In this document: piece by piece, positions 1 to 64,000 of the stretch
Position numbering within the stretch: position 1 is the first letter of the stretch
How the letters are laid out: every line of letters starts with the position of its first letter
Assembly (NCBI GenBank): GCA_963705505.1
Contig: CAVPJU010000006.1
Coordinates: forward strand, 384,001 to 448,000
DNA length: 64,000 bases
Reading direction: 5' to 3'
Source of the DNA: an uncultured bacterium
GTDB taxonomy: Bacteria > Desulfobacterota_D > UBA1144 > Nemesobacterales > UBA2774
The notes under the pieces: generated by a model
Told to the model about the DNA's origin: nothing
Database searches by the model: none
Seen by the model: the letters and a program-made list of their open reading frames with translations, nothing else
Translations under genes and position numbers: made by a program

Positions 1-661
1 GGGGGATATAAATCTGAGGGAATCTCTCACATCAGAGCCGGCAAGGGTAAAAAGGTGTCAGATACTAGTCCTAAAGTGCACCTATGGTTCCCCGAAATAC
101 GTATTTCCGTCCGCCGACAAAGTAATGGAATCACTTACGGAATTCATCGACGACTCGTTCTCGTCGGGCGCGGTCCCCGTCCTGCTCGCGGAAGCCGTAG
201 GCAAAGCGCAGGAAACTATCAAGAGGCTGTCGGAGGCCGGGTACAAGTTCGGTGTCCACAAGTCCATACACAAAGCTCTTAAGATATACGAAGAGTTCGG
301 GATACAATTCCCTAATTACGAGGTGTTCAAACCGAAGAAGACCGAAGGCAGGGTCCTCGTATTTCCTCCGCTCAAGGGGGAGTCCAAAGATATCGACAAG
401 ATCCGGGATAAAAGGGTCGGTATAGTGATAGAATCAGCGCCTGATGAACTTGCTTACATAAAGCAGGTGTTTAACGCGGACGAGGTCTTCCCGCTCAGCA
501 GTCACGCGGACTTCGACGAGCTCCTTCAGTTCGTCGAATTCGTGAGACCGGAAAAGGTCTATCTCATACACGGGCATCCGACCGAGTTCGCGCGCGCGCT
601 GCAAAAAAGGGGCTTCGAAGCGGTCCCGCTCGAGAAACCCGCACAGCTAAAGCTTCTATAG
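1..661 (+). CDS. MBL-fold/beta-CASP metallo-hydrolase (RNA/DNA exonuclease-like), 5' truncated by window edge
   Basis: Frame is open from base 2 (GDINLRES...LVLKCTYGSPKYVFP) into ORF 125..661; C-terminal LSSHADFDEL...VYLIHG RNA-metabolising MBL motif. Confidence 0.75.
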   Translation, partial: GDINLRESLTSEPARVKRCQILVLKCTYGSPKYVFPSADKVMESLTEFIDDSFSSGAVPVLLAEAVGKAQETIKRLSEAGYKFGVHKSIHKALKIYEEFGIQFPNYEVFKPKKTEGRVLVFPPLKGESKDIDKIRDKRVGIVIESAPDELAYIKQVFNADEVFPLSSHADFDELLQFVEFVRPEKVYLIHGHPTEFARALQKRGFEAVPLEKPAQLKLL

Positions 662-671
662 GAGGACCGAT

Positions 672-1091
672 ATGGCTGTAATCACGAAGAGCATAAGACT
701 CCGCACGCAGGGGGAAACAGACCTCATAGACATAACGGCGGAGGTGGAGGAGAAAGTCAGGGAGTCCGAAATATCCTCCGGCATAGTAACGGTTTTTATA
801 CCGGGCTCGACGGCCGGGGTTACCACCATAGAATTCGAAGGCGGAGCCATAAGGGACTTCAGGGAGGCAATCGACAGGATAGCGCCCAGGAACATACACT
901 ATCACCACGACGCGAGGTGGGGGGACGGGAACGGCTATTCCCACGTCAGGGCGGCGCTTCAGGGGGCCTCTCTCACGGTGCCCTTTTCATCCTCCGAGCT
1001 CCTCCTCGGGACGTGGCAGCAGATAATCGTGGTCGACTTCGACAACAGGCCGCGCACGAGGGACGTGATACTCCAAATCATCGGGGAATAG
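672..1091 (+). CDS. yjbQ: YjbQ/UPF0047 secondary thiamine-phosphate synthase family protein
   Basis: GSTAG, NGYSHVRA, LLLGTWQQI..DFD motifs; GGAGG RBS upstream. Confidence 0.9.
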   Translation: MAVITKSIRLRTQGETDLIDITAEVEEKVRESEISSGIVTVFIPGSTAGVTTIEFEGGAIRDFREAIDRIAPRNIHYHHDARWGDGNGYSHVRAALQGASLTVPFSSSELLLGTWQQIIVVDFDNRPRTRDVILQIIGE

Positions 1092-1121
1092 AGACGACCC
1101 GAAGGGCCGTCTCTTCGGGAC

Positions 1122-1781
1122 TTACACGAACTTTACAGAAAAATGCTGAGGCTTATACCTCACATTGAGATTGACGATCAGCGGGGTCATCGATTCTATC
1201 ATCGCGGACGCCTCCAGGGCGCCTGCATCCAGAACACGCAGGTTGGGCATATCCTCGGTGAGCTTCTTTACCACTTCCTTTGCGCCGTCGTCATCCCCGC
1301 ATATAACCACATCGTAATCGAGATGCTTGTCTATTTCGCTGAGCTCCTTCGCCGGGAGGTTATGAAAAGCGGATACGAGCCTCGCCGTTTCGGGCAGCGC
1401 CTGCTTTATCTCCAGAGCCGAAGAGCCCTGCTGCGGGGGGTTATATAAAAATGTCTTCCCCTCCCTTTTCATCGAGACGACGGGCGTAACGACGATCTGA
1501 TTTGTAAAGCTGTCCCGAATCTGGCTGACTGTCGACGCCGCGTGCTCGGGAGGGATGCTTATTATTATGACTTCCGCCTGTTTCGCCGCCTCCGCATTGG
1601 GCATGCCGTGAATCCTGGGCTCGACGCCCAGAGCCTTTAGCTTCTCTATATATTCGGCGGCGATACCCTTGGCCTTCTCATCGCTCCTCGACCCGATATA
1701 GATCTCGTGCCCGGCTTTTGACCACCTGAGCACGAGCCCTTCGGCAATGTCGCCCGTTCCGCCTAAAAGCGCTATTTTCAT
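1122..1781 (-). CDS. npdG: NADPH-dependent F420 reductase (F420H2:NADP+ oxidoreductase)
   Basis: MKIALLGGTG Rossmann start, IGSRS, VSAFHNLPA, CGDD, IESMTPLIVNLN; start moved to MKIALL at 1781. Confidence 0.85.
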   Translation of the reverse strand: MKIALLGGTGDIAEGLVLRWSKAGHEIYIGSRSDEKAKGIAAEYIEKLKALGVEPRIHGMPNAEAAKQAEVIIISIPPEHAASTVSQIRDSFTNQIVVTPVVSMKREGKTFLYNPPQQGSSALEIKQALPETARLVSAFHNLPAKELSEIDKHLDYDVVICGDDDGAKEVVKKLTEDMPNLRVLDAGALEASAMIESMTPLIVNLNVRYKPQHFSVKFV

Positions 1782-1939
1782 TTCTTCTGTCCCCCTTTTA
1801 AAAAGCTGCATTTATTTTAACAAAATAGCTATTCTAGTAAAGGGAGCGGAACATCGGCAGCCGCCTAACGGAAGCACGCAAACGACCGACTTTAGATAAT
1901 GCCGGAGCTATGGGGAGTAACTATAGCTTTATGAATTGA

Positions 1940-2482
1940 TCAAAACTTCTTTTTGAAATAAAGGAAAAAGGAAAAGCTATTAGGGTTGAAAAAGTGATCT
2001 TCGGTAACTAAATCGCTGTCCGGGACAGCTACAAAAGGCACTAGCCCCCCGTAAAATATGGTATTCCTGGATTGAAACTGGTCGTAATTCACCTTGTCTT
2101 CTTCGACAAATTGTATCTGAGGATTAGGTAAGAGCGGAGTATCTCCTGATGAACGCGCCGCATCATCGGTTTGAATGTCTAATGTGCCCGGCTTGTCAAT
2201 GACTGCTAATTGCACTGCATTATCAGGCTTACATACGTTGAGCACGGCGTCATAAGAAACGAAATCGGGTTTATCCGGAGAAGAGTCCAACTGCTCTTTT
2301 TCGAGCAAAGTCCCCCTTATCGAGCTATTGTCTATGAAAGTGTAATTGTAGCAGGACTGCTCGGTTCTATGCCTGTAGGCATTTTCCACGCTGTAATCGA
2401 CACTTTCGGATTTAACAACAGACCCGAAAAATACCAGTAATGTTATTAATGAAATTGACATCCTCACCCTAACATACCTCAA
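1940..2482 (-). CDS. Hypothetical exported protein
   Basis: 180-aa ORF with hydrophobic N-terminus; no family recognised. Confidence 0.5.
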   Translation of the reverse strand: MRYVRVRMSISLITLLVFFGSVVKSESVDYSVENAYRHRTEQSCYNYTFIDNSSIRGTLLEKEQLDSSPDKPDFVSYDAVLNVCKPDNAVQLAVIDKPGTLDIQTDDAARSSGDTPLLPNPQIQFVEEDKVNYDQFQSRNTIFYGGLVPFVAVPDSDLVTEDHFFNPNSFSFFLYFKKKF

Positions 2483-2604
2483 CCACTGACGATTTTGGTT
2501 AAGATGGACCTGTTAATTCTATAGCCCCTCATGTTTTTAATATAAATATAGACGGGCATATTTTCAATAGATGAATTTAAGCGGTATATGGATTCATGAA
2601 AATG

Positions 2605-3384
2605 CTAAGGCTCTACGGATATTAAGAAACCCCTCAGGATTCTATTGAATTCTTCGGGCTTTTCCTGCATCATGAAATGGCCCGCATCGTGAATCAGATG
2701 GTAGAACGAATCCCTGATGCTGTTTTTGAGATGCTCCCCGTATTTAGGGGGAGTCAGAATATCAAATTCGCCCGATATAATGCATGCGGGAGTTTTTATT
2801 TCATGAACCCTTTCCATGATATCGAATTCGTCGCATGCGACGAGGTCCCAATAGCAGACATCAGGGGATGTGTTTAGCAGGCCCTCTCTGAATTCCTTCC
2901 TGATCTCTTCGGGCGAGTCAGGCGCGATCATCCTTGCAGGCGCAGCGTCGCAGAATGCCTGATAGTTATTTTTTACTGCATTGAGAGTTTCACCCGCGAC
3001 GCGGAGCCTCGCTCCGGCCCCGGCCAGAACACAGGCTCTCACTTTCTCCGGATGGTCGAGAGCAAATACCATTGCGACCCCGCCGCCCATCGAATGACCG
3101 ACAAGAATAAGGTCGTTAAAGCAGAGAGCGTCGGCGAACTCTTCAATAAACCCCTTATAGCCGGCTATATCTTTAAAGCCGCTACCCTCAGACATACCGT
3201 GACCGGGGAGGTCCGGCACTATAAAATTGTATGCGGGGTGGTTTTTGAAAGCCTCCAGCTGATACCTCCATGTAGCGGTTCTCTGACCGGCGCCGTGTAT
3301 CATCAGGACCGTGGGACGGGCAGGGTCCGTGAGACCGCCTTCCAAGTAATGTATCCTTTCTCCGCCGATTATAATTTCTGACAT
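2605..3384 (-). CDS. Alpha/beta fold hydrolase
   Basis: HGAG, DLPGHG, GHSMGG nucleophile elbow, D and AGH catalytic motifs. Confidence 0.9.
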   Translation of the reverse strand: MSEIIIGGERIHYLEGGLTDPARPTVLMIHGAGQRTATWRYQLEAFKNHPAYNFIVPDLPGHGMSEGSGFKDIAGYKGFIEEFADALCFNDLILVGHSMGGGVAMVFALDHPEKVRACVLAGAGARLRVAGETLNAVKNNYQAFCDAAPARMIAPDSPEEIRKEFREGLLNTSPDVCYWDLVACDEFDIMERVHEIKTPACIISGEFDILTPPKYGEHLKNSIRDSFYHLIHDAGHFMMQEKPEEFNRILRGFLISVEP

Positions 3385-3414
3385 GGTCGCCTACAGGGAA
3401 TAGTTTCGGAGAGC

Positions 3415-3699
3415 CTAATCTTTGCCGTATTTTGAAATGAGCTGATTATAATCTTCCTCATCGATACCGGCTATTTTAATCGTTTTAATCTTCGAGGTTT
3501 TTCCTCTTATTATTTCGACGCTCGATTTCGACACGCCTAAGGCTTTTGCCAGGACCTCCGTCAGGCGTTCATTCGCTTTGCCGTCAACGGGCGGAGCCGA
3601 AATCCTGATTTTCAGCCTGCCGTCATGGATGCCCGCTATCTCATCGCTCGCTGACTTCGGCTGGATCTGAACTGTAATTGTTATCGAGGATTTTTTCAT
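3415..3699 (-). CDS. yggU: DUF167/YggU family protein
   Basis: LKIRISAPPVDGKANERL motif; conserved yggS-proC-yggT cluster. Confidence 0.9.
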   Translation of the reverse strand: MKKSSITITVQIQPKSASDEIAGIHDGRLKIRISAPPVDGKANERLTEVLAKALGVSKSSVEIIRGKTSKIKTIKIAGIDEEDYNQLISKYGKD

Positions 3700-3707
3700 C
3701 GGGTAGG

Positions 3708-4016
3708 CTACGGCAAGCCCGCTTTTAATCTATATCCGTAATCGATGATGGACTGAACTAAAACCTGGTCTATAAAGAAGAGCGCGATCATTACAATAAT
3801 CGGAGAAAAATCTATCCCGCCGAATATAGGCAGAACCCTTCTCACGTACCTTAAAACGGGCTCGGTCGCCATGTATAAAAACCGGACTATAGGATTATAG
3901 GGGTCCGGGTTTACCCATGAAATCACGGCTCTCGCCACAACTATAAAGAGATAAATGTTTATTATGTAATGAAGGGTTTGCCCGACTCCGATTACCAGGT
4001 TCGCAATTATAAACAC
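3708..4016 (-). CDS. yggT: YggT family membrane protein
   Basis: SWVNPDPYNPIVRFL..TEPVL...GIDFSPII. Confidence 0.92.
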   Translation of the reverse strand: MFIIANLVIGVGQTLHYIINIYLFIVVARAVISWVNPDPYNPIVRFLYMATEPVLRYVRRVLPIFGGIDFSPIIVMIALFFIDQVLVQSIIDYGYRLKAGLP

Positions 4017-4831
4017 TACTTATCCTCCTTGGACAGCTGTCTCGAACGATGAGTGGCCGCCTCTACCGCCGAAATAACGCTCGCCCTGAACCCGCCGGCC
4101 TCGAGCTTATGTATGCCCTCTATTGTCGTGCCTCCCGGAGAGGAGACCTTATCCTTAAGCACTGCCGGATGAGACATATCTTCGATTATCATTTTCGCCG
4201 TCCCGAATACGGTCTGGACCGCGAGTCTCAGCGCGGCTTCCCTGGGGAGCCCCATTTTGACCCCTCCGTCGGACAGAGCCTCTATAAACATGGATACGAA
4301 GGCGGGCCCGCTCCCGCTGAGTCCCGTAACGCTATCGAGCAGGCGCTCATCGTCGACGACATATGCGATACCGACCGCTTCGAAAATCTTTCTAACATTT
4401 TCCCGCTCTTCTTCATTCAGGTTGGGATTACAGTATAGAGCAGACGCTCCGGCAAGGACAAGGGCCGGGGTGTTCGGCATTACGCGGACTATCTTGGCCT
4501 TCTTTTTAAGAACGCCTGAAATCAAAGAAGTCGGAATCCCCGCTGCAATGGAAATCAGTATTTTCTTCGCCGTAATTTGAGTCCTGATCTCGCTCACTAC
4601 CTTCCGGACGGTGTTCGGCTTTACGGACAGGACCACGATATCGGACTTCCCGGCGGCCTCCTTATTGTCGCCGGTCGTCGCGACCCCGTACGCGGATTTC
4701 AGATGGTCGAGTCTTTTCCCGGCCGTATCGCTTACGAGAATCTCGTTCTTTTTATATACCCCGGACGAAATAAGGCCCCTGATAAGAGCCTCCGCCATAT
4801 TCCCGCCGCCTATGAACCCTACTTTTGCCAT
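4016..4831 (-). CDS. proC: Pyrroline-5-carboxylate reductase
   Basis: GFIGGGNMAEA, RVMPNTP, TGLSGSGPAF, VSSPGGTTI. Confidence 0.97.
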   Translation of the reverse strand: MAKVGFIGGGNMAEALIRGLISSGVYKKNEILVSDTAGKRLDHLKSAYGVATTGDNKEAAGKSDIVVLSVKPNTVRKVVSEIRTQITAKKILISIAAGIPTSLISGVLKKKAKIVRVMPNTPALVLAGASALYCNPNLNEEERENVRKIFEAVGIAYVVDDERLLDSVTGLSGSGPAFVSMFIEALSDGGVKMGLPREAALRLAVQTVFGTAKMIIEDMSHPAVLKDKVSSPGGTTIEGIHKLEAGGFRASVISAVEAATHRSRQLSKEDK

Positions 4832-4857
4832 TATCGTTTTCCGACTCTTGAGGATTA

Positions 4858-5547
4858 TTATTGCCTAGGCCCGAAAATAGCGGTTCCTATCCTTACTATC
4901 GTCGCGCCTTCTTCTATTGCAACCTCGAAATCGCCGCTCATGCCCATCGAAAGCTCTCTCAGTCCCGGATATTTGACGCTGAGCTTATCGCGCAAATCCC
5001 TTAGAGCCGTGAAAAAAGGCCTGGCGCTCTCCGGGTCATCGAAATAAGGGGGCATTGTCATAAGACCGCGGACCTCAACGGACGGGAATTCCTGAAGACT
5101 TGCCAGGAACCCCTCCAGATCCTCTTTTCCAACCCCGCCCTTGGTTTCCTCCTCACCCGTATCCACCTCGATAAGCACCTTTGCTTTTATGCCCAGGCCC
5201 GCCGCCTTTTTTTCGATCTCCCGTGCGACTGTAACAGAGTCGAGGGAATGTATAAGCTCCACGTCGCCTATCAGGTATTTAACCTTGTTCCGCTGTAACC
5301 GGCCTATAAAGTGCCACTCCACATTTTCGCTTACGGTGCTATCGATTATTTCCTTTTTAAGCCTGAATTCCTGGGCGTAATTCTCGCCGAATGTATGTAT
5401 GCCCGCGCTTACCGCCTCTATTATGCGCCGGGGCTCAACCCCTTTCGTCACGGCGACAAGCTTTACATCGTTTGCATGCCTGCCAGCCCTCTTTGCCGCA
5501 TTCTCTATCCTTTCCTTTACGGACTTTAAATTATCTGGTAAATCCAT
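4858..5547 (-). CDS. yggS: YggS family pyridoxal phosphate homeostasis protein
   Basis: LVAVTK, FGENYAQE, WHFIGRLQRNK, LSMGMSGDF, VRIGTAIFG. Confidence 0.95.
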   Translation of the reverse strand: MDLPDNLKSVKERIENAAKRAGRHANDVKLVAVTKGVEPRRIIEAVSAGIHTFGENYAQEFRLKKEIIDSTVSENVEWHFIGRLQRNKVKYLIGDVELIHSLDSVTVAREIEKKAAGLGIKAKVLIEVDTGEEETKGGVGKEDLEGFLASLQEFPSVEVRGLMTMPPYFDDPESARPFFTALRDLRDKLSVKYPGLRELSMGMSGDFEVAIEEGATIVRIGTAIFGPRQ

Positions 5548-6145
5548 CCTTTCCGAAAAATTCCGCGATCCCTAGTTTTCTCAAGGCTTCGAGAAGCTCC
5601 GCGACGGGAAGTCCGACTACATTCGAGTACGAGCCTTCGATCCCCGTGACCATGAACGAGCCTATCCCCTGTATCCCGTAAGCTCCGGCTTTATCCATGG
5701 GCTCTCCGGTCTTAATGTAACCTTCTATTTCGGAAGCCGCAAGGGGTTTCACACGGACCTTCGTATCCACGATCTCCCTGTGAAGGAGCTCGTTTTTCGG
5801 CCTTACGATGGAAAAAGCCGTGTACACATGATGCTCTTTTCCCGAAAGCTTGCCGAGCATTGCGGCGGCCTCTTCAGCATCGGAGGGCTTGCCGAGAATC
5901 TCTCCGTCCACAACGACGATCGTATCGGCCCCTATGACGATTCCGCCGTTTTCGAGACTCATGGAAACGGACGAGGCTTTTTCCGCCGAAATTCTGAGAG
6001 CGAACTCCAGAGGAGATTCATTGTCCACGGGAGTTTCGTCCGAACGGGGATGTATTACTTCGAACTCGATCCCGAGTGTGGCCAAAAGCTCCTTCCGCCT
6101 CGGGGACGAAGATGCGAGCACTATTTTATAACTCATATTTTCCAA
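5531..6145 (-). CDS. maf: Maf family nucleoside triphosphate pyrophosphatase (YhdE type)
   Basis: LASSSPRRKELL, GADTIV, ILGKP, DKAGAYGIQG, NVVGLP. Confidence 0.93.
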   Translation of the reverse strand: MENMSYKIVLASSSPRRKELLATLGIEFEVIHPRSDETPVDNESPLEFALRISAEKASSVSMSLENGGIVIGADTIVVVDGEILGKPSDAEEAAAMLGKLSGKEHHVYTAFSIVRPKNELLHREIVDTKVRVKPLAASEIEGYIKTGEPMDKAGAYGIQGIGSFMVTGIEGSYSNVVGLPVAELLEALRKLGIAEFFGKDGFTR

Positions 6146-6237
6146 TTACCCGGGCGAATCGGAAACTCGCGAAACCAAGAACATCTCGGGTCCTTCAAAA
6201 ACGACCGGTTCCCGGTACACGGCGGCTTAACCGGTAA

Positions 6238-6813
6238 TTAGTAGTAATTCAGATCGCTGTCGATCCAGTATTTTTCCGCGCCGACATTCGTGCGGAGAGC
6301 GATACCCTGCTTGGTGAGCTGATAAATAATTATATCCGAATCGAAGGGCACCGAACCGCTGGCGGCCGCACCCTGCGTCTTGGATTTCAACACGGCATCG
6401 CCCTGGACGCCGAAATCCCAGCCCTTGCTTATAAACTGCCTGAGGACGCTCTTGTTGTTGAAAATTATCAGTTCCCTGAAATCCGTAAGGGCCACTCCGA
6501 GTCCTACCCCGCCGCCGGCCATCCTCATGAAGGTCGTTTTCCCGTTTGCATTGTCGGTTATTACTCCGTAGCCGTTCCCCGAGCCGATGATAAGAAGCTG
6601 CGTGTTAATGTTGCTGAAGACGCCGTACCCGGCCGAGTGCTCGACTAAGTCCTTTACATACGGGTTTCTACTGTAAATCTCGGCAAGCGTATTGTCCCTC
6701 ATCTGGAGCACATAGGCCCTTTTCGACTGAGGGCTATAGCCCTGGGGCTTCGCGCACCCGTAAAATGACAGCAGAGAGAAAAGAAGGGAAAACAACAGCA
6801 GGCTTGTTCTCAT
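6238..6813 (-). CDS. Lipoprotein, YSC84/SYLF lipid-binding domain-like
   Basis: Lipobox-like YGC after signal peptide; GYGVF, GSGNGYGV, GGVGLG pattern. Confidence 0.65.
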   Translation of the reverse strand: MRTSLLLFSLLFSLLSFYGCAKPQGYSPQSKRAYVLQMRDNTLAEIYSRNPYVKDLVEHSAGYGVFSNINTQLLIIGSGNGYGVITDNANGKTTFMRMAGGGVGLGVALTDFRELIIFNNKSVLRQFISKGWDFGVQGDAVLKSKTQGAAASGSVPFDSDIIIYQLTKQGIALRTNVGAEKYWIDSDLNYY

Positions 6814-7040
6814 ATATATCTCCTCATCCGGAAATTTTTAATATTCGTTCTCAAAAAACCGTGCTCATGAATTACTTATATTAACTTATTTTTATCAGTC
6901 CCATAACAATTTGATGCCGGCGCTGATAAATCAGGCAACTATTATATCATGCACTCTGGCAATCCCGGAAAAAGCTACATATAATGTCTTCGTTTTTAAA
7001 AACGCATAAATCAAATTCAATCTAAAAGCGCCGTACCTCC

Positions 7041-8411
7041 ATGAATCCCGGTAAAAAGAGCGGAATCGTGTTCCTGACTTCGGCCATAGCAGCGCTCGCA
7101 GGCCTGCTCCTGGGTTATGACACGGGGTCTATAAGCGGTGCGCTGGGTTTTATCTCGGACGCGTTCCGTCTAGACACGGTGGGGAAAGGGAGCGTCATCG
7201 CCGTGGTACTGATAGGGGGTATCCTGGGAGCGCTCATAAACGGCTTACTCGCGGACAGATTCGGAAGGAAGATAATGGTGCAGGGCGCTGCTCTGCTCTT
7301 CATCGCGGGAGCGGCCGCATCCGCCTTGTCTCATTCAGCCGGAACCCTACTCGCCTCGAGGTTTATGCTCGGGCTCGCGCTCGGAGCGGTTTCGGCATCG
7401 GCTCCGCTTTATATCGCGGAAATCTCCCCCGCAGCCGGGAGGGGAAGACAGGTTACGTATTTTCAGCTCGCCATAACGATAGGGATACTGCTCGGCTATT
7501 TCGTCGACAGGACGTTCACAGGCTCCGGGAACTGGAGGCTCATGCTGGGGACGAGCGCAGTCCCGGCGGCAGTACTGTTTTTCGGAATGTTCATACTGCC
7601 GCACAGCCCCAGGTGGCTCATCAAAATGGGTAAGGACCGGGAAGCGAAAGAGATACTTTTGAAAACATGCGGAGGGGACTCGTCTCTGGCGGATGCGGAA
7701 TTGAACGAGATACGGAAGGTCATATCCATGGAATCGAAAGGCGGGTTCACCGATATGCTGAGACCCCCCGTGAGCCGGGCGCTCGTCACGGGCATAGGAC
7801 TTTTTCTGATTCAGCAGTGGGTCGGCATAAATACAGTCATGTACTATGCGCCTTCCCTGTTCAGGGAAGCGGGTATGAAATCCGCGGATGCGGCTATTCT
7901 CGCTACGGTCAGTGTGGGCGTCGTGAACGTGCTCGCGACCTTCATTGCCGTATGGCTCATAGACAGAGCGGGGAGGAAGCCTCTCCTCTACGCCGGGCTG
8001 GGAGGGATGCTGATTTCCCTGACCGCGATCGGGTCGATATTCGCGCTCCGGGATTCGGGCGCAGGTCTCGAGATAGGCAGGGCTACGGTGATCGCCGTAT
8101 GGTTTTACATAGCCTGCTTCGCTTTTTCGACGGGACCGATCCCCTGGATTATAATGACTGAAATTTTCCCGCTGAACGTGAGAGGAAGGGCCGTGAGTAT
8201 CGCCACGATGTCGAGCTGGGGAGCGAACCTGGTAGTATCTTTTTCTTTCCTGCCCCTGCTGGAAGCTGTCGGAGCTTCCTATACGTACTGGCTATATGCG
8301 CTCGTGAGCCTGGGAGGGATCATATTCGTGCGGCGCCTGGTGCCCGAAACAAAGGGAATGACCCTCGAAGAGATCGAGGAAAAGCTCCTGGCGGAAAACA
8401 AGCGCCCGTAA
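7041..8411 (+). CDS. Sugar porter family MFS transporter
   Basis: GLLLGYDTG, DRFGRK, PHSPRWL, QQWVGINTVMYY, PETKG motifs. Confidence 0.95.
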   Translation: MNPGKKSGIVFLTSAIAALAGLLLGYDTGSISGALGFISDAFRLDTVGKGSVIAVVLIGGILGALINGLLADRFGRKIMVQGAALLFIAGAAASALSHSAGTLLASRFMLGLALGAVSASAPLYIAEISPAAGRGRQVTYFQLAITIGILLGYFVDRTFTGSGNWRLMLGTSAVPAAVLFFGMFILPHSPRWLIKMGKDREAKEILLKTCGGDSSLADAELNEIRKVISMESKGGFTDMLRPPVSRALVTGIGLFLIQQWVGINTVMYYAPSLFREAGMKSADAAILATVSVGVVNVLATFIAVWLIDRAGRKPLLYAGLGGMLISLTAIGSIFALRDSGAGLEIGRATVIAVWFYIACFAFSTGPIPWIIMTEIFPLNVRGRAVSIATMSSWGANLVVSFSFLPLLEAVGASYTYWLYALVSLGGIIFVRRLVPETKGMTLEEIEEKLLAENKRP

Positions 8412-8451
8412 TAACCGCATTATATATTGAAGGGGGATTGATTTGCCGGAC

Positions 8452-8838
8452 TCAGGATTTGCCGTCCAGCTCCTGAAATACCTCTTTCGCTAACCTTAGC
8501 CCGTTGAGGGCGGCGGGAAAGCCCGCATAGACGAGAACCTGTATAATCACCTCCACGACCTCTTCCCTCGAGCACCCGCAATTAAGCGCGCCCTTGATAT
8601 GTATCTTGAGCTGATTTGGCGCAGTCCCGAGGGCGGTAAGGGCGGCGACGGCTGTAATCTCGCGGGACTTCATATCGAGACCCGGACGCGATGCTATCTC
8701 TCCGAAGACAAATTCCATCATATAGCGCACCATGTCGGGCGCTATATCGTTCAGGCTTTCAGCTGTTCTCTTTGAAGCCCCCGGAGATATCTCTTCGAGT
8801 TTTTCCACTCCCCGCTTATATTTATCGTCCGACATCAT
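8452..8838 (-). CDS. Carboxymuconolactone decarboxylase family protein
   Basis: FVFGEIASRPGLD.KSREI, QLKIHIKGALNCG, YAGFPAALN. Confidence 0.88.
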   Translation of the reverse strand: MMSDDKYKRGVEKLEEISPGASKRTAESLNDIAPDMVRYMMEFVFGEIASRPGLDMKSREITAVAALTALGTAPNQLKIHIKGALNCGCSREEVVEVIIQVLVYAGFPAALNGLRLAKEVFQELDGKS

Positions 8839-8929
8839 ATTTCTCCCGAATCCCTTTTAAGTACGCTTGAAAAGATTCCGAGCAAAGCCTATACTACGAT
8901 TTTTCATCAACTTTGTAAAGGGGAAAACC

Positions 8930-9232
8930 GTGCTAATACTGATCGCGAAATTCAGAACCAAGCCCGAGTGCCGGCAGCAGATGATAGTGATGTCACAGGG
9001 GATGCTGGGGCCTTCGAGAAGCGAGGAGGGGTGTATCGTTTACGAATTCCTCCAGGACCCATTCGACCCCGATTCATTCACCTTTTATGAGAGATGGAGG
9101 AGTCAAAAGGACCTCGACCTCCATTTTGAAAAGCCCTACTTCGAAGATTTCGCTTCAATATTCCCCGAGCTCATAGAGGGGACTGAAAGCATCGTTACAT
9201 ACGAGGTCACGGGGGAGAGCGTTTTAGCTTAA
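8930..9232 (+). CDS. Putative quinol monooxygenase (ABM family)
   Basis: SRSEEGCIVYEF, FTFYERW, LDLHF; probable GTG start at 8930 after AAGGGG. Confidence 0.85.
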   Translation: MLILIAKFRTKPECRQQMIVMSQGMLGPSRSEEGCIVYEFLQDPFDPDSFTFYERWRSQKDLDLHFEKPYFEDFASIFPELIEGTESIVTYEVTGESVLA

Positions 9233-9279
9233 TCATTCCCGATTGGACAGGCCCGGGCCCATACTTTAAGATAAGACCC

Positions 9280-10890
9280 ATGCGCTGCAGGTATTTTCTG
9301 ATAATCCTCTGTCTTTCTCTGATAACGGCATGCGGAAATAACGGTAAGACCGGCACGGGCGCAAGAGACACGATCAACGTAAACCTCGGAAACGAGCCAC
9401 CTTCGCTCGACTGGTCGCTCGCCACGGACAGCACGTCCGTTACGGTCATCAATAACATAATGGAGGGGCTGACAAAGTTCAGCGACGATTTCACACCGGA
9501 GCCCGACCTCGCGGAAAGCTGGCAGATCAGCGGGGACGGGAAGACGTATACGTTTAAGATCAGGGAAGGGGTCAAGTGGACGGACGGCAAACCGCTCACA
9601 GCGGGGGATTTCGAATATTCATGGAAGCGGATTCTGAACCCGGAAACGGGCGGGGACTACGCCTATTCCCTCTACGATGTCGAGAACGCGGAGGAATATA
9701 ATACGGGCAAGATAAAGGACCCGGAGCAGGTCGGCGTAAAAGCGCTCGACGATAAAACCCTTCAGGTAAAACTAAGGAGGCCGGCGGCGTATTTCCCCAG
9801 CATGCTCGCATTCATTACTACATTCCCAGAGAGGAAGGACGTCATAGAGAAACACGGGCTCGAATGGACTGAGCCCGAGAACATCGTTACGCTGGGCCCT
9901 TACAAGCTCACCTCGTGGAAGCACCACGACAGCATAATTCTCACCAAGAACCCCTCGTACTGGGGGGAGAAGCCTAAGATCGATAAAGTCAGACTCATCA
10001 TGAACGAAAACCCGTCGTCCGCCCTTGCCCAGTATGAAAGCGGCGAGCTCGACTATGCGGACAGCAAGAGCATACCGCCCCTCGAAGTGCCGAGGTTAAA
10101 AGACCTCCCGGATTTTACGACGACGCTTCAGTTCAGAGGGAACTACATAGCTTTTAACGTGCAGAAGCCTCCTTTCGACAACCCTCTCGTGAGAAAGGCT
10201 TTCGCCGCGTCCATAGACAGGAAGAGCATAGTGGACCTTATTCAGGGAGCGGGGATCATGACAAAATCCTGGATACCCAAGAATATGCTCGGCTACAACC
10301 CGGACATAGGGATCGACTTTAACCCCGAGCAGGCGAGGGAGTGGCTAAAGGAAGCCGGATACCCGGGCGGGAAAGGGTTCCCGGCTGTGACGTTCCTCTG
10401 GCCCGACGTGAGCAACAACAGGGTAATCGCGGAGGCGCTTCAGAGCATGTGGAAGGAGTATCTGGGAGTCGAGGTCGAGCTTATGAACCAGGAATGGAAG
10501 GTGTACCTGAGCACTATAAATACGGACCCTCCGGAGATCCACAGGGCCGGCTGGGGGGCCGATTTCCCCGACCCGCACAACTTCATGTCGCTATTCACAT
10601 GCTCGTCAGGGAACAACAGGACGAGGTGGTGCAACAGGGAATACGACGCTCTGGTAGAGAAAGCTGCGCAGGAGCTCGACCCCGGAAAGAGGAAGGCGCT
10701 TTACGACCAGGCGCAAAAGATACTTTTGGAAACCGACACGCCCATAGCGCCCTTTTATATATCGAACCAGCAGAACATGATAAAGCCCTATGTAAAAGGG
10801 CTTAAGCCGAACCCGCTCGACCTTGTTATATACAAGTACGTGTATTTCGAGGACGGCGGAGCGAAGGACACGAACGAGTCGGCGAACTAG
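9280..10890 (+). CDS. oppA: Peptide ABC transporter substrate-binding lipoprotein (OppA/family 5)
   Basis: Lipobox ITAC, EPPSLD, DGKTYTFKIR, GPYKL, GWGADFPDP; no oppBCDF adjacent. Confidence 0.9.
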   Translation: MRCRYFLIILCLSLITACGNNGKTGTGARDTINVNLGNEPPSLDWSLATDSTSVTVINNIMEGLTKFSDDFTPEPDLAESWQISGDGKTYTFKIREGVKWTDGKPLTAGDFEYSWKRILNPETGGDYAYSLYDVENAEEYNTGKIKDPEQVGVKALDDKTLQVKLRRPAAYFPSMLAFITTFPERKDVIEKHGLEWTEPENIVTLGPYKLTSWKHHDSIILTKNPSYWGEKPKIDKVRLIMNENPSSALAQYESGELDYADSKSIPPLEVPRLKDLPDFTTTLQFRGNYIAFNVQKPPFDNPLVRKAFAASIDRKSIVDLIQGAGIMTKSWIPKNMLGYNPDIGIDFNPEQAREWLKEAGYPGGKGFPAVTFLWPDVSNNRVIAEALQSMWKEYLGVEVELMNQEWKVYLSTINTDPPEIHRAGWGADFPDPHNFMSLFTCSSGNNRTRWCNREYDALVEKAAQELDPGKRKALYDQAQKILLETDTPIAPFYISNQQNMIKPYVKGLKPNPLDLVIYKYVYFEDGGAKDTNESAN

Positions 10891-10914
10891 GTTAATCCCA
10901 CACGGAAAAGAAAG

Positions 10915-11245
10915 ATTACCCCCACCTTTATCCTGATTTGGATTAAGCAGCATTGAGCCGGGAGCTAAGATGCTTTGGTGCTTTTGATTGTTCCTACCGT
11001 GGAGAGGGAAGTAAAAAAGAAGAAAAACTAAATCCTCCCTAGCCCTCCTTTTTCTAAGGAGGGGATTAAAAAGAAAAGCGAAAGAAAGCATTTCTCGCGT
11101 GCGCTCGAAATGACAGGATTGGTTAAGCGGAGGAGTAATGCAGAAATCGTATATGAACACACATTGTGTGGATTCCCGATAAAAGCATTCGGGAATGACA
11201 AAAGGAGAAAATCCACCCTGACCCTCCTTTACAAAAGGAGGGAAT
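10915..11245. repeat. Cluster of short palindromic REP-like elements between convergent genes
   Basis: CCCTCCTT-N-AAGGAGGG hairpins at ~11030-11066 and ~11209-11244; GGATTCCCG..CGGGAATGACA at ~11168-11200; ATTTC..GAAATGACA at ~11088-11115. Confidence 0.75.
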
Positions 11246-11334
11246 GTAAAGAAAAAGATGAGATTTCGCGGCTCTTATAAGCAGGCGCTAAGATATGGAA
11301 ATCTTACGCATAAACCTCTATTGCCGTAAAAGGA

Positions 11335-12387
11335 TCAGCCTTTGAAATATGGGATGATGTCTTTTGCATAAGACTTGAGAGCCTTCTCGGGGTCGGGGCT
11401 GAATCTATAGAAAAGCACGAAATGCCTTACGCCCTTGCTAATATATTTCTCGATCTTCTTTATGCAATCCTTCACAGATCCTGTAATTGTAAAATCTATA
11501 ATGGCTTCCCTAGGGAAGAACTGTCCTATCTGCCTGAACTTCTGCCTGCCCGCCTCGTCCTGAGGGATGACGTTGAAATAATTAAGACCCTGGTATTCCT
11601 CGGGGATCTTTACATCGTATCCGGCTTTCTGAAGCTGATCCTGCATCACGAGCACGTATTTAAAGGGCTCGAGCGTCTTATAGGCCTCGTCCTCGTTCTT
11701 ACCGAGGGACGTAAACACCCAGAGAGCCGGGTCGATTTCTTTCATCTTGCGCCCCGCGTCCTTTGCGCTCTCCTTTATCACACCGAGATACTCGGCGTAG
11801 AGCTTCGGGTTTAAGTCTATCGGCAGCCATCCGTCGCCTAATTCGCCGACGAGCTTCAACCCTTTCGGAGTATGTGTAGCTAAATAGGTCGGAATCCTGT
11901 TCCTCTTGTAGGGCTTGACCTGTAAGAAGGCGCCCTTCATCTCGAAGAACTCGCCCTTATAATCGACGGGCCCTTCGGCGGCCCATAATTTCTGCATCAC
12001 CTGCATCGATTCCCTGAGTCTCGTAAGCGGCTTATTCCATTTTATCCCGTAAGCGTCGAGGTTCATGGACTCGCCCACGCCCAGTGTCAATGTAACCCTG
12101 CCTTTCGATAGGTGGTCTATGGAAGCAAGGCGCTGTGCGAAAACAGCGGGGTGCATCCTGTGAGGGTCGGATACCGTGCCGAGGCTGATGTTTTTCGTCA
12201 TCATTGCGGCTGCGGTAGCTATTGTCCACGCCTCATGCGCTTCCGTAGGGGAAACAAAAACCACATGGTCGGGATACCAGACAGTATCGAATCCGAGCTT
12301 GTCGGCCATTACCGAAAACTTGAGTAGACCATCCATATCAGCCCCGGGCATAGGGGCGGAAAGTCCGAATTTTATCTCTTTAGCCAT
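11335..12387 (-). CDS. LLM-class oxidoreductase, probably F420-dependent (Rv2951c/Fgd-like subgroup)
   Basis: GFDTVWYPDH, DPHRMHPAVFAQ, LGVGESMNLDAYG, GDGWLP. Confidence 0.85.
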   Translation of the reverse strand: MAKEIKFGLSAPMPGADMDGLLKFSVMADKLGFDTVWYPDHVVFVSPTEAHEAWTIATAAAMMTKNISLGTVSDPHRMHPAVFAQRLASIDHLSKGRVTLTLGVGESMNLDAYGIKWNKPLTRLRESMQVMQKLWAAEGPVDYKGEFFEMKGAFLQVKPYKRNRIPTYLATHTPKGLKLVGELGDGWLPIDLNPKLYAEYLGVIKESAKDAGRKMKEIDPALWVFTSLGKNEDEAYKTLEPFKYVLVMQDQLQKAGYDVKIPEEYQGLNYFNVIPQDEAGRQKFRQIGQFFPREAIIDFTITGSVKDCIKKIEKYISKGVRHFVLFYRFSPDPEKALKSYAKDIIPYFKG

Positions 12388-12562
12388 TTTTTACACCTCG
12401 CTTAAGATTGTGCTTTTCATTATAAACCGAAGAGAACGAAAAACACAATACTTCTATAACACGAAAAGCCTTACGGGTGTAATTAAACCGATTACGGTTG
12501 GATTTAATTAAACAGCCGGTGTTATAATAAATCCTTACCCGTCGATATAAGGAGGATAAGCC

Positions 12563-13585
12563 ATGAAATTCGGTGTGGGACTATTCGGAATGCAGACGCA
12601 TCAGGAGCTTCCTTACACGCATCCCGAGCTATATAAGAACACGCTCGAGCAGGTCAAGCTCGCCGAGAGCGTGAATTTCGATTCCGCATGGATATCGGAG
12701 CACCACTTTCTCGACGACGGATACTGCCCCTCCCCGGCTGTCATTGCGGCAGCGATGGCGGCGGTGACTTCGAGGATAAAAATTGGCTCGTCGGGCATCA
12801 TACTGCCCCTTCATAACCCGATCCGTGTCGCTGAGGACGCGGCGGTAGTAGATAACATCTCGAACGGGAGATTCAATTTAGGGGTGGTGCTCGGGTACAG
12901 GAAAGAGGAGTACGAAGGGATGGGCGTGCCGATGAAGCAGAGGCCCTCCAGAATGGACGAGGGGATAGAGGTTCTGGAAAAAGCGCTCAAAGGCGAGAAA
13001 TTCTCATACGAAGGGAAAAGGTATAAGTTCGAGAACGCGAAACTGACCCCGCGTCCCGTCCAGAATCCGATACCGATTTATATTGGGGCTTTCGAGGAGC
13101 CCGCGATAAGACGGGCAGGCAGGTTCGGATACCCCCTCCTGATTGGTCCCGGCAGGACTGTGGACATGGTGAGGGACACGCTCGGATACTACAACGATGA
13201 GGCGAAGAAATCGGGCAGGGACCCCGGGAGCGTCGAGCACATACTCCTGAGGGAGACATTCGTATCGCCCGACAGGAAGAAAGCGGTCGAAGGGGGGAAT
13301 AAGTACATTATCAGCATGTATAGATTCTATTTCTCACTCGGCGTAAAGATGTTCGTGAGGGGGAAGCAGCTCACGGGATTAGAGGACCCTCTTTTCGAGC
13401 ACCTTGCCGAAGACCGGTTCATAATCGGGACGCCCGAAGACTGCATCGAGGAGATAAAGATGTACAGGGATAAACTGGGTATCAACTATATCGCCTGCCG
13501 GATGGTATTCCCCCAGGCGACGCATGAGATAATCACGGAACTAATAAAAACATTCGGGAACAAAGTTATCCCGAATATCGGGTGA
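12563..13585 (+). CDS. LLM-class flavin-dependent oxidoreductase
   Basis: FDSAWISEHHF, LPLHNPIRVAEDAAVVD, GYRKEEY, IIGTPEDC. Confidence 0.92.
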   Translation: MKFGVGLFGMQTHQELPYTHPELYKNTLEQVKLAESVNFDSAWISEHHFLDDGYCPSPAVIAAAMAAVTSRIKIGSSGIILPLHNPIRVAEDAAVVDNISNGRFNLGVVLGYRKEEYEGMGVPMKQRPSRMDEGIEVLEKALKGEKFSYEGKRYKFENAKLTPRPVQNPIPIYIGAFEEPAIRRAGRFGYPLLIGPGRTVDMVRDTLGYYNDEAKKSGRDPGSVEHILLRETFVSPDRKKAVEGGNKYIISMYRFYFSLGVKMFVRGKQLTGLEDPLFEHLAEDRFIIGTPEDCIEEIKMYRDKLGINYIACRMVFPQATHEIITELIKTFGNKVIPNIG

Positions 13586-13710
13586 GATTATAAAGGGTTC
13601 AGCTTGATATTCCCGAACAATCGGCGAAAGCCCGGTTTAATTTCAGCTTTACTTGAATTCTCAAAACCTGAAAGTTATGATGTATGTAAATTAACGCTCT
13701 TTAAAAATTT

Positions 13711-13884
13711 ATAGGTATAAGGTGCTTTCAGCTTAAAAGGGAAATCCGGTGTAGAATCCGGTGCAGCCCCTCGCTGCTGTAAGTAGTCCGTAAAGTCCCC
13801 CGCATTATGCCACTGGAGTCGGTTTTCCGGGAAGGCGCAGGGGAGTCCAGAGGCTACGAGCCAGAATATCTGCCTTATAACTGT
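13711..13884 (+). ncRNA. Cobalamin (AdoCbl) riboswitch
   Basis: GGTG..AAAAGGGAAATCCGGTGTAGAATCCGGTGCAGCCCC..CTGTAAG, GCCACTG..CGGGAAGGC, B12-box AGCCAGAATATCTGCC; P1 TATAAGG/CCTTATA; upstream of TonB receptor and btu ABC genes. Confidence 0.93.
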
Positions 13885-13916
13885 GAATTTACTTTTCTTC
13901 GGGGAGGAGAAAGTAA

Positions 13917-15854
13917 ATGGATTTGCAATCCAACCTGCCCCCCGGCTGCCGCTCGGCTGAACCGGGGGTGCCCGTGATAAAAGTTTTCTTATCCGCATTT
14001 CTTATCATCTCTTCGATATCGGCGTACGCCCAGGAAGATAAGGGAGAAACGCTTGAGGAAGTGGTCGTTGAAGGCACTCCCGTAGAGCCGCCTCTCGATT
14101 ATCCGTCCGCCTTTTCGACCGTCATAGACCTCGATGATTTTCAGGGCGAGTACAACACCGCGTCTGAAATCCTCTCGTTCTCTCCGGGCGTTGTCGTTCG
14201 CGACTACGGAGGGTTCGGACAGCTGAAGACCATGTCCATAAGGGGCTCGTCGAACGACCAGGTGGTGATACTGCTCGACGGCGTGAGGCTCAATAACCCC
14301 ATAGGGGGAGGCGTCGACCTCTCGACGATACCCCTCAACTACGTGGAGAAATTCGAAATAATCCGGGGGGGAGCGTCCGCATTCGCCGGCACGGACGCGA
14401 TCGGGGGCCTGGTCAACATAGTAACTAAGAAAACGGATAAACCGTTCACGTTCGGCTCCGCGACGTACGGCTCGTACCAGACGTTCGGGCTCAACCTGTC
14501 GAGGGCGCAGAAGGTGGGGGACTTCAGCTATCTGGTCTCGTTCGCACACGCCCAGAGCGAGGGGGACTTTAAGTTCAAGTCGGTAAACGACCTCATACTC
14601 ACGAGGATAAACAACCAATTCCACTCGGAAAGCTTTCTCGGCAAAGTCAGCTACGACCCGGGGAACGGCTGGCAGATAAACATGCTCAACGAATTTTTCT
14701 ACGACGACAGGGGGGTGCCCGGCCTCGGGGAATTCCAGCAGCCGGACGCAAACCAGAATGATTTGAGGAACCTTACGAGCATAAACATATCCAAGGAAAA
14801 ATTCATGAGGCCCGACACGGACCTCGACATCCTGATATTCAACAGGTTCGACTACCTGAAATTCACGAACCCCGAGCCGACTGTCGGAATCCCGATCAGC
14901 TCGCTCAGCAAAACGTACTCATTCGGCATAAACCCTCAGGTCACGTGGTTTGCCCCTTACAACCAGGTAGTCACGTTCTCGACGGAGCTGATGGAGGAAA
15001 TCCTGCAAAACGACGATTTCGACAACCCGAAGCGGTTCATGTTCAGCTTGTTCGCCGCAGACGAAATAAACCTGCTCGACGATATGATAGTGATAAACCC
15101 CGTCATACGATACGACCTCTGGAATACGACGGGGACAACGACCACGACCGATTCGGGCGTATCCCCTAAACTCGGGGTTATAGTGACGCCGCTGAAATAT
15201 CTCTCGTTCAAGGCGAATATAGGGCGCTCGTACAGGGCGCCCAGCTTCGGAGAGCTCTTCTTCCCGAACGAAGGGTTCATCAGAGGCAATCCGGACCTCA
15301 AGCCCGAAACGGCTTACGACTTCGATATCGGCTTCATACTCTCGCACCCGCGCGGCTCGCTCGAAGTCACGTACTTCAGGAACCACATAGACGACCTCAT
15401 CCTGTTCGTATTCATAAGCGCGCAGACTATCCAGCCTCAAAACGTCGGGAACGTAAACGAGCAGGGGATCGAGACGAGCCTCGTACTGAAGCCGTTTAAA
15501 TATTTTGAACTCTTCGCCGGATACACGTTCCTCGACGGGGAGATAAACGAGACGGGAGCGCAGCTCCCGGGAAGGCCGAGGAACAAGTTCGACCTCAGGG
15601 CGGTATTCAACCTGAACTATGTATCCCTCTTCTGGGAAACCCACTACGTAGACAAAATACCTGTGAGCGCATTCCCGGACTCGGTCACCACGCCCGCGAG
15701 GACAACATACGACGTGGGCGCGAAAGCGGAATGGAAAAAATTCTTTTTTACATTCGAGATAAAGAACCTGTTGAATAACCTCGACGTGAGGGACGCGCTC
15801 GATTTCCCTCTGCCGGGAAGGACGTACTTCGCTACGGCGGGAGTTAATTTCTAA
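13917..15854 (+). CDS. btuB: TonB-dependent receptor, BtuB-like cobalamin receptor
   Basis: EEVVVEG TonB box, SIRGS..QVVILLDG plug, EIIRGGAS..GTDAIGG, GNPDLKPE, C-terminal F; riboswitch context; alternative GTG start at 13974. Confidence 0.85.
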   Translation: MDLQSNLPPGCRSAEPGVPVIKVFLSAFLIISSISAYAQEDKGETLEEVVVEGTPVEPPLDYPSAFSTVIDLDDFQGEYNTASEILSFSPGVVVRDYGGFGQLKTMSIRGSSNDQVVILLDGVRLNNPIGGGVDLSTIPLNYVEKFEIIRGGASAFAGTDAIGGLVNIVTKKTDKPFTFGSATYGSYQTFGLNLSRAQKVGDFSYLVSFAHAQSEGDFKFKSVNDLILTRINNQFHSESFLGKVSYDPGNGWQINMLNEFFYDDRGVPGLGEFQQPDANQNDLRNLTSINISKEKFMRPDTDLDILIFNRFDYLKFTNPEPTVGIPISSLSKTYSFGINPQVTWFAPYNQVVTFSTELMEEILQNDDFDNPKRFMFSLFAADEINLLDDMIVINPVIRYDLWNTTGTTTTTDSGVSPKLGVIVTPLKYLSFKANIGRSYRAPSFGELFFPNEGFIRGNPDLKPETAYDFDIGFILSHPRGSLEVTYFRNHIDDLILFVFISAQTIQPQNVGNVNEQGIETSLVLKPFKYFELFAGYTFLDGEINETGAQLPGRPRNKFDLRAVFNLNYVSLFWETHYVDKIPVSAFPDSVTTPARTTYDVGAKAEWKKFFFTFEIKNLLNNLDVRDALDFPLPGRTYFATAGVNF

Positions 15855-15899
15855 ACGGAAATAAAAATAAAAGAACCATCATCACAGGAGGAATTTCAA

Positions 15900-17400
15900 A
15901 TGAAGACATTATTCTCAGTTCTACTTTTAGGTATGACTTGTCTCGCGCTCGCGGCATGCAACGATACGGGCGGAGGCGGAGGGTTCGTACCTTCGGGCAG
16001 CATACTCGCCGTCGCCCAGAAAGCGGGCTCCGAGGAGACGATTAAGGTGGGGGGACTCCCCGGCGCCGCGCCTTCAGGGAGCACTGTAGAGGTGACGGAT
16101 ATTGATACCGGCCAGACAAAAACGACGACCGCCAATTCGGACGGGAGCTTCGACCCGGCGTTCGTGGGCGATACGGACGATTCCTTTAATGTGGTCGTGA
16201 CGAATGACGGTGGAGTAATAGAAGACATCGTCATAGGCGTTACCCTTCTCTCGGACGCAGTCGAGCAGAATCTGGCCAAGTTAGGAAGCGTACCCGCAGA
16301 CATCGAAATAAGGGGAGACAGGGCGTACGTCGTAAACGGGTTTTCCGATAACATATATGTATTCGACCTGAATCAAAATCCCCCAGAAAAAATAGGTGAA
16401 ATCGGACTCCCACCCAATTCAAATCCCATAGACATGGCTTTCCTGGACGATACGCACGCATACGTGGCTAATAACATAGGGCAGAGCGTTGCCCGAGTAA
16501 ACGTACAAACCAGGGTTTGCGAGGCGCTCATAGTGAGAGCCGGACAGGGCGGCGTGACTGCACCCTGCCAGAGCGTGCTCACAGTCGCGGGAACCCCGTT
16601 CGAGGAGCCCGTAAGAGTAGCCATAACGAAGGGAAGGGTTTATGTGACAAACAATAACCTGGACGAGAATTTCAACCCCATGGGAAACGGATTTATCTCG
16701 ATGATCAACGCGACGAATAATCAGTTCATCGGCACGATACAAGCTACAGGCGTGAATACAACGAGCATGGTCGTCATTGGCGACACACTCTACGCCATGA
16801 ACAACGGAGCGGTGCTTTTCGACCCCGACACGAACGAATTTACATGCGATTTCGATTTCCCGCCCTCGATCGATCTCATAAATACACAGTCAAACGTGCT
16901 GTTCGACACGATCGACATCCCGCTGAGCCCCGAAAACCCGACCGTCTGCCTGCCCAGCCCTCTCGTCGCAACCCCTGACGGAAGGTTCGGGTATACGGGT
17001 CTCGGGTCTCGTGGGCGGGCTCCTCAAAGTGGACCTTATCTCGGGCGACGTGATCAACGGCACCGATAACCCGATAGTAATCACGGACCTTGATTCTCTG
17101 AATTTAACAGCCGATGTCGCAATCAGAGGCAACCTGCTCTTCACAACGCTCTTCGACACAGACCAGATAGCGGTAGTCGATACGGACACGGACGAGGTGA
17201 GCCCGTTCCCGTACATCGCTCCTTTCCCGGCCGGCATAAGGGCGTTCGATCCGGGCTCGGATTTATTCGACGGCGTGCAGTCGCTCGCGATAAGGCCGGG
17301 CGTGCCGGGAGTCGACTTCGACGGTCCGGATATATTTTTCATCACGGGTATAAGCCAGCAGCTTGGCTCGGTGGATACGACACTCGGCCTCGTGGAATAA
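15900..17400 (+). CDS. Lipoprotein with N-terminal Ig-like and YncE-like beta-propeller domains (BtuG-like); split by +1 frameshift at ~17005
   Basis: Lipobox LAAC; repeated AYVVN/AYVAN/VYVTN blades; removing one G in GGG 17004-17006 joins ORFs 15900..17069 and 17011..17400 into 500 codons. Confidence 0.75.
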
Positions 17401-17497
17401 AAACGTTTGCATAAATATCTAAAGCCGTTAATGATAATTAAACGGGGAGAGGGCAGCATCCATTCTCCCCGGAATTATCCGAGGGAGGCATTTAAAA

Positions 17498-18445
17498 ATG
17501 CGTATATGTTCATTCCTTCCGAGCACGACCGAGATTCTGTACGCCCTCGGGTTGGGGGAGAGCGTGACGGGCGTGACGCACGAATGCGATTATCCTCCGG
17601 AGGCGCGGGAGAAAAAAAGGGTCATCATGAGCTTCATAGACCCTGAGAAACTTTCGAGCCGCGAAATAGACGAGCTTGTCAGCAGGAATGCCGCGGAAGG
17701 GAAGAGCACATACCTGATAGATAAAGACGCTCTCAAAGAAGCGGACCCCGACCTCATACTGACACAGGAGCTCTGCGAGGTATGCGCCGTATCCGGGAAC
17801 GAGGTAGCAGAAGCGACAAAAGTATTGGGCCATACCCCGGATATAATTTCTTTAGAGCCGAGGACGCTCGACGAGATACTGGAAACGATCAATATAATAG
17901 GCGAAGCGACGGGGACGAGCGACATAGCGCGTGAAGTCACGGAGAAGCTCAGGCACAGGATAGAGAAGATAAGGTCGCTCCTCCGGGACGAGAGGGACCG
18001 GCCGAGGGTCTTCTGCATGGAGTGGCTCGACCCGCCTTACGTCGCCGGGCACTGGGTGCCGGAAATGGTCGCGATCGCAGGGGGCGAATGCGGAATAGGA
18101 AAAGCAGGCGAGCCCTCTTTTAAGGTCTCGTGGAAAGACATAGCGGATTTCGCGCCGCAGATGCTCTTTATAATGCCGTGCGGCTATGATATAGAAAAAA
18201 CACTCGGCGAAATCAATACGGTTATGCAGCACGAGGAGTGGTTTTCGCTGCCGTCCACGGGCAAGGGCCAGATTTACATATTCGACGCTAACTCATATTT
18301 CAGCAGGCCGGGGCCGAGGGTCGTCGACGGGCTCGAGATATTCGCCAAGACCATCCACCCGGAGCTGATGAAAAGCTACGAACCTCCGCCCGACTCGGTA
18401 ATCAATCTGAGGAACTATATGCAGTTCGAATTATTCTTAGGATAG
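17498..18445 (+). CDS. Cobalamin-binding protein-like (class III SBP fold) without signal peptide
   Basis: MRICSFLPSTTEILYALG, GVTHECDYP, TQELCEVCAV, EWLDPP..GHWVPEM, FSRPGPR. Confidence 0.85.
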   Translation: MRICSFLPSTTEILYALGLGESVTGVTHECDYPPEAREKKRVIMSFIDPEKLSSREIDELVSRNAAEGKSTYLIDKDALKEADPDLILTQELCEVCAVSGNEVAEATKVLGHTPDIISLEPRTLDEILETINIIGEATGTSDIAREVTEKLRHRIEKIRSLLRDERDRPRVFCMEWLDPPYVAGHWVPEMVAIAGGECGIGKAGEPSFKVSWKDIADFAPQMLFIMPCGYDIEKTLGEINTVMQHEEWFSLPSTGKGQIYIFDANSYFSRPGPRVVDGLEIFAKTIHPELMKSYEPPPDSVINLRNYMQFELFLG

Positions 18446-18448
18446 GAA

Positions 18449-19330
18449 ATGATAAAAAAATCCCTGCTAACAATTATAATCCTCGCAATCGTAACGGCAT
18501 CGTGCCTGAAAGCCGTTGCGGCAGACACACCCAAGCGTATAGTCTCGCTCTCTCCGAACCTGACCGATATGATCTATGCGCTCGGGGAGCTCGATAAGGT
18601 AGTGGGCGTAACGATTTATTCGGATTTCCCGCCCAGTGCGAAGACTCTGCCGAAGGTGGGAGGCTGGATCAATCCCAACTACGAAGCCATACTCGCGCTC
18701 AGGCCCGATCTCGTCGTTCTTATGAAGGACCAGGACACGATATTCGGCGAGAAAATAAGGAAGCTCGGGCTCAAAACTCTCGTTACGAACAGCAACGATT
18801 CCATAAACGATATATTGAAGACGATAACCAACATGGGGGAGGTATTGGGCAGAGAGACCGAGGCGAAGAGAATGGTCTCCGATATGGAAAAGAGACTCGA
18901 AGCTATAAGGGAGAGAACGGAAGGAGTGCCGAAGAAGAAGGTCCTTCTTGTTGTCGGAAGGAACCCGGGAACCCTTGAGGACATCTACGTGATCGGGCGG
19001 AATAACTACATTAACGAGCTGATCGAATTATCCGGAGGGGTAAACGCGGTCGAAAATACGAGGCTCTCGATAAAGATCACGAAAGAGGCTATACTGACAC
19101 TCGACCCGGACGTAATAATCGAAATAAACCACGAAAAGCTGAACAAGGAAGCCGAAATCCTCGGCACATGGAGCATTCTCCACGAGTCGAGGGCCGTAAG
19201 CAGCGGTCAGGTCTATATACTGCCGAGCACCGTGCTCCTTCATCCGAGCCAGAGGATCGTTGAGGGCGCGGAGGTTTTGACAGAACTACTTCACCCCGAA
19301 TTGAAGGACAAATATGGAAACAATAATTGA
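18449..19330 (+). CDS. btuF: Periplasmic cobalamin/Fe-siderophore ABC substrate-binding protein (BtuF-like)
   Basis: Signal peptide, PKRIVSLSPNLTDMIYALG, PNYEAILALRPDLV. Confidence 0.8.
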   Translation: MIKKSLLTIIILAIVTASCLKAVAADTPKRIVSLSPNLTDMIYALGELDKVVGVTIYSDFPPSAKTLPKVGGWINPNYEAILALRPDLVVLMKDQDTIFGEKIRKLGLKTLVTNSNDSINDILKTITNMGEVLGRETEAKRMVSDMEKRLEAIRERTEGVPKKKVLLVVGRNPGTLEDIYVIGRNNYINELIELSGGVNAVENTRLSIKITKEAILTLDPDVIIEINHEKLNKEAEILGTWSILHESRAVSSGQVYILPSTVLLHPSQRIVEGAEVLTELLHPELKDKYGNNN

Positions 19331-20087
19331 GTGCTCGGGAGTCTCTTTTTCTTACGGCGGCGGAGACATCATCAAGAACATCAACCTCTCGCTCCGCAAG
19401 GGTAATATGCTCGGGATACTGGGGGCGAACGGAGCCGGTAAATCGACCCTCCTTAAAGTACTCATGGGAATATTGAAAGCGCAGAAGGGAAATGTGTTTT
19501 TTAAGGACAAGCCCCTTTTGAGCCTCGACAGAAGGGAGATCGCAAAGAAGATCGCATACATTCCGCAGGACCCTGTCTTCGCATTCCCCTTCACCGTATC
19601 CGAAGTCATACTCATGGGCAGGGCTCCATATATAGGCAGGTTCGAATTCGAGAGGGAGATGGACAGGGAAGCCGCAGAGAGGGCCATGGACACCGTCGGA
19701 ATCTCTCACCTGAAAGACAGATTGATTACCGAAACCTCTTCGGGGGAAAGACAGCTCGCGTCGATCGCGAGGGCGCTCGTGCAGGAGCCCGAGGTCATGA
19801 TACTCGATGAGCCCGCCACTTTTCTCGACATCAGACACAGGAACGAAATCATGAAGCTGCTCCGAAAGCTCCGGGAGGAGCGCGGGATACTGATCATCGC
19901 AGCCACACACGATATATTCACGGCCCTCTATTATTTCGATGAAATAGTAATGATAAAAGACGGGAGCGTGTTCGCGGACGGAAAAACGGACGAGGTCATC
20001 AACCGGGAAAACCTGAGCTCGCTTTACGGAATGGAGGTCCTGGTCAAAAGGGAGGGCGGAAAAGTTTTCATCTACCCCGGCGATTGA
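19314..20087 (+). CDS. Cobalamin/iron-chelate ABC transporter ATP-binding protein (BtuD/FecE-like)
   Basis: GANGAGKST Walker A, SSGERQ signature, LDEP Walker B. Confidence 0.9.
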   Translation: METIIECSGVSFSYGGGDIIKNINLSLRKGNMLGILGANGAGKSTLLKVLMGILKAQKGNVFFKDKPLLSLDRREIAKKIAYIPQDPVFAFPFTVSEVILMGRAPYIGRFEFEREMDREAAERAMDTVGISHLKDRLITETSSGERQLASIARALVQEPEVMILDEPATFLDIRHRNEIMKLLRKLREERGILIIAATHDIFTALYYFDEIVMIKDGSVFADGKTDEVINRENLSSLYGMEVLVKREGGKVFIYPGD

Positions 20088-20128
20088 TTAATGCCGGGAA
20101 CCGAAATTAAATCTCACCCATAATACCG

Positions 20129-21130
20129 ATGATTGCCAAAAAGAAATTTTTACTCGCGATAAGCCTCTTATTTTTGCTCTGGGTCTTTATAGCCTCGATA
20201 AGCGTGCTTTCGGGCACGTATGACGCGAACCCTTTTGAAGCCCTCTTTAAAGGGGATGAGCTCGCAAATACTATTTTTTATAAAATCAGGATACCGAGGG
20301 TGCTCATGGCGACGGTTGCGGGAGGGACGCTCGGCATGTGCGGCGCCGCGCTCCAGGCGCTCTTCAGGAACCCTCTGGCGTCTCCGTTCACGCTGGGCAT
20401 TTCGGGAGGCGCGTCTCTGGGGGCTCTCATAGGGATAAGGCTCGGCCTGGCAGCCGGTCTGCTGGGTTTTTCGATGGTCTCTATTCTGGCGTTTCTCTTT
20501 TCTCTCTTTACCATGATCTTCGTTTACAAGGTTTCGAAGGTGGGAGGGGTAGTGGCCACCGGACGTCTGCTCCTGGCGGGCGTGGTAATGAACTTCCTCT
20601 ATTCCGCCTTCGTGCTTTTTATCCAGTTCTTTTCCAACTTCACCGAGTCGCTTCAGACCATGCGCTGGATCATGGGGAGCCTCGATATCGTGGGCTTCGA
20701 TGAGGTCTGGAAAACACTCATATTCGTAGTACCGGGGTGCCTGATACTTCTCTCGTTAACTAAGGACATGAATTTATTCGGTCTGGGAGACGACGTCGCA
20801 TCGTCACTGGGAGTTAACGTAAAGAAAATGCAAAACCAGATCTACTTCGCAACGTCTCTATCGGCGGGAGCGGTAATATCGGTAACGGGGCCTATAGGAT
20901 TCGTCGGACTGATAATTCCGCATATCCTGAGAATGCTGCTCGGGGTCGATAACAGAATCATCCTCCCCTGTTCGTTCCTGCTGGGCGCTTCGTTCCTCAC
21001 GGCCGCCGATACGGTCTCGAGGACCCTCATATCGCCCGTCGAGATACCCGTGGGGATAATAACAGCTTCCGTGGGCGGACTATTCTTTCTCTGGCTGCTT
21101 ATGAAGACAAAGAAAGAAGTTATTGTTTAG
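20129..21130 (+). CDS. Cobalamin/iron-chelate ABC transporter permease (BtuC/FecCD family)
   Basis: IRIPRV, QALFRNPLASP, GPIGFVGLIIPH, EIPVGIITA. Confidence 0.93.
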   Translation: MIAKKKFLLAISLLFLLWVFIASISVLSGTYDANPFEALFKGDELANTIFYKIRIPRVLMATVAGGTLGMCGAALQALFRNPLASPFTLGISGGASLGALIGIRLGLAAGLLGFSMVSILAFLFSLFTMIFVYKVSKVGGVVATGRLLLAGVVMNFLYSAFVLFIQFFSNFTESLQTMRWIMGSLDIVGFDEVWKTLIFVVPGCLILLSLTKDMNLFGLGDDVASSLGVNVKKMQNQIYFATSLSAGAVISVTGPIGFVGLIIPHILRMLLGVDNRIILPCSFLLGASFLTAADTVSRTLISPVEIPVGIITASVGGLFFLWLLMKTKKEVIV

Positions 21131-21197
21131 CTGCCGGCCCGTCGCCGCAGAGCCGATCATCAAATTAAAACAGAGAAATAACCGTGCTCTTCTTAAA

Positions 21198-21428
21198 CTA
21201 CGTGCCGGGAGCCTTGAAAGGATCGACTTCCCCCGAGGGCCGAGAAGAAGACCCTCCCGCCTGGGACGCCGCGGCAGATTTAAAAGGATCGGCATCACCC
21301 GAAGGAGCGGGCGGCGGGGTCGGCGGTGGAGGAGGCGCTGCGCTTGCGGCTGCAGCTTGACTCCCCTGAGGCTGCATGAAACGCCATATAAAAAAGGCCA
21401 AACCTATAATAATCAATGTCCACATCAT
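21198..21428 (-). CDS. 76-aa single-pass membrane protein with Ala/Pro-rich tail and two PSG(D/E)xDPFK motifs
   Basis: GGAGG RBS; N-terminal hydrophobic helix MMWTLIIIGLAFFIWRF; homologous to the two upstream 22-aa ORFs. Confidence 0.75.
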   Translation of the reverse strand: MMWTLIIIGLAFFIWRFMQPQGSQAAAASAAPPPPPTPPPAPSGDADPFKSAAASQAGGSSSRPSGEVDPFKAPGT

Positions 21429-21510
21429 TTCTAAATTTCCTCCGTAACGAAATATTCAGTATCAATAAGCGATCATAAAACAAGCCGCCTCAGATTAATA
21501 CCCCCCCGCT

Positions 21511-21579
21511 TTATGACTGGGGCTGGATAAAACGCCATATAAAAAAGGCCAAACCTATAATAATCAATGTCCACATCAT
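21511..21579 (-). CDS. 22-aa hydrophobic peptide MMWTLIIIGLAFFIWRFIQPQS
   Basis: Translated by hand; AGAGG RBS; frame conserved across repeat copies. Confidence 0.65.
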   Translation of the reverse strand: MMWTLIIIGLAFFIWRFIQPQS

Positions 21580-21659
21580 TTCTAAATTTCCTCTGTAACG
21601 AAATATTCAGTATCAAAAGCGATCATAAAACAAGCCGCCTCAGTTTAATCCCCCCCGCT

Positions 21660-21728
21660 TTATGACTGGGGCTGCATAAAACGCCACATAAAGAATGCCA
21701 AACCTATAATAATCAGTGTCCACATCAT
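21660..21728 (-). CDS. 22-aa hydrophobic peptide MMWTLIIIGLAFFMWRFMQPQS
   Basis: Translated by hand; GGAGG RBS; differs from the other copies mostly by synonymous changes. Confidence 0.68.
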   Translation of the reverse strand: MMWTLIIIGLAFFMWRFMQPQS

Positions 21729-21860
21729 CTCTAAATTTCCTCCGTAGTAAAATATTCAGTATCAAAAGCGATCATAAAACAAGCCACCTTAGACGAATCC
21801 CCCCTTCTTTATGAATATTGTTTGAAATTCACCCCTAAATAATCAGCACCTACTACCTTG

Positions 21861-21890
21861 ATACTAATAAATTTCATATGCCCGTGTCAA
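21861..21890 (-). promoter_or_regulatory. Sigma70-type promoter reading into the small-peptide array
   Basis: TTGACA-N18-TAGTAT on minus strand. Confidence 0.55.
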
Positions 21891-22019
21891 GATAAAAATT
21901 CGAAGACGCCGGATAAATGCCTCGTTTCCGGGAATTATAAGGATTTCTCACCCCGGCAGGGTCAGGTTTTGCTAAAAATCGCGCTTGTAATAGACTTAAC
22001 ATGCAAGACGGAGGGTATT

Positions 22020-22487
22020 TTGTTATCGATTCTTCTGAAACCTTTCCTGAATAAAAGGAAAAGGATTAACGATAACCCGGAACTGCATCCCGATACCGAG
22101 TTCTCACTATCGTTGATCGAATCGGGGTGCCTGTTTGCGCGTATGAACGATAAAACGGCCCTGATTATAAAAAGTACGGGCCAGGAAATCGATATAATGA
22201 AGGAATTTCAGGCGATTACCGTCGGTTTCGAGCTCATCGAAAGACCCGAGTTCCCTTCACTCTCATTCTCCCTGAATATAGATACAAAGAGAAAGCAAAC
22301 GTTCCGTTTCGAATATTTTTTCAATACAGAGTCCGAGGAAGAGATGAGCATCCTCGGGAAAATGTGCGGGGAAAAGCGATTCGACATACTTTTTTATAAC
22401 TCCTCCGTGGAGTTCATTATACGGACGGAGATTTCGGATGAACAAGCCTCCGAACTCGGATCGTTATTAAACCGGGCGGGAGTGTAG
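22020..22487 (+). CDS. Hypothetical protein
   Basis: Part of ORF 21858..22487; likely TTG start at 22020 after GGAGG; no family recognised. Confidence 0.6.
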   Translation: MLSILLKPFLNKRKRINDNPELHPDTEFSLSLIESGCLFARMNDKTALIIKSTGQEIDIMKEFQAITVGFELIERPEFPSLSFSLNIDTKRKQTFRFEYFFNTESEEEMSILGKMCGEKRFDILFYNSSVEFIIRTEISDEQASELGSLLNRAGV

Positions 22488-22488
22488 T

Positions 22489-22518
22489 TTGACAAACATA
22501 CCTCTTCCCTGATACTAT
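22489..22518 (+). promoter_or_regulatory. Sigma70-type promoter of fabH
   Basis: TTGACA-N18-TACTAT with extended TG. Confidence 0.55.
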
Positions 22519-22551
22519 TCCCGTCGAGTAACTTGAGGAGAAACCATAAAT

Positions 22552-23529
22552 TTGAGTTTTGTTAGGTTCTTAGGCACCGGTTCATCGGCTCCGCCGAAAA
22601 TAATGACCAACCTCGACCTCGAAAAACTGGTCGATACCTCGGACGAATGGATTCAAACCAGGACCGGGATACGGGAACGGAGAATAGCCGAGCCCGACGT
22701 CGCTACGTCCGATATCGCTTATGAAGCTTCGCTCAAAGCGCTGGAAAGCTCGGGAGTGGACGCCCGCGACCTCGACGGGATAATCGTCGGCACTGTAACC
22801 CCCGATTATATATTCCCATCGACCGCCTGTATCCTCCAAAGCCGCCTCGGCGCCAAAAAAGCATTCGCATTCGATGTCCTCGCAGGCTGTTCGGGATTTT
22901 TATATGCCCTACAGGCAGGAAAGGGAATAATAAGCGCAGGGGACGCAAAAAAACTTCTTATTATCGGGGCGGAGACCCTCTCTAAAATCACCGATTTCGA
23001 GGACAGGTCAACGTGTATCCTCTTCGGGGACGGGGCGGGCGCCGCCGTTTTGTCGGAATCGGAATCACCGGGGATACTCTCGACGTGCCTCGGGGCGAAC
23101 GGGGACGAATGGCAGCTTTTGTACATGCCCGGAGGAGGCTCGCGCATGCCGGCCAGCGAAGAGAGTATTAAGAACAAATGCCATTACCTGAAAATGGCGG
23201 GAAAGGAAGTTTTTAAAGAGGCGGTAAAAGCGCTCGAATCTTCTTCGCTGGAAGCAATAAGAAAGGCGGATATCACGCCCGAGGAAATAGACCTGTTCAT
23301 ACCCCATCAGGCGAACATCAGGATACTGGAAGCCGTGAGGAAGCGCATAGGGCTTCCGGAAGAGAAGGTATTCAGCAACCTCGACAGGTACGGTAACACT
23401 TCATCCGCATCGGTCCCTCTGGCTCTCGACGAAGCAGTCAGAAGCGGAAGGGTCAAGGAAGGGGATACGATACTCATTTCGGTGTTCGGAGCGGGGTTTA
23501 CATGGGGCGCCGCGGTCGTCAGGTGGTAA
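22552..23529 (+). CDS. fabH: Beta-ketoacyl-ACP synthase III
   Basis: DTSDEWIQTRTGIRERR, AGCSGF, LFGDGAGA, PHQANIRI, YGNTSSAS, FGAGFTWG. Confidence 0.97.
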   Translation: MSFVRFLGTGSSAPPKIMTNLDLEKLVDTSDEWIQTRTGIRERRIAEPDVATSDIAYEASLKALESSGVDARDLDGIIVGTVTPDYIFPSTACILQSRLGAKKAFAFDVLAGCSGFLYALQAGKGIISAGDAKKLLIIGAETLSKITDFEDRSTCILFGDGAGAAVLSESESPGILSTCLGANGDEWQLLYMPGGGSRMPASEESIKNKCHYLKMAGKEVFKEAVKALESSSLEAIRKADITPEEIDLFIPHQANIRILEAVRKRIGLPEEKVFSNLDRYGNTSSASVPLALDEAVRSGRVKEGDTILISVFGAGFTWGAAVVRW

Positions 23530-23686
23530 GCCCGATTTCCATCCTATAAGAATTCCTGCAATCCATCCTTTTTGTGCCGTGTTTTTTGTTAATTCAAACT
23601 ATCGAGCGTAAAATAAATGGCTGCTTAAAGCGATTCCTGCCTTTAAGGGGAGATGAAGAGCCATAATTAACCAGATAATCGACGTC

Positions 23687-24538
23687 GTGCTTCCGGTCTT
23701 CCTGATCGCCCTGACAGGCTACCTGTTCGGAAAAAGAAAAAAGATAGACCTGTCGCCCATTAACGACTTCGTAATATATCTCGCCACACCCGCGTTAATA
23801 ATATCCTCTCTCTCGAGGGACACTATCGAGATATACCTCGCGGGAAAGGTCTTTATTTCCGTATGCATAATCATCGGCGTATCGATGGTCCTGTGCTTTA
23901 TGGTGCTAAAGGCGCTCAAATTTCCGCTCAAGGTCTATCTGCCCCCGGCGCTCTTCGCGAACACGGGCAACATGGGTCTTCCGCTCGCGCTTTTCGCATT
24001 CGGCAAGGCGGGCTTCAATGTGGCGATCCTGTACATGGTCTCGACCACGATCCTCCAATACACGCTCGGGATATTGATACTGAACTATGACGAAAGTCCG
24101 TTCGAGATATTCAGGCTCCCTCTCGTTTACTCGGCGATAGCCGGCGTCCTGCTGAGCGTCTCGGGGTGGAGTATGCCGGTATCCGTATTCAGGGCCTTCG
24201 ATCTGCTGGGGGAAGCGAGCATACCGACGATGATATTCGCACTCGGATATAAATTATCCGAAGTCGCCCTTACGGATGTAAACAAATCGTTCCTCGTGGG
24301 GGGCATGAGGATTTTATTGGGAGTGATGCTGGGGGCGCTGACCGTCTCGATTTTCAAGCTCGACGGGGTCGCGGCCAAGGTCGTGATACTTCAGTCCGCC
24401 ATGCCGCCCGCGATATTTAATTTCGTCCTGGCTGAAAAATACAATCAGGACTCGGAAAGAGTCGCTTCTATCATACTCGCGGGGACGCTTATCTCCGTTA
24501 TCACGACCCCTGTAATAATTGCCTTCCTGCTGGACTGA
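23687..24538 (+). CDS. AEC (auxin efflux carrier) family transporter; true start may be ~10 codons upstream
   Basis: PALII, NTGNMGLPL, QSAMPPA, ten hydrophobic segments. Confidence 0.88.
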   Translation: MLPVFLIALTGYLFGKRKKIDLSPINDFVIYLATPALIISSLSRDTIEIYLAGKVFISVCIIIGVSMVLCFMVLKALKFPLKVYLPPALFANTGNMGLPLALFAFGKAGFNVAILYMVSTTILQYTLGILILNYDESPFEIFRLPLVYSAIAGVLLSVSGWSMPVSVFRAFDLLGEASIPTMIFALGYKLSEVALTDVNKSFLVGGMRILLGVMLGALTVSIFKLDGVAAKVVILQSAMPPAIFNFVLAEKYNQDSERVASIILAGTLISVITTPVIIAFLLD

Positions 24539-24557
24539 TTCGATGTCCGTGATCTGC

Positions 24558-25538
24558 CTATTTACCGTCAAGACACTCGACCTTCATTATCGGAACTTCG
24601 AAGATGTGATATTCCGTGTCGTAAATAAAACCTTTCCCTCCGTCAACGTAAGAAATGCTTTCCTGCTGAGGAAGGGGGGTCAATTTTATAACTCTATAAT
24701 CTTTGCCTTCTTTAAGCTCGGCTGAAGGCTTTAATCCCGATTTCGAAAGATCGATATCGAACTCATAAGCGTCCTCGTAAGTCAGCACGAGGAATCTCCG
24801 GCCGTCGGGTGCGATGTCGAATGAAGTAATAGCGCTCTCGAGCGCGGAATCCGAATTATTTAATTTTGAAAGATCGAGCTCCCCGAGATACTCGAGCATA
24901 ACCTCCCCGCCGCCCGCATTTTCCCATCTATCCTTTTTTATCCTGAATAATTTCGCCGGAAAAGCTTCCATGTTATCGACGTTTTCCTCTTTTGTGAATA
25001 TATAAATATCGCCGTTCGGATGGATGGCCAGGCCCTCGGCATTATGGGGTCGGTCGGGGTATACAAGCTTTACTATCTTGAGCGGCGCGACACGGCGGCT
25101 GTAATTTTGAAGCTCCTCTATGACAACAATGTCAACGAAGTCTCTCTTTTCATTGTTGTCACCGATGTCAGCGATAAAAAAGCAGGTTTTGCCCGAGAAG
25201 CAGGCGCCGACGGAAGCGTCCTCGAAGTCTGATCTGCTGGAGTCAAAGCCTTCGATCCTCACAGGGCTCGTCTTACCGCCGTTCATATCGGTTGTGTAGA
25301 AATATGGTCCGCTTCCGGAGTCGTTCACATGGTAGAGCCTGCCCGGAAACTTTCGCGAAGCGGCGATTCCGCTCGCTTCGTCAAGCCTCTGATAATCGAG
25401 AGTCCCTATCTTTTCCCCTTCGCTCCACTTCGTGCACAGAACCGCACGGCTCTCGGGTACGCTAAAAAGAACTATTACCGGTATCATTGCTATTAATCCG
25501 AATCTGAACGCACGCCGGCATGAAATCGGACGCACCAT
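24558..25538 (-). CDS. Secreted putative beta-propeller hypothetical protein
   Basis: Signal peptide; EASGIAAS, NDSG, DFED, IADIGDN, HNAEGL repeats. Confidence 0.65.
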   Translation of the reverse strand: MVRPISCRRAFRFGLIAMIPVIVLFSVPESRAVLCTKWSEGEKIGTLDYQRLDEASGIAASRKFPGRLYHVNDSGSGPYFYTTDMNGGKTSPVRIEGFDSSRSDFEDASVGACFSGKTCFFIADIGDNNEKRDFVDIVVIEELQNYSRRVAPLKIVKLVYPDRPHNAEGLAIHPNGDIYIFTKEENVDNMEAFPAKLFRIKKDRWENAGGGEVMLEYLGELDLSKLNNSDSALESAITSFDIAPDGRRFLVLTYEDAYEFDIDLSKSGLKPSAELKEGKDYRVIKLTPLPQQESISYVDGGKGFIYDTEYHIFEVPIMKVECLDGK

Positions 25539-25641
25539 CGACTACCTCCGTGTCTGAATAATTAGTGTACAATTTTACCTCCGCAATTTATCAGGCAAAA
25601 TAATTTTTTATAATATCGCCGCTTTTCGTTATTATACAGCT

Positions 25642-26931
25642 ATGGCCAGAGAGAAAATTAAAGGCAGTTCAAAGCCGTTCCGGGGGGAATTCACTCCTCC
25701 CGGGGACAAATCGGTTTCCCACAGGTCGCTCATAATCGGGTCCCTTGCGGCGGGGACGACGGAGGTTAGCGGGTTCCTCAATTGCGATGACACGATTTCC
25801 ACCGCGAACGCAATGAGGAAGCTCGGCAGCGAAATTGAAATAAACGGCGGCGGCGTAAAAATCACGGGAAAGGGGCTTTCGGGACTGAGCGAGCCCGAAG
25901 ACGTGATAGACGCCGGGAATTCCGGGACGACGACGAGGCTGCTTACGGGACTATTGAGCGCCCAGGGCTTTTTTTCGGCGCTGACAGGCGATATGTACCT
26001 GAGAGCGAGGCCGATGAGACGGGTGGTCGACCCACTCAGGCTAATGGGGGCAAAAATTACGGGAAGGGAGGGAGGCAACAAACTCCCGCTCGCAATTGAC
26101 GGGGGCAGACTGAACGGCGTCTCGTACGAACTGCCCGTCGCAAGCGCCCAGGTTAAGTCGGCGCTCCTCCTCGCCGGGCTCTACGCCGAAGGGGAGACGG
26201 AGGTCATCGAGCCCGAGCCTACCAGAGACCATACGGAGAGGATGCTCTCCTACTTCGGTGTAATGCTGAATAAAAACGGAAACAGGATTAAAATTACGAG
26301 ACAAAACGAATTTAACGGACGCGATATATCTGTGCCCGGAGACTTATCGTCGGCTGCCTTCTTCATCGTCGCCGCTCTTATAAATCCCGGCTCCGAGGTC
26401 CTTATAAAGAACGTCGGCATAAACCCCCTGAGAACAGGCGTGCTCGACATACTCGGGCAAATGGGCGGAAACATCGAAATATTAAACGAGAGGGAAGTTT
26501 CGGGAGAGCCCGTAGGGGATATTCTCGTAAAGTCGAGCGATATGCGCGGAACGGAAATAAAGGGCGAGATGATACCCAAGGCGATCGACGAGCTTCCGGT
26601 TGTCGCGGCGGCGGCCTGCTTTGCCGATGGCGAGACGATTATAAAGGACGCACGCGAGCTGAGGGTCAAGGAAACGGACAGGATAAGGGCGATGACCGCT
26701 GAGCTCCGTAAGCTCGGAGCGCACGTCACGGAGTTTGAAGACGGTATGTCGATTACGGGCGGAGGGTCGTTAAAGGGGGCTCAATGCTCGAGCTGGGGCG
26801 ACCACAGGATCGCAATGGCTGTTGCCGTTGCGGCCACTCGCGCCGGGGGAGAGACCGTGATCGACGACGCGGACTGCGTTTCGGTATCATACCCCGGCTT
26901 TTTTGACGTTCTCAGGCGTCTCAGAAAATAA
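25642..26931 (+). CDS. aroA: 3-phosphoshikimate 1-carboxyvinyltransferase
   Basis: PGDKSVSHR, GNSGTT, SAQVKSA, RDHTE, ELRVKETDRI, DHRIAM. Confidence 0.98.
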   Translation: MAREKIKGSSKPFRGEFTPPGDKSVSHRSLIIGSLAAGTTEVSGFLNCDDTISTANAMRKLGSEIEINGGGVKITGKGLSGLSEPEDVIDAGNSGTTTRLLTGLLSAQGFFSALTGDMYLRARPMRRVVDPLRLMGAKITGREGGNKLPLAIDGGRLNGVSYELPVASAQVKSALLLAGLYAEGETEVIEPEPTRDHTERMLSYFGVMLNKNGNRIKITRQNEFNGRDISVPGDLSSAAFFIVAALINPGSEVLIKNVGINPLRTGVLDILGQMGGNIEILNEREVSGEPVGDILVKSSDMRGTEIKGEMIPKAIDELPVVAAAACFADGETIIKDARELRVKETDRIRAMTAELRKLGAHVTEFEDGMSITGGGSLKGAQCSSWGDHRIAMAVAVAATRAGGETVIDDADCVSVSYPGFFDVLRRLRK

Positions 26932-26999
26932 ACGGTATTCGGTTTTGACCGGAGACCGATAAGAAAATCTCGCCCGCACCCGCTTAAGCAGCAACGAAC

Positions 27000-27656
27000 A
27001 TGATAATAACCATAGACGGCCCCTCCGGGGTGGGAAAAAGCACGGTTTCGAGATCGGTCGCCCGGATACTGGGTCTCATATATCTCGACACGGGAGCTAT
27101 GTACAGGGCGGTCGCCCTTCAGGCTCAAAGGAATACAGTGAATATCAATGAAGATAAAGAGCTCGAATCCATGCTTAATAACACTGAAATCAGCTTCAGG
27201 AAGAATAAAAACAACGATCTCGTCCTCATGTTAAACAACGAAGACGTTACGGACAAGATAAGGACGCCCGCGATTTCCCGACTATCCTCTGATGTAGCCA
27301 CGAAGGGGGCGGTGAGAAGAAAACTCGTCCAGGTGCAGCGCGAAATAGGCAAAACGGGCAATATAGTGGCCGAGGGCAGGGACATGGGGACTTATGTGTT
27401 CCCCGAGGCGGGATTCAAGTTCTACCTCGACGCTACTCTCGATGAAAGGGCAAGAAGAAGATGGGAACAGCTCAAACAATCGGGCAATGACGCTGACTTA
27501 GAAGATGTGAAAAACGAGATAATCAAAAGGGACGCTCAGGACAAGGAGCGTTCGGAATCTCCCTTGCATCCCGCCCGGAATGCGGTAATAATAGATACGA
27601 CGAATCTGTCGGCTGATGAAGTTACTGACAGGATAATCAAAGAAGTTCAAGGTTAG
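27000..27656 (+). CDS. cmk: Cytidylate kinase
   Basis: IDGPSGVGKST, DTGAMYR, EGRDMGT. Confidence 0.97.
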   Translation: MIITIDGPSGVGKSTVSRSVARILGLIYLDTGAMYRAVALQAQRNTVNINEDKELESMLNNTEISFRKNKNNDLVLMLNNEDVTDKIRTPAISRLSSDVATKGAVRRKLVQVQREIGKTGNIVAEGRDMGTYVFPEAGFKFYLDATLDERARRRWEQLKQSGNDADLEDVKNEIIKRDAQDKERSESPLHPARNAVIIDTTNLSADEVTDRIIKEVQG

Positions 27657-27746
27657 TAAAAATTTTTAACACTACCTAATATTACTTCCCAAAATGAAAT
27701 CTGGCAGTTAATTTTAATAGAATACATCTGATAAGAAGGCAGGTCT

Positions 27747-29435
27747 ATGGAAGAAGAGAAAGGTTTTGCGGAATTAGTGGATGAGAGCATGAATGTCCCC
27801 GACAAGGGGAAAGTCTTTAAGGGTCTGGTCGTTCGCATCGATCATGACGATGTGTTCATAGATTTCGGCTCCAAATCCGAAGGGGTCGCTCCTACACAGG
27901 AGTTCTATAACAAAAGCGGGGCGCTCGATGTAAATATCGGCGACGAAGTGGAGGTCATGCTCGACAGCTGGGTTAGCGAAGGTCTGCCGAGACTGTCGAA
28001 AATCAAGGCCGAGCAGATCAGGGAAAACAAGATAATCCAGGAGCACTTCGAAAAAGGTGAGCTCATAAAAGCCAAAATACTTCAGAAAGTAAAGGGCGGG
28101 CTCATTGCCGACATAGGGAATAAAATCGAGATCAGGGCGTTTATGCCCGGATCGCAGATAGATATAGGACCCAGACAGGATCTGGACAGCCTGATAGGCG
28201 AGACCATAGAAGCAAGGATCATCAAGCTGACAGGAAACGACATAGTCCTCTCCAGAAGGGTGTATCTGGAGGAGGAGCGGGAGGTTCTCAAGAAAGAAAC
28301 CCTGGCAAAGCTGGAAGAGGGAAAAGAGATTACGGGGAAGGTCGTCAACATTATCAACCAGGGCGTATTTGTCGACCTCGGCGGAATCGAAGGCTTTATT
28401 CCCGTAAGCGAGATTTCCTGGGGCAGAGTCTCTCACCCGGGCGATGTTATTTCCAGGGACCAGGAGATAAAAACCGTCGTCCTTAAGATCGACGAGGGAA
28501 ATAAGATAACGTTGAGTCATAAGGACACGACTCCCGACCCGTGGATCAACGTGAAGGAAAAATACAGGCCGGGAACCCAGATCAAAGGCAAGGCCGTATC
28601 ACTCACGGACTTCGGTGTTTTTGTCGAGCTTGAGCCCGGCGTCGACGGGCTCGTACATATTTCCGAGATAACATGGACGAAAAAATTCCGCCACCCGAAA
28701 GAAATCGTGAGTGCGGGCAGCATAGTGGAAGCGGTCGTGCTCGACGCTGACACCGCGAACAGGCGAATCTCTCTAAGTTTAAAACAGATAGAGCCGAGCC
28801 CGTGGGAGCTTTTCAAGGAAAAGAACCCGCCTAACTCGAGGATAAAAGGAGTAATCAAGAACGTTACGGACAAAGGAATTTTCGTCGAAGTCGACGAAAA
28901 CATAGTCGGACTCGTGAGACCAGACAATATAACCTGGAAAGGAAGGGTAAACCCCGAAGAATCCTTCGAAAAGGGAAGTGAAATCGAAGTCGTCGTCCTT
29001 AACGTCGACGAGAAGAACCAGAGGATAGGTCTCGGGTTAAAGCAGCTTGCCGCGGACCCGTGGGAGGACGCGCTGAAAAAATTTAAATCCGGGCAATCAT
29101 CGGTAACCGGGAAAATCAAGGATATAAACGACAGGGGAATCGTAGTCGAGCTCGAGCACGATATAGAAGGATATATAAAAGCGAACGAGCTCAGCCAGGA
29201 AAAGGAGCAGAGGGATGCTACCAAAAGCTTCAAGATCGGGGATGAAATAACGGCGCAGGTGACGGGATTCGACAAGCGGAAGCGGCAGGTGAACCTCAGC
29301 AAACGAAAATACGACTCATGGCTCGAGAAGGAGCACGTATCCAATTTCATGTCGTCACAGGGAGAGCCTTCCGTAAAACTGGGAGACGTGCTGAGGGAAA
29401 AGCTAAAACAGATAAATAACGACGAGGTAATCTGA
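27747..29435 (+). CDS. rpsA: 30S ribosomal protein S1
   Basis: Six S1 repeats (DFGVFVEL..GVDGLVHISE); follows cmk. Confidence 0.95.
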   Translation: MEEEKGFAELVDESMNVPDKGKVFKGLVVRIDHDDVFIDFGSKSEGVAPTQEFYNKSGALDVNIGDEVEVMLDSWVSEGLPRLSKIKAEQIRENKIIQEHFEKGELIKAKILQKVKGGLIADIGNKIEIRAFMPGSQIDIGPRQDLDSLIGETIEARIIKLTGNDIVLSRRVYLEEEREVLKKETLAKLEEGKEITGKVVNIINQGVFVDLGGIEGFIPVSEISWGRVSHPGDVISRDQEIKTVVLKIDEGNKITLSHKDTTPDPWINVKEKYRPGTQIKGKAVSLTDFGVFVELEPGVDGLVHISEITWTKKFRHPKEIVSAGSIVEAVVLDADTANRRISLSLKQIEPSPWELFKEKNPPNSRIKGVIKNVTDKGIFVEVDENIVGLVRPDNITWKGRVNPEESFEKGSEIEVVVLNVDEKNQRIGLGLKQLAADPWEDALKKFKSGQSSVTGKIKDINDRGIVVELEHDIEGYIKANELSQEKEQRDATKSFKIGDEITAQVTGFDKRKRQVNLSKRKYDSWLEKEHVSNFMSSQGEPSVKLGDVLREKLKQINNDEVI

Positions 29436-29437
29436 GG

Positions 29438-30319
29438 GTGCGGAATGTTTTAATCGTTGTCGCGGCGCTTTTTCTCCTCTTTTTTACATTCATAGCCGGA
29501 ATGGGGTGCGGTCTCCTTATGTCGGGCGAATACGGATTCCCGGCCGGCGATAAGGTCGCGGTGCTGAAAGTCGAAGATGTAATCCTCGACGACCAGGAAT
29601 ACCTTGAAAGCCTGTCCAAGATAAAAGAAGACAAACAGGTTAAGGCAGTCGTCGTAAGGATCGACTCCCCGGGAGGGGCTGTAGGTCCGTCTCAGGAAAT
29701 TTACAGCGAGCTCAGGAAGCTGAATAAGGATATGCCCGTTATAGCGAGCATCGGAAGCGTCGGCGCGTCGGGCGGCTACTATATCGCATGCGCCGCACGG
29801 AAGATCTTTGCAAACCCGGGAGCCATTACGGGAAGCATAGGCGTGGTCGCGGAGTTCGCAAGCTATGAGAAGCTCCTTGAGTGGGCGAAGGTGGACGTGG
29901 AAGTGATTAAAAGCGGTAAATATAAGGACGTAGGGTCCCCGTTCAGGGAAATGACCGACGAAGACCGGGAATATATGCAGGGGCTTATGAATAGCGTCTA
30001 CTCCCAGTTCAAGTCGGCGGTTGCCGAATCGAGGAACCTCGACATGGCGGAAGTGGATAAAATCGCCGACGGAAAGGTATTCACAGGTGAGCAGGCAAAG
30101 CAGCTGAAACTGATCGATGAAACAGGCACGATAAACGACGCAATCGATCTCGCGGCAAAAATGGCCGGGATAAAAGGACAGCCGAACATAGTCTATTACC
30201 CGAAAAAGAAATCCCAATTCCTCGAACTCCTTCAATCCAAACTGGACATACCCGGCATCACGAGCATGCCTTCCAAATACAGCTTTGGACTTTTCTATCT
30301 GGTTGATATAATTAATTGA
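29438..30319 (+). CDS. sppA: Signal peptide peptidase SppA (36K type)
   Basis: RIDSPGG, ASGGYYIA, ITGSIGV, KSGKYKD. Confidence 0.95.
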   Translation: MRNVLIVVAALFLLFFTFIAGMGCGLLMSGEYGFPAGDKVAVLKVEDVILDDQEYLESLSKIKEDKQVKAVVVRIDSPGGAVGPSQEIYSELRKLNKDMPVIASIGSVGASGGYYIACAARKIFANPGAITGSIGVVAEFASYEKLLEWAKVDVEVIKSGKYKDVGSPFREMTDEDREYMQGLMNSVYSQFKSAVAESRNLDMAEVDKIADGKVFTGEQAKQLKLIDETGTINDAIDLAAKMAGIKGQPNIVYYPKKKSQFLELLQSKLDIPGITSMPSKYSFGLFYLVDIIN

Positions 30320-30321
30320 CT

Positions 30322-30807
30322 ATGAAAGTGCTATGGGCGCCCTGGAGGATAAAATATATAGCCGGGGATAAGGAAGAGGGTTGTATATTTTGCAAAAAAC
30401 CCAAGGAAGGGAATGACAAAGAGAATCTCATACTATATAATGGTGAGACTAGCTACATTATAATGAACCGTTACCCCTATTCGAACGGGCACCTTATGAC
30501 TGTCCCACATAAACACACTAACAATTTTTCCGAATTGGATCAGGAAGAAAGACTCGAGCTGATGAACCTTACCGCGAAGTGCATCGATATATTACAGGCG
30601 ATCAAACCCGAGGGGTTCAATATCGGCATGAATCTCGGCAGGACCGGAGGGGCCGGGATAGACGACCATCTCCATTTCCACATCGTGCCGAGGTGGAACG
30701 GCGATAATAATTTTATGCCCGTGATCGGGGACGTCAGGGTCATGCCCGAATATCTCGAAGAAACCTACGAGACCCTGAGCAAGCAATTAAAATCGTTAGA
30801 GAGGTGA
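30322..30807 (+). CDS. HIT family protein (Ap4A phosphorylase/hydrolase-like)
   Basis: LWAPWR, CIFC, NRYPYSNGHL, HLHFHIVPRW. Confidence 0.92.
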   Translation: MKVLWAPWRIKYIAGDKEEGCIFCKKPKEGNDKENLILYNGETSYIIMNRYPYSNGHLMTVPHKHTNNFSELDQEERLELMNLTAKCIDILQAIKPEGFNIGMNLGRTGGAGIDDHLHFHIVPRWNGDNNFMPVIGDVRVMPEYLEETYETLSKQLKSLER

Positions 30808-30811
30808 AAAT

Positions 30812-31201
30812 ATGAGATATATAAAAGTCCTGTTCATAATTCTAATAATACTTTTTTTCGCCATACTATACACCCAGAACCTGGATATGTTTACCAGTGA
30901 ATTCACGCTCCAGCTCAATCTTAAATACTATGTCATAGGGCCTTACATAACAAAGAACGTAGTAATAATCCTTGCGGCGTTCGCGGTGGGAGCGGTAATT
31001 GCGGTTATATTCGGCGCACTCCAGTCAATAAGCGCAAGCTCTGACTCCAAAGAAAAATCGAGGCGCATCAGGGAGCTCGAAGCGAGGAATAAAGAGCTCC
31101 TGGACGAAAGACAAAGAGAGGAAAAACTGAAAAAGGGGGGGACATCTCCCTTTACTCCGCCTACCGTTATCGACGAAAGCAGCTCCGCTCAGGGCAAGTG
31201 A
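30812..31201 (+). CDS. LapA (LPS assembly protein A) domain membrane protein
   Basis: Two TM helices with TQN motif then coiled coil; typical position after rpsA/sppA. Confidence 0.6.
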   Translation: MRYIKVLFIILIILFFAILYTQNLDMFTSEFTLQLNLKYYVIGPYITKNVVIILAAFAVGAVIAVIFGALQSISASSDSKEKSRRIRELEARNKELLDERQREEKLKKGGTSPFTPPTVIDESSSAQGK

Positions 31202-31205
31202 CATT

Positions 31206-31235
31206 GGGGACTCGCTTTCGGAGCGGGCTCCTTTT
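31206..31235 (+). terminator. Putative intrinsic terminator
   Basis: GC hairpin GGGACTCGCT..AGCGGGCTCC followed by TTTT. Confidence 0.55.
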
Positions 31236-31264
31236 CACAGTTACGATCGATTACATTTATTAAT

Positions 31265-32194
31265 ATGAGAAACACGGGAAAACCAGGCTGGATAAAGGCT
31301 CAGCTGCCTAAGGGCCCGAATTACAGCCACCTGAAAAACCTGATGAAGACTCTCAACCTCCACACGGTCTGCGAGGAGGCCAGGTGTCCGAACATAGGGG
31401 AGTGCTGGGGCGCGGGGACGCTCACGTTCATGATCCTTGGAGACACCTGCACGAGGAGCTGCGGCTTCTGTCATGTGAAGACGGGAAGAGGCGGCGAGCT
31501 CGATTGGAATGAGCCACAAAGGGTGGCCGAAGCCGTAAAAGACCTCACAGAGAAGAATGCCTATTTAACGCACATTGTCATTACTTCGGTTAACAGGGAC
31601 GATAAGAACTACGAGAGCGCCCGCATATTCGCCGAGACCATAAGGAAAGTGAGGGAGGAGAACCCGTCCGTGAAAATCGAGGTGCTCATCCCGGACTTTA
31701 AAGGCGATACCAAAGCGCTTAAAGAAATTCTCGCGGCCCGGCCCGACGTCCTAAACCACAACATCGAAACCGTGCCGAGGCTGTACCGATTTCCACAGCT
31801 CACTCCGGCGGGCGGGAAAAGGTCTGTAAGGCCGCAGGCGAATTACGACTGGTCGCTCAAGGTGCTAGTCGAGAGCAAGGAATACGGACATGAAGGCATG
31901 CTCACGAAATCAGGCGTCATGGTCGGACTGGGCGAGGAAATGGACGAGCTTATCGAGACGCTCGCTGATTTAAAGAAAGCCGGGTGCGATATCGTGACGA
32001 TAGGCCAGTACCTCCAGCCCACGAACGAGCACCTGCCCGTGTCGAAGTTCTACCACCCGATGGAGTTCGAGTCACTTAAAACGTACGGCGAGAGCATCAT
32101 TGGAATCCCGCACGTCGAGGCGGGCCCACTCGTCAGAAGCTCTTACCACGCGGAAAAACAAGTCCTTAAAATGGCCGGCCATTCGCTCTCCTGA
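31265..32194 (+). CDS. lipA: Lipoyl synthase
   Basis: CEEARCPNIGEC, CTRSCGFC, NHNIETV, VRSSYHA. Confidence 0.97.
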   Translation: MRNTGKPGWIKAQLPKGPNYSHLKNLMKTLNLHTVCEEARCPNIGECWGAGTLTFMILGDTCTRSCGFCHVKTGRGGELDWNEPQRVAEAVKDLTEKNAYLTHIVITSVNRDDKNYESARIFAETIRKVREENPSVKIEVLIPDFKGDTKALKEILAARPDVLNHNIETVPRLYRFPQLTPAGGKRSVRPQANYDWSLKVLVESKEYGHEGMLTKSGVMVGLGEEMDELIETLADLKKAGCDIVTIGQYLQPTNEHLPVSKFYHPMEFESLKTYGESIIGIPHVEAGPLVRSSYHAEKQVLKMAGHSLS

Positions 32195-32309
32195 AAAATT
32201 AACTGCACGTACAGAAAATTTAAAACCTTTATCTGACAACTCATTTGGACAGTTTTCCGGGCCCGTTCGTTCTTGATAAATCGCCAAAAACATATAACAT
32301 CATATCCTC

Positions 32310-33521
32310 ATGAAATACGTGATATTACAGGGTGACGGGATGCCCGACCACCCTCTGCCGGAGCTGGGAGGGAAGACCCCTCTCGAAGCGGCGAATACCC
32401 CAAATCTCGACAGGATAGCCAAGTCTGCAATAAAATTCGGCATGGTAAAGACCATCCCCGACAACCTTCCGCCCGGAAGCGACGTCGGCAACCTCACTGT
32501 GCTCGGATATAACCCCAACCTCTATTACACGGGCAGGTCTCCGCTCGAGGCAGCGAGCATAGGCGTGCCGCTAAAGGAAGGAGACGTCACGCTCAGGTGC
32601 AACCTCGTTACCCTCTCTCCACTGAACGGCGGGATGATAATGGAGGACTACAGCTCGGGGCATATCACGACTGAAGAGGCGCGCCTGATAATACTCGACC
32701 TGAAAAAAGAACTGGACGAGAAAAACCTGACGTTTTTTCCCGGAGTGAGCTACAGGCATCTCCTCGTGTGGGCGGGCGGGAATAAGGACATACATACGAC
32801 CCCGCCGCACGACATATCGGGCAAGGAAATCGGGGCGTATATACCGACAGGAGAAGGGACAATAAAACTTAACGAATTGATGGAGCGGTCACAGAAGATA
32901 CTGAAAGACCACCCCGTGAACAAAAAGAGGATCGCCGAAGGGAAGAACCCCGCATCGAGCATATGGCTCTGGGGACAGGGCGTAGCGCCCGAAATGCCTT
33001 CCTTCAAAGAGCTCTACGGACTCACAGGCTCGGTCATATCCGCTGTTGATCTGGTCAAGGGGATAGGGCACTACGCAAAACTGAAAGTGATCGACGTGCC
33101 CGGGGCGACGGGATACCTGGATACGAATTACGAAGGCAAGGTCGACTATGCGCTCGATTCGTTAGATGAGGTCGATCTCACTATGATACACATAGAATCC
33201 ACGGACGAGACGGGACACGTCGGAAAGGCGGAGCTAAAGATCCAGGCGATAGAGGACTTCGACGGCCGCGTGGTGGGACGTGTGTTGGAAGGGATAAAGA
33301 GGTTCGGGGATTACAAGATACTCGTCATGTCGGACCATCCGACGCCTATAGATTTGAGGACGCACGTAAACGAGCCGGTGCCTTTCGCGATATACAGCTC
33401 GGAAGACGAAAGTATAAAAAATGACTCCTTCGTTTATACGGAAAAATCCGCGAATACGTCTGACGTATTTATACCCGAAGGCTGGAAACTGATGGGGATA
33501 CTGACCGGGAAAGAGATTTAA
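32310..33521 (+). CDS. apgM: Cofactor-independent phosphoglycerate mutase (archaeal-type ApgM)
   Basis: GDGMPD, PGSDVGN, YTGRSPLEA, DETGH, SDHPTP. Confidence 0.92.
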   Translation: MKYVILQGDGMPDHPLPELGGKTPLEAANTPNLDRIAKSAIKFGMVKTIPDNLPPGSDVGNLTVLGYNPNLYYTGRSPLEAASIGVPLKEGDVTLRCNLVTLSPLNGGMIMEDYSSGHITTEEARLIILDLKKELDEKNLTFFPGVSYRHLLVWAGGNKDIHTTPPHDISGKEIGAYIPTGEGTIKLNELMERSQKILKDHPVNKKRIAEGKNPASSIWLWGQGVAPEMPSFKELYGLTGSVISAVDLVKGIGHYAKLKVIDVPGATGYLDTNYEGKVDYALDSLDEVDLTMIHIESTDETGHVGKAELKIQAIEDFDGRVVGRVLEGIKRFGDYKILVMSDHPTPIDLRTHVNEPVPFAIYSSEDESIKNDSFVYTEKSANTSDVFIPEGWKLMGILTGKEI

Positions 33522-33529
33522 AAACATCT

Positions 33530-34555
33530 ATGAACACAAATACGAATACAAAACTGCGCTTTGGTTTGTGGTATGACTTTCGTAACCCTCCTCAGTGGAG
33601 ACGTCCCTACACGGACATCTACGGTGAGGTATTTGATCAGATTGTCTGGGCGGAGGAGAACGGCTTCGATGATGTATGGCTCCAGGAACATCACTTCCAC
33701 GAGGACGGTTTCTCTTCGTCCGTGTTACCGATCGCGGCGGCGATCGCGGCGCGGACCAGGACAATTCGCATAGGCACTGCTGTTATGCTTTTACCCCTTC
33801 ACAATCCTGTCCGTGTGGCGGAGGACGGTGCAACGATCGACATCATCTCCGAAGGCCGCTTCCAGCTCGGCGTAGGGAACGGTTACAAGGTCGAAGAGTT
33901 CGAGAGCTTCGGAATCCCCAGAAAAGAGCGCGGCGGGCGCTCCGATGAAGGGCTGGAAATCATACGTCGTCTGTGGGAAGGCGAAACACTCACCTTCAAA
34001 GGCAAATATTACGAGGTCAATAACGCAAAGCTCGCCCCAGAGCCTGTCCAGAAGCCCCGGCCGCCCCTGTGGGTCGGAGGATTCAGCCCCGCCGGGGTCA
34101 GGCGCGCCGCGAAGTACGGGGACGGGTTTCTGGGCACGGGCCCGCTTAAAGAACTCTACGACCACTACATCGCTGAATTACAGAACCTGGGCAAGCCGAC
34201 AACTAATCTACGGCTCGCCGGCGGGTATTTCTGGTTAATCGTGTCGAACGATCCTGAGAAGACCTGGCACGAGGCCGTGGACCATATACTTTATCAGCTG
34301 AACGGGTATGCAGAATGGTTTGAAAAGGCGGGGATGCCATTACTCCCCCATATACGTGATGCGGAACACCTCCGGGAGCTGGGCATTTTTAATGTGGTGG
34401 ATGTCGATACCTGCATCGAAATGATTCGCGCCTACGTGAAAGAGGTGCCGCTGACTCACTACTACTCCTTCACGGTTCCCCCGGGCCTACCGACGAGCTG
34501 GGTGCAGCCGCACCTGGAACTGTTCGCAAGTAAAGTGATACCGGCGTTTCGTTAG
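33530..34555 (+). CDS. LLM-class flavin-dependent oxidoreductase
   Basis: FGLWYDFRNP, WLQEHHF, LPLHNPVRVAED, PVQKPRPPLWVGG. Confidence 0.92.
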   Translation: MNTNTNTKLRFGLWYDFRNPPQWRRPYTDIYGEVFDQIVWAEENGFDDVWLQEHHFHEDGFSSSVLPIAAAIAARTRTIRIGTAVMLLPLHNPVRVAEDGATIDIISEGRFQLGVGNGYKVEEFESFGIPRKERGGRSDEGLEIIRRLWEGETLTFKGKYYEVNNAKLAPEPVQKPRPPLWVGGFSPAGVRRAAKYGDGFLGTGPLKELYDHYIAELQNLGKPTTNLRLAGGYFWLIVSNDPEKTWHEAVDHILYQLNGYAEWFEKAGMPLLPHIRDAEHLRELGIFNVVDVDTCIEMIRAYVKEVPLTHYYSFTVPPGLPTSWVQPHLELFASKVIPAFR

Positions 34556-34699
34556 CGCATACGGACTTTCCGGAAAAATATCCGAGCGGCTCGGTTTTCT
34601 CGAACTTTGGTTTAATAACTCTATCACTCTGAATAATGAACTCATTTGCTATCCGCGAAGCACATCCGGTCTTCACTTGGTCGGAACCGTTCTCGATGT

Positions 34700-34995
34700 G
34701 TGATTCAGAATGACAGATTATGGATTCCCGATTTCTCGGGAATGACAGAAAAATTAATGTACCCCCTCACCCTGACCCTCTCCCACTGCGGGGAGAGGGA
34801 ATTGAAAGAGAAAGGCAATAGACGAGATTGCCGCGCTTCATTTCCCTGCGCTCGCCAAGACGAGGGGAGGAAGGCGTCCTTCGATCCTTCCCGGCTACTC
34901 GTCCGGGCGAAGGCTCCGGCCGTAGCGCGACGGCTCGTGCCTTCGCCGAGACGAGCGATAAACTCAGGACAGGCTCCTGCTCAGGATGAACGGGC
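34700..34995. repeat. Mosaic of REP-like palindromic elements between convergent genes
   Basis: TGGATTCCCGATTTCTCGGGAATGACA (34721-34747); CCCTCACCCTGACCCTCTCCC..GGGGAGAGGG (34762-34801); GAGATTGC..CTCGC..GAC; nested CCTTCGA..CTCAGGATGAACGG. Confidence 0.8.
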
Positions 34996-35062
34996 GGCGG
35001 GTCGCCGCGGACATATGATATGACGGCAAGGCTGAGGAGTTTCAGTAGAATCGTAGAACACA

Positions 35063-35839
35063 CTATGCGTGTGTGTGCTCGCGCTTCACCTCTTCCCAGA
35101 GCTCGTCCATCTCCGCAAGCGACAGCTCCGATAACTCTTTGCCGCGGGCTTCCGCTTTATCCTCTATCCTCCCGAACCGCTCGATAAAGCCGTCGATCGC
35201 CTTATGAGCGGTGCCCTCGGCATCAATCTTCAAATGCCTCCCGAGGTTGACGAGAGAAAAAACGAGATCCCCCCATTCCTTCTCGATGCCGACGCCGTCG
35301 CCCTTTTTCATTTCCTCCTCCAGCTCAGACAGCTCCTCCTTCACCTTGGCGATGACCTCACTCGCATCGTTCCAATCAAAACCCACCTGTGAGGCTTTCT
35401 CTCCGACCCTCTGCGCCCGCAGCAGTGAGGGCATTGTGCGCGGGATATGCAGGAGCCGCCTCTTCCGGGACTTCTCCTTGAGCTTCTGCGTGTGCCATCT
35501 TTTCACGGCCTCCTCCGCATTGGCCGCCTTTTCCTCGCCGAACACGTGGGGGTGCCTCCTGACGAGCTTGTTGTGGAGCCTGTCTATGACATCGTCGATA
35601 CCGAACTCCCCGCTCTCCTCGGCGATCTGAGAGGCGAAAAGGACTTCATAGAAAAGGTCGCCGAGCTCTTCCAGAAGCTCCTCCCTGTCCCGGGACTCTA
35701 TCGCCTGGACGACCTCGTAAGCCTCCTCGATTATATAAGATTTCAGTGTGTCGAGCGTCTGCTCCCTGTCCCACGGGCAGCCCTCGGGGCTCCGCAGGTG
35801 CCTGGATAAATTTATCAGTTCCTGAAAAGACTTCTTCAT
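35063..35839 (-). CDS. mazG: Nucleoside triphosphate pyrophosphohydrolase MazG
   Basis: LRSPEGCPWDREQT, EEAYE, EELGDL, RRHPHVF, VGFDW; start at MKKSF after AAGGAG. Confidence 0.95.
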   Translation of the reverse strand: MKKSFQELINLSRHLRSPEGCPWDREQTLDTLKSYIIEEAYEVVQAIESRDREELLEELGDLFYEVLFASQIAEESGEFGIDDVIDRLHNKLVRRHPHVFGEEKAANAEEAVKRWHTQKLKEKSRKRRLLHIPRTMPSLLRAQRVGEKASQVGFDWNDASEVIAKVKEELSELEEEMKKGDGVGIEKEWGDLVFSLVNLGRHLKIDAEGTAHKAIDGFIERFGRIEDKAEARGKELSELSLAEMDELWEEVKREHTHA

Positions 35840-35961
35840 AACGTCTCCTTTTTCATACATACTTGAAAGTGAAATAATTAACGACGGGTGATAACACTAA
35901 AATTAAATGGATTGATATGCATATATAACGAGTATTATTTATCATAAATACAAAATTTCAC

Positions 35962-36552
35962 ATGACTAAAAGAACAGGCAACGCAAAAGGATCGATTTTA
36001 ATAAATACGAAAGAGTACATTATAACCTCGCACGGCGAGAGTGCGTGGATAGAGATTTTAAATAATCTACACGATTCGGATACAAGGGTTTTAGAAAGCG
36101 AAATAATAACAACAGAATGGTATCCCGCCCCTCTATTGAACCGTCTCCTGAACACATACGATATCCTGCATGGAAAAGGCGACTTTTTATCGGTCGTACC
36201 GATTGCGGAATATATTGCGAATCAGGACCTGGGTCCAATGCTCGAATCGTTGGTAAATTTAAAAAAACCGTCAATTATTCTGAAAAGCGCCCCGTCACTC
36301 TGGAACAGATATTTCGACAGCGGTCTCATGGAACTGGAGCTGCTGGATGCGGAAAAAAAATTCTCGACGCTCTATCTGGACGAAATTGCGGATGAAAACA
36401 TGGCTTCCGGCATTGCTGTCTGCAATTTCGCGGTGCCCGAATGGTTCAAAACAGGACTGACCATGTCCGGAGCAAGTTCGGCTGAAATCGTTCACACCGA
36501 GTGCCGTTATAAAACCCCGAAACCATGCAGGTTCGAGGTACGGTGGGAATAG
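35962..36552 (+). CDS. Hypothetical protein, HNOX/V4R-like fold suspected (resembles myxobacterial DUF2378-type proteins)
   Basis: KGS..., WYP, LWNRYFDSG, C-terminal HTECR....CRFEVRW. Confidence 0.55.
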   Translation: MTKRTGNAKGSILINTKEYIITSHGESAWIEILNNLHDSDTRVLESEIITTEWYPAPLLNRLLNTYDILHGKGDFLSVVPIAEYIANQDLGPMLESLVNLKKPSIILKSAPSLWNRYFDSGLMELELLDAEKKFSTLYLDEIADENMASGIAVCNFAVPEWFKTGLTMSGASSAEIVHTECRYKTPKPCRFEVRWE

Positions 36553-36580
36553 TTTTTATTTTATCGGCGAATGTGAGAAG

Positions 36581-37714
36581 CTACATTTCCGCTATCAGCC
36601 TTTTCGGATACCTGGTGAGATTAGTGCAGCCGTGCTTTTCGACGACCACAACGTCTTCTATCCTTACGCCGCCCGTTTTCTCGTAATAAAGCCCGGGCTC
36701 GACGGTTACGACATTGCCCGCCTCGAGAACCTCGTCTCCGAGGCCGATCCTGGGCGGCTCGTGAATCTCAAGCCCGAGGCCGTGTCCGGTCGAATGTATG
36801 AACCCCTGCATCTTTCCGTCGATCACACCCGTCCCGAACCCGCGGCTCTTAAAATATTCGACCACGGCAGAGTGGATGTCCCTGACTTTGACGCCGCCCT
36901 TTATCATGCTGATCGCAAGCTTCTGACCCCGCAGCACAGTGTCATACATTTTTTTCAACTCGGACGACGGCTCGCCGCGGACTACGGTCCTTGTCATATC
37001 GCCGAAGTATCCGTTTTTCTGCGACCTGGGGAATATGTCGATTACGACGGGTTTATCCGCAAAAATAGGCCCCTCCCCGCTGTGATGGGGCATGGAGGAA
37101 TGCACGCCCGAGGCGACTATGGTATGGGACGCCGTGAAGCCCATCCTGGAAAGCTCGGCGTTTATTTCCCCCTTAACCCTTTCCGAAGTCAGGAGACCGC
37201 CGTTCAGGTAAAGCCTGTTCCTGCGAATCTCGGAAGACGCTATCATTTTTATCGCAAGATCCATGGCTTTTACGGTTTTTTTCAAGGCATCGCTTATCAT
37301 TCCGATTTCGCGGGGCGTTTTCCTGAGTCTCTCTTCGAAAAACGGCTCTTCTTCTCTCAATGTAACGGTGTAACCCCTCTTCCGGAGCCCGTCGGCATAT
37401 TTTAAAGAGAACCGTCCCGGGACAATAACCTTTTTTATCTTCAGGTCCTTGAGGACCAGATCGGCAACGTCCAGAAGCTTTACCCTCTTCACCTTTTCCG
37501 CAATCAGTCTTTTCTGGTAATCCGTCAAAGAGAGCACCCTATCGACGGACGCCTCTTCCTTCCCCCTGTCTATCTCGAGGTCGCTTAAAACGAGTATCTT
37601 TTTCCCGTTATGCTCCAGATAGATAACGGGGTCGGGAACAAAAAAGCCGGTCTTGTAATAGAGATCGGCGTTATCTTCACTCGTATCGATAATCAGGTAT
37701 GTTTCTTTCTTCAT
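36581..37714 (-). CDS. Xaa-Pro peptidase (M24 family)
   Basis: GYFGDMTRT, HSTGHGLGLEIHE, TVEPGLY, GVRIED. Confidence 0.93.
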   Translation of the reverse strand: MKKETYLIIDTSEDNADLYYKTGFFVPDPVIYLEHNGKKILVLSDLEIDRGKEEASVDRVLSLTDYQKRLIAEKVKRVKLLDVADLVLKDLKIKKVIVPGRFSLKYADGLRKRGYTVTLREEEPFFEERLRKTPREIGMISDALKKTVKAMDLAIKMIASSEIRRNRLYLNGGLLTSERVKGEINAELSRMGFTASHTIVASGVHSSMPHHSGEGPIFADKPVVIDIFPRSQKNGYFGDMTRTVVRGEPSSELKKMYDTVLRGQKLAISMIKGGVKVRDIHSAVVEYFKSRGFGTGVIDGKMQGFIHSTGHGLGLEIHEPPRIGLGDEVLEAGNVVTVEPGLYYEKTGGVRIEDVVVVEKHGCTNLTRYPKRLIAEM

Positions 37715-37894
37715 TGAAAAAACACTATACCTTACGGCCTATCCATATCAAGGGAAAAGCGTTTAATCGCAAGCGCAGGGATACACATGAAAATTTTCCC
37801 GCGCCACTGGGGATATATTTTTATAATCCGCCGACTACGTGTTATAATTAAGGGCTATGGGACCGGGAATAAGCCAAAAAAAGAAGAGGGTATA

Positions 37895-38350
37895 ATGAAT
37901 TATAAAAATTCGGCTCTAATCCTGGCCGCCGCGCTGATTGCTTGTCTGATTACGGCATCTGAAAAACTTTGCCTCGCTCAGAACGGAGAGCCGGCAAAAA
38001 ATGTATCTCTAGACCAGATATGCGAGCTTTATTTGGATTATCCGATGTCCGCTGATGACCTTTATCATGATAAGGTCGTGAAAACTACGGTCGAGGTTTC
38101 GAGCGTGAGAAAAATCCCTTCGATCTGCTCCGATGCCCCGGAAGGGAGTTTTACGATGGAGGCTGTAAGCAAAAGCGGACCCATACTCGAATGCGTATGT
38201 AATGCGCCGGTTTATAAAAGCGTTCCAGATAACACACCCCGGGGAAGCAGTCTGACGGTGCAGGGGACGTTCAAATCGATGACTGGCTCATACACGCAGA
38301 GCGAGCAGAAACAGTGCAAGGTAACTCTATTCAACTGTAGTTTCAAATAA
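37895..38350 (+). CDS. Exported Cys-containing protein, possible OB-fold (tRNA_anti-like)
   Basis: Signal peptide from M at 37895; Y..N/P..AD..Y.DK pattern and LTVQG. Confidence 0.5.
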   Translation: MNYKNSALILAAALIACLITASEKLCLAQNGEPAKNVSLDQICELYLDYPMSADDLYHDKVVKTTVEVSSVRKIPSICSDAPEGSFTMEAVSKSGPILECVCNAPVYKSVPDNTPRGSSLTVQGTFKSMTGSYTQSEQKQCKVTLFNCSFK

Positions 38351-38352
38351 CA

Positions 38353-38835
38353 ATGCAAACGCTATTAAAATTTCTTTACATTCTGGCTGTTTGTTTCTGG
38401 ATAGGGAGCATCTTCTTCTTTTCGTTCTTCGCTGCGCCCAGCATTTTCAAAGTACTCCCGAGAGAAATGGCGGGCAACGTAGTATCCGACATATTTCCCA
38501 AATACTATCTCGTCGCATATATATGCGGGGGTGTGGCGATCATAACTGCTGTAATGCCGAGACTACTTTATGAGCATAAGACAGGCCTATTGTTTGCACT
38601 CAGGATAGGGGGGCTCGTAGCCATGCTGGCGCTTGCCGTTTATGCCGGACAGGTATTGAGACCCAAAGCGGTAGAAGCCAGGACCGAGATGAGGAGCCTT
38701 ACCGAAAGTTCACCTAATTATCCGGCAGCACACGATAAATTCAGTAAGCTCCACGGTCAGTCGGCTATCATTAACTCCGCCGTATTTTTATTGGGAATTG
38801 CCATATTGTTCCTGAATGCTTATAATAAAGAGTAG
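38353..38835 (+). CDS. DUF4149 (TMEM205-like) membrane protein
   Basis: WIGSIFFFSFFAAPSIFKVL, IFPKYY, F.KLHG.S..IN. Confidence 0.85.
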   Translation: MQTLLKFLYILAVCFWIGSIFFFSFFAAPSIFKVLPREMAGNVVSDIFPKYYLVAYICGGVAIITAVMPRLLYEHKTGLLFALRIGGLVAMLALAVYAGQVLRPKAVEARTEMRSLTESSPNYPAAHDKFSKLHGQSAIINSAVFLLGIAILFLNAYNKE

Positions 38836-38866
38836 GGATTTCATTCATTTAGGGAGGCATTTATAA

Positions 38867-39190
38867 ATGTTTACAGTGACCACAAAAGCGACTGAAGAGA
38901 TCAAGAAGCTGTTATCGGAAGAGAATATTCCGAACGCTGTTTTAAGGGTGAGGGTCGTGCCCGGCGGATGCTCGGGTTTCTCATATGAAATGGGATTCGA
39001 TGACGAGACAGAGGAATCGGACAAGCTATTCGAAAATGAGGGCGTTAAAGTAGCCATCGACGAGTTAAGCCTGCCCTACCTCGAAGGCGCCATACTCGAT
39101 TACAAGGACGGTCTCAACGGAACCGGTTTTTCGATCAATAACCCGAACGCAAAGGGGTCTTGCGGCTGCGGGTCGTCCTTCAACGCATAA
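38867..39190 (+). CDS. HesB/IscA/ErpA A-type Fe-S carrier protein
   Basis: GGCSGFSY and NPNAKGSCGCGSSF. Confidence 0.95.
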   Translation: MFTVTTKATEEIKKLLSEENIPNAVLRVRVVPGGCSGFSYEMGFDDETEESDKLFENEGVKVAIDELSLPYLEGAILDYKDGLNGTGFSINNPNAKGSCGCGSSFNA

Positions 39191-39210
39191 GACTAAATCA
39201 TAAAATTACA

Positions 39211-39247
39211 GGGCCGGAGGGAACAATTGTTCAATCCGGCCTTTTTC
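39211..39247 (+). terminator. Intrinsic terminator
   Basis: GGCCGGA..TCCGGCC stem followed by TTTTT. Confidence 0.7.
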
Positions 39248-39360
39248 TATTTTAATCTTATCAATACAAGACCTTTCAGGTTATAATAATCCCAACCGTA
39301 TTAACCGAAAAAAATAATTTAAATTCAATTGCCGTAACATAAATAAAAGGAGATGCCATC

Positions 39361-40386
39361 ATGAAATTCGGAACAGGTTACTACAGCCTCCAGTCCCCGC
39401 CTTTCCGTCCGAGGTCCCATAAGGAGCTCTACTCGGAGATGCTGGATGAAATCAGCACTGCAGACCAGATGGGGTTCGATTCGGCCTGGCTCACGGAGCA
39501 CCATTTTCTGAATGACGGCTATTGCCCGTCCTCACTCGTCACCGCCGCTGCCATCGCTGCCAGGACTAAAAAGATACGCATCGGAACAGGGGTGCTTCTC
39601 ATGCCGCTTCACGACCCCGTACGCATCGCGGAAGACGCTGCGGTTGTTGACCTCATATCCGGGGGGAGGCTGATATTGGGCCTCGGACTCGGCTACCGCC
39701 CGGAGGAATTCGCCGGATTCGGCAGATCCCTTAAAGAAAGAAAGGGGAGGATGGAAGAAAGCATCGAAATATTAAACAAAAGCTGGATGGATGGGCCATT
39801 TGACCATAACGGGAAGTACTACAAGCTCGAAAATATAAACGTGACGCCCAAGCCCGTGCAGAGGCCGATTCCCATATGGATAGGGGCGTTCACGGAGCCC
39901 GCAATAAGGAGGGCCGCCAGGATCGGGGCGCCTCTATACGTGCCCGCGATAGGTGTAATACCGATCATAAAATATCTCTTCGATATGCATAGCTCGCTTC
40001 TCAAAGAGTACGGCAGGAATCCCGATGACTTCGAGAAACCGCTCGTCAGGGAAATTTACATATCCGATCAGAAGAGCGACAAAATCTGGGAAAAGATAAA
40101 AGAGAACGTAACATACACCGCCAAGGGATATGCGTCCTGGGGCTCCATGGTCGACCGCAAGGGGAATTTACTTTCGGACCCGACTGACCCGATACTCTAC
40201 GACATAGCGAGGGATCAATCGATAATCGGAACGCCCGAGGAATGCATCGACACGATCAAACGTTATCAGGAAGAGCTGCCTATAGATAACCTCATATGCC
40301 GTTTCAAATTCCCCGGCATTAGCCATGAAGATGCAATGAGGTCCATGAGGCTCTTTACAGAAAAGGTGCTCCCCGCTGTCTCGTAA
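39361..40386 (+). CDS. LLM-class flavin-dependent oxidoreductase (close paralog of 12563..13585)
   Basis: FDSAWLTEHHFLNDGYCPS, IGAFTEPAIRRA, IIGTPEEC shared with paralog. Confidence 0.92.
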   Translation: MKFGTGYYSLQSPPFRPRSHKELYSEMLDEISTADQMGFDSAWLTEHHFLNDGYCPSSLVTAAAIAARTKKIRIGTGVLLMPLHDPVRIAEDAAVVDLISGGRLILGLGLGYRPEEFAGFGRSLKERKGRMEESIEILNKSWMDGPFDHNGKYYKLENINVTPKPVQRPIPIWIGAFTEPAIRRAARIGAPLYVPAIGVIPIIKYLFDMHSSLLKEYGRNPDDFEKPLVREIYISDQKSDKIWEKIKENVTYTAKGYASWGSMVDRKGNLLSDPTDPILYDIARDQSIIGTPEECIDTIKRYQEELPIDNLICRFKFPGISHEDAMRSMRLFTEKVLPAVS

Positions 40387-40559
40387 TTCAGGGCTCCCGG
40401 ACAAAAACGGTCATGGCCGCAATTATCACGGGACATAAGGGATAAGGGCAATATCCGTTTCCGGCCTATATATCTTATCAAATATTCTATGGTTATAATA
40501 TTTCCCTTTCGAGCGCATAAACGGGTAAATTGTTTCAATCTCCACGGAGAATATGATAG

Positions 40560-42377
40560 ATGAGCCGTCCTTCGAAACTGACTTTAATACACGAGCAATC
40601 GAGGTCGTATAACAAGATAAAGTCAAAAGATATAATCGATTACCTTTACAGGGACTTTGTGCCTTACTACGAGATCCCCGATTTCCCCATGCAGATAACG
40701 TCGGCCTCAGGGAAGGTTATCGAGATCGTGGACGACCCCGCGGTTATCGTCGGGACGGCCACGCTTAATAGAACGAATAAACGCGTCGCTGTGATAGCGC
40801 AGCAGATGCCGTCAAGCGATGCGGAGAGGGCGAGGCTCAACTACGGACTCGTGAAAGCGGACGGCTACGCCCTTTCATACAACATGATGACTCACGCGGA
40901 GGAAAACGGCCTTATGCTCCATACGTATGTGGACACCATAGGGGGCGATCCGTTCGAATACTCCGCCGGCAAGCTCCAGTCGTGGCTCATCTCCAACTGC
41001 CAGGCCAAGATGATCTCTCTCCGGACAAAATCGATCTCAATAGTGATTGGCAGCGGTGGCAGCGGTGGCGCGATAGCGCTCCAGCTCGCTCACAAGAGGT
41101 ATATGCTTTCGCGTGCCGAATACTCTGTAATAACCGCCGAAGGCTGCTCCGCCATCCTCTTCCGGAGCGCTGAGAATATCGAAGGGGCGCTCGAGGTGCT
41201 CCAGCCGACTTCCGATTACATGCTCAAATACGGTATCGTCGACAAGGTAATAAAAGAGCCCGCGCTCGACAGCTCGGACTACAGAAAAAAGGTATTGACC
41301 AACATCGAGAAAACGGTCCTCACCGCTACCGAAGAACTTGAAAAATCCGATATAAAATACCTCCAGAACAACCTTGTGGAAAAAATACAGGAGTGCGGAG
41401 AGGTGGAGAAGCGCGAGCACACCTACCATACGATCGCAAGGAAAATCAAAAGCTGGCTCCCCCATTACTCTTTCGCCAGGACCGCGACATCCGATGTATC
41501 CCATATGCAGATAGCGCTTTACGGAGCGGAGCCCCACTTCTGCAATGACGAAAAAGACCAGGAGGGTAAGATCGTAAGGGCGGGATGCCGCAAGCACTTC
41601 GCCAAGGAGGAATTCCAGAAGAACTTTTTCGCGTGCCCTTACTGCGAGAAGCCGAACCCGCTCGGGTCACATGATTATATCGACCTGCTGCTGAACTCAG
41701 ATTCGTTCCATGAGCTTCATTCCGACCTCAGCGTCGACGATATCGATCTGAGGTTCAGTTTCCACGACTACAGCGAAACCCGCAAGAAAAACGCGGGCCG
41801 TATCGATTCGAAAGACTCGCTCGTTGTGGGATACGGGGAGATATTCGATCTCCCGGTCGCGGTTGCGGTCAGCGAGTTCAGGTTCATGGGGGGCTCGATG
41901 GGGGCGGTATTCGGAGAAAAAATGAAGCTCATCGCCGAATACGCGATCAGCGAAAACCTCCCGCTTATCTCCATAACCGCATCGGGAGGGGCGAGGATGC
42001 AGGAGGGAACGGTCGCCCTTTATCAGATGGCCAAAACAATCTCGGCTATCCTGAAAATAAAAGAAGCCGGACTCCCTTATATATCCGTACTCGGGCACCC
42101 GACTACGGGCGGAGCGCTCGCGAGCTACGCTGTTCAGGGGGATTTTATAATCGCCGAGAAAAAGGCTACTATCGCCTTTGCCGGCGACAGGGTGGTGAAA
42201 CTGACGAGCGGCGGGAGGGGCGTTGACCCCGGCACGATGACTTCCGAGTTCTTCTCAAAGAGGGGCGGAATTCATCTCGTTACCGAGAGAAGCCAGCTGA
42301 AATCCTCTATCGCGGGCGTATTGAGGCTCACACCCTGGTATAGCAGACTTAAAACTAATTCATCATTAAACGATTAG
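40560..42377 (+). CDS. Fused acyl-CoA carboxyltransferase, alpha (AccA-like) then beta (AccD-like) domain
   Basis: N-half GSGGSGGA, YSVITAEGCSAIL; C-half CPYC, FMGGSMG, SGGARMQEG, PTTGG. Confidence 0.85.
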   Translation: MSRPSKLTLIHEQSRSYNKIKSKDIIDYLYRDFVPYYEIPDFPMQITSASGKVIEIVDDPAVIVGTATLNRTNKRVAVIAQQMPSSDAERARLNYGLVKADGYALSYNMMTHAEENGLMLHTYVDTIGGDPFEYSAGKLQSWLISNCQAKMISLRTKSISIVIGSGGSGGAIALQLAHKRYMLSRAEYSVITAEGCSAILFRSAENIEGALEVLQPTSDYMLKYGIVDKVIKEPALDSSDYRKKVLTNIEKTVLTATEELEKSDIKYLQNNLVEKIQECGEVEKREHTYHTIARKIKSWLPHYSFARTATSDVSHMQIALYGAEPHFCNDEKDQEGKIVRAGCRKHFAKEEFQKNFFACPYCEKPNPLGSHDYIDLLLNSDSFHELHSDLSVDDIDLRFSFHDYSETRKKNAGRIDSKDSLVVGYGEIFDLPVAVAVSEFRFMGGSMGAVFGEKMKLIAEYAISENLPLISITASGGARMQEGTVALYQMAKTISAILKIKEAGLPYISVLGHPTTGGALASYAVQGDFIIAEKKATIAFAGDRVVKLTSGGRGVDPGTMTSEFFSKRGGIHLVTERSQLKSSIAGVLRLTPWYSRLKTNSSLND

Positions 42378-42542
42378 TCGGGTGGCGTAAGAGACGGGCT
42401 TTTTTAACTTTTTCCGGCTCCGTAGGAGTAATGCCGCTATATTCAAAAAATGTTATGATTGTTCCTTAAACAAAAACCTCAGATCAGGGGGGTAAGTTTT
42501 TAACGTGTCTAAAATTTATTGCCCGTTTCCTCTCCAGCCCGT

Positions 42543-44426
42543 ATGAACTTTAAATCCGATAGAGAAATTAGAAAAGAAGATAAAAAGGTCGTGATAATCG
42601 GAGCCGGACCTGCCGGTCTCACGGCCGCCTACGAGCTTTCAAAAGCCGGGATAAAATCGACCGTAGTTGAAAAAGACGGCGTTGTCGGGGGACTTGCCAG
42701 AACCGTCAATTACGGGGGCTACCGTTTTGACATCGGAGGGCACCGCTTCTTTACCAAGGTGCGCGCTGTGGAACGCATGTGGCAGGAGGTGCTGGGCGAT
42801 GATTTTCTAAAGAGAAAACGCCTCTCGCGAATATACTACAATAACAGGTTTTTTTATTATCCCTTCCGCGTGACGAACGCCCTTTTCGGCCTCGGCGTCT
42901 GGAACAGCTTCCTCATCGCGGTCAGCTACCTAAAATCGCAGCTATTCCCGGAATTGCCCGAGGACACATTCGACAAATGGGTTTCCAACCGCTTCGGAAA
43001 ACGTCTTTATGAGCTTTTTTTCAAAACATACACCGAAAAGGTATGGGGAATACCATGCACTGAAATCAGCGCCGAATGGGCGTCCCAGAGGATAAAGGGA
43101 CTCTCGCTTTTACAGGCATTAAAAAACGCCCTGCTCAAGGAAACGAATTCAAATAAGGAAGAAATAATCAAGACCCTCATCGACAGCTTCAATTACCCAA
43201 AATTCGGGCCGGGCATGATGTGGGAGACCGTTGCCGAAAAGGTTACGGACGACGGGAGCGAGCTGTTATTAAATTCCGATGTCCGGAAAATCCATACAGC
43301 GAACGGCAGAGTGGAAAAGATCGAACTCGGCGGAAGCGCCGGGGAGAAACATGTCTACGGGACTGATTTCATAAGCAGCATGCCCATCAGGGAGCTAGTA
43401 CAAAAGCTTGAGCCCGGGCCGCCGGGGGAAGTAGTTAATGCCGCCGCCCGGCTCAATTACAGGGATTTCCTTACCGTTTCCCTCATAATCAATAAACCCG
43501 ACGTGTTTCCGGATAACTGGATATACATCCACGAGCCGGGAGTAAAACTAGGGAGGGTCCAGAACTTCAAAAACTGGAGCGACGACATGGTCCCCGACCG
43601 TGAGAAAACATGCCTCGGGCTTGAGTACTTCTGTTTTGAGGGGGACGGGCTATGGTCAATGGACGACAGGGAGCTGATAGACCTCGCGAAAGGCGAGCTC
43701 GAAAAGATAAACCTCGTAAACACTTCGCTCATTGAGGACGGCACTGTCGTCAGGATGCCCAAAGCCTATCCGGTTTACGACGCTAACTATCATGAATCCT
43801 TGAGGATTATCCGCGAATACCTGGGGGGAATTCAAAACTTACAGCTCGTCGGCCGTAACGGGATGCACAAGTACAACAATCAGGACCACTCCATGCTCAC
43901 CGCCATGCTCGCCGTGAAGAATATATTGGGTGCCGATTATGATCTTTGGAAGGTAAACGCGGAACAGGAATATCATGAGGAGGCGATGGAAACCGGGGCT
44001 AAGGGCCTTGATGAATTCCGGGACCTCGCAGCGACACAGCCGAGGGTACCGGAGCCCGCATACGCAAACCGGAATTCAGAGCTCGATCAGGCAATTATAA
44101 AGGCTTTTGCGCGTCTGGATAAACTCGCATTTGCAGTTTCCGTGGGCGCCGTTTGCGGCCTGGCCATTTTCCTCGTTACTATATTACTCATCTTAAAGGG
44201 AGGGCCGGTTGTCGGACCTACACTCGAGCTTCTCAATCAATATTTCGCGGGCTATTCGGTAAGCCTTAAGGGAGCTTTTATCGGGTTCGGTTATAGTTTC
44301 TTCTGGGGCTTTATTTTCGGGTGGTTTTTTGCATACTTAAGGAACTTCTTTACCGGTCTTTTCATTTTCAGAATTAAAAAGGAAAGGGAGATCTCGTCGT
44401 TCAAGAATTTTATCGATTACATATAA
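42543..44426 (+). CDS. NAD(P)/FAD-dependent oxidoreductase (UGM/HemY-like family) with C-terminal membrane domain
   Basis: GAGPAGL, FDIGGHRFFTK, KTYTEKVWG, GRNGMHKYNNQDHSM; C-terminal hydrophobic helices. Confidence 0.85.
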   Translation: MNFKSDREIRKEDKKVVIIGAGPAGLTAAYELSKAGIKSTVVEKDGVVGGLARTVNYGGYRFDIGGHRFFTKVRAVERMWQEVLGDDFLKRKRLSRIYYNNRFFYYPFRVTNALFGLGVWNSFLIAVSYLKSQLFPELPEDTFDKWVSNRFGKRLYELFFKTYTEKVWGIPCTEISAEWASQRIKGLSLLQALKNALLKETNSNKEEIIKTLIDSFNYPKFGPGMMWETVAEKVTDDGSELLLNSDVRKIHTANGRVEKIELGGSAGEKHVYGTDFISSMPIRELVQKLEPGPPGEVVNAAARLNYRDFLTVSLIINKPDVFPDNWIYIHEPGVKLGRVQNFKNWSDDMVPDREKTCLGLEYFCFEGDGLWSMDDRELIDLAKGELEKINLVNTSLIEDGTVVRMPKAYPVYDANYHESLRIIREYLGGIQNLQLVGRNGMHKYNNQDHSMLTAMLAVKNILGADYDLWKVNAEQEYHEEAMETGAKGLDEFRDLAATQPRVPEPAYANRNSELDQAIIKAFARLDKLAFAVSVGAVCGLAIFLVTILLILKGGPVVGPTLELLNQYFAGYSVSLKGAFIGFGYSFFWGFIFGWFFAYLRNFFTGLFIFRIKKEREISSFKNFIDYI

Positions 44427-44437
44427 CGGTCTGAGTC

Positions 44438-44767
44438 ATGAGCGGAAAAACAGAAGATGAGAAACTGCTTCAGGCAGTAGCAATATTGAATGCGAAGATG
44501 CTGGGTTTAATACTCGGCATAATATTCGGGCTCGTTATATTCATTGCCACGAACTGGCTGGTGCTGAAAGGGCCTCAGCCGGACGAATCGGGACAATATG
44601 TGATAGGCCCTCATTTGCAGCTTTTAAGTCAGTTTTTTATCGGATACAGGGTTTCGTTTTTCGGAAGCATAATCGGGTCTATTTACGGCTTCGCCGTCGG
44701 TACGATAGGCGGAGCCCTGATAGGATGGGTATATAACCGTATAGTTATTCTGAGACAAAAATATTAA
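44438..44767 (+). CDS. Small membrane protein homologous to the C-terminal domain of the upstream oxidoreductase
   Basis: LKG...VIGPHLQLLSQFFIGYRVSFFGSIIG matches LKG..VVGPTLELLNQYFAGYSVSLKGAFIG. Confidence 0.8.
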   Translation: MSGKTEDEKLLQAVAILNAKMLGLILGIIFGLVIFIATNWLVLKGPQPDESGQYVIGPHLQLLSQFFIGYRVSFFGSIIGSIYGFAVGTIGGALIGWVYNRIVILRQKY

Positions 44768-44800
44768 TACCGGGGCATTAAATATATCTCAACCGGATAA

Positions 44801-46603
44801 GTGAATTTGACAGGCGACACAAAGTTAAAAAGGGCGTTCGTAGCAGACTTATTAAGACCGTATAAGAAATACATTCTTCTGCTGATCGTTTTATCATTTT
44901 TCGCATCCGCTTTGGACGGAATTTCCATAGGAATGCTCGTCCCTCTCCTCGGCGGTATTCAGCAGATAAAAAATTACAGCCAGCTCCCGGAAATCCTTCA
45001 ATCGGTTATAAAAATCTTCTCGGGATACCCGATCGAAAGACAGATACTTCTCTCTCTTTCTCTGGTCGTGCTGGCGCTGATATTGAAAAATCTCGTACTG
45101 GCAGTCGCGTATTACCTTGCGTACTGGCTCACAGCGCGATTGATCGAGAACTTGAGAATACGCGTCGTAAATACACTTATGGCGGTCGGAATCGGGTTCT
45201 ATAACAAAGTCAAGACAGGCGATCTCGTTGAAGACATGATCTATAATACGATCCTCACGGAAGAAATCATCAAAAAGTCGACAGAAGTCATTAATTACAT
45301 AATGTCCTTTCTGATCCTTCTGGCGCTTCTGATCATATTCTCATGGAAGCTTACGGCGGTTACGATCATACTAGCCGCACTCATAGCCTTCGCAGTGTCT
45401 ATATATATCAAAAAAATATCGCTTTACGGTCTTATGCTCGTGGACAGCGGAAGAGAGCTCACCGCATCGCTGCAGGAGAACCTATCCGGCATTCATGTAA
45501 TAAAGTCGTTTACAAAAGAAAGAGAGCAATCGCTTAAGTTGAGAAAACAAATCGGAAAACACGCGGTAAACCAAATCAATCTAAATTTTTCAGGGTTCAT
45601 GGTACACGTTATCACGGAAGCTTTCGGAGTTCTCGCTATCGGGATTCTATTCTTAATAGCGATAAAGAGCTCCGATATGGATTACAGGCTCGTGCTGACT
45701 CAGCTGCTCCCTTTCATTTACATACTCGCCCGCATACTCCCGCTCATAAAAGTAATAAATCAGTCGAGGGGGATTATTGTCAGCAGGCTTCCGGCGTTCG
45801 ACGCCGTATACGAGCTCATCAGGCTCGATAACAAACCCGTCATCAGGGACGGCCATAAGCCTTACACGGGCCTTCGCAGCGGTATCAGATTCGAGTCCGT
45901 CACGTTCTCTTATAATCACGATGATAGAGCCGCCCTGATCGATGCGGGGTTTTTTATACCCAAGGGCAAAACGACCGCGATAGTGGGTAAATCCGGGGCG
46001 GGTAAATCCACTGTCATCAACCTGCTCTTAAGATTTTATGACCCGCAGAAAGGTGCGATTTTTATAGACGACGAGCCGCTCACTGATCTTATCGTGGAAT
46101 CGTACAGGCGTAATATCGGCATCGTAAGCCAGGATACGTTTATTTTTAACGATACGGTCAGGAACAATATCGCGTTCGGCCTCCTTGACGCACCGTCCGA
46201 AGACATCATCGCCGATGCGGCGAAAAGAGCGGGAGCGGACGAATTTATAGTCGAATTGCCGGAGGGCTACGACACCATTCTAGGAGAAAGGGGTATCAGG
46301 CTCTCGGGCGGTCAGCGCCAGAGGATATCGATCGCCAGGGCTATATTGAAAAACCCGGAGATACTTATTCTCGATGAGGCCACGAGCTCATTAGACACGA
46401 GGACGGAAGAGCTTATTCACAAGGCAATCACGGACCTGAGCAGAAACAGGACGGTCGTAATCATCGCCCACAGGCTCTCGACGATCAAAAATGCCGAAAA
46501 GATAATAGTGCTGAATGAGGGCAGGGTCTCAGAGACGGGGGAGGAAAAAGAGCTTATGGAGCGAAAGGGGGAATATTACAAATTGGTCACCTCCGGCAGC
46601 TGA
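44801..46603 (+). CDS. ABC transporter ATP-binding/permease fusion (MsbA/HetA-like exporter)
   Basis: N-terminal TMD, GKSGAGKST, LSGGQRQR, LDEATSSLD, AHRLST. Confidence 0.93.
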   Translation: MNLTGDTKLKRAFVADLLRPYKKYILLLIVLSFFASALDGISIGMLVPLLGGIQQIKNYSQLPEILQSVIKIFSGYPIERQILLSLSLVVLALILKNLVLAVAYYLAYWLTARLIENLRIRVVNTLMAVGIGFYNKVKTGDLVEDMIYNTILTEEIIKKSTEVINYIMSFLILLALLIIFSWKLTAVTIILAALIAFAVSIYIKKISLYGLMLVDSGRELTASLQENLSGIHVIKSFTKEREQSLKLRKQIGKHAVNQINLNFSGFMVHVITEAFGVLAIGILFLIAIKSSDMDYRLVLTQLLPFIYILARILPLIKVINQSRGIIVSRLPAFDAVYELIRLDNKPVIRDGHKPYTGLRSGIRFESVTFSYNHDDRAALIDAGFFIPKGKTTAIVGKSGAGKSTVINLLLRFYDPQKGAIFIDDEPLTDLIVESYRRNIGIVSQDTFIFNDTVRNNIAFGLLDAPSEDIIADAAKRAGADEFIVELPEGYDTILGERGIRLSGGQRQRISIARAILKNPEILILDEATSSLDTRTEELIHKAITDLSRNRTVVIIAHRLSTIKNAEKIIVLNEGRVSETGEEKELMERKGEYYKLVTSGS

Positions 46604-46671
46604 TTACTGATATATTAAACCATGGCCTCCACGGGCGGGTGAGATTTAACAAAAAAAGCAGAAGAATAGTT

Positions 46672-47689
46672 ATGAATTCCGTAAATCCCTACATATCGGT
46701 GATAATCCCGGTCTATAACGGCGGGAGGTATATTGCCCGATGTCTCGAAGCGCTCGGGAAATCGTCATATAAGTCTTTTGAAATCATCGTCGTCGACGAC
46801 GCGTCCTCCGACAATACGGTCGAAATATGCAGGTGCTCCGGTGCTGCCGTTATCGAGCTTGCTCACCGGTCGGGGCCTGCGGTCGCGCGAAATGAAGGGG
46901 CGGGAAAAGCGTCGGGAGAAATACTGCTCTTTATCGATTCAGACGTCCTGGTGACCGAGAACACAGTCGGGACAGGCGGCGGACCGTTTTACTGAAAACC
47001 AGGATATCTCGGCCGTGTTCGGTTCTTATGACGACAGCCCCTCGGCCCCTGATTTTTTATCGCAGTACAGGAACCTGCTCCACCATTTCATCCATCAGAG
47101 ATCGGATGCGGACGCCGTGACATTTTGGGCGGGATGCGGCGCCGTCAGACGCAATGTGTTTACGGAGCTCGGCGGCTTCGATCAGGAGAGGTTCTCCGTC
47201 CCGTCTATCGAGGATATAGAGCTCGGCTACAGGATGCGGCAGAAGGGCATGAGAATAATGCTCGATAAAGATATTCAGGTAACGCATCTCAAACACTGGG
47301 AATGGCGCTCGGTAATCAGGACCGATATATTAAACCGCGCCCTACCGTGGTCGAAGCTGATACTCGAGACAAAACAGATGCCGAGGGACATGAACCTCCG
47401 CATTTCCGACAGGATCAGCACGGCTCTCTCCGGATTGCTGCTCATATGCCTGATCCTTATCGTCTTAGGTTTGTCAGGAGCTTACGATAAAGAAATTCTG
47501 GATAAGGTCGCCGTTTCCGCGTTAATAATAATTACAGCGCTGCTTATACTTAACAGGGACCTATACGGATTTTTCCTTCGAAAGCGGGGGTGGAAATTCA
47601 CGCTCCTCGCTATACCGATGCACTTCTTTTATTATCTCTATTGCGGCGCTTCGTTCGCGGTATGCTGGATACAAAATAAGATCTCTTAA
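46672..47689 (+). CDS. Family 2 glycosyltransferase with C-terminal TM helices; +1 frameshift at ~46970
   Basis: SVIIPVYN, VVDDASSD, ARNEG, FIDSD, then GGFD..EDIELG; removing one G in GGG 46969-46971 gives 339 codons. Confidence 0.88.
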
Positions 47690-47715
47690 AAGGGCATCAA
47701 ACAGGGACAGAAAAA

Positions 47716-48312
47716 TTAAGACCGGGATGACGTATAGGTTCCGGTGAGTTTTTTAACATTCTCCACTTCTTCGGGCTTGTCGAGAATCTCTCCCTTGCCC
47801 ATCTCATAAAGGAAATTCGCATTATCCCGTGGCGCGTAGCTTTTTACATTCGGATCGAAGAAAACCTCCTTCGTGTGCACAAGCCCCGCCCTGTTGTAGG
47901 ACGCAAGCTCGTACTTCATCCCCATCCTGAGTGCGTCGCATGGACACGCTTCGACACAAAAGCCGCAGAATACACATCTCATAAAATCGATATTGTAAAC
48001 CTTGGGTCTCCTCTCTATCCCGTAGTCATCGGCGGGCTCGGCCACTATCGATATGGCCTGCGTGGGGCATGCGACCTCGCAGAGCTTGCAGGCTACACAC
48101 CTTATCTCGCCGTCGTCGTCGGCAGGCATTACATGGAGACCCCGGTACCTGGGGGGAAGCTCCTTTACCTCTTCGGGGTACTGGATGGTAATGGGCCTGA
48201 AATGTATTAAATGCTTGATAGTTATAATCAGACCGTCCACGATCTGAGGCAAATAGAGCTTCTCATACCATGTGAGCTCGGGGTGTTTCAGTACTTTTAT
48301 CTTGATGGTCAT
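47716..48312 (-). CDS. nuoI: NADH-quinone oxidoreductase subunit I (2x[4Fe-4S])
   Basis: TIQYPEE..PRYRGLH, CVACKLCEVACP, CVFCGFCVEACP. Confidence 0.92.
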   Translation of the reverse strand: MTIKIKVLKHPELTWYEKLYLPQIVDGLIITIKHLIHFRPITIQYPEEVKELPPRYRGLHVMPADDDGEIRCVACKLCEVACPTQAISIVAEPADDYGIERRPKVYNIDFMRCVFCGFCVEACPCDALRMGMKYELASYNRAGLVHTKEVFFDPNVKSYAPRDNANFLYEMGKGEILDKPEEVENVKKLTGTYTSSRS

Positions 48313-48383
48313 ACGAGCTACCCTGATTACGACTACATATAACTTATAACATATATCGCCGATTTTTAAAGCCGGTCCGCTTA

Positions 48384-50178
48384 TTAATGCGAACTGTCGG
48401 CCAGCTCTTTTTTAAGCCTCGAATAAACTATCAACCCGGATACGAGCGAGACGACGATCATCCCGGCACCCAGTATAAATGAACCGAGAAGCGCTTTCCC
48501 GACCCCCATCATCCCGAATAGAATGAAACCGACCCCGAAAACCCAGTTTATCATTACGGGGGTAAGCCGGGGCCTTTCGATCTCAGGGTTCAATTCGCTC
48601 ACCGGCTTCCACCATCCCCACGGACGCACCCTCTTGTAAAACGCCGAGAGGGTTTCAAGAGGCTCCGGGCGTGTGATGAAGGTCACCGATATCCAGACAA
48701 TCAAAGATACGGGGATCACCAATATCTGGTGCTTGAGCTCAAGCGGTATGCCCTTGGACCCGGTATATATGACCAGCACAAGGATAGCTAAAAGGGATGA
48801 GGCGAGCGCCGATATCTCGGACCACGCGTTTATCCTCCACCAGAACCACCTCAATAATATTACCAAGCCTAGGCCCGAGCTCATCGCCCAGAGGAAAATC
48901 CAGGCTTTTCCGATATTATCAATATGATACGCGAAATAGCCCGCAAGCACTGTCAGCACGAGGGTACAAATCCTTGAGACCTTTATATAGTGCCGCTCGC
49001 TCGCGTCTTTATGTATGAAGCGCCTGTAAATATCGTTCATTACATAAGACGCCCCCCAGTTGAGATGGGTCGAAAGGGTACGACATGAAGGCCGCGAGAA
49101 AGCTTACGAACAGGAGTCCCTTGAGCCCGGGCCCTAAAAAGTCCTTTATAACCACCACGTACATTGCTTCTTCATCCCCTCTGGCGGCATCGGCTCTCGG
49201 ATAAATTATCAGCGATGCCAGGGCGACGAGAACCCATGGCCACAGGCGGATAATATAATGGTTGACCGCGAACCAGGCCGTTCCGGCGACCGAATGACGC
49301 TCATTTTTAGCGGAACACATTCTCTGTATGAAATAACCACCGCCGTCCGTATTGTGGGAAGACCACCAGATGACCGTGATGTATACAAAAAACGTGAAAA
49401 AGCTCGACGACCAGAAGCCCTCGCTGACAGGCTTGCCGCCCGAGGGGGTCATGATAAACGCTAGATGCTTGGCGTCTATGGTATTCAGCTTGTCGAGGAA
49501 ACCGGAGAACCCTCCGATTGCGGGAGAGTTTATAACCACATAGGCGAGAATGATCGTGCCCGTGAGCGCTATGAAATACTGAAGGAAGTCAGTCAGCGCA
49601 ACCCCCCAGAGCCCCGACATCATAGTGTAGAAAAAAGCGATGGATATGCATATCACGATCGCTACAGTCGTGTCCACGCCGAAAAATATCTTCAATACCT
49701 TAGCCATCGCGCTTATGACCCATCCCATTACAATGAAATTAAAAAGCGTGGAATAATAAAAGGCTTTAAATCCCCTCAAAAAAGCGGCGGGCTTTCCGCT
49801 GTAACGAATCTCGTTGAGCTCATTGTCCGTAATGACTTCGGCCCGTCTCCAGAGCCTCGCGAATACGAGGACTATGAAGACGTGGCTGAACACGTAATTC
49901 CACCAGAACCAGTTCTTCCATATACCCTCGGTCCTGATCCATCCTGTTACGGCAAGGGGGGTGTCGGCTGCGAACGTGGTTGCCACCATCGAAGTGCCCA
50001 ACAGCCACCACGAAAGATCTCTGCCCGATATGAAATAGGAGGACATACTGCCGCTTGCCCTCCGTGTGAAATAGACGCCGAGCACAAGGGACGCAATCAT
50101 GTACACCGCTACAATAATCCAATCTAGGGGGCTTAAGGTTGACAGGACAGAATTCAGGGATACTCCCATGGACGGCAT
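48384..50178 (-). CDS. Sodium:solute symporter family protein; +1 frameshift at ~49080
   Basis: YFISGRDLSWW, SMVATTFAADTPL, QRMCSAKNE, AAFMS|TLSTHLNWGASY; removing one base gives 598 codons. Confidence 0.9.
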
Positions 50179-50213
50179 AATCTACCTGATTAGGGCTTAA
50201 CGGGATAGTTAGA

Positions 50214-51755
50214 TTAAAATCCGGTATCGACGGGCATTATTCCTTTTGCTTCGCTATTCCCCAAAAGCACCCGGGCGGCGGCGGACTGGCATACGTTCAA
50301 GGAATCGAACGCGCAGATGACCGTGTCAAATCCATTGAAACCGGAAACTACGTACGGAGAGCCGAAGGATATGAGCACCTTCTCCGCCGGAAGCGCCGCT
50401 AATTCATTCAAGACGGTCCTGAAAAACTCCGGCAGGGACGACTGTTTTTTCCAGGCTCCGACCGTAGTGTAAACGAGGCATATGAGAGCGTCACGGTCAC
50501 CTGACTGATCAATCAATCTATTTAAATTCGTCGTAAAACCGACGTGGGCGGTTTTAAAATCTATACCTGCATTAGCGATGCTATTCGTAAACCCGCTTGA
50601 AATATCGCCGCCCGACTGCGTCACGTCGAATACGCAGACAAGCGCTTTCCCCGAGCGGAGCTTCCCGCCCTTAAGCATGCAGATCGAACCCTGCGATATG
50701 CGTTCTATAAGACCCGCTGCCGTTTGATTGCCGGCGGGCATCTGAGGGGGCGAATCTATCAACCGTGTGTTCTTCACGGAAATGATACGCCTGACGGAGC
50801 CGTTTAAAGTGCTTTCATTGACCTCCCCTGTGAGAGCCATATCGTGAAGCCTGTTAAGTAGCGATAGCGGGGCCCTGGGGTCGAGTATGATGTCGCAGCC
50901 TGCCTGCAGTGCGAGGTGGGAATTGTCCCCCTCGTCCCCAAGCTTATTTATACCCGACATGTGAAAAGAATCGGTTATAACCAGACCCTGATACCCTAAA
51001 CGTCTTCTGAGAACGCCGTTTACTATAGTCTCCGATATGGTCGCAGGAATATTCCCGTCTCCGATCTTCGGAAAAGCCACGTGAGCGGTCATGAGTGCGG
51101 CGATGTCCGACTCGATGGCCTTCTTGAAAGGAACGAGATTACAAGCCTCCAGCTGCTCCAGACTCATATCCTGAACCGGCATATCCTCATGAGAATCCAC
51201 TCCCGTGCCTCCGTGTCCGGGAAAATGCTTTCCGCAGGCGAGGATGCCGCCGTCCCGGGCTCCCCTGATAAAAGCCCCCCCCAGGCGGGATACGAGTCCG
51301 GGATCGTCTCCGTAGGAGCGTACGTTGATTATAGGGTTTTGAGGGTTGGTATTTACATCGAGCACGGGCGCAAAAATGAGATTCAACCCGCACTCCCTCA
51401 TTTCTCCGGCAATGAACAGTGCTTCTTCATAGACGAGCCCTTCGTCCCGGGCGGCACCGAGAGACATGGTAAAGGGAAAGAGCGCCGCTCCCGATACTAT
51501 CTGCCCTACCCCGCGCTCCGCATCGAGGCCGAATAAAAGAGGTATTTGAGAGATCGACCTCAGCTCTTCCGTTGCTTTCTTCAGAGACTCCTTATCCCCT
51601 CCGAAAATGATAAAGCCGCCGACCTTGTAGTCGCTCACGAGCCTCTTCGCCAGTGTAAGCGGATCGGGCTCCCTGAAATCGAGCCTCGGCATTACGACCT
51701 GACCCACTTTTTCGAGCGTGCCGAGATCAGCTGTGTTTACAGGTTTTATATTCAT
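50214..51755 (-). CDS. nagZ: GH3 beta-N-acetylhexosaminidase (NagZ-type, two-domain, no signal peptide)
   Basis: DAERG, APVLDVN, NVRSYG, KHFPGHGGTGVDSH NagZ motif. Confidence 0.88.
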   Translation of the reverse strand: MNIKPVNTADLGTLEKVGQVVMPRLDFREPDPLTLAKRLVSDYKVGGFIIFGGDKESLKKATEELRSISQIPLLFGLDAERGVGQIVSGAALFPFTMSLGAARDEGLVYEEALFIAGEMRECGLNLIFAPVLDVNTNPQNPIINVRSYGDDPGLVSRLGGAFIRGARDGGILACGKHFPGHGGTGVDSHEDMPVQDMSLEQLEACNLVPFKKAIESDIAALMTAHVAFPKIGDGNIPATISETIVNGVLRRRLGYQGLVITDSFHMSGINKLGDEGDNSHLALQAGCDIILDPRAPLSLLNRLHDMALTGEVNESTLNGSVRRIISVKNTRLIDSPPQMPAGNQTAAGLIERISQGSICMLKGGKLRSGKALVCVFDVTQSGGDISSGFTNSIANAGIDFKTAHVGFTTNLNRLIDQSGDRDALICLVYTTVGAWKKQSSLPEFFRTVLNELAALPAEKVLISFGSPYVVSGFNGFDTVICAFDSLNVCQSAAARVLLGNSEAKGIMPVDTGF

Positions 51756-51793
51756 TCAGTCCGGAAATCCGTCATTTAAGTTAAACTTCGCAA

Positions 51794-52985
51794 TCATAAT
51801 CTCCCCAACACTATCTTTCCCATGGGGACCCTGTGCGAGGCTCCCGTGACTCCCGTGAGATTCCCGGGATTCCCGGAAATAAGCTCGTTTGCCAAAATCG
51901 CAAAAGCCACAGCTTCTTTCGCATCGGACGGAATTCCGTAATCATCGGTCGTCGAGCATTTTATATCTTTAAATTCAGTTCTTAACCTATTCATCAAAAC
52001 CGGATTCCTGCATCCGCCGCCGCTAAAAATTATCTCGCCGATCTTCCACTTGCGGAATATATATTTTTCGTATGAGAATGAAATCGATCTTACGGTCAGC
52101 TCGAGGAGCGTCGCAACCAGGTCATCGAGCGAAATTTCTCCTTTTGCGATCAGATCGTGGAGCTTCCGCTGCTCTTTCCTTACCGAAGAGCTCTTCTCCC
52201 GTGGATTTGGGAGGGCTCTTAAAAAAGTAAGGGTGGGATAAAAGCTCCTTAAGGAGTTTTTTATTCACTTTGCCCTGTGATGCGTATTCGCCGTCCTTGT
52301 CGAAACCCTTCTCGCCTCCGGTAGCGATGCTTATAACCCTGTCCATAAGCATATTCCCGGGGCCCGTGTCGAACGCGATCACATCGTCCATGCTTTCCGT
52401 AACGACGGTCGCATTCGCTATCCCGCCTATATTCTGAGCTATGCGGACCTCGCCGGGCTTTTTAAACAGCAGGTAATCCGCATAAGGAACCAGCGGAGCA
52501 CCCTCGCCGCCCGCGGCTACGTCGCGGGTCCTGAAATCGCCCACGGTCGTAATCCCGGTGCGCTCGGCGATTACGTCTATCTCCCCCAACTGGAGTGTCG
52601 AGGGTATTCCATTATTATAGGACGGGGGGTTATGATAAACCGTCTGTCCGTGGGACCCTATCAAATCCACACTGTCCTTCCCTATCCCGGCCTCGCTTAT
52701 TACCGAAAGCGCCGCGTCCGCGAACGCCTCGCCGATCAGGAAATTGAGTCGAGAGACATCGCCCGGGGAGCAGACAGGCGTCAAACCGTCGAGCCTCCGC
52801 CTTATATCTTCCTCATAAGGAACGCATACGAACTTTATAACTTCGATCCGCGTGCCCGCGCCGCTGCCGAAAATTTTCACGAGGGCCGCGTCGACGCCGT
52901 CCCTTGAAGTGCCGGACATGAGACCGACGACGAGCTTTTCCTTCCTGTCAAAAAGTGATTGAAGGGTTTTGATCATATAGTGCAT
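51794..52985 (-). CDS. anmK: Anhydro-N-acetylmuramic acid kinase; +1 frameshift at ~52166
   Basis: GLMSGTSRDGVD, GSHGQT, GGEGAPL, NIGGIAN, FDTGPGN, PKSTGEE; second frame SGGG..N, KEAVAFA; 397 codons when joined. Confidence 0.93.
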
Positions 52986-53040
52986 GGTGTTCAGGTTCTC
53001 TGATTTAGAAGATATTAGAGATTAGTCCGCAAAACATTTA

Positions 53041-53937
53041 TCAAGTTAATGCCTTACGTAAAAATCCGTTATTTTTCAGCAACAAATCTTTCGCTTGTCG
53101 ATACGTCAGATTCTTTTTCCCCATTACGACCGCAGCCTTTACGTCCCAGCCGGATTTCTTGAGCAGCTTGGCTGCCTTCTCCTCGTCCACACCGGCGATT
53201 TCCATTACAATCCGCTTTGCCCTGTCCCTGAGCTTCGCCGACCCGGGCTGCACATCGACCATCAGGTTCCCGTAGGTCTTTCCCAGCTTGACCATGGAAG
53301 CTGTCGTAAGCATGTTTAAAACCATCTTTGTCGCGGTGCCGGCCTTCATGCGCGTGGAACCCACGACGGCTTCGGGGCCGACGAGCACAGAAATGATAAT
53401 ATCCGCCGCGTGCTCATCCGCGGGATTGCAGGTAACGAGGACCCTGCCGCTCCCTTTTTTTTCAGCATACGAGAGGGCGCTCTCGACGAAAGGGGTCGCC
53501 GCGCTCGCGGCTATTCCCACGAGGACGTCTTTTTTACAGAGCCCTATTTTTTTAAGCTCCGCTCTCGATTCTTCGGCGGAGTCTTCTGCTCCTTCGACAG
53601 ATTTCCACACCGCTTTCCTCCCCCCGGCTATTATCGCCCGTATCATGGAAGGGTCCGTTCCGAATGTCGGGGGGCATTCCGCCGCTTCCATCACGCCAAG
53701 CCGCCCGCTCGTCCCGGCGCCGATAAAAATAAGGCGTCCTCCCCGGCTAATCCTTTCGACGATAAGGTCCACGGCCCCGGCGATATTTTCCTTTTGCTTT
53801 GCAACGGCTTCCGTGATCGTACTGTCCTCCGCTAAAATCGACTCGACTATCTCAATGGGGGAGCATTCGTCGAGGCGGAGGGTGCGCGGGTTAATTTTCT
53901 CCGTAAGGAGGTGTCCTGTCTTTCGGCTCTTTGCCAC
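53041..53937 (-). CDS. murQ: N-acetylmuramic acid 6-phosphate etherase
   Basis: LTEKINP, GAGTSGRLG, ECPPTFG, EGAED, GSTRMKAGTATKMVLN; GTG start 53937 (longer ORF overlaps tRNA). Confidence 0.95.
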   Translation of the reverse strand: MAKSRKTGHLLTEKINPRTLRLDECSPIEIVESILAEDSTITEAVAKQKENIAGAVDLIVERISRGGRLIFIGAGTSGRLGVMEAAECPPTFGTDPSMIRAIIAGGRKAVWKSVEGAEDSAEESRAELKKIGLCKKDVLVGIAASAATPFVESALSYAEKKGSGRVLVTCNPADEHAADIIISVLVGPEAVVGSTRMKAGTATKMVLNMLTTASMVKLGKTYGNLMVDVQPGSAKLRDRAKRIVMEIAGVDEEKAAKLLKKSGWDVKAAVVMGKKNLTYRQAKDLLLKNNGFLRKALT

Positions 53938-53992
53938 GGGAGTAATTATATCCCGAAGAGATGAAGTTATTAATACGGCGGTAATATATTTA

Positions 53993-54021
53993 TTGACAAT
54001 CCTGCGCGCATATAATAGATT
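53993..54021 (+). promoter_or_regulatory. Sigma70-type promoter of tRNA-Gly
   Basis: TTGACA-N17-TAGATT just upstream of the tRNA. Confidence 0.6.
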
Positions 54022-54033
54022 TTTCGTGTAAAA

Positions 54034-54109
54034 GCGGGTGTAGCTCAGCTGGTAGAGCATAAGCTTCCCAAGCTTAGGGTCGCGGGTTCGAATCCCGTCG
54101 CCCGCTCCA
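54034..54109 (+). tRNA. tRNA-Gly (anticodon CCC)
   Basis: 76-nt cloverleaf: acceptor GCGGGTG/CGCCCGC, anticodon arm TAAGC-TTCCCAA-GCTTA, GGTTCGAATCC, encoded CCA. Confidence 0.97.
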
Positions 54110-55212
54110 TTGTTTTATACAACATCTCCGAATAGTTATGTAAAGGTCGCTACCGTGGGATAGGCGTTCTATTTAGAGCATGGCGTCCGAATAGGTGTCT
54201 ATAACAACCCTAAAGTCAGACTTTGAATGCTTATAGGGATTTATTGCAAATGAACTGTCAAACCCCCGGAAAGTAGCCCGCGGTCTGGCTGAAGCCGAAG
54301 GCAATAGCCACTTTCACTTGCCTTTCTTCAGTCCATCCCGCCAGGCCATAGCCTCGAGTTCGACGCGGACAGCGTCCTCTACAGGAATCACGGGCCGCGC
54401 CTGGAATTCGAAAGCAGGCCAGGTCGAACAAAATTTGTGAATGGCCAGGGGATCGTCGCAGTCAACCAACACATGCCCACCCCACTCACCGACTCGCACT
54501 ACGAACAATTCGATATTGAAATTGGCAGGCGCCTTCCATTGACTGAACACTTCGAGTATTCGCTTCTGGGCATTCTCGTACTCCGTAGGCGAACCTTGCG
54601 GGCGTTCGAACCAGCTGATCATGTACTTCATCGGCATCCTCCTTTATTGTGTTGATGTCATCGGAACGATAGCCGTTCGGACGGGCTAACTACGAAATAT
54701 ACTGCAAAAACTACTATCCTAACTTATGGTACACACAATAAAATAAATCCATTTTATGCATAAACCTTTTCTATTCCTACTATCTCAAAAAAATAACCTC
54801 GTGTCAAGACCAATTCTCTGACCCGTCACCTTCTTGCGAGTCACTGTTTGCCCCGAGGACGATAGAAATGATTTGCAAACATTTGACCTTTGCCCGGAGG
54901 AGCTTTTAGAGTCTGTTTTAAAACTCGACATATCGAGCAAGCCTTCGTGACATAAGTTTTATCATAGCGGTATTAACGACTAGGTCGGAAATCATGGTTT
55001 ATTATAATCTTTGATAGAAAGAGTGTTTATGTCGAACAGGTGTCCGTATGTTATGAATTTTCACCCTAAGGTACAGATTGGTATGGGCTAGTTAAAATTT
55101 CGTAACATATTGTGGTTATATTTTCTATACTACTGAGTACCAATCAGTAAAACTATCAAAACCCCTTCCCAAGCTTAGGGTCGCGGGTTCGAATCCCGTC
55201 GCCCGCTCCATT
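54064..55212. mobile_element. ~1.1-kb genomic islet integrated in tRNA-Gly, bounded by 48-bp direct repeats (attL 54064-54111, attR 55165-55212); no integrase
   Basis: Exact duplication CTTCCCAAGCTTAGGGTCGCGGGTTCGAATCCCGTCGCCCGCTCCATT; AT-rich interior. Confidence 0.85.
54314..54631 (-). CDS. DUF3303-like small protein (islet cargo)
   Basis: MKYMISW..., GG.VLV.CDD, F...PV.PVED pattern; AAGGAGG RBS. Confidence 0.7.
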   Translation of the reverse strand: MKYMISWFERPQGSPTEYENAQKRILEVFSQWKAPANFNIELFVVRVGEWGGHVLVDCDDPLAIHKFCSTWPAFEFQARPVIPVEDAVRVELEAMAWRDGLKKGK

Positions 55213-55266
55213 CAAAACAATTAACTGATAAAAAACAGGATTCGAACCCGCTCGGACAATAGAACG

Positions 55267-56346
55267 CTAGTTCGTGGATGAAACGTCTTTTCCCGATTGG
55301 CCGGCTTTTTCCTGCTCGATAAAGTACTTCACGGCGGCGCGCACGAACCTGCTCCTTTCGGCTTCGCCCAGGATACCCTTTAAGCTGTCATACACGCTGG
55401 GGTCGATCAGAAGCGCCCCGAGAGTGCCTTCCCCTCCCTTGAGCATCTCCGATATCTCTTTAAAATTCGACATGGTCTCTTTGAGATCGGTAATCACGCC
55501 GTTGTCGCCGTTCAGATTAGCCGTCGCAGTTTTCAAATTCGCCACGGTGGAGTTTATATCGTTCGTAAGGTTTTTATTGTAAACAAGGTCATGGAGTGTG
55601 CCGTCACCTTCGTTAATCTGGTCAATCATTTTGTCCAATTTCGTAACGGCCTTGTTGAGCTTAATGATAGCGTTCTCTTCCGATTTTCCGGACTTGCTCT
55701 TTTCACCGTAGATCATCGTATTCAGGATTCCGTTATTTTTCTCTATGGCTTCGATGTTCTTTTGAATAGCCTCGGAACTCGCCCTTATGGAGGCGATGGT
55801 TTTACTGATATTGGTTATATTCTCCTTCTCCCCGAAGGCTTTCACGATTTTGTCCAGGCTTTCGGAGATGCTTATAATGTTAGCCAGCAAATCCCCCGAC
55901 TGGCCGATTATACTCGCAAATTCGACCGGGGTCTGGCTCTCTATCTCCATGGATTCAGGGATCCGGGCAAGCGGCATTTGAACTCCGGGAATTATTTCTA
56001 TGTATTTATCCCCTAAAAGCCCCTCGGTCCTTATAGTAGCTTTTGCGTCGGGATTAATTCTGCTCATTCCGTCTTTGGTGACCTTCATCGTAACCGTTAT
56101 TATTTTATCGCCAACCGGCTTCGGGGAGAATTCTATATCGATGACCTCGCCTATCCTTACACCCGAGAGCCTTACGGCTGCCCCCTTTATCAGACCCGCG
56201 GTGTTCGTAAAGGACGTGGTGATCGTATAACTCTTCTCAAAAAACCGCCGTTCCCCGGACAGAAAAAATATGATCAAAATCAATACGCTTAGAGTTATTA
56301 ATACGAACAGGCCGACTCTAAAATTCAGAACCCTCTGATTTCTCAT
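55267..56346 (-). CDS. MlaD/MCE family protein
   Basis: RVGLFV TM, GLIKGAAVRLSGVRIGEV, TEGLLGDKYIEIIPG, helical GEGTLG repeats. Confidence 0.9.
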   Translation of the reverse strand: MRNQRVLNFRVGLFVLITLSVLILIIFFLSGERRFFEKSYTITTSFTNTAGLIKGAAVRLSGVRIGEVIDIEFSPKPVGDKIITVTMKVTKDGMSRINPDAKATIRTEGLLGDKYIEIIPGVQMPLARIPESMEIESQTPVEFASIIGQSGDLLANIISISESLDKIVKAFGEKENITNISKTIASIRASSEAIQKNIEAIEKNNGILNTMIYGEKSKSGKSEENAIIKLNKAVTKLDKMIDQINEGDGTLHDLVYNKNLTNDINSTVANLKTATANLNGDNGVITDLKETMSNFKEISEMLKGGEGTLGALLIDPSVYDSLKGILGEAERSRFVRAAVKYFIEQEKAGQSGKDVSSTN

Positions 56347-56654
56347 GAAACCGATCTCCCGAGAATTAAATTAACACTATTAAAGATGCCGATAATATTG
56401 AATAAATATTAAACCCAATTATGTCGAATGGTAAGATTATACGTAAGATTAATAAAATTCTCAAAACATTAGGGAATTGGTAATCCGCGCCGCCGATCGT
56501 AGTTTGACCGTTTGATGCCCGTCTATTGGAATTTCCAAGCGTTCCGCTACAATATTACTTTCACCGGAGCTCGGGTAAAAATTACTTTCCAAACATCGCC
56601 GATGACTTTAGGGAACAGACTGTCCGATAATCTTATCCGGGAAGGAGTGCAAAT

Positions 56655-58217
56655 ATGAACAAAATACACAGAGCCATCATAAGCGTTTCCGATAAAGAGG
56701 GCATAAGCAATTTCGCGAAGGGCCTCAGGGAATTCGATATAGAGATACTATCGACGGGCGGTACGGCAAAACGTCTCAGGGACGGGGGGATAGAAGTGAC
56801 GGAGATATCCGAGTTTACGGGGTCTCCTGAAATCCTGGGCGGCAGGGTAAAAACACTGCACCCCAAGATCCACGGCGGAATTCTCGGGCTCAGGGACGAT
56901 GAGGCCCATGTTAAACAGATGAAAGAGAACGGGATTGAGCCGATCGAGCTCATCGTAGTCAACCTGTACCCGTTTGAGGATGTAATTAAAAAAGAAGACG
57001 TGGACCTCAGCGAGGCGATTGAAAATATAGACATCGGCGGTCCTACGCTTCTGAGGGCCGCTGCAAAGAACTACAAGTTTGTCACTATCCTAACTCACCC
57101 GGAAGACTATAAAGACCTTCTGAAGGAGCTGAAGAAGAATAAAGGCGCCGTATCGCCCGAGACGAATTTCAGGCTCGCCGTTAAAGCGTTCTCCTACGTA
57201 GCCCGTTACGACGCTGCGATCTCGAACTACCTGGGGGCGCTCGAGAAGGACGGCGGGAAAAATAAATTCCCGGCGACCATAACCATGCACCTCGAAAAGA
57301 AGATGAAGCTCAGGTACGGGGAAAATCCTCACCAGGAAGGGGCCTTCTACGTCCTTCCCGAAATTAACGAGCCCTGCATCTCGAATTCGGATCAGCTGCA
57401 GGGAAAGGAGCTTTCGCTCAATAATATATACGACACGGATGCGGCGCTCGAAGCGGTAAAAGACTTTTCAGAGACGGCGTGCGTTATTGTGAAGCATAAC
57501 AACCCCTGCGGAGTCGCGACCGACGAGAGTGTGATGGGGGCGTTCCTCAAAGCCAAAGCGTGCGACCCGGTCAGTGCATTCGGCGGCATAGTCGCTTTCA
57601 ATAAGGAAGTGGACGAGGTCACTGCTTCTGAGCTCGCCAACATGTTCCTCGAAGTGGTAATTGCGCCCGGCTATTCCGAAAAAGCCCTCGAAGTGCTCTC
57701 GAGCAAGGGGAATTTGCGGGTAATGAAGACCGCTCCCCTCATAAATAGCGCAAGGCCGGGTCTCGATTTCAAAAAGGTAGCCGGAGGGGCCCTGATTCAG
57801 GACAGGGACACGGGCATAAACGATGACTTCAGGGATATGAAGGTTGAGACCAAGCGCCAGCCCACTGATGAAGAGCTCGAGGCGCTGAAATTCGCCTGGA
57901 AGGTATGCAAGCATGTAAAATCCAATGCCATAGTCTTCGCCGGAGACGGGCAGACAGTCGGCATCGGGGCGGGACAGATGAGCAGGGTGGATTCAGTTAA
58001 AATCGCGACGTTTAAAGCGGTGCTGCCGACAAAGGGGACGGTAATGGCTTCAGACGCCTTTTTCCCGTTCAGGGACGGTATAGACGAAGCGGCAAAAGCG
58101 GGAATCACCGCCATCGTGCAGCCCGGGGGCTCGATAAGGGATAAAGAGATAATCGCCGCTGCGGACGAGCACGGCATGGCTATGGTATTCACAGGGGTGA
58201 GGCATTTCAAGCACTGA
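56655..58217 (+). CDS. purH: Bifunctional AICAR formyltransferase/IMP cyclohydrolase
   Basis: AIISVSDK, GRVKTLHP, IDIGGP, LRYGENPHQ, SDAFFPF, RHFKH. Confidence 0.98.
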   Translation: MNKIHRAIISVSDKEGISNFAKGLREFDIEILSTGGTAKRLRDGGIEVTEISEFTGSPEILGGRVKTLHPKIHGGILGLRDDEAHVKQMKENGIEPIELIVVNLYPFEDVIKKEDVDLSEAIENIDIGGPTLLRAAAKNYKFVTILTHPEDYKDLLKELKKNKGAVSPETNFRLAVKAFSYVARYDAAISNYLGALEKDGGKNKFPATITMHLEKKMKLRYGENPHQEGAFYVLPEINEPCISNSDQLQGKELSLNNIYDTDAALEAVKDFSETACVIVKHNNPCGVATDESVMGAFLKAKACDPVSAFGGIVAFNKEVDEVTASELANMFLEVVIAPGYSEKALEVLSSKGNLRVMKTAPLINSARPGLDFKKVAGGALIQDRDTGINDDFRDMKVETKRQPTDEELEALKFAWKVCKHVKSNAIVFAGDGQTVGIGAGQMSRVDSVKIATFKAVLPTKGTVMASDAFFPFRDGIDEAAKAGITAIVQPGGSIRDKEIIAAADEHGMAMVFTGVRHFKH

Positions 58218-58416
58218 TATGGACCCTCTCGTTTTATATACCCACCAAAGCCCATAAGGCTTCAACTCCGAGGGAACAGCTTGCGCTTATCCGTCGTTAA
58301 ATCTATATATGATCTCAGGCTTTGAATGCGGGGATACCCGATTTTAGATCCGGCTTACTTAAATACACATCTAACATTTTGACGCTAATTATCATCTGTT
58401 CTATACTAGGTTAAAA

Positions 58417-59004
58417 ATGAAAGTAACTGTGTTTTATGATTATATCTGCCCCTTCTGCTATATAGCTTCTAAAAATCTCGAGACGCTTTCCGGTGAGTTC
58501 GATCTGGATATCGATTGGAAAGGCATAGAGATTCACCCGGAATACCCCGCCGCCGGAGAAAAAAGCTCCGGGTCTCTTAGGTCATTGAAAGCGGGACAAA
58601 TAATTAAACAAACCGCGGAAGAAAGCGGGATCCAGATTACCCTTCCCGGGTTCAGGACAAACTCGAGGCTGAGCCTCGAAGCTTCGGAATTTGCCAAAAC
58701 CAGAGACCTATTTAAAGGTATTCATAAAGCGATTTATGAAGCCTATTTCCTGAAGAGAAAGAATATAGGTGATGTAAGGATAATCCTGGAAATAGGAGAA
58801 ACAGCGGGAATCGACAGGGCTCTACTCGAAGAATCCATAAATCAGAGATCGATGTTTCATAAAATTGAGGAAAACAAAAAGGCCGCCCGGGGATTTCAGG
58901 TATTAGGAGTCCCTACCCTTATTTTAGGAAATTTCCCCGTTCACGGAAATCAGTCGCTTGAAACATTGAGGCATATGATCAGAAGGGCCATTGAAAGGTC
59001 TTAG
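58417..59004 (+). CDS. DsbA/FrnE family oxidoreductase
   Basis: DYICPFCY and GVPT cis-Pro motif. Confidence 0.88.
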   Translation: MKVTVFYDYICPFCYIASKNLETLSGEFDLDIDWKGIEIHPEYPAAGEKSSGSLRSLKAGQIIKQTAEESGIQITLPGFRTNSRLSLEASEFAKTRDLFKGIHKAIYEAYFLKRKNIGDVRIILEIGETAGIDRALLEESINQRSMFHKIEENKKAARGFQVLGVPTLILGNFPVHGNQSLETLRHMIRRAIERS

Positions 59005-59052
59005 CCAGGGCTCACCCACCCCCCCAAGCCAAGCGCGATAAAATATCATTCT

Positions 59053-59105
59053 AAAATAAAAAGCCCCTCCCCCCGCAATCGCAAGGGAAGGGGCTTATTT
59101 TTTAT
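59053..59105. terminator. Bidirectional intrinsic terminator between convergent genes
   Basis: AAGCCCCT..AGGGGCTT stem flanked by A-run and T-run. Confidence 0.75.
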
Positions 59106-59154
59106 CACATCGAAGAGAGAAGGCTCTGAAGCCTCAACTGCGATGCATTAATTT

Positions 59155-60752
59155 CTATTTAAAGAACTGATCGATGAAGATCATCAATCTGCCCTGTACA
59201 GTCCACGGTGTAGAATTGTAATTTACATTATCCGGGGCTATATCGTTTGCACCCAACGTGTTGAGAGCCTGCTGCGTGAGCAAGTCATCCAAGCTGCTGC
59301 CCGGGAATACTACGCCGCCGATAAGGTCCAGATTAACACCGGGGTACATATGCCACGTAAGCGTGCCTTCAACCTCCGTAGCCATGTATGTGCCCAAGTT
59401 AAGACCGGTATAGTCACTGCCGCCTATTGCAGCCGCGCTGGGGTTATGCGTTTCATTGTTGAAAGCTACGAGCACCTGAGGAGTAAAGGAGATCTCGTCG
59501 ATCAGCTTAACCGTACCCCAAGCCCTGGCATAGTACGCGTTGTATACGCTGCTCTCTACCTGGTAGATGTTCGGAATCATGTTCTTGAAAAGAAGGTTGT
59601 CGATATTGTAGGCAGGGTTAAAGAATATCGCACCACCGTTAACACTGCTCGATGCCCCATTATCGCCCGCTGCCCATCCGAACTCAGCCGCGATCAATTT
59701 CATCGGCCAGCCCGGATAAACTTCGGCTCTTGCAGCCCAGATGATGTTTCCTGCACTGAGGTCAATACTGCCACCACCGAGAGAAGCCGGTAAATCGATT
59801 GTACCCCAGGCTCCCTGAAGCTCACCAACTAATCTCCAAAGATCGGTCTTATAATCGATCAAACCGGAATAAAGGGTTAAACGGCTAAGGTCTATACCGA
59901 TGTTGCTGCGGCCCGGCATTCGGCGGACACTCCAGGGTCGGCACCACTAGTCGGAACACTTCCGAGTATGTTGTTCTGATGGATGTACGGGAATATATAA
60001 CCGCCAATCGTTAAGTTACCACCCCCAACGTTCGGGTTGTTGAAAATAAGAGCCGCTGCGGCTACGTCGTATCCGTTGCCCTGGGCAGTAACTACGCTGT
60101 TACCCTGTGTGAATATATCCGATACCAACACGAAGGTAATAGACGAAGACCCGGCAGCGAAAGACTTAAGATAGAGGAACCTGTCAACTACGAAACCGAG
60201 GTCGGAATAAGGATCCCAACCGCCGTTCGCAAGAATTCCGAGACCCCAGTCAAAAGGCTGACGGCCAACCCTGATGAACCCGAGGTTATGCGGCAGAACT
60301 ATATCCGCATGTAACATCCTGACATCAAAAAATCCGGGGTCGTCTATAGCCCTTGGACCGGTCAGGATAGCGCCTCTGAACCTGTCACTGAAAGATATGC
60401 TGGAATTTACAACAGTGTTGCCTCCTCCAAGGAACCCTGTTGTCGCTCCTCCCCAAATATTGTTGTCAAACACGTTGAGCTGCGCTCTGATCGTGACTGC
60501 GTCGCTGAGCACCAGCTGAGGAGTTAAACGCAGAGTGGTATCCATAAAAAAGATTTGGTCATCGGCGTTGGAATATCCCAGTTGCTGAGCATTGGTGTCG
60601 CTCAATGCGGATATAAAGGTTGCGTGATCAATAAAACGCGCTCTTGTACGCATGTAACTCGGGAATCCGCCCAAGCTGAGTTCAACAGCGAATGAAGGTG
60701 CGGCTATACAAAGAGCCAATAAAAACATAACAAGCCATTTGGCTTTACTCAT
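59155..60752 (-). CDS. Putative outer-membrane beta-barrel/porin; one-base-deletion frameshift at ~59900-59945
   Basis: Signal peptide (AAPSFA), LRLTPQL, RVGRQPFDWGLGILANGG, amphipathic strands; ORFs 59892..60752 and 59155..59919 join to 533 codons with +1 base. Confidence 0.7.
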
Positions 60753-60794
60753 CTCTCCTTACCTCCTTTGATTTAGTTTTAAAGTTCTGACCTT

Positions 60795-60823
60795 ACTTTA
60801 TATAAATTACATCTTTTTGTCAA
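60795..60823 (-). promoter_or_regulatory. Sigma70-type promoter of the putative porin
   Basis: TTGACA-N17-TAAAGT on minus strand; AGGAGG RBS downstream. Confidence 0.6.
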
Positions 60824-61059
60824 GAGGTTTTTTTGCCGCCTTACGTAACCCTCTCGACTCTTCTCTCCGATTTACACATTCTAACACTCTTTGTTTAAAA
60901 AATCCAGTTCTAATTTGAAAAAAATGTAAAAATTCTCTAAATCCCACGCACCAATTGTACACCATTTTTAATGTATAAAATACGCTGTGAAAAAAGAACC
61001 GAACCTAAACGCAGTCTTAACGGTAAATTGATATCATATTAACAATAGAACCCTATATT

Positions 61060-61797
61060 ATGGATAATATGAAAATTCTAATAATATCAGATATCCACGC
61101 AAACTGGCAGGCGCTTCAGGCCGTGCTTGCCAAGGAGAGTTACGACGCGCTTATCTTCCTGGGCGATGTAGTCGATTTCGGCCCGGACCCGAAAAACTGC
61201 GTCAATTTCCTGATCAAATCCTCAAAAGCGCGTTTTTGGGGTGTAAGGGGGGACCATGACCACGCGCTTGCTTTCGGGTCGAACAGCAACTGCGCCGAGG
61301 AGCTGAAGAAGATCTCAAATATCACGAGGGAATGGGGGGAGTGCTTTCTCACGGGCGAGGAGGTAGGGTTCCTGAGAAGACTGCCGCTCGACAGGGATTT
61401 TTCGATCGACGGGCTTGAATTCGAGCTGGCGCACGGCTCTGACCCTTATTCCTGTATTCTTTATAATTTCGTCCGGGGCGTTGAGGAACCGAATACCGAA
61501 ACGCTTGAGCGCTTAGATGCTGAGGAAAAGCGAAAATTTATCCTTGTCGGACATTCTCATAAACCGTTTATAAAAATTATGGGGAATACGACGATACTCA
61601 ATCCCGGCTCCGTAGGGCAGCCTCGGGACCACGACCCGAGAGCCTCCTACGCGGTAATCGAGAACGGCGAGGCTTCGATCAGGCGGGCGGGGTACGACAT
61701 CGAGAAAACGGTCAAGGACCTGGAAAGGAGCGGAATGCCCTATGAAGTAAGGGGCAGGCTTATATCGATGCTCGTTTCAGGATCCCTCGTGAATTAA
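61060..61797 (+). CDS. Metallophosphoesterase (calcineurin-like, YfcE/MPP family)
   Basis: SDIHAN, LGDVVDFGP, GDHD, AHGS, GHSH, NPGSVGQPRD. Confidence 0.9.
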   Translation: MDNMKILIISDIHANWQALQAVLAKESYDALIFLGDVVDFGPDPKNCVNFLIKSSKARFWGVRGDHDHALAFGSNSNCAEELKKISNITREWGECFLTGEEVGFLRRLPLDRDFSIDGLEFELAHGSDPYSCILYNFVRGVEEPNTETLERLDAEEKRKFILVGHSHKPFIKIMGNTTILNPGSVGQPRDHDPRASYAVIENGEASIRRAGYDIEKTVKDLERSGMPYEVRGRLISMLVSGSLVN

Positions 61798-61992
61798 TTT
61801 TGTTTACTTCAAATACATAGAGTAAAACCCTCTAACCGCATTCCCTTTCCCGATTATAATAAAACCTGCTTCCACGAACGCCTGCCCCGGAATTAATCCC
61901 TTCGTATTTACATGCTCAAATCTAACCGCTCAAAGCTGAATATTCGGGGTGGATTCGGATTTTCCCTTCGGGATTTTTCATCCGATATAAAA

Positions 61993-62031
61993 GAAACCCG
62001 GCACAAGAGGCCGTCTCTTGTGCCGGGTTTC
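61993..62031 (-). terminator. Intrinsic terminator with perfect 17-bp stem
   Basis: GAAACCCGGCACAAGAG-N5-CTCTTGTGCCGGGTTTC, followed by T-run on minus strand. Confidence 0.8.
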
Positions 62032-62112
62032 GGAGGTTTCGGAGCCAGAATGAAAAAGGGAGATGAATCTATTTTTTCTTGCTCTTTTTATACAAGCCGG
62101 GCTCCGATCAAA

Positions 62113-63519
62113 TTAGAAATTAGCCTGAAGCTGCGCCCTGACCACATTCGCATCCACATTGGGCGCGTCTTGAGTAAACTCGTTTCTCTGAAACGTGTAG
62201 CTGACCATGACTTTCCACCGATGGTCATGCGAAATGTAATAGTTTAGTTCCGGTGTCAGCTCCCACTGTACATCGGGCTCGCTCGTATCGGGTGGTACGA
62301 CGCTTGAACCCGTATCGTAGCCTATCCAGGCATACCTTGCCGCGAGCTCCACTGTCTTAGGCATTAAGAATACGCCCGCCTGTACCCTGAACCCCTGGTC
62401 GTATGCCGTGCTCTGGCCGGTGTCAGGATTAAGCCATCTGCCGTCATACTCCGCCTCAACGTTGAAGTACTTCATTTTGAAGTTTATGTCACCCGTAATC
62501 TGCGTGAAGTCCGTCGTCTGGAACCCAAGCTGGCTGATCCTCGGGCAAACTCCGCCGTTCGGTATATTCCTGTCGCAATTAAGTCCCGGTATGGCAGCCG
62601 CGCCAAAACCTACTACGAAGGTTGGATTTTTCGCAAAATTGGGAACTATGTCGTATGCTTTTGCGGTGGCAAAAGTGCCGTTCGAATTAAACTTATAGTC
62701 ATCGTCTCCCGCCAAGCCCAGCTGAATCCTGCCGACATAGAGCAAGTTCGAGTCGATGTTTGTAACGCCTTTTGAACTGTTGTTCCCCTGCGAATTAAAC
62801 ACACCGGCGCTGTATGAAAAGTTACTGTTCGCTCCGATGCCGCCCATCAATGCCGCGCCCCGCGTCCTCTCAAGAGAGAACTGCGCATTGACTATGGACC
62901 TTTCGATTATCTGCAGCGCCGCAGTAGAAGTTAGCTCTTCCCTGTTGAAAGGGACCTTCCACTGTCCCACCCTGGGCCCGATCTCCTTCTGATACGCCGC
63001 AGTCAGATAAGCGTCCTTGAGGAGAGTGCTGCTGGCAGGGTCTATCATGAACGTATAATAGAACCAGGGCGCGAAAGCATACCCGTCCCACTTCAGCTCG
63101 AGTCTCCGAATTTGGAAATTGGTCTGCGTAAGCTTTTTATCGGTATCATTTACAAAGAGCTGGATCTGAGCCAAAGTGCTGAATTTCATCTTGAACTTAA
63201 ATCCTTTGTCGTCCGCCGACTCGAAAACAAAACCTTTATCATACTTACCTAAAAACTTGTTATACCATGCCTCCTCATCAACTGTCGCCTGCTTCGTCGC
63301 CACTTCGGCTATCTTCTCCTGATCAGCCTGTCTGGCATTTTCCAACAGCTCAATCTGCTGTTTGAGTTGTTGTATCTGCTGCTGGTTCTGGAGTTGAATG
63401 GCCTCGATCTGCTGTTTTAAATCCTGTATTTGCTGTTTAGTCGATTGCGCCTTCGCGGTGATGCCGGAAAGGGGCAGGACTAAAACTGCAATCAATAGCA
63501 GTTTCAGTAACGTCTTCAT
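62113..63519 (-). CDS. Phosphate-selective porin (OprO/OprP family) with N-terminal Gln-rich coiled coil
   Basis: Signal peptide, FQIRRLELK.DG, LKDAY, RVGQWKVPFNREEL.S, ERS, C-terminal F; divergent from PhoB-like regulator. Confidence 0.8.
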   Translation of the reverse strand: MKTLLKLLLIAVLVLPLSGITAKAQSTKQQIQDLKQQIEAIQLQNQQQIQQLKQQIELLENARQADQEKIAEVATKQATVDEEAWYNKFLGKYDKGFVFESADDKGFKFKMKFSTLAQIQLFVNDTDKKLTQTNFQIRRLELKWDGYAFAPWFYYTFMIDPASSTLLKDAYLTAAYQKEIGPRVGQWKVPFNREELTSTAALQIIERSIVNAQFSLERTRGAALMGGIGANSNFSYSAGVFNSQGNNSSKGVTNIDSNLLYVGRIQLGLAGDDDYKFNSNGTFATAKAYDIVPNFAKNPTFVVGFGAAAIPGLNCDRNIPNGGVCPRISQLGFQTTDFTQITGDINFKMKYFNVEAEYDGRWLNPDTGQSTAYDQGFRVQAGVFLMPKTVELAARYAWIGYDTGSSVVPPDTSEPDVQWELTPELNYYISHDHRWKVMVSYTFQRNEFTQDAPNVDANVVRAQLQANF

Positions 63520-63569
63520 CTCTCGACTTCCTCCTTTTAAAGAATTTGGAGAAGATAATAGAGAGATAT

Positions 63570-63608
63570 CATTAATTTGATGTGAAATTAATGTTAAGAT
63601 ACGGTTAA
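63570..63608 (-). promoter_or_regulatory. Putative Pho box (OmpR/PhoB-family tandem sites)
   Basis: Minus-strand TTAACC, TTAACA, TTCACA, TTAATG at exact 11-bp period. Confidence 0.65.
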
Positions 63609-63693
63609 GGGGGGTTCGGCATTATTGCATGTAGAGACTTATCGTTTAATCTAATGATATGGTTTCCTTTATACTTAGAATAGGTTAGGTGAT

Positions 63694-64000
63694 ATGACTG
63701 AAAAATTGATCACAATAGTAGACGATGAAGAAGACATCGTTAAGCTCGTAAGCCACCACCTGAAAAGAGAGGGGTTCAAGGTAAAGGAGTTCCACAACGG
63801 GAGGGACTTCCTATCCTACATAGAATCCGTGGTTCCCGACCTTGCAGTGCTCGACATCATGCTCCCCGGAATAGACGGGCTTGAGATTTGCAGAATACTC
63901 AAAAACAAGTCGACGACTTCTTCCGTGCCCATCATTATGCTGACGGCCAAAGCCTCTGAAGCGGACGTGGTCGTAGGGCTTGAGCTCGGGGCCGACGACT
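63694..64000 (+). CDS. OmpR/PhoB-family response regulator, receiver domain (3' truncated; not in ORF track)
   Basis: MTEKLITIVDDEEDIVKLV...PDLAVLDIMLPGIDGLEICR...PIIMLTAKASEADVVVGLELGADD. Confidence 0.92.
   Translation, partial: MTEKLITIVDDEEDIVKLVSHHLKREGFKVKEFHNGRDFLSYIESVVPDLAVLDIMLPGIDGLEICRILKNKSTTSSVPIIMLTAKASEADVVVGLELGADD

What the first reader, a model, noticed from the sequence alone, without database searches (positions are those of the whole stretch)
21198..21814. Tandem array of three small membrane-peptide genes with signs of purifying selection (candidate undescribed system)
Seen: three ~150-bp direct repeats. On the minus strand each has an RBS and ATG-ATG opening the same hydrophobic helix: MMWTLIIIGLAFFMWRFMQPQS* (21660-21728), MMWTLIIIGLAFFIWRFIQPQS* (21511-21579) and a 76-aa extended form (21198-21428). 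Of 7 variable sites in the 21 shared codons, 5 are synonymous and 2 are Ile/Met swaps. There are no indels in the coding parts, but there are indels in the spacers. Both short ORFs fall below the ORF-track cutoff. Known: ~150-bp repeats each encoding a ~20-aa hydrophobic peptide is the architecture of E. coli SIB/Ibs type I toxin-antitoxin loci (analogy only, no homology claimed). Inference: either a new type I TA-like peptide array, or anchor-only subunits that co-assemble with or titrate the tailed protein.
Basis: partly seen in the sequence, partly recalled or inferred. Interest (0 to 1): 0.85.

Follow-up and report, generated by a model that had tools for sequence, protein, structure and literature searches.

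The report
Anchor-only mini-copies of a membrane protein
Two 22-codon genes in front of a small membrane-protein gene are partial copies that keep only its membrane helix, and relatives show that such tail-less copies have been preserved by selection, so they are probably working micro-proteins rather than debris.

Summary
Three ~150-nt direct repeats on the minus strand carry two 22-aa ORFs (21660-21728, 21511-21579) and a 76-aa gene (21198-21428).

The array is a partial tandem duplication: the proximal ~85 nt of the 5'UTR plus the first 21 codons of an orphan gene. That gene ("F") has one TM helix, a disordered Pro/Ala tail and DPFK motifs. It is present in 32 of 33 genomes of the family.

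One promoter (TTGACA-N18-TAGTAT), conserved in 20 of 20 loci, lies upstream of the whole array, so the short ORFs ("S") are probably co-transcribed.

S copies with the same junction occur in two other species and one metagenome contig. A separately derived, stand-alone 23-aa copy with its own promoter sits at a conserved locus in another genus.

All 9 S copies are intact. Their substitutions are almost all synonymous: at least 10 synonymous against 1 non-synonymous in the stand-alone type, and 5 against 0 between orthologous tandem copies. Flanking UTRs are far more diverged.

No antisense promoter, RNA structure or known family was found, so a type I toxin-antitoxin reading is unsupported.

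The best reading is selected anchor-only paralogues acting through the shared helix. The mechanism is inferred, not shown.

The parts
21861..21890 (-). Sigma-70-type promoter TTGACA-N18-TAGTAT upstream of the whole array
   Evidence: scores it 10 of 12 consensus positions. The same promoter, with a nearly invariant AAATTTATTAGTAT, is present in 20 of 20 oriented relatives' loci. It is unique in the own genome.
21729..21853 (-). 5' leader of the first unit, with its RBS near 21740
   Evidence: Single-copy relatives have a leader of 129-135 nt. No conserved RNA structure was found. There is no Rfam match at the gathering score.
21660..21728 (-). Short ORF S-A (22 aa, anchor-only): MMWTLIIIGLAFFMWRFMQPQS*
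   Evidence: It has the same amino-acid sequence as the short copy of G006, with 5 synonymous and 0 non-synonymous differences. It shares the synonymous marker ACACTG with the short copies of G006 and L094.
21580..21659 (-). Spacer: a duplicated proximal 5'UTR with the RBS (AGAGG) for S-B
21511..21579 (-). Short ORF S-B (22 aa, anchor-only): MMWTLIIIGLAFFIWRFIQPQS*
   Evidence: Its UTR is 93% and its CDS 95% identical to the unit of the full gene. This points to a recent extra duplication or to gene conversion.
21429..21510 (-). Spacer: proximal 5'UTR with the RBS (GGAGG) of the full-length gene
   Evidence: A contig from an RNA library, X19, spans 21321-21525. This is weak evidence, because DNA carry-over is not excluded.
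21198..21428 (-). Full-length gene F (76 aa): TM helix, Pro/Ala-rich disordered tail, DPFKSA motif and C-terminal GEVDPFKAPGT
   Evidence: It is present in 32 of 33 genomes of the family. The AF2 model has a helix at residues 2-18 (block pLDDT 91 and 82) and low confidence elsewhere. No Pfam, NCBIfam or PADLOC family matched.
21350..21798 (.). Three tandem direct-repeat units of 149-151 nt
21206..21305 (-). Internal 34-nt repeat, two copies 66 nt apart, encoding the two DPFK motifs of the tail
   Evidence: family D2. The two motifs are aligned across the family.
22020..22487 (+). Divergently transcribed conserved neighbour (155 aa, TTG start, no known family). Context, not part of the array
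   Evidence: the gene was extracted from 15 of 20 loci by pattern, and its conserved SGC-motif coding sequence is visible by eye in the other 5 upstream regions. The AF2 model has pLDDT 83. Only weak fold matches were found, Z 5-6, to Whirly, PUR and SsgA-like chains.

Best explanation
SHOWN. The array is a partial tandem duplication of the 5' end of a family-conserved orphan gene, F. F is a TM helix followed by a disordered tail with DPFK motifs. Each duplicated unit carries the proximal ~85 nt of the leader (RBS included) and the first 21 codons, and runs straight into a stop. This yields 22-aa 'anchor-only' ORFs, S. The junction is old. It is shared by the window genome, two other species of the genus and one metagenome lineage. 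Three S lineages share a synonymous marker that no F copy has. A different, dispersed partial duplication in another genus produced a stand-alone 23-aa S gene with its own promoter and RBS at a conserved locus. S ORFs evolve under strong purifying selection at the amino-acid level, while the DNA around them diverges.

INFERRED. S-A, S-B and F are transcribed together from the single conserved promoter, and each is translated from its own RBS. The S peptides insert into the membrane. Through the unusually conserved helix (M-W-T-L-I..G.....W) they occupy the same helix-binding site as F. That site is either F itself (mixed oligomers) or a shared membrane partner. The S peptides would thus set how many tail-bearing, DPFK-displaying tethers are engaged. 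This is microProtein-like titration, with dosage set by copy number.
For: Anatomy and junction.

F is conserved in 32 of 33 family genomes. The promoter is present in 20 of 20 loci and is unique in the genome.

Extra short copies were found only in G000 (2), G003, G006, G014 and G021. The search was a pattern scan of 101 genomes with 0 control hits. Metagenome loci L094, L079 and L085 add three more.

All 9 of 9 S copies have an ATG, an SD-like motif, no frameshift and no internal stop.

Selection:
- G000_S1 against G006_S: 5 synonymous, 0 non-synonymous differences.
- G006 S against F: 4 synonymous, 0 non-synonymous.
- G014 S against G014 F: 7 synonymous, 0 non-synonymous over 16 codons (pS 0.70).
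- Four stand-alone S genes: at least 10 synonymous events against 1 non-synonymous. P = 1.3e-6 under site proportions, and 7e-4 with a conservative p = 0.6.

UTR identity against CDS identity is 70% vs 92%, 70% vs 94% and 54% vs 94%.

The marker ACACTG occurs in G000_S1, G006_S and L094_S, against ACATTG in all 11 g1-type F copies.

The stand-alone S sits between the same two genes in the loci that reach that far. The downstream gene is a class I aminoacyl-tRNA synthetase.

Two independent origins, with different junction, locus and promoter content, argue for an adaptive value of tail-less copies.

In another family of the order, the homologous gene has shed the opposite module. Tail-only tandem paralogues occur in 6 of 36 genomes, so the two modules can stand alone.
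Against: S is absent from most lineages. 7 of 10 species of the genus and 41 of 42 F-bearing metagenome loci have no tandem S, so it is dispensable.

Gene conversion with F does occur. In G003, S and F are identical over the first 45 nt, and G000 S-B is nearly identical to the F unit. This inflates the apparent conservation in some comparisons.

On a 2676-column tree of flanking DNA, the three S-bearing species are not one clade (AU p = 0.0005). The history therefore needs at least 2 losses, or recombination.

The function of F itself is unknown: no family, no fold and no motif partner were found.

Co-transcription rests on promoter scans and on one low-depth contig from an RNA library that may be DNA.
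Confidence: 0.55

Rival explanations
1. Neutral by-product. The short ORFs are inert stubs of a tandem duplication. They look conserved only because gene conversion from the selected full-length copy keeps overwriting them.
For: Conversion tracts are visible. In G003, S and F are identical over about 45 nt, and G000 S-B is 95% (CDS) and 93% (UTR) identical to the F unit. S has been lost or is absent in most lineages.
Against: Orthologous S-to-S comparisons do not involve F. They still show 5 synonymous and 0 non-synonymous differences (G000 against G006) and at least 10 against 1 (stand-alone genes). The stand-alone S lies at another locus and has pS 0.70-0.92 to its own F, so it has not been recently converted, yet 16 of 16 and 14 of 16 residues are identical. 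The S-specific synonymous marker has survived. The start codon, the RBS and the stop position are kept in 9 of 9 copies, while the UTRs fall to 51-70% identity with indels.
Confidence: 0.12
2. Type I toxin-antitoxin-like array. Each repeat encodes a membrane-damaging peptide held in check by an antisense or nearby small RNA, as in ibs-sib.
For: The peptides are under 70 aa, have a TM helix and a short polar C-terminus, and are tandemly repeated in an intergenic region. These are search criteria of Fozo et al. 2010 (PMC2887945; passages read).
Against: No antisense-strand promoter-like site overlaps or adjoins a short ORF in the window or in L011, L015, L034 and L035. The three antisense-strand matches in those scans lie well away from the short ORFs. 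The flanks, where an sRNA and its promoter would lie, are poorly conserved. The transcript is unstructured (z +1.95). The peptides sit behind a consensus-like conserved promoter and good RBSs. They are homologous to the anchor of a protein present in 32 of 33 family genomes. No toxin family matched in Pfam or PADLOC.
Confidence: 0.05
3. Cis-acting upstream ORFs. Translation of S-A and S-B regulates translation, or membrane targeting, of the downstream F message. The peptides themselves have no role.
For: In the genus of the window, S always lies directly upstream of F on what is probably the same transcript.
Against: The other genus keeps S as a separate transcription unit at a distant locus, where it cannot act in cis on F. 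At 22 codons the peptide ends before a nascent TM segment could leave the ribosome tunnel (established knowledge of tunnel length; recalled). Sensing of the MifM or SecM type is therefore implausible. No hairpin sequesters the next RBS. Selection is on the amino-acid sequence along the whole helix.
Confidence: 0.1
4. Independent new function. S peptides are selected small membrane proteins that now serve an unrelated complex or process, and they no longer interact with F or with F's partner.
For: Small single-helix proteins commonly act as accessory subunits or regulators of diverse membrane complexes (review PMC12648545; passages read). Selection on S is shown, but its target is not.
Against: S tracks the lineage-specific helix residues of its own F: G003 IIVGLAFVIW, L094 IVIGLV(V/I)L, G000 IIIGLAFF. 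The stand-alone S has kept the F helix identical despite saturated synonymous divergence. This fits a shared binding site better than a new one. No membrane-complex operon is adjacent.
Confidence: 0.15

Closest known systems
microProteins (miPs) of plants and animals, e.g. LITTLE ZIPPER and Id-type proteins (review PMC9638782, abstract seen in the listing; the examples are recalled)
   Same: A small protein that keeps only the interaction module of an evolutionarily related larger protein and lacks its effector part. It arises by truncating duplication and is thought to act by engaging the same interaction surface.
   Different: Here the retained module is a single transmembrane helix and the 'large' relative is itself only 59-92 aa. 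The organism is a bacterium. The copies are tandem upstream ORFs on the parent's transcript, or in another genus a dispersed mini-gene. No interaction has been shown.
E. coli ibs-sib and ldr-rdl type I toxin-antitoxin repeats (Fozo et al. 2010, PMC2887945; passages read)
   Same: Tandem intergenic repeats, each encoding a hydrophobic peptide of about 20 aa with a polar C-terminus, missed by gene callers.
   Different: No antisense RNA promoter or conserved flank was found. The repeats are co-oriented behind one strong promoter. The peptides are truncated paralogues of a conserved, non-toxin-like gene. There is no sequence homology to known toxins.
Bacterial small membrane proteins that bind larger membrane proteins, e.g. 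CydX, AcrZ, MgrB, KdpF (review PMC12648545, passages read; the examples are partly recalled)
   Same: Single-helix peptides of 20-60 aa under selection, acting through helix-helix contacts.
   Different: Those are not truncated copies of their partner, and they are usually encoded with or regulated alongside the complex they bind. Here the origin by partial duplication of the partner candidate is explicit and recurrent.
Cyanobacterial one-helix Hlip/Scp proteins and the homologous C-terminal helix of ferrochelatase
   Same: Free-standing one-helix proteins homologous to a membrane helix that is also found attached to a larger protein.
   Different: That is a pigment-binding family of ancient origin, and there is no tandem-array or uORF arrangement.

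Membership tests
Type I toxin-antitoxin (ibs-sib-like) | Small hydrophobic peptide (<70 aa, TM region, polar or aromatic C-terminus) | tested here: met
   22 aa, with a helix at residues 2-18 in the F model and a C-terminus RFMQPQS. The criteria are from PMC2887945.
Type I toxin-antitoxin (ibs-sib-like) | Antitoxin sRNA, antisense or adjacent, with its own promoter | tested here: inconclusive
   No promoter-like site on the opposite strand overlaps or adjoins a short ORF in 5 loci. The flanks are poorly conserved. There was no Rfam hit. Consensus scans cannot exclude an sRNA, and no stranded RNA data were available.
Type I toxin-antitoxin (ibs-sib-like) | Toxicity on overproduction, relieved by the sRNA | not testable with these tools
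   This needs expression experiments.
Type I toxin-antitoxin (ibs-sib-like) | Sequence homology to a known toxin family | tested here: not met
   Pfam scan at E<=10 for the S peptides: 0 families for the two window peptides, and one chance-level DUF975 hit (E 0.083) for the stand-alone peptide. PADLOC gave none.
microProtein-like truncated paralogue | Homologous to one module of a larger related protein | tested here: met
   S is 19-21 of 21 residues identical to the N-terminus of F in the same genome. The duplication junction is visible in the DNA.
microProtein-like truncated paralogue | Lacks the effector or output part of the relative | tested here: met
   S ends one codon after the junction. 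The linker and both DPFK motifs are absent.
microProtein-like truncated paralogue | Maintained by selection as a coding gene | tested here: met
   Synonymous against non-synonymous counts and the contrast between UTR and CDS identity. All 9 of 9 copies are intact.
microProtein-like truncated paralogue | Physically engages the larger relative or its partner | not testable with these tools
Regulatory leader or arrest peptide (MifM/SecM-like uORF) | uORF on the same transcript, directly upstream of the regulated gene | tested here: inconclusive
   This is met by position in the genus of the window. It is not met for the stand-alone copy in genus g6.
Regulatory leader or arrest peptide (MifM/SecM-like uORF) | mRNA structure masking the downstream RBS that the stalled ribosome opens | tested here: not met
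   The array transcript folds no better than shuffles (z +1.95). No conserved leader structure was found.

The most novel reading that the evidence does not exclude
A bacterial lineage uses microProtein logic on a membrane tether. The conserved protein F displays short DPFK docking motifs on a flexible tail. Its two modules have repeatedly been released as free genes: anchor-only peptides arose twice independently, and tail-only proteins arose in a sister family. These free modules compete with F for its membrane site or for its soluble partner. Tandem copy number acts as a heritable dosage dial.
Probability: 0.3. Interest if true: 0.75.

Novelty: new variant of a known kind. Interest (0 to 1): 0.6.

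Why it matters
This is a clean natural example of how new small-protein genes are born in bacteria. They arise not de novo but by partial duplication that carries an RBS and a start and then runs into a stop.

It shows that such 22-23-codon genes, which are invisible to gene callers, can be kept by selection across species.

If the titration reading is right, it extends the microProtein principle from eukaryotic transcription factors to bacterial membrane proteins. It also gives a handle on an orphan protein family that is conserved across two families of an uncultured lineage: F, its DPFK motifs and its conserved divergent neighbour.

Tried and rejected
Rfam at E<=10 over 20000-23000 gave 5 matches. 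All were far below their gathering scores and to eukaryotic or irrelevant families.

RNAalifold on 15 leaders gave no conserved structure (-0.89 kcal/mol).

I tested whether the 130-nt leader is itself an older decayed copy of the CDS. Local alignment against 300 shuffles in 20 loci gave a best z of 2.2, so the idea is rejected.

Pfam, NCBIfam and PADLOC scans of F, of S and of the neighbour gave only sub-threshold hits.

The ESM Atlas gave a best score of 0.81 to a nameless cluster.

The search for homologous proteins returned 14 hits, all hypothetical.

For the neighbour protein, Foldseek against the PDB found nothing at E<=0.001. VIA-wide gave only Z 5-6, which is in the range of chance arrangements.

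Complex prediction (neighbour plus the F tail) was unavailable.

A search of the own genome for other DPF[KR] carriers found no convincing second carrier.

The search of earlier findings near the site and by sequence returned nothing.

A literature search for the peptide strings returned 0 papers. Searches for truncated small-protein paralogues in bacteria turned up no described equivalent in the listings and passages I read. This is not proof that none is in print.

In the laid runs, parts of the stretch have no cover in some runs. Nothing is concluded from those gaps.

Full report
**Observation.** The minus strand of 21198-21814 holds three direct-repeat units of 149-151 nt (89% mean column identity in a gapped alignment).
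- The 21 shared codons have 7 variable sites, 5 synonymous and 2 Ile/Met. There are no indels in coding parts and two 1-nt indels in the spacers.
- The own genome (2.88 Mb, 10 contigs) has no other copy.

**Anatomy.** Alignment of the units, and comparison with 19 relatives' loci, shows what was duplicated. It is the proximal ~85 nt of the 5' leader, Shine-Dalgarno motif included, plus codons 1-21 of F.
- The right-hand breakpoint falls after ...CAG CCN CAG (QPQ). It is joined to leader sequence TCATAA, which gives Ser-stop at once.
- The promoter is not part of the unit. A single sigma-70-type promoter, TTGACA-N18-TAGTAT (window 21890-21861), lies upstream of the whole array.
- The same promoter, with an almost invariant AAATTTATTAGTAT, is found in 20 of 20 oriented loci across the family. 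It occurs once in the own genome.
- The distance from the -10 element to the F start codon is 129-135 nt in the seven single-copy species of the genus. It is 283-286 nt in the two species with one short copy and 432 nt in the window.
- The simplest reading is one transcript carrying S-A, S-B and F, each with its own RBS.
- That RNA is not unusually structured (z +1.95 against shuffles). The leaders have no conserved fold and no Rfam family matches.

**What F is.** F has no Pfam, NCBIfam or PADLOC family, no Atlas neighbour and only 'hypothetical' homologues.
- It is nevertheless present in 32 of 33 genomes of the family. The one miss is 59% complete.
- Synteny is conserved. On one side are FabH and a divergent 155-aa gene. 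On the other are a convergent FecCD permease and an ABC ATPase.
- The alignment of 30 distinct F proteins shows four elements: an unusually conserved N-terminal helix (M2 W3 T4 L5 I6 W15 P20 invariant, G9 and L10 nearly so); a Pro/Ala-rich linker of variable length; an internal (D/S)(P/E)F-x-S-A motif; and a C-terminal (E/D)-x-DPFKAPG motif.
- AlphaFold2 gives a confident helix at residues 2-18 and low confidence elsewhere.
- F therefore looks like a membrane tether that displays short linear motifs. What the motifs bind is unknown.
- Earlier notes of this scan call the genome Dadabacteria-like. I did not test that.

**Short copies elsewhere.** A degenerate pattern for the first eight codons hit only this gene family in 101 genomes of the order, with 0 hits for the reversed control.
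- Extra copies exist in 5 genomes: the window (2 extra), G003 and G006 in the same genus, and G014 and G021 in another genus.
- In G003 and G006 the extra copy is a 22-aa ORF directly upstream of F, with the same QPQ|TCATA(A/G) junction.
- A scan of metagenome contigs gave 59 loci, of which 15 are unrelated proteins and 44 belong to the family.
- That scan added one tandem S+F locus, L094. Its junction is the same but TCA has mutated to TAA, giving 21 aa. It also added two further stand-alone copies, L079 and L085.

**The stand-alone copy.** In G014, G021, L079 and L085 the short gene is not next to F.
- It is a 23-aa ORF (MWTLIVIGLAFLGWYIIKPQEAE) with its own copy of the TTGACA-N18-TAGTAT promoter and its own RBS.
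- It lies between the same 124-129-aa gene and a class I aminoacyl-tRNA synthetase gene. That gene is probably ileS, which I recall from its N-terminus. The L079 contig ends before it.
- Its end point differs from the tandem type. It runs about two codons further into F's sequence and has a one-codon indel. Together with the different locus and the promoter content, this makes it a second, independent partial duplication.

**Selection.** All 9 of 9 short copies have an ATG, an SD-like motif, no frameshift and no internal stop. Nei-Gojobori counts are:

| Comparison | Synonymous | Non-synonymous |
|---|---|---|
| G000 S-A vs G006 S (orthologous short copies) | 5 | 0 |
| G006 S vs G006 F | 4 | 0 |
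| G003 S vs G003 F | 2.5 | 1.5 (Arg to Lys) |
| L094 S vs L094 F | 6.5 | 3.5 (conservative changes) |
| G014 S vs G014 F, 16 alignable codons (pS 0.70) | 7 | 0 |
| Four stand-alone S genes (minimum events) | 10 | 1 |

- For the four stand-alone genes, the binomial P is 1.3e-6 with site proportions and 7e-4 with a deliberately conservative neutral share of 0.6.
- For G000 S-A against G006 S, P is 1.4e-4 or 0.010 on the same two assumptions.
- The adjoining UTRs are much more diverged than the ORFs: 70% against 92% (G000/G006), 70% against 94% (G014/G021) and 54% against 94% (G003 S/F), with indels only outside the ORFs.
- Three short-copy lineages (G000 S-A, G006 S, L094 S) share the synonymous state ACA-CTG. 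All 11 g1-type F copies have ACA-TTG. These short copies therefore descend from one old short copy and are not repeatedly remade from F.

**Complications.**
- Gene conversion is real. In G003, S and F are identical over the first 45 nt. In the window, S-B is nearly identical to the F unit in both UTR and CDS. S-B is thus a recent addition or a converted copy.
- On a tree of 2676 flanking columns, G000 and G006 are sisters (100/99). G003 groups with six single-copy species (88/99). The AU test rejects a clade of the three S-bearing species (p = 0.0005).
- Given the shared junction, the short copy is most simply ancestral to the genus and lost at least twice. Recombination between 150-nt direct repeats would do that easily. 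Alternatively the locus has recombined between lineages.
- Either way S is dispensable. 7 of 10 species of the genus and 41 of 42 F-bearing metagenome loci lack a tandem S.

**Assembly check.** Only Logan contigs were available.
- X1 may be the source sample. It has a contig bridging 21379-21559.
- X2 is from another study. Its contigs cover 21454-21633 (B-like unit, 4 differences) and 21617-21982 (unit A plus the promoter, 5 differences).
- A 210-nt contig from a metatranscriptomic library (X19; depth 2.1; 5 differences, 3 gaps) runs from the end of a short ORF through the spacer into F. This is compatible with co-transcription, but DNA carry-over cannot be excluded.
- No record spans the whole array.

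**Type I toxin-antitoxin reading.** The peptide-side criteria of Fozo et al. 2010 are met: short length, a TM helix, a polar C-terminus and tandem repeats (PMC2887945, passages read). The rest does not fit.
- No opposite-strand promoter-like site overlaps or adjoins a short ORF in any of 5 loci.
- The flanks are not conserved and the mRNA is unstructured.
- The promoter is strong, conserved and shared with a near-universal gene.
- There is no homology to toxin families.
- Toxicity was not testable. I give this reading 5%.

**Cis-acting uORF reading.** This fails on the stand-alone copy, and on length. A 22-residue chain ends while still inside the ribosome tunnel (recalled knowledge), so it cannot report on membrane insertion as MifM or SecM do.

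**Most likely mechanism.**
- Shown: S peptides are selected coding genes that retain exactly the conserved helix of F and nothing else. This state has arisen twice.
- Inferred: they are made from F's transcript, or from a copy of its promoter. They insert into the membrane and use the shared helix to occupy the site that F's helix occupies, either F itself or a common partner. This changes how many motif-bearing tails are engaged there.
- Two observations fit a shared site. The helix is far more conserved than a passive anchor needs to be. S also follows the lineage-specific helix residues of its own F, although conversion could explain the latter.

**Noticed in passing: tail-only copies.** This observation supports modularity.
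- In another family of the order (genus g14), F-like proteins with a different helix but the same DPF(Q/K) motifs occur in 36 of 36 genomes.
- Six of those genomes carry a tandem downstream paralogue that is tail-only. It is 67-71 aa, has its own RBS and has no helix.
- The family thus sheds either module as a free gene.

**Novelty.**
- I found no description of this protein family. A string search gave 0 papers.
- I found no bacterial case of selected anchor-only paralogues in the listings and passages read.
- The logic resembles eukaryotic microProteins (PMC9638782, abstract only).
- I rate it a new variant of a known kind. It is interesting chiefly as a documented route of small-gene birth, and as a testable lead on an orphan membrane tether in an uncultured lineage.

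Noticed in passing
L127 (G037) minus strand start 1899; L128 plus 1889; L129 minus 1890; L136 minus 1884: In another family of the order (genus g14), F-like proteins with the same DPF(Q/K) motifs occur in 36 of 36 genomes. In 6 of those genomes they are followed by a tandem TAIL-ONLY paralogue of 67-71 aa that starts MSN..GDVNPFQSAV, has its own RBS and has no TM helix. This is the mirror image of the anchor-only copies.
   Followed up: partly
window 22020-22487 (+): The divergent 155-aa neighbour (TTG start, MLSILLKPFLN...) was extracted from 15 of 20 loci, and its SGC-motif coding sequence is visible by eye in the other 5 upstream regions. It has no known family. The AF2 model is confident (pLDDT 83). 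Only weak fold matches were found (Z 5-6), and the top rows are Whirly, PUR and SsgA-like chains.
   Followed up: partly
window 21861-21890 (-) and the same site in 19 relatives' loci: The promoter spacer and -10 region (AAATTTATTAGTATCAAGGTA) are conserved across genera far better than the rest of the intergenic region. This hints at an operator or a shared control of the divergent gene pair.
   Followed up: partly
L034 1001-1072, L035 1055-1126, L079, L085: A stand-alone 23-aa gene sits between a conserved family-less ~124-aa gene and a class I aminoacyl-tRNA synthetase gene. In G014 it is followed by a strong hairpin with a U-run (-26.7 kcal/mol over 80 nt).
   Followed up: yes
L094, oriented strand, about 365-430 (leader upstream of its short ORF): The leader of this metagenome locus contains its own ~34-nt tandem duplication (GGGGGTGGCGTGTAA.CGGGG.GATAAAGC, twice). 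This region seems prone to small tandem duplications.
   Followed up: no
window 21206-21305 (-): The two DPFK motifs of F are encoded by a 34-nt internal repeat (76% identity, 66 nt apart). Some relatives lack one motif: G006, G020 and G013 lack the first, and G015 lacks the last.
   Followed up: partly
window 18449-21130 (+): A three-gene ABC import operon (periplasmic binding protein, ATPase, FecCD permease) converges on the F gene. The permease and ATPase genes hold this position in the 15 loci of three genera that were examined.
   Followed up: no
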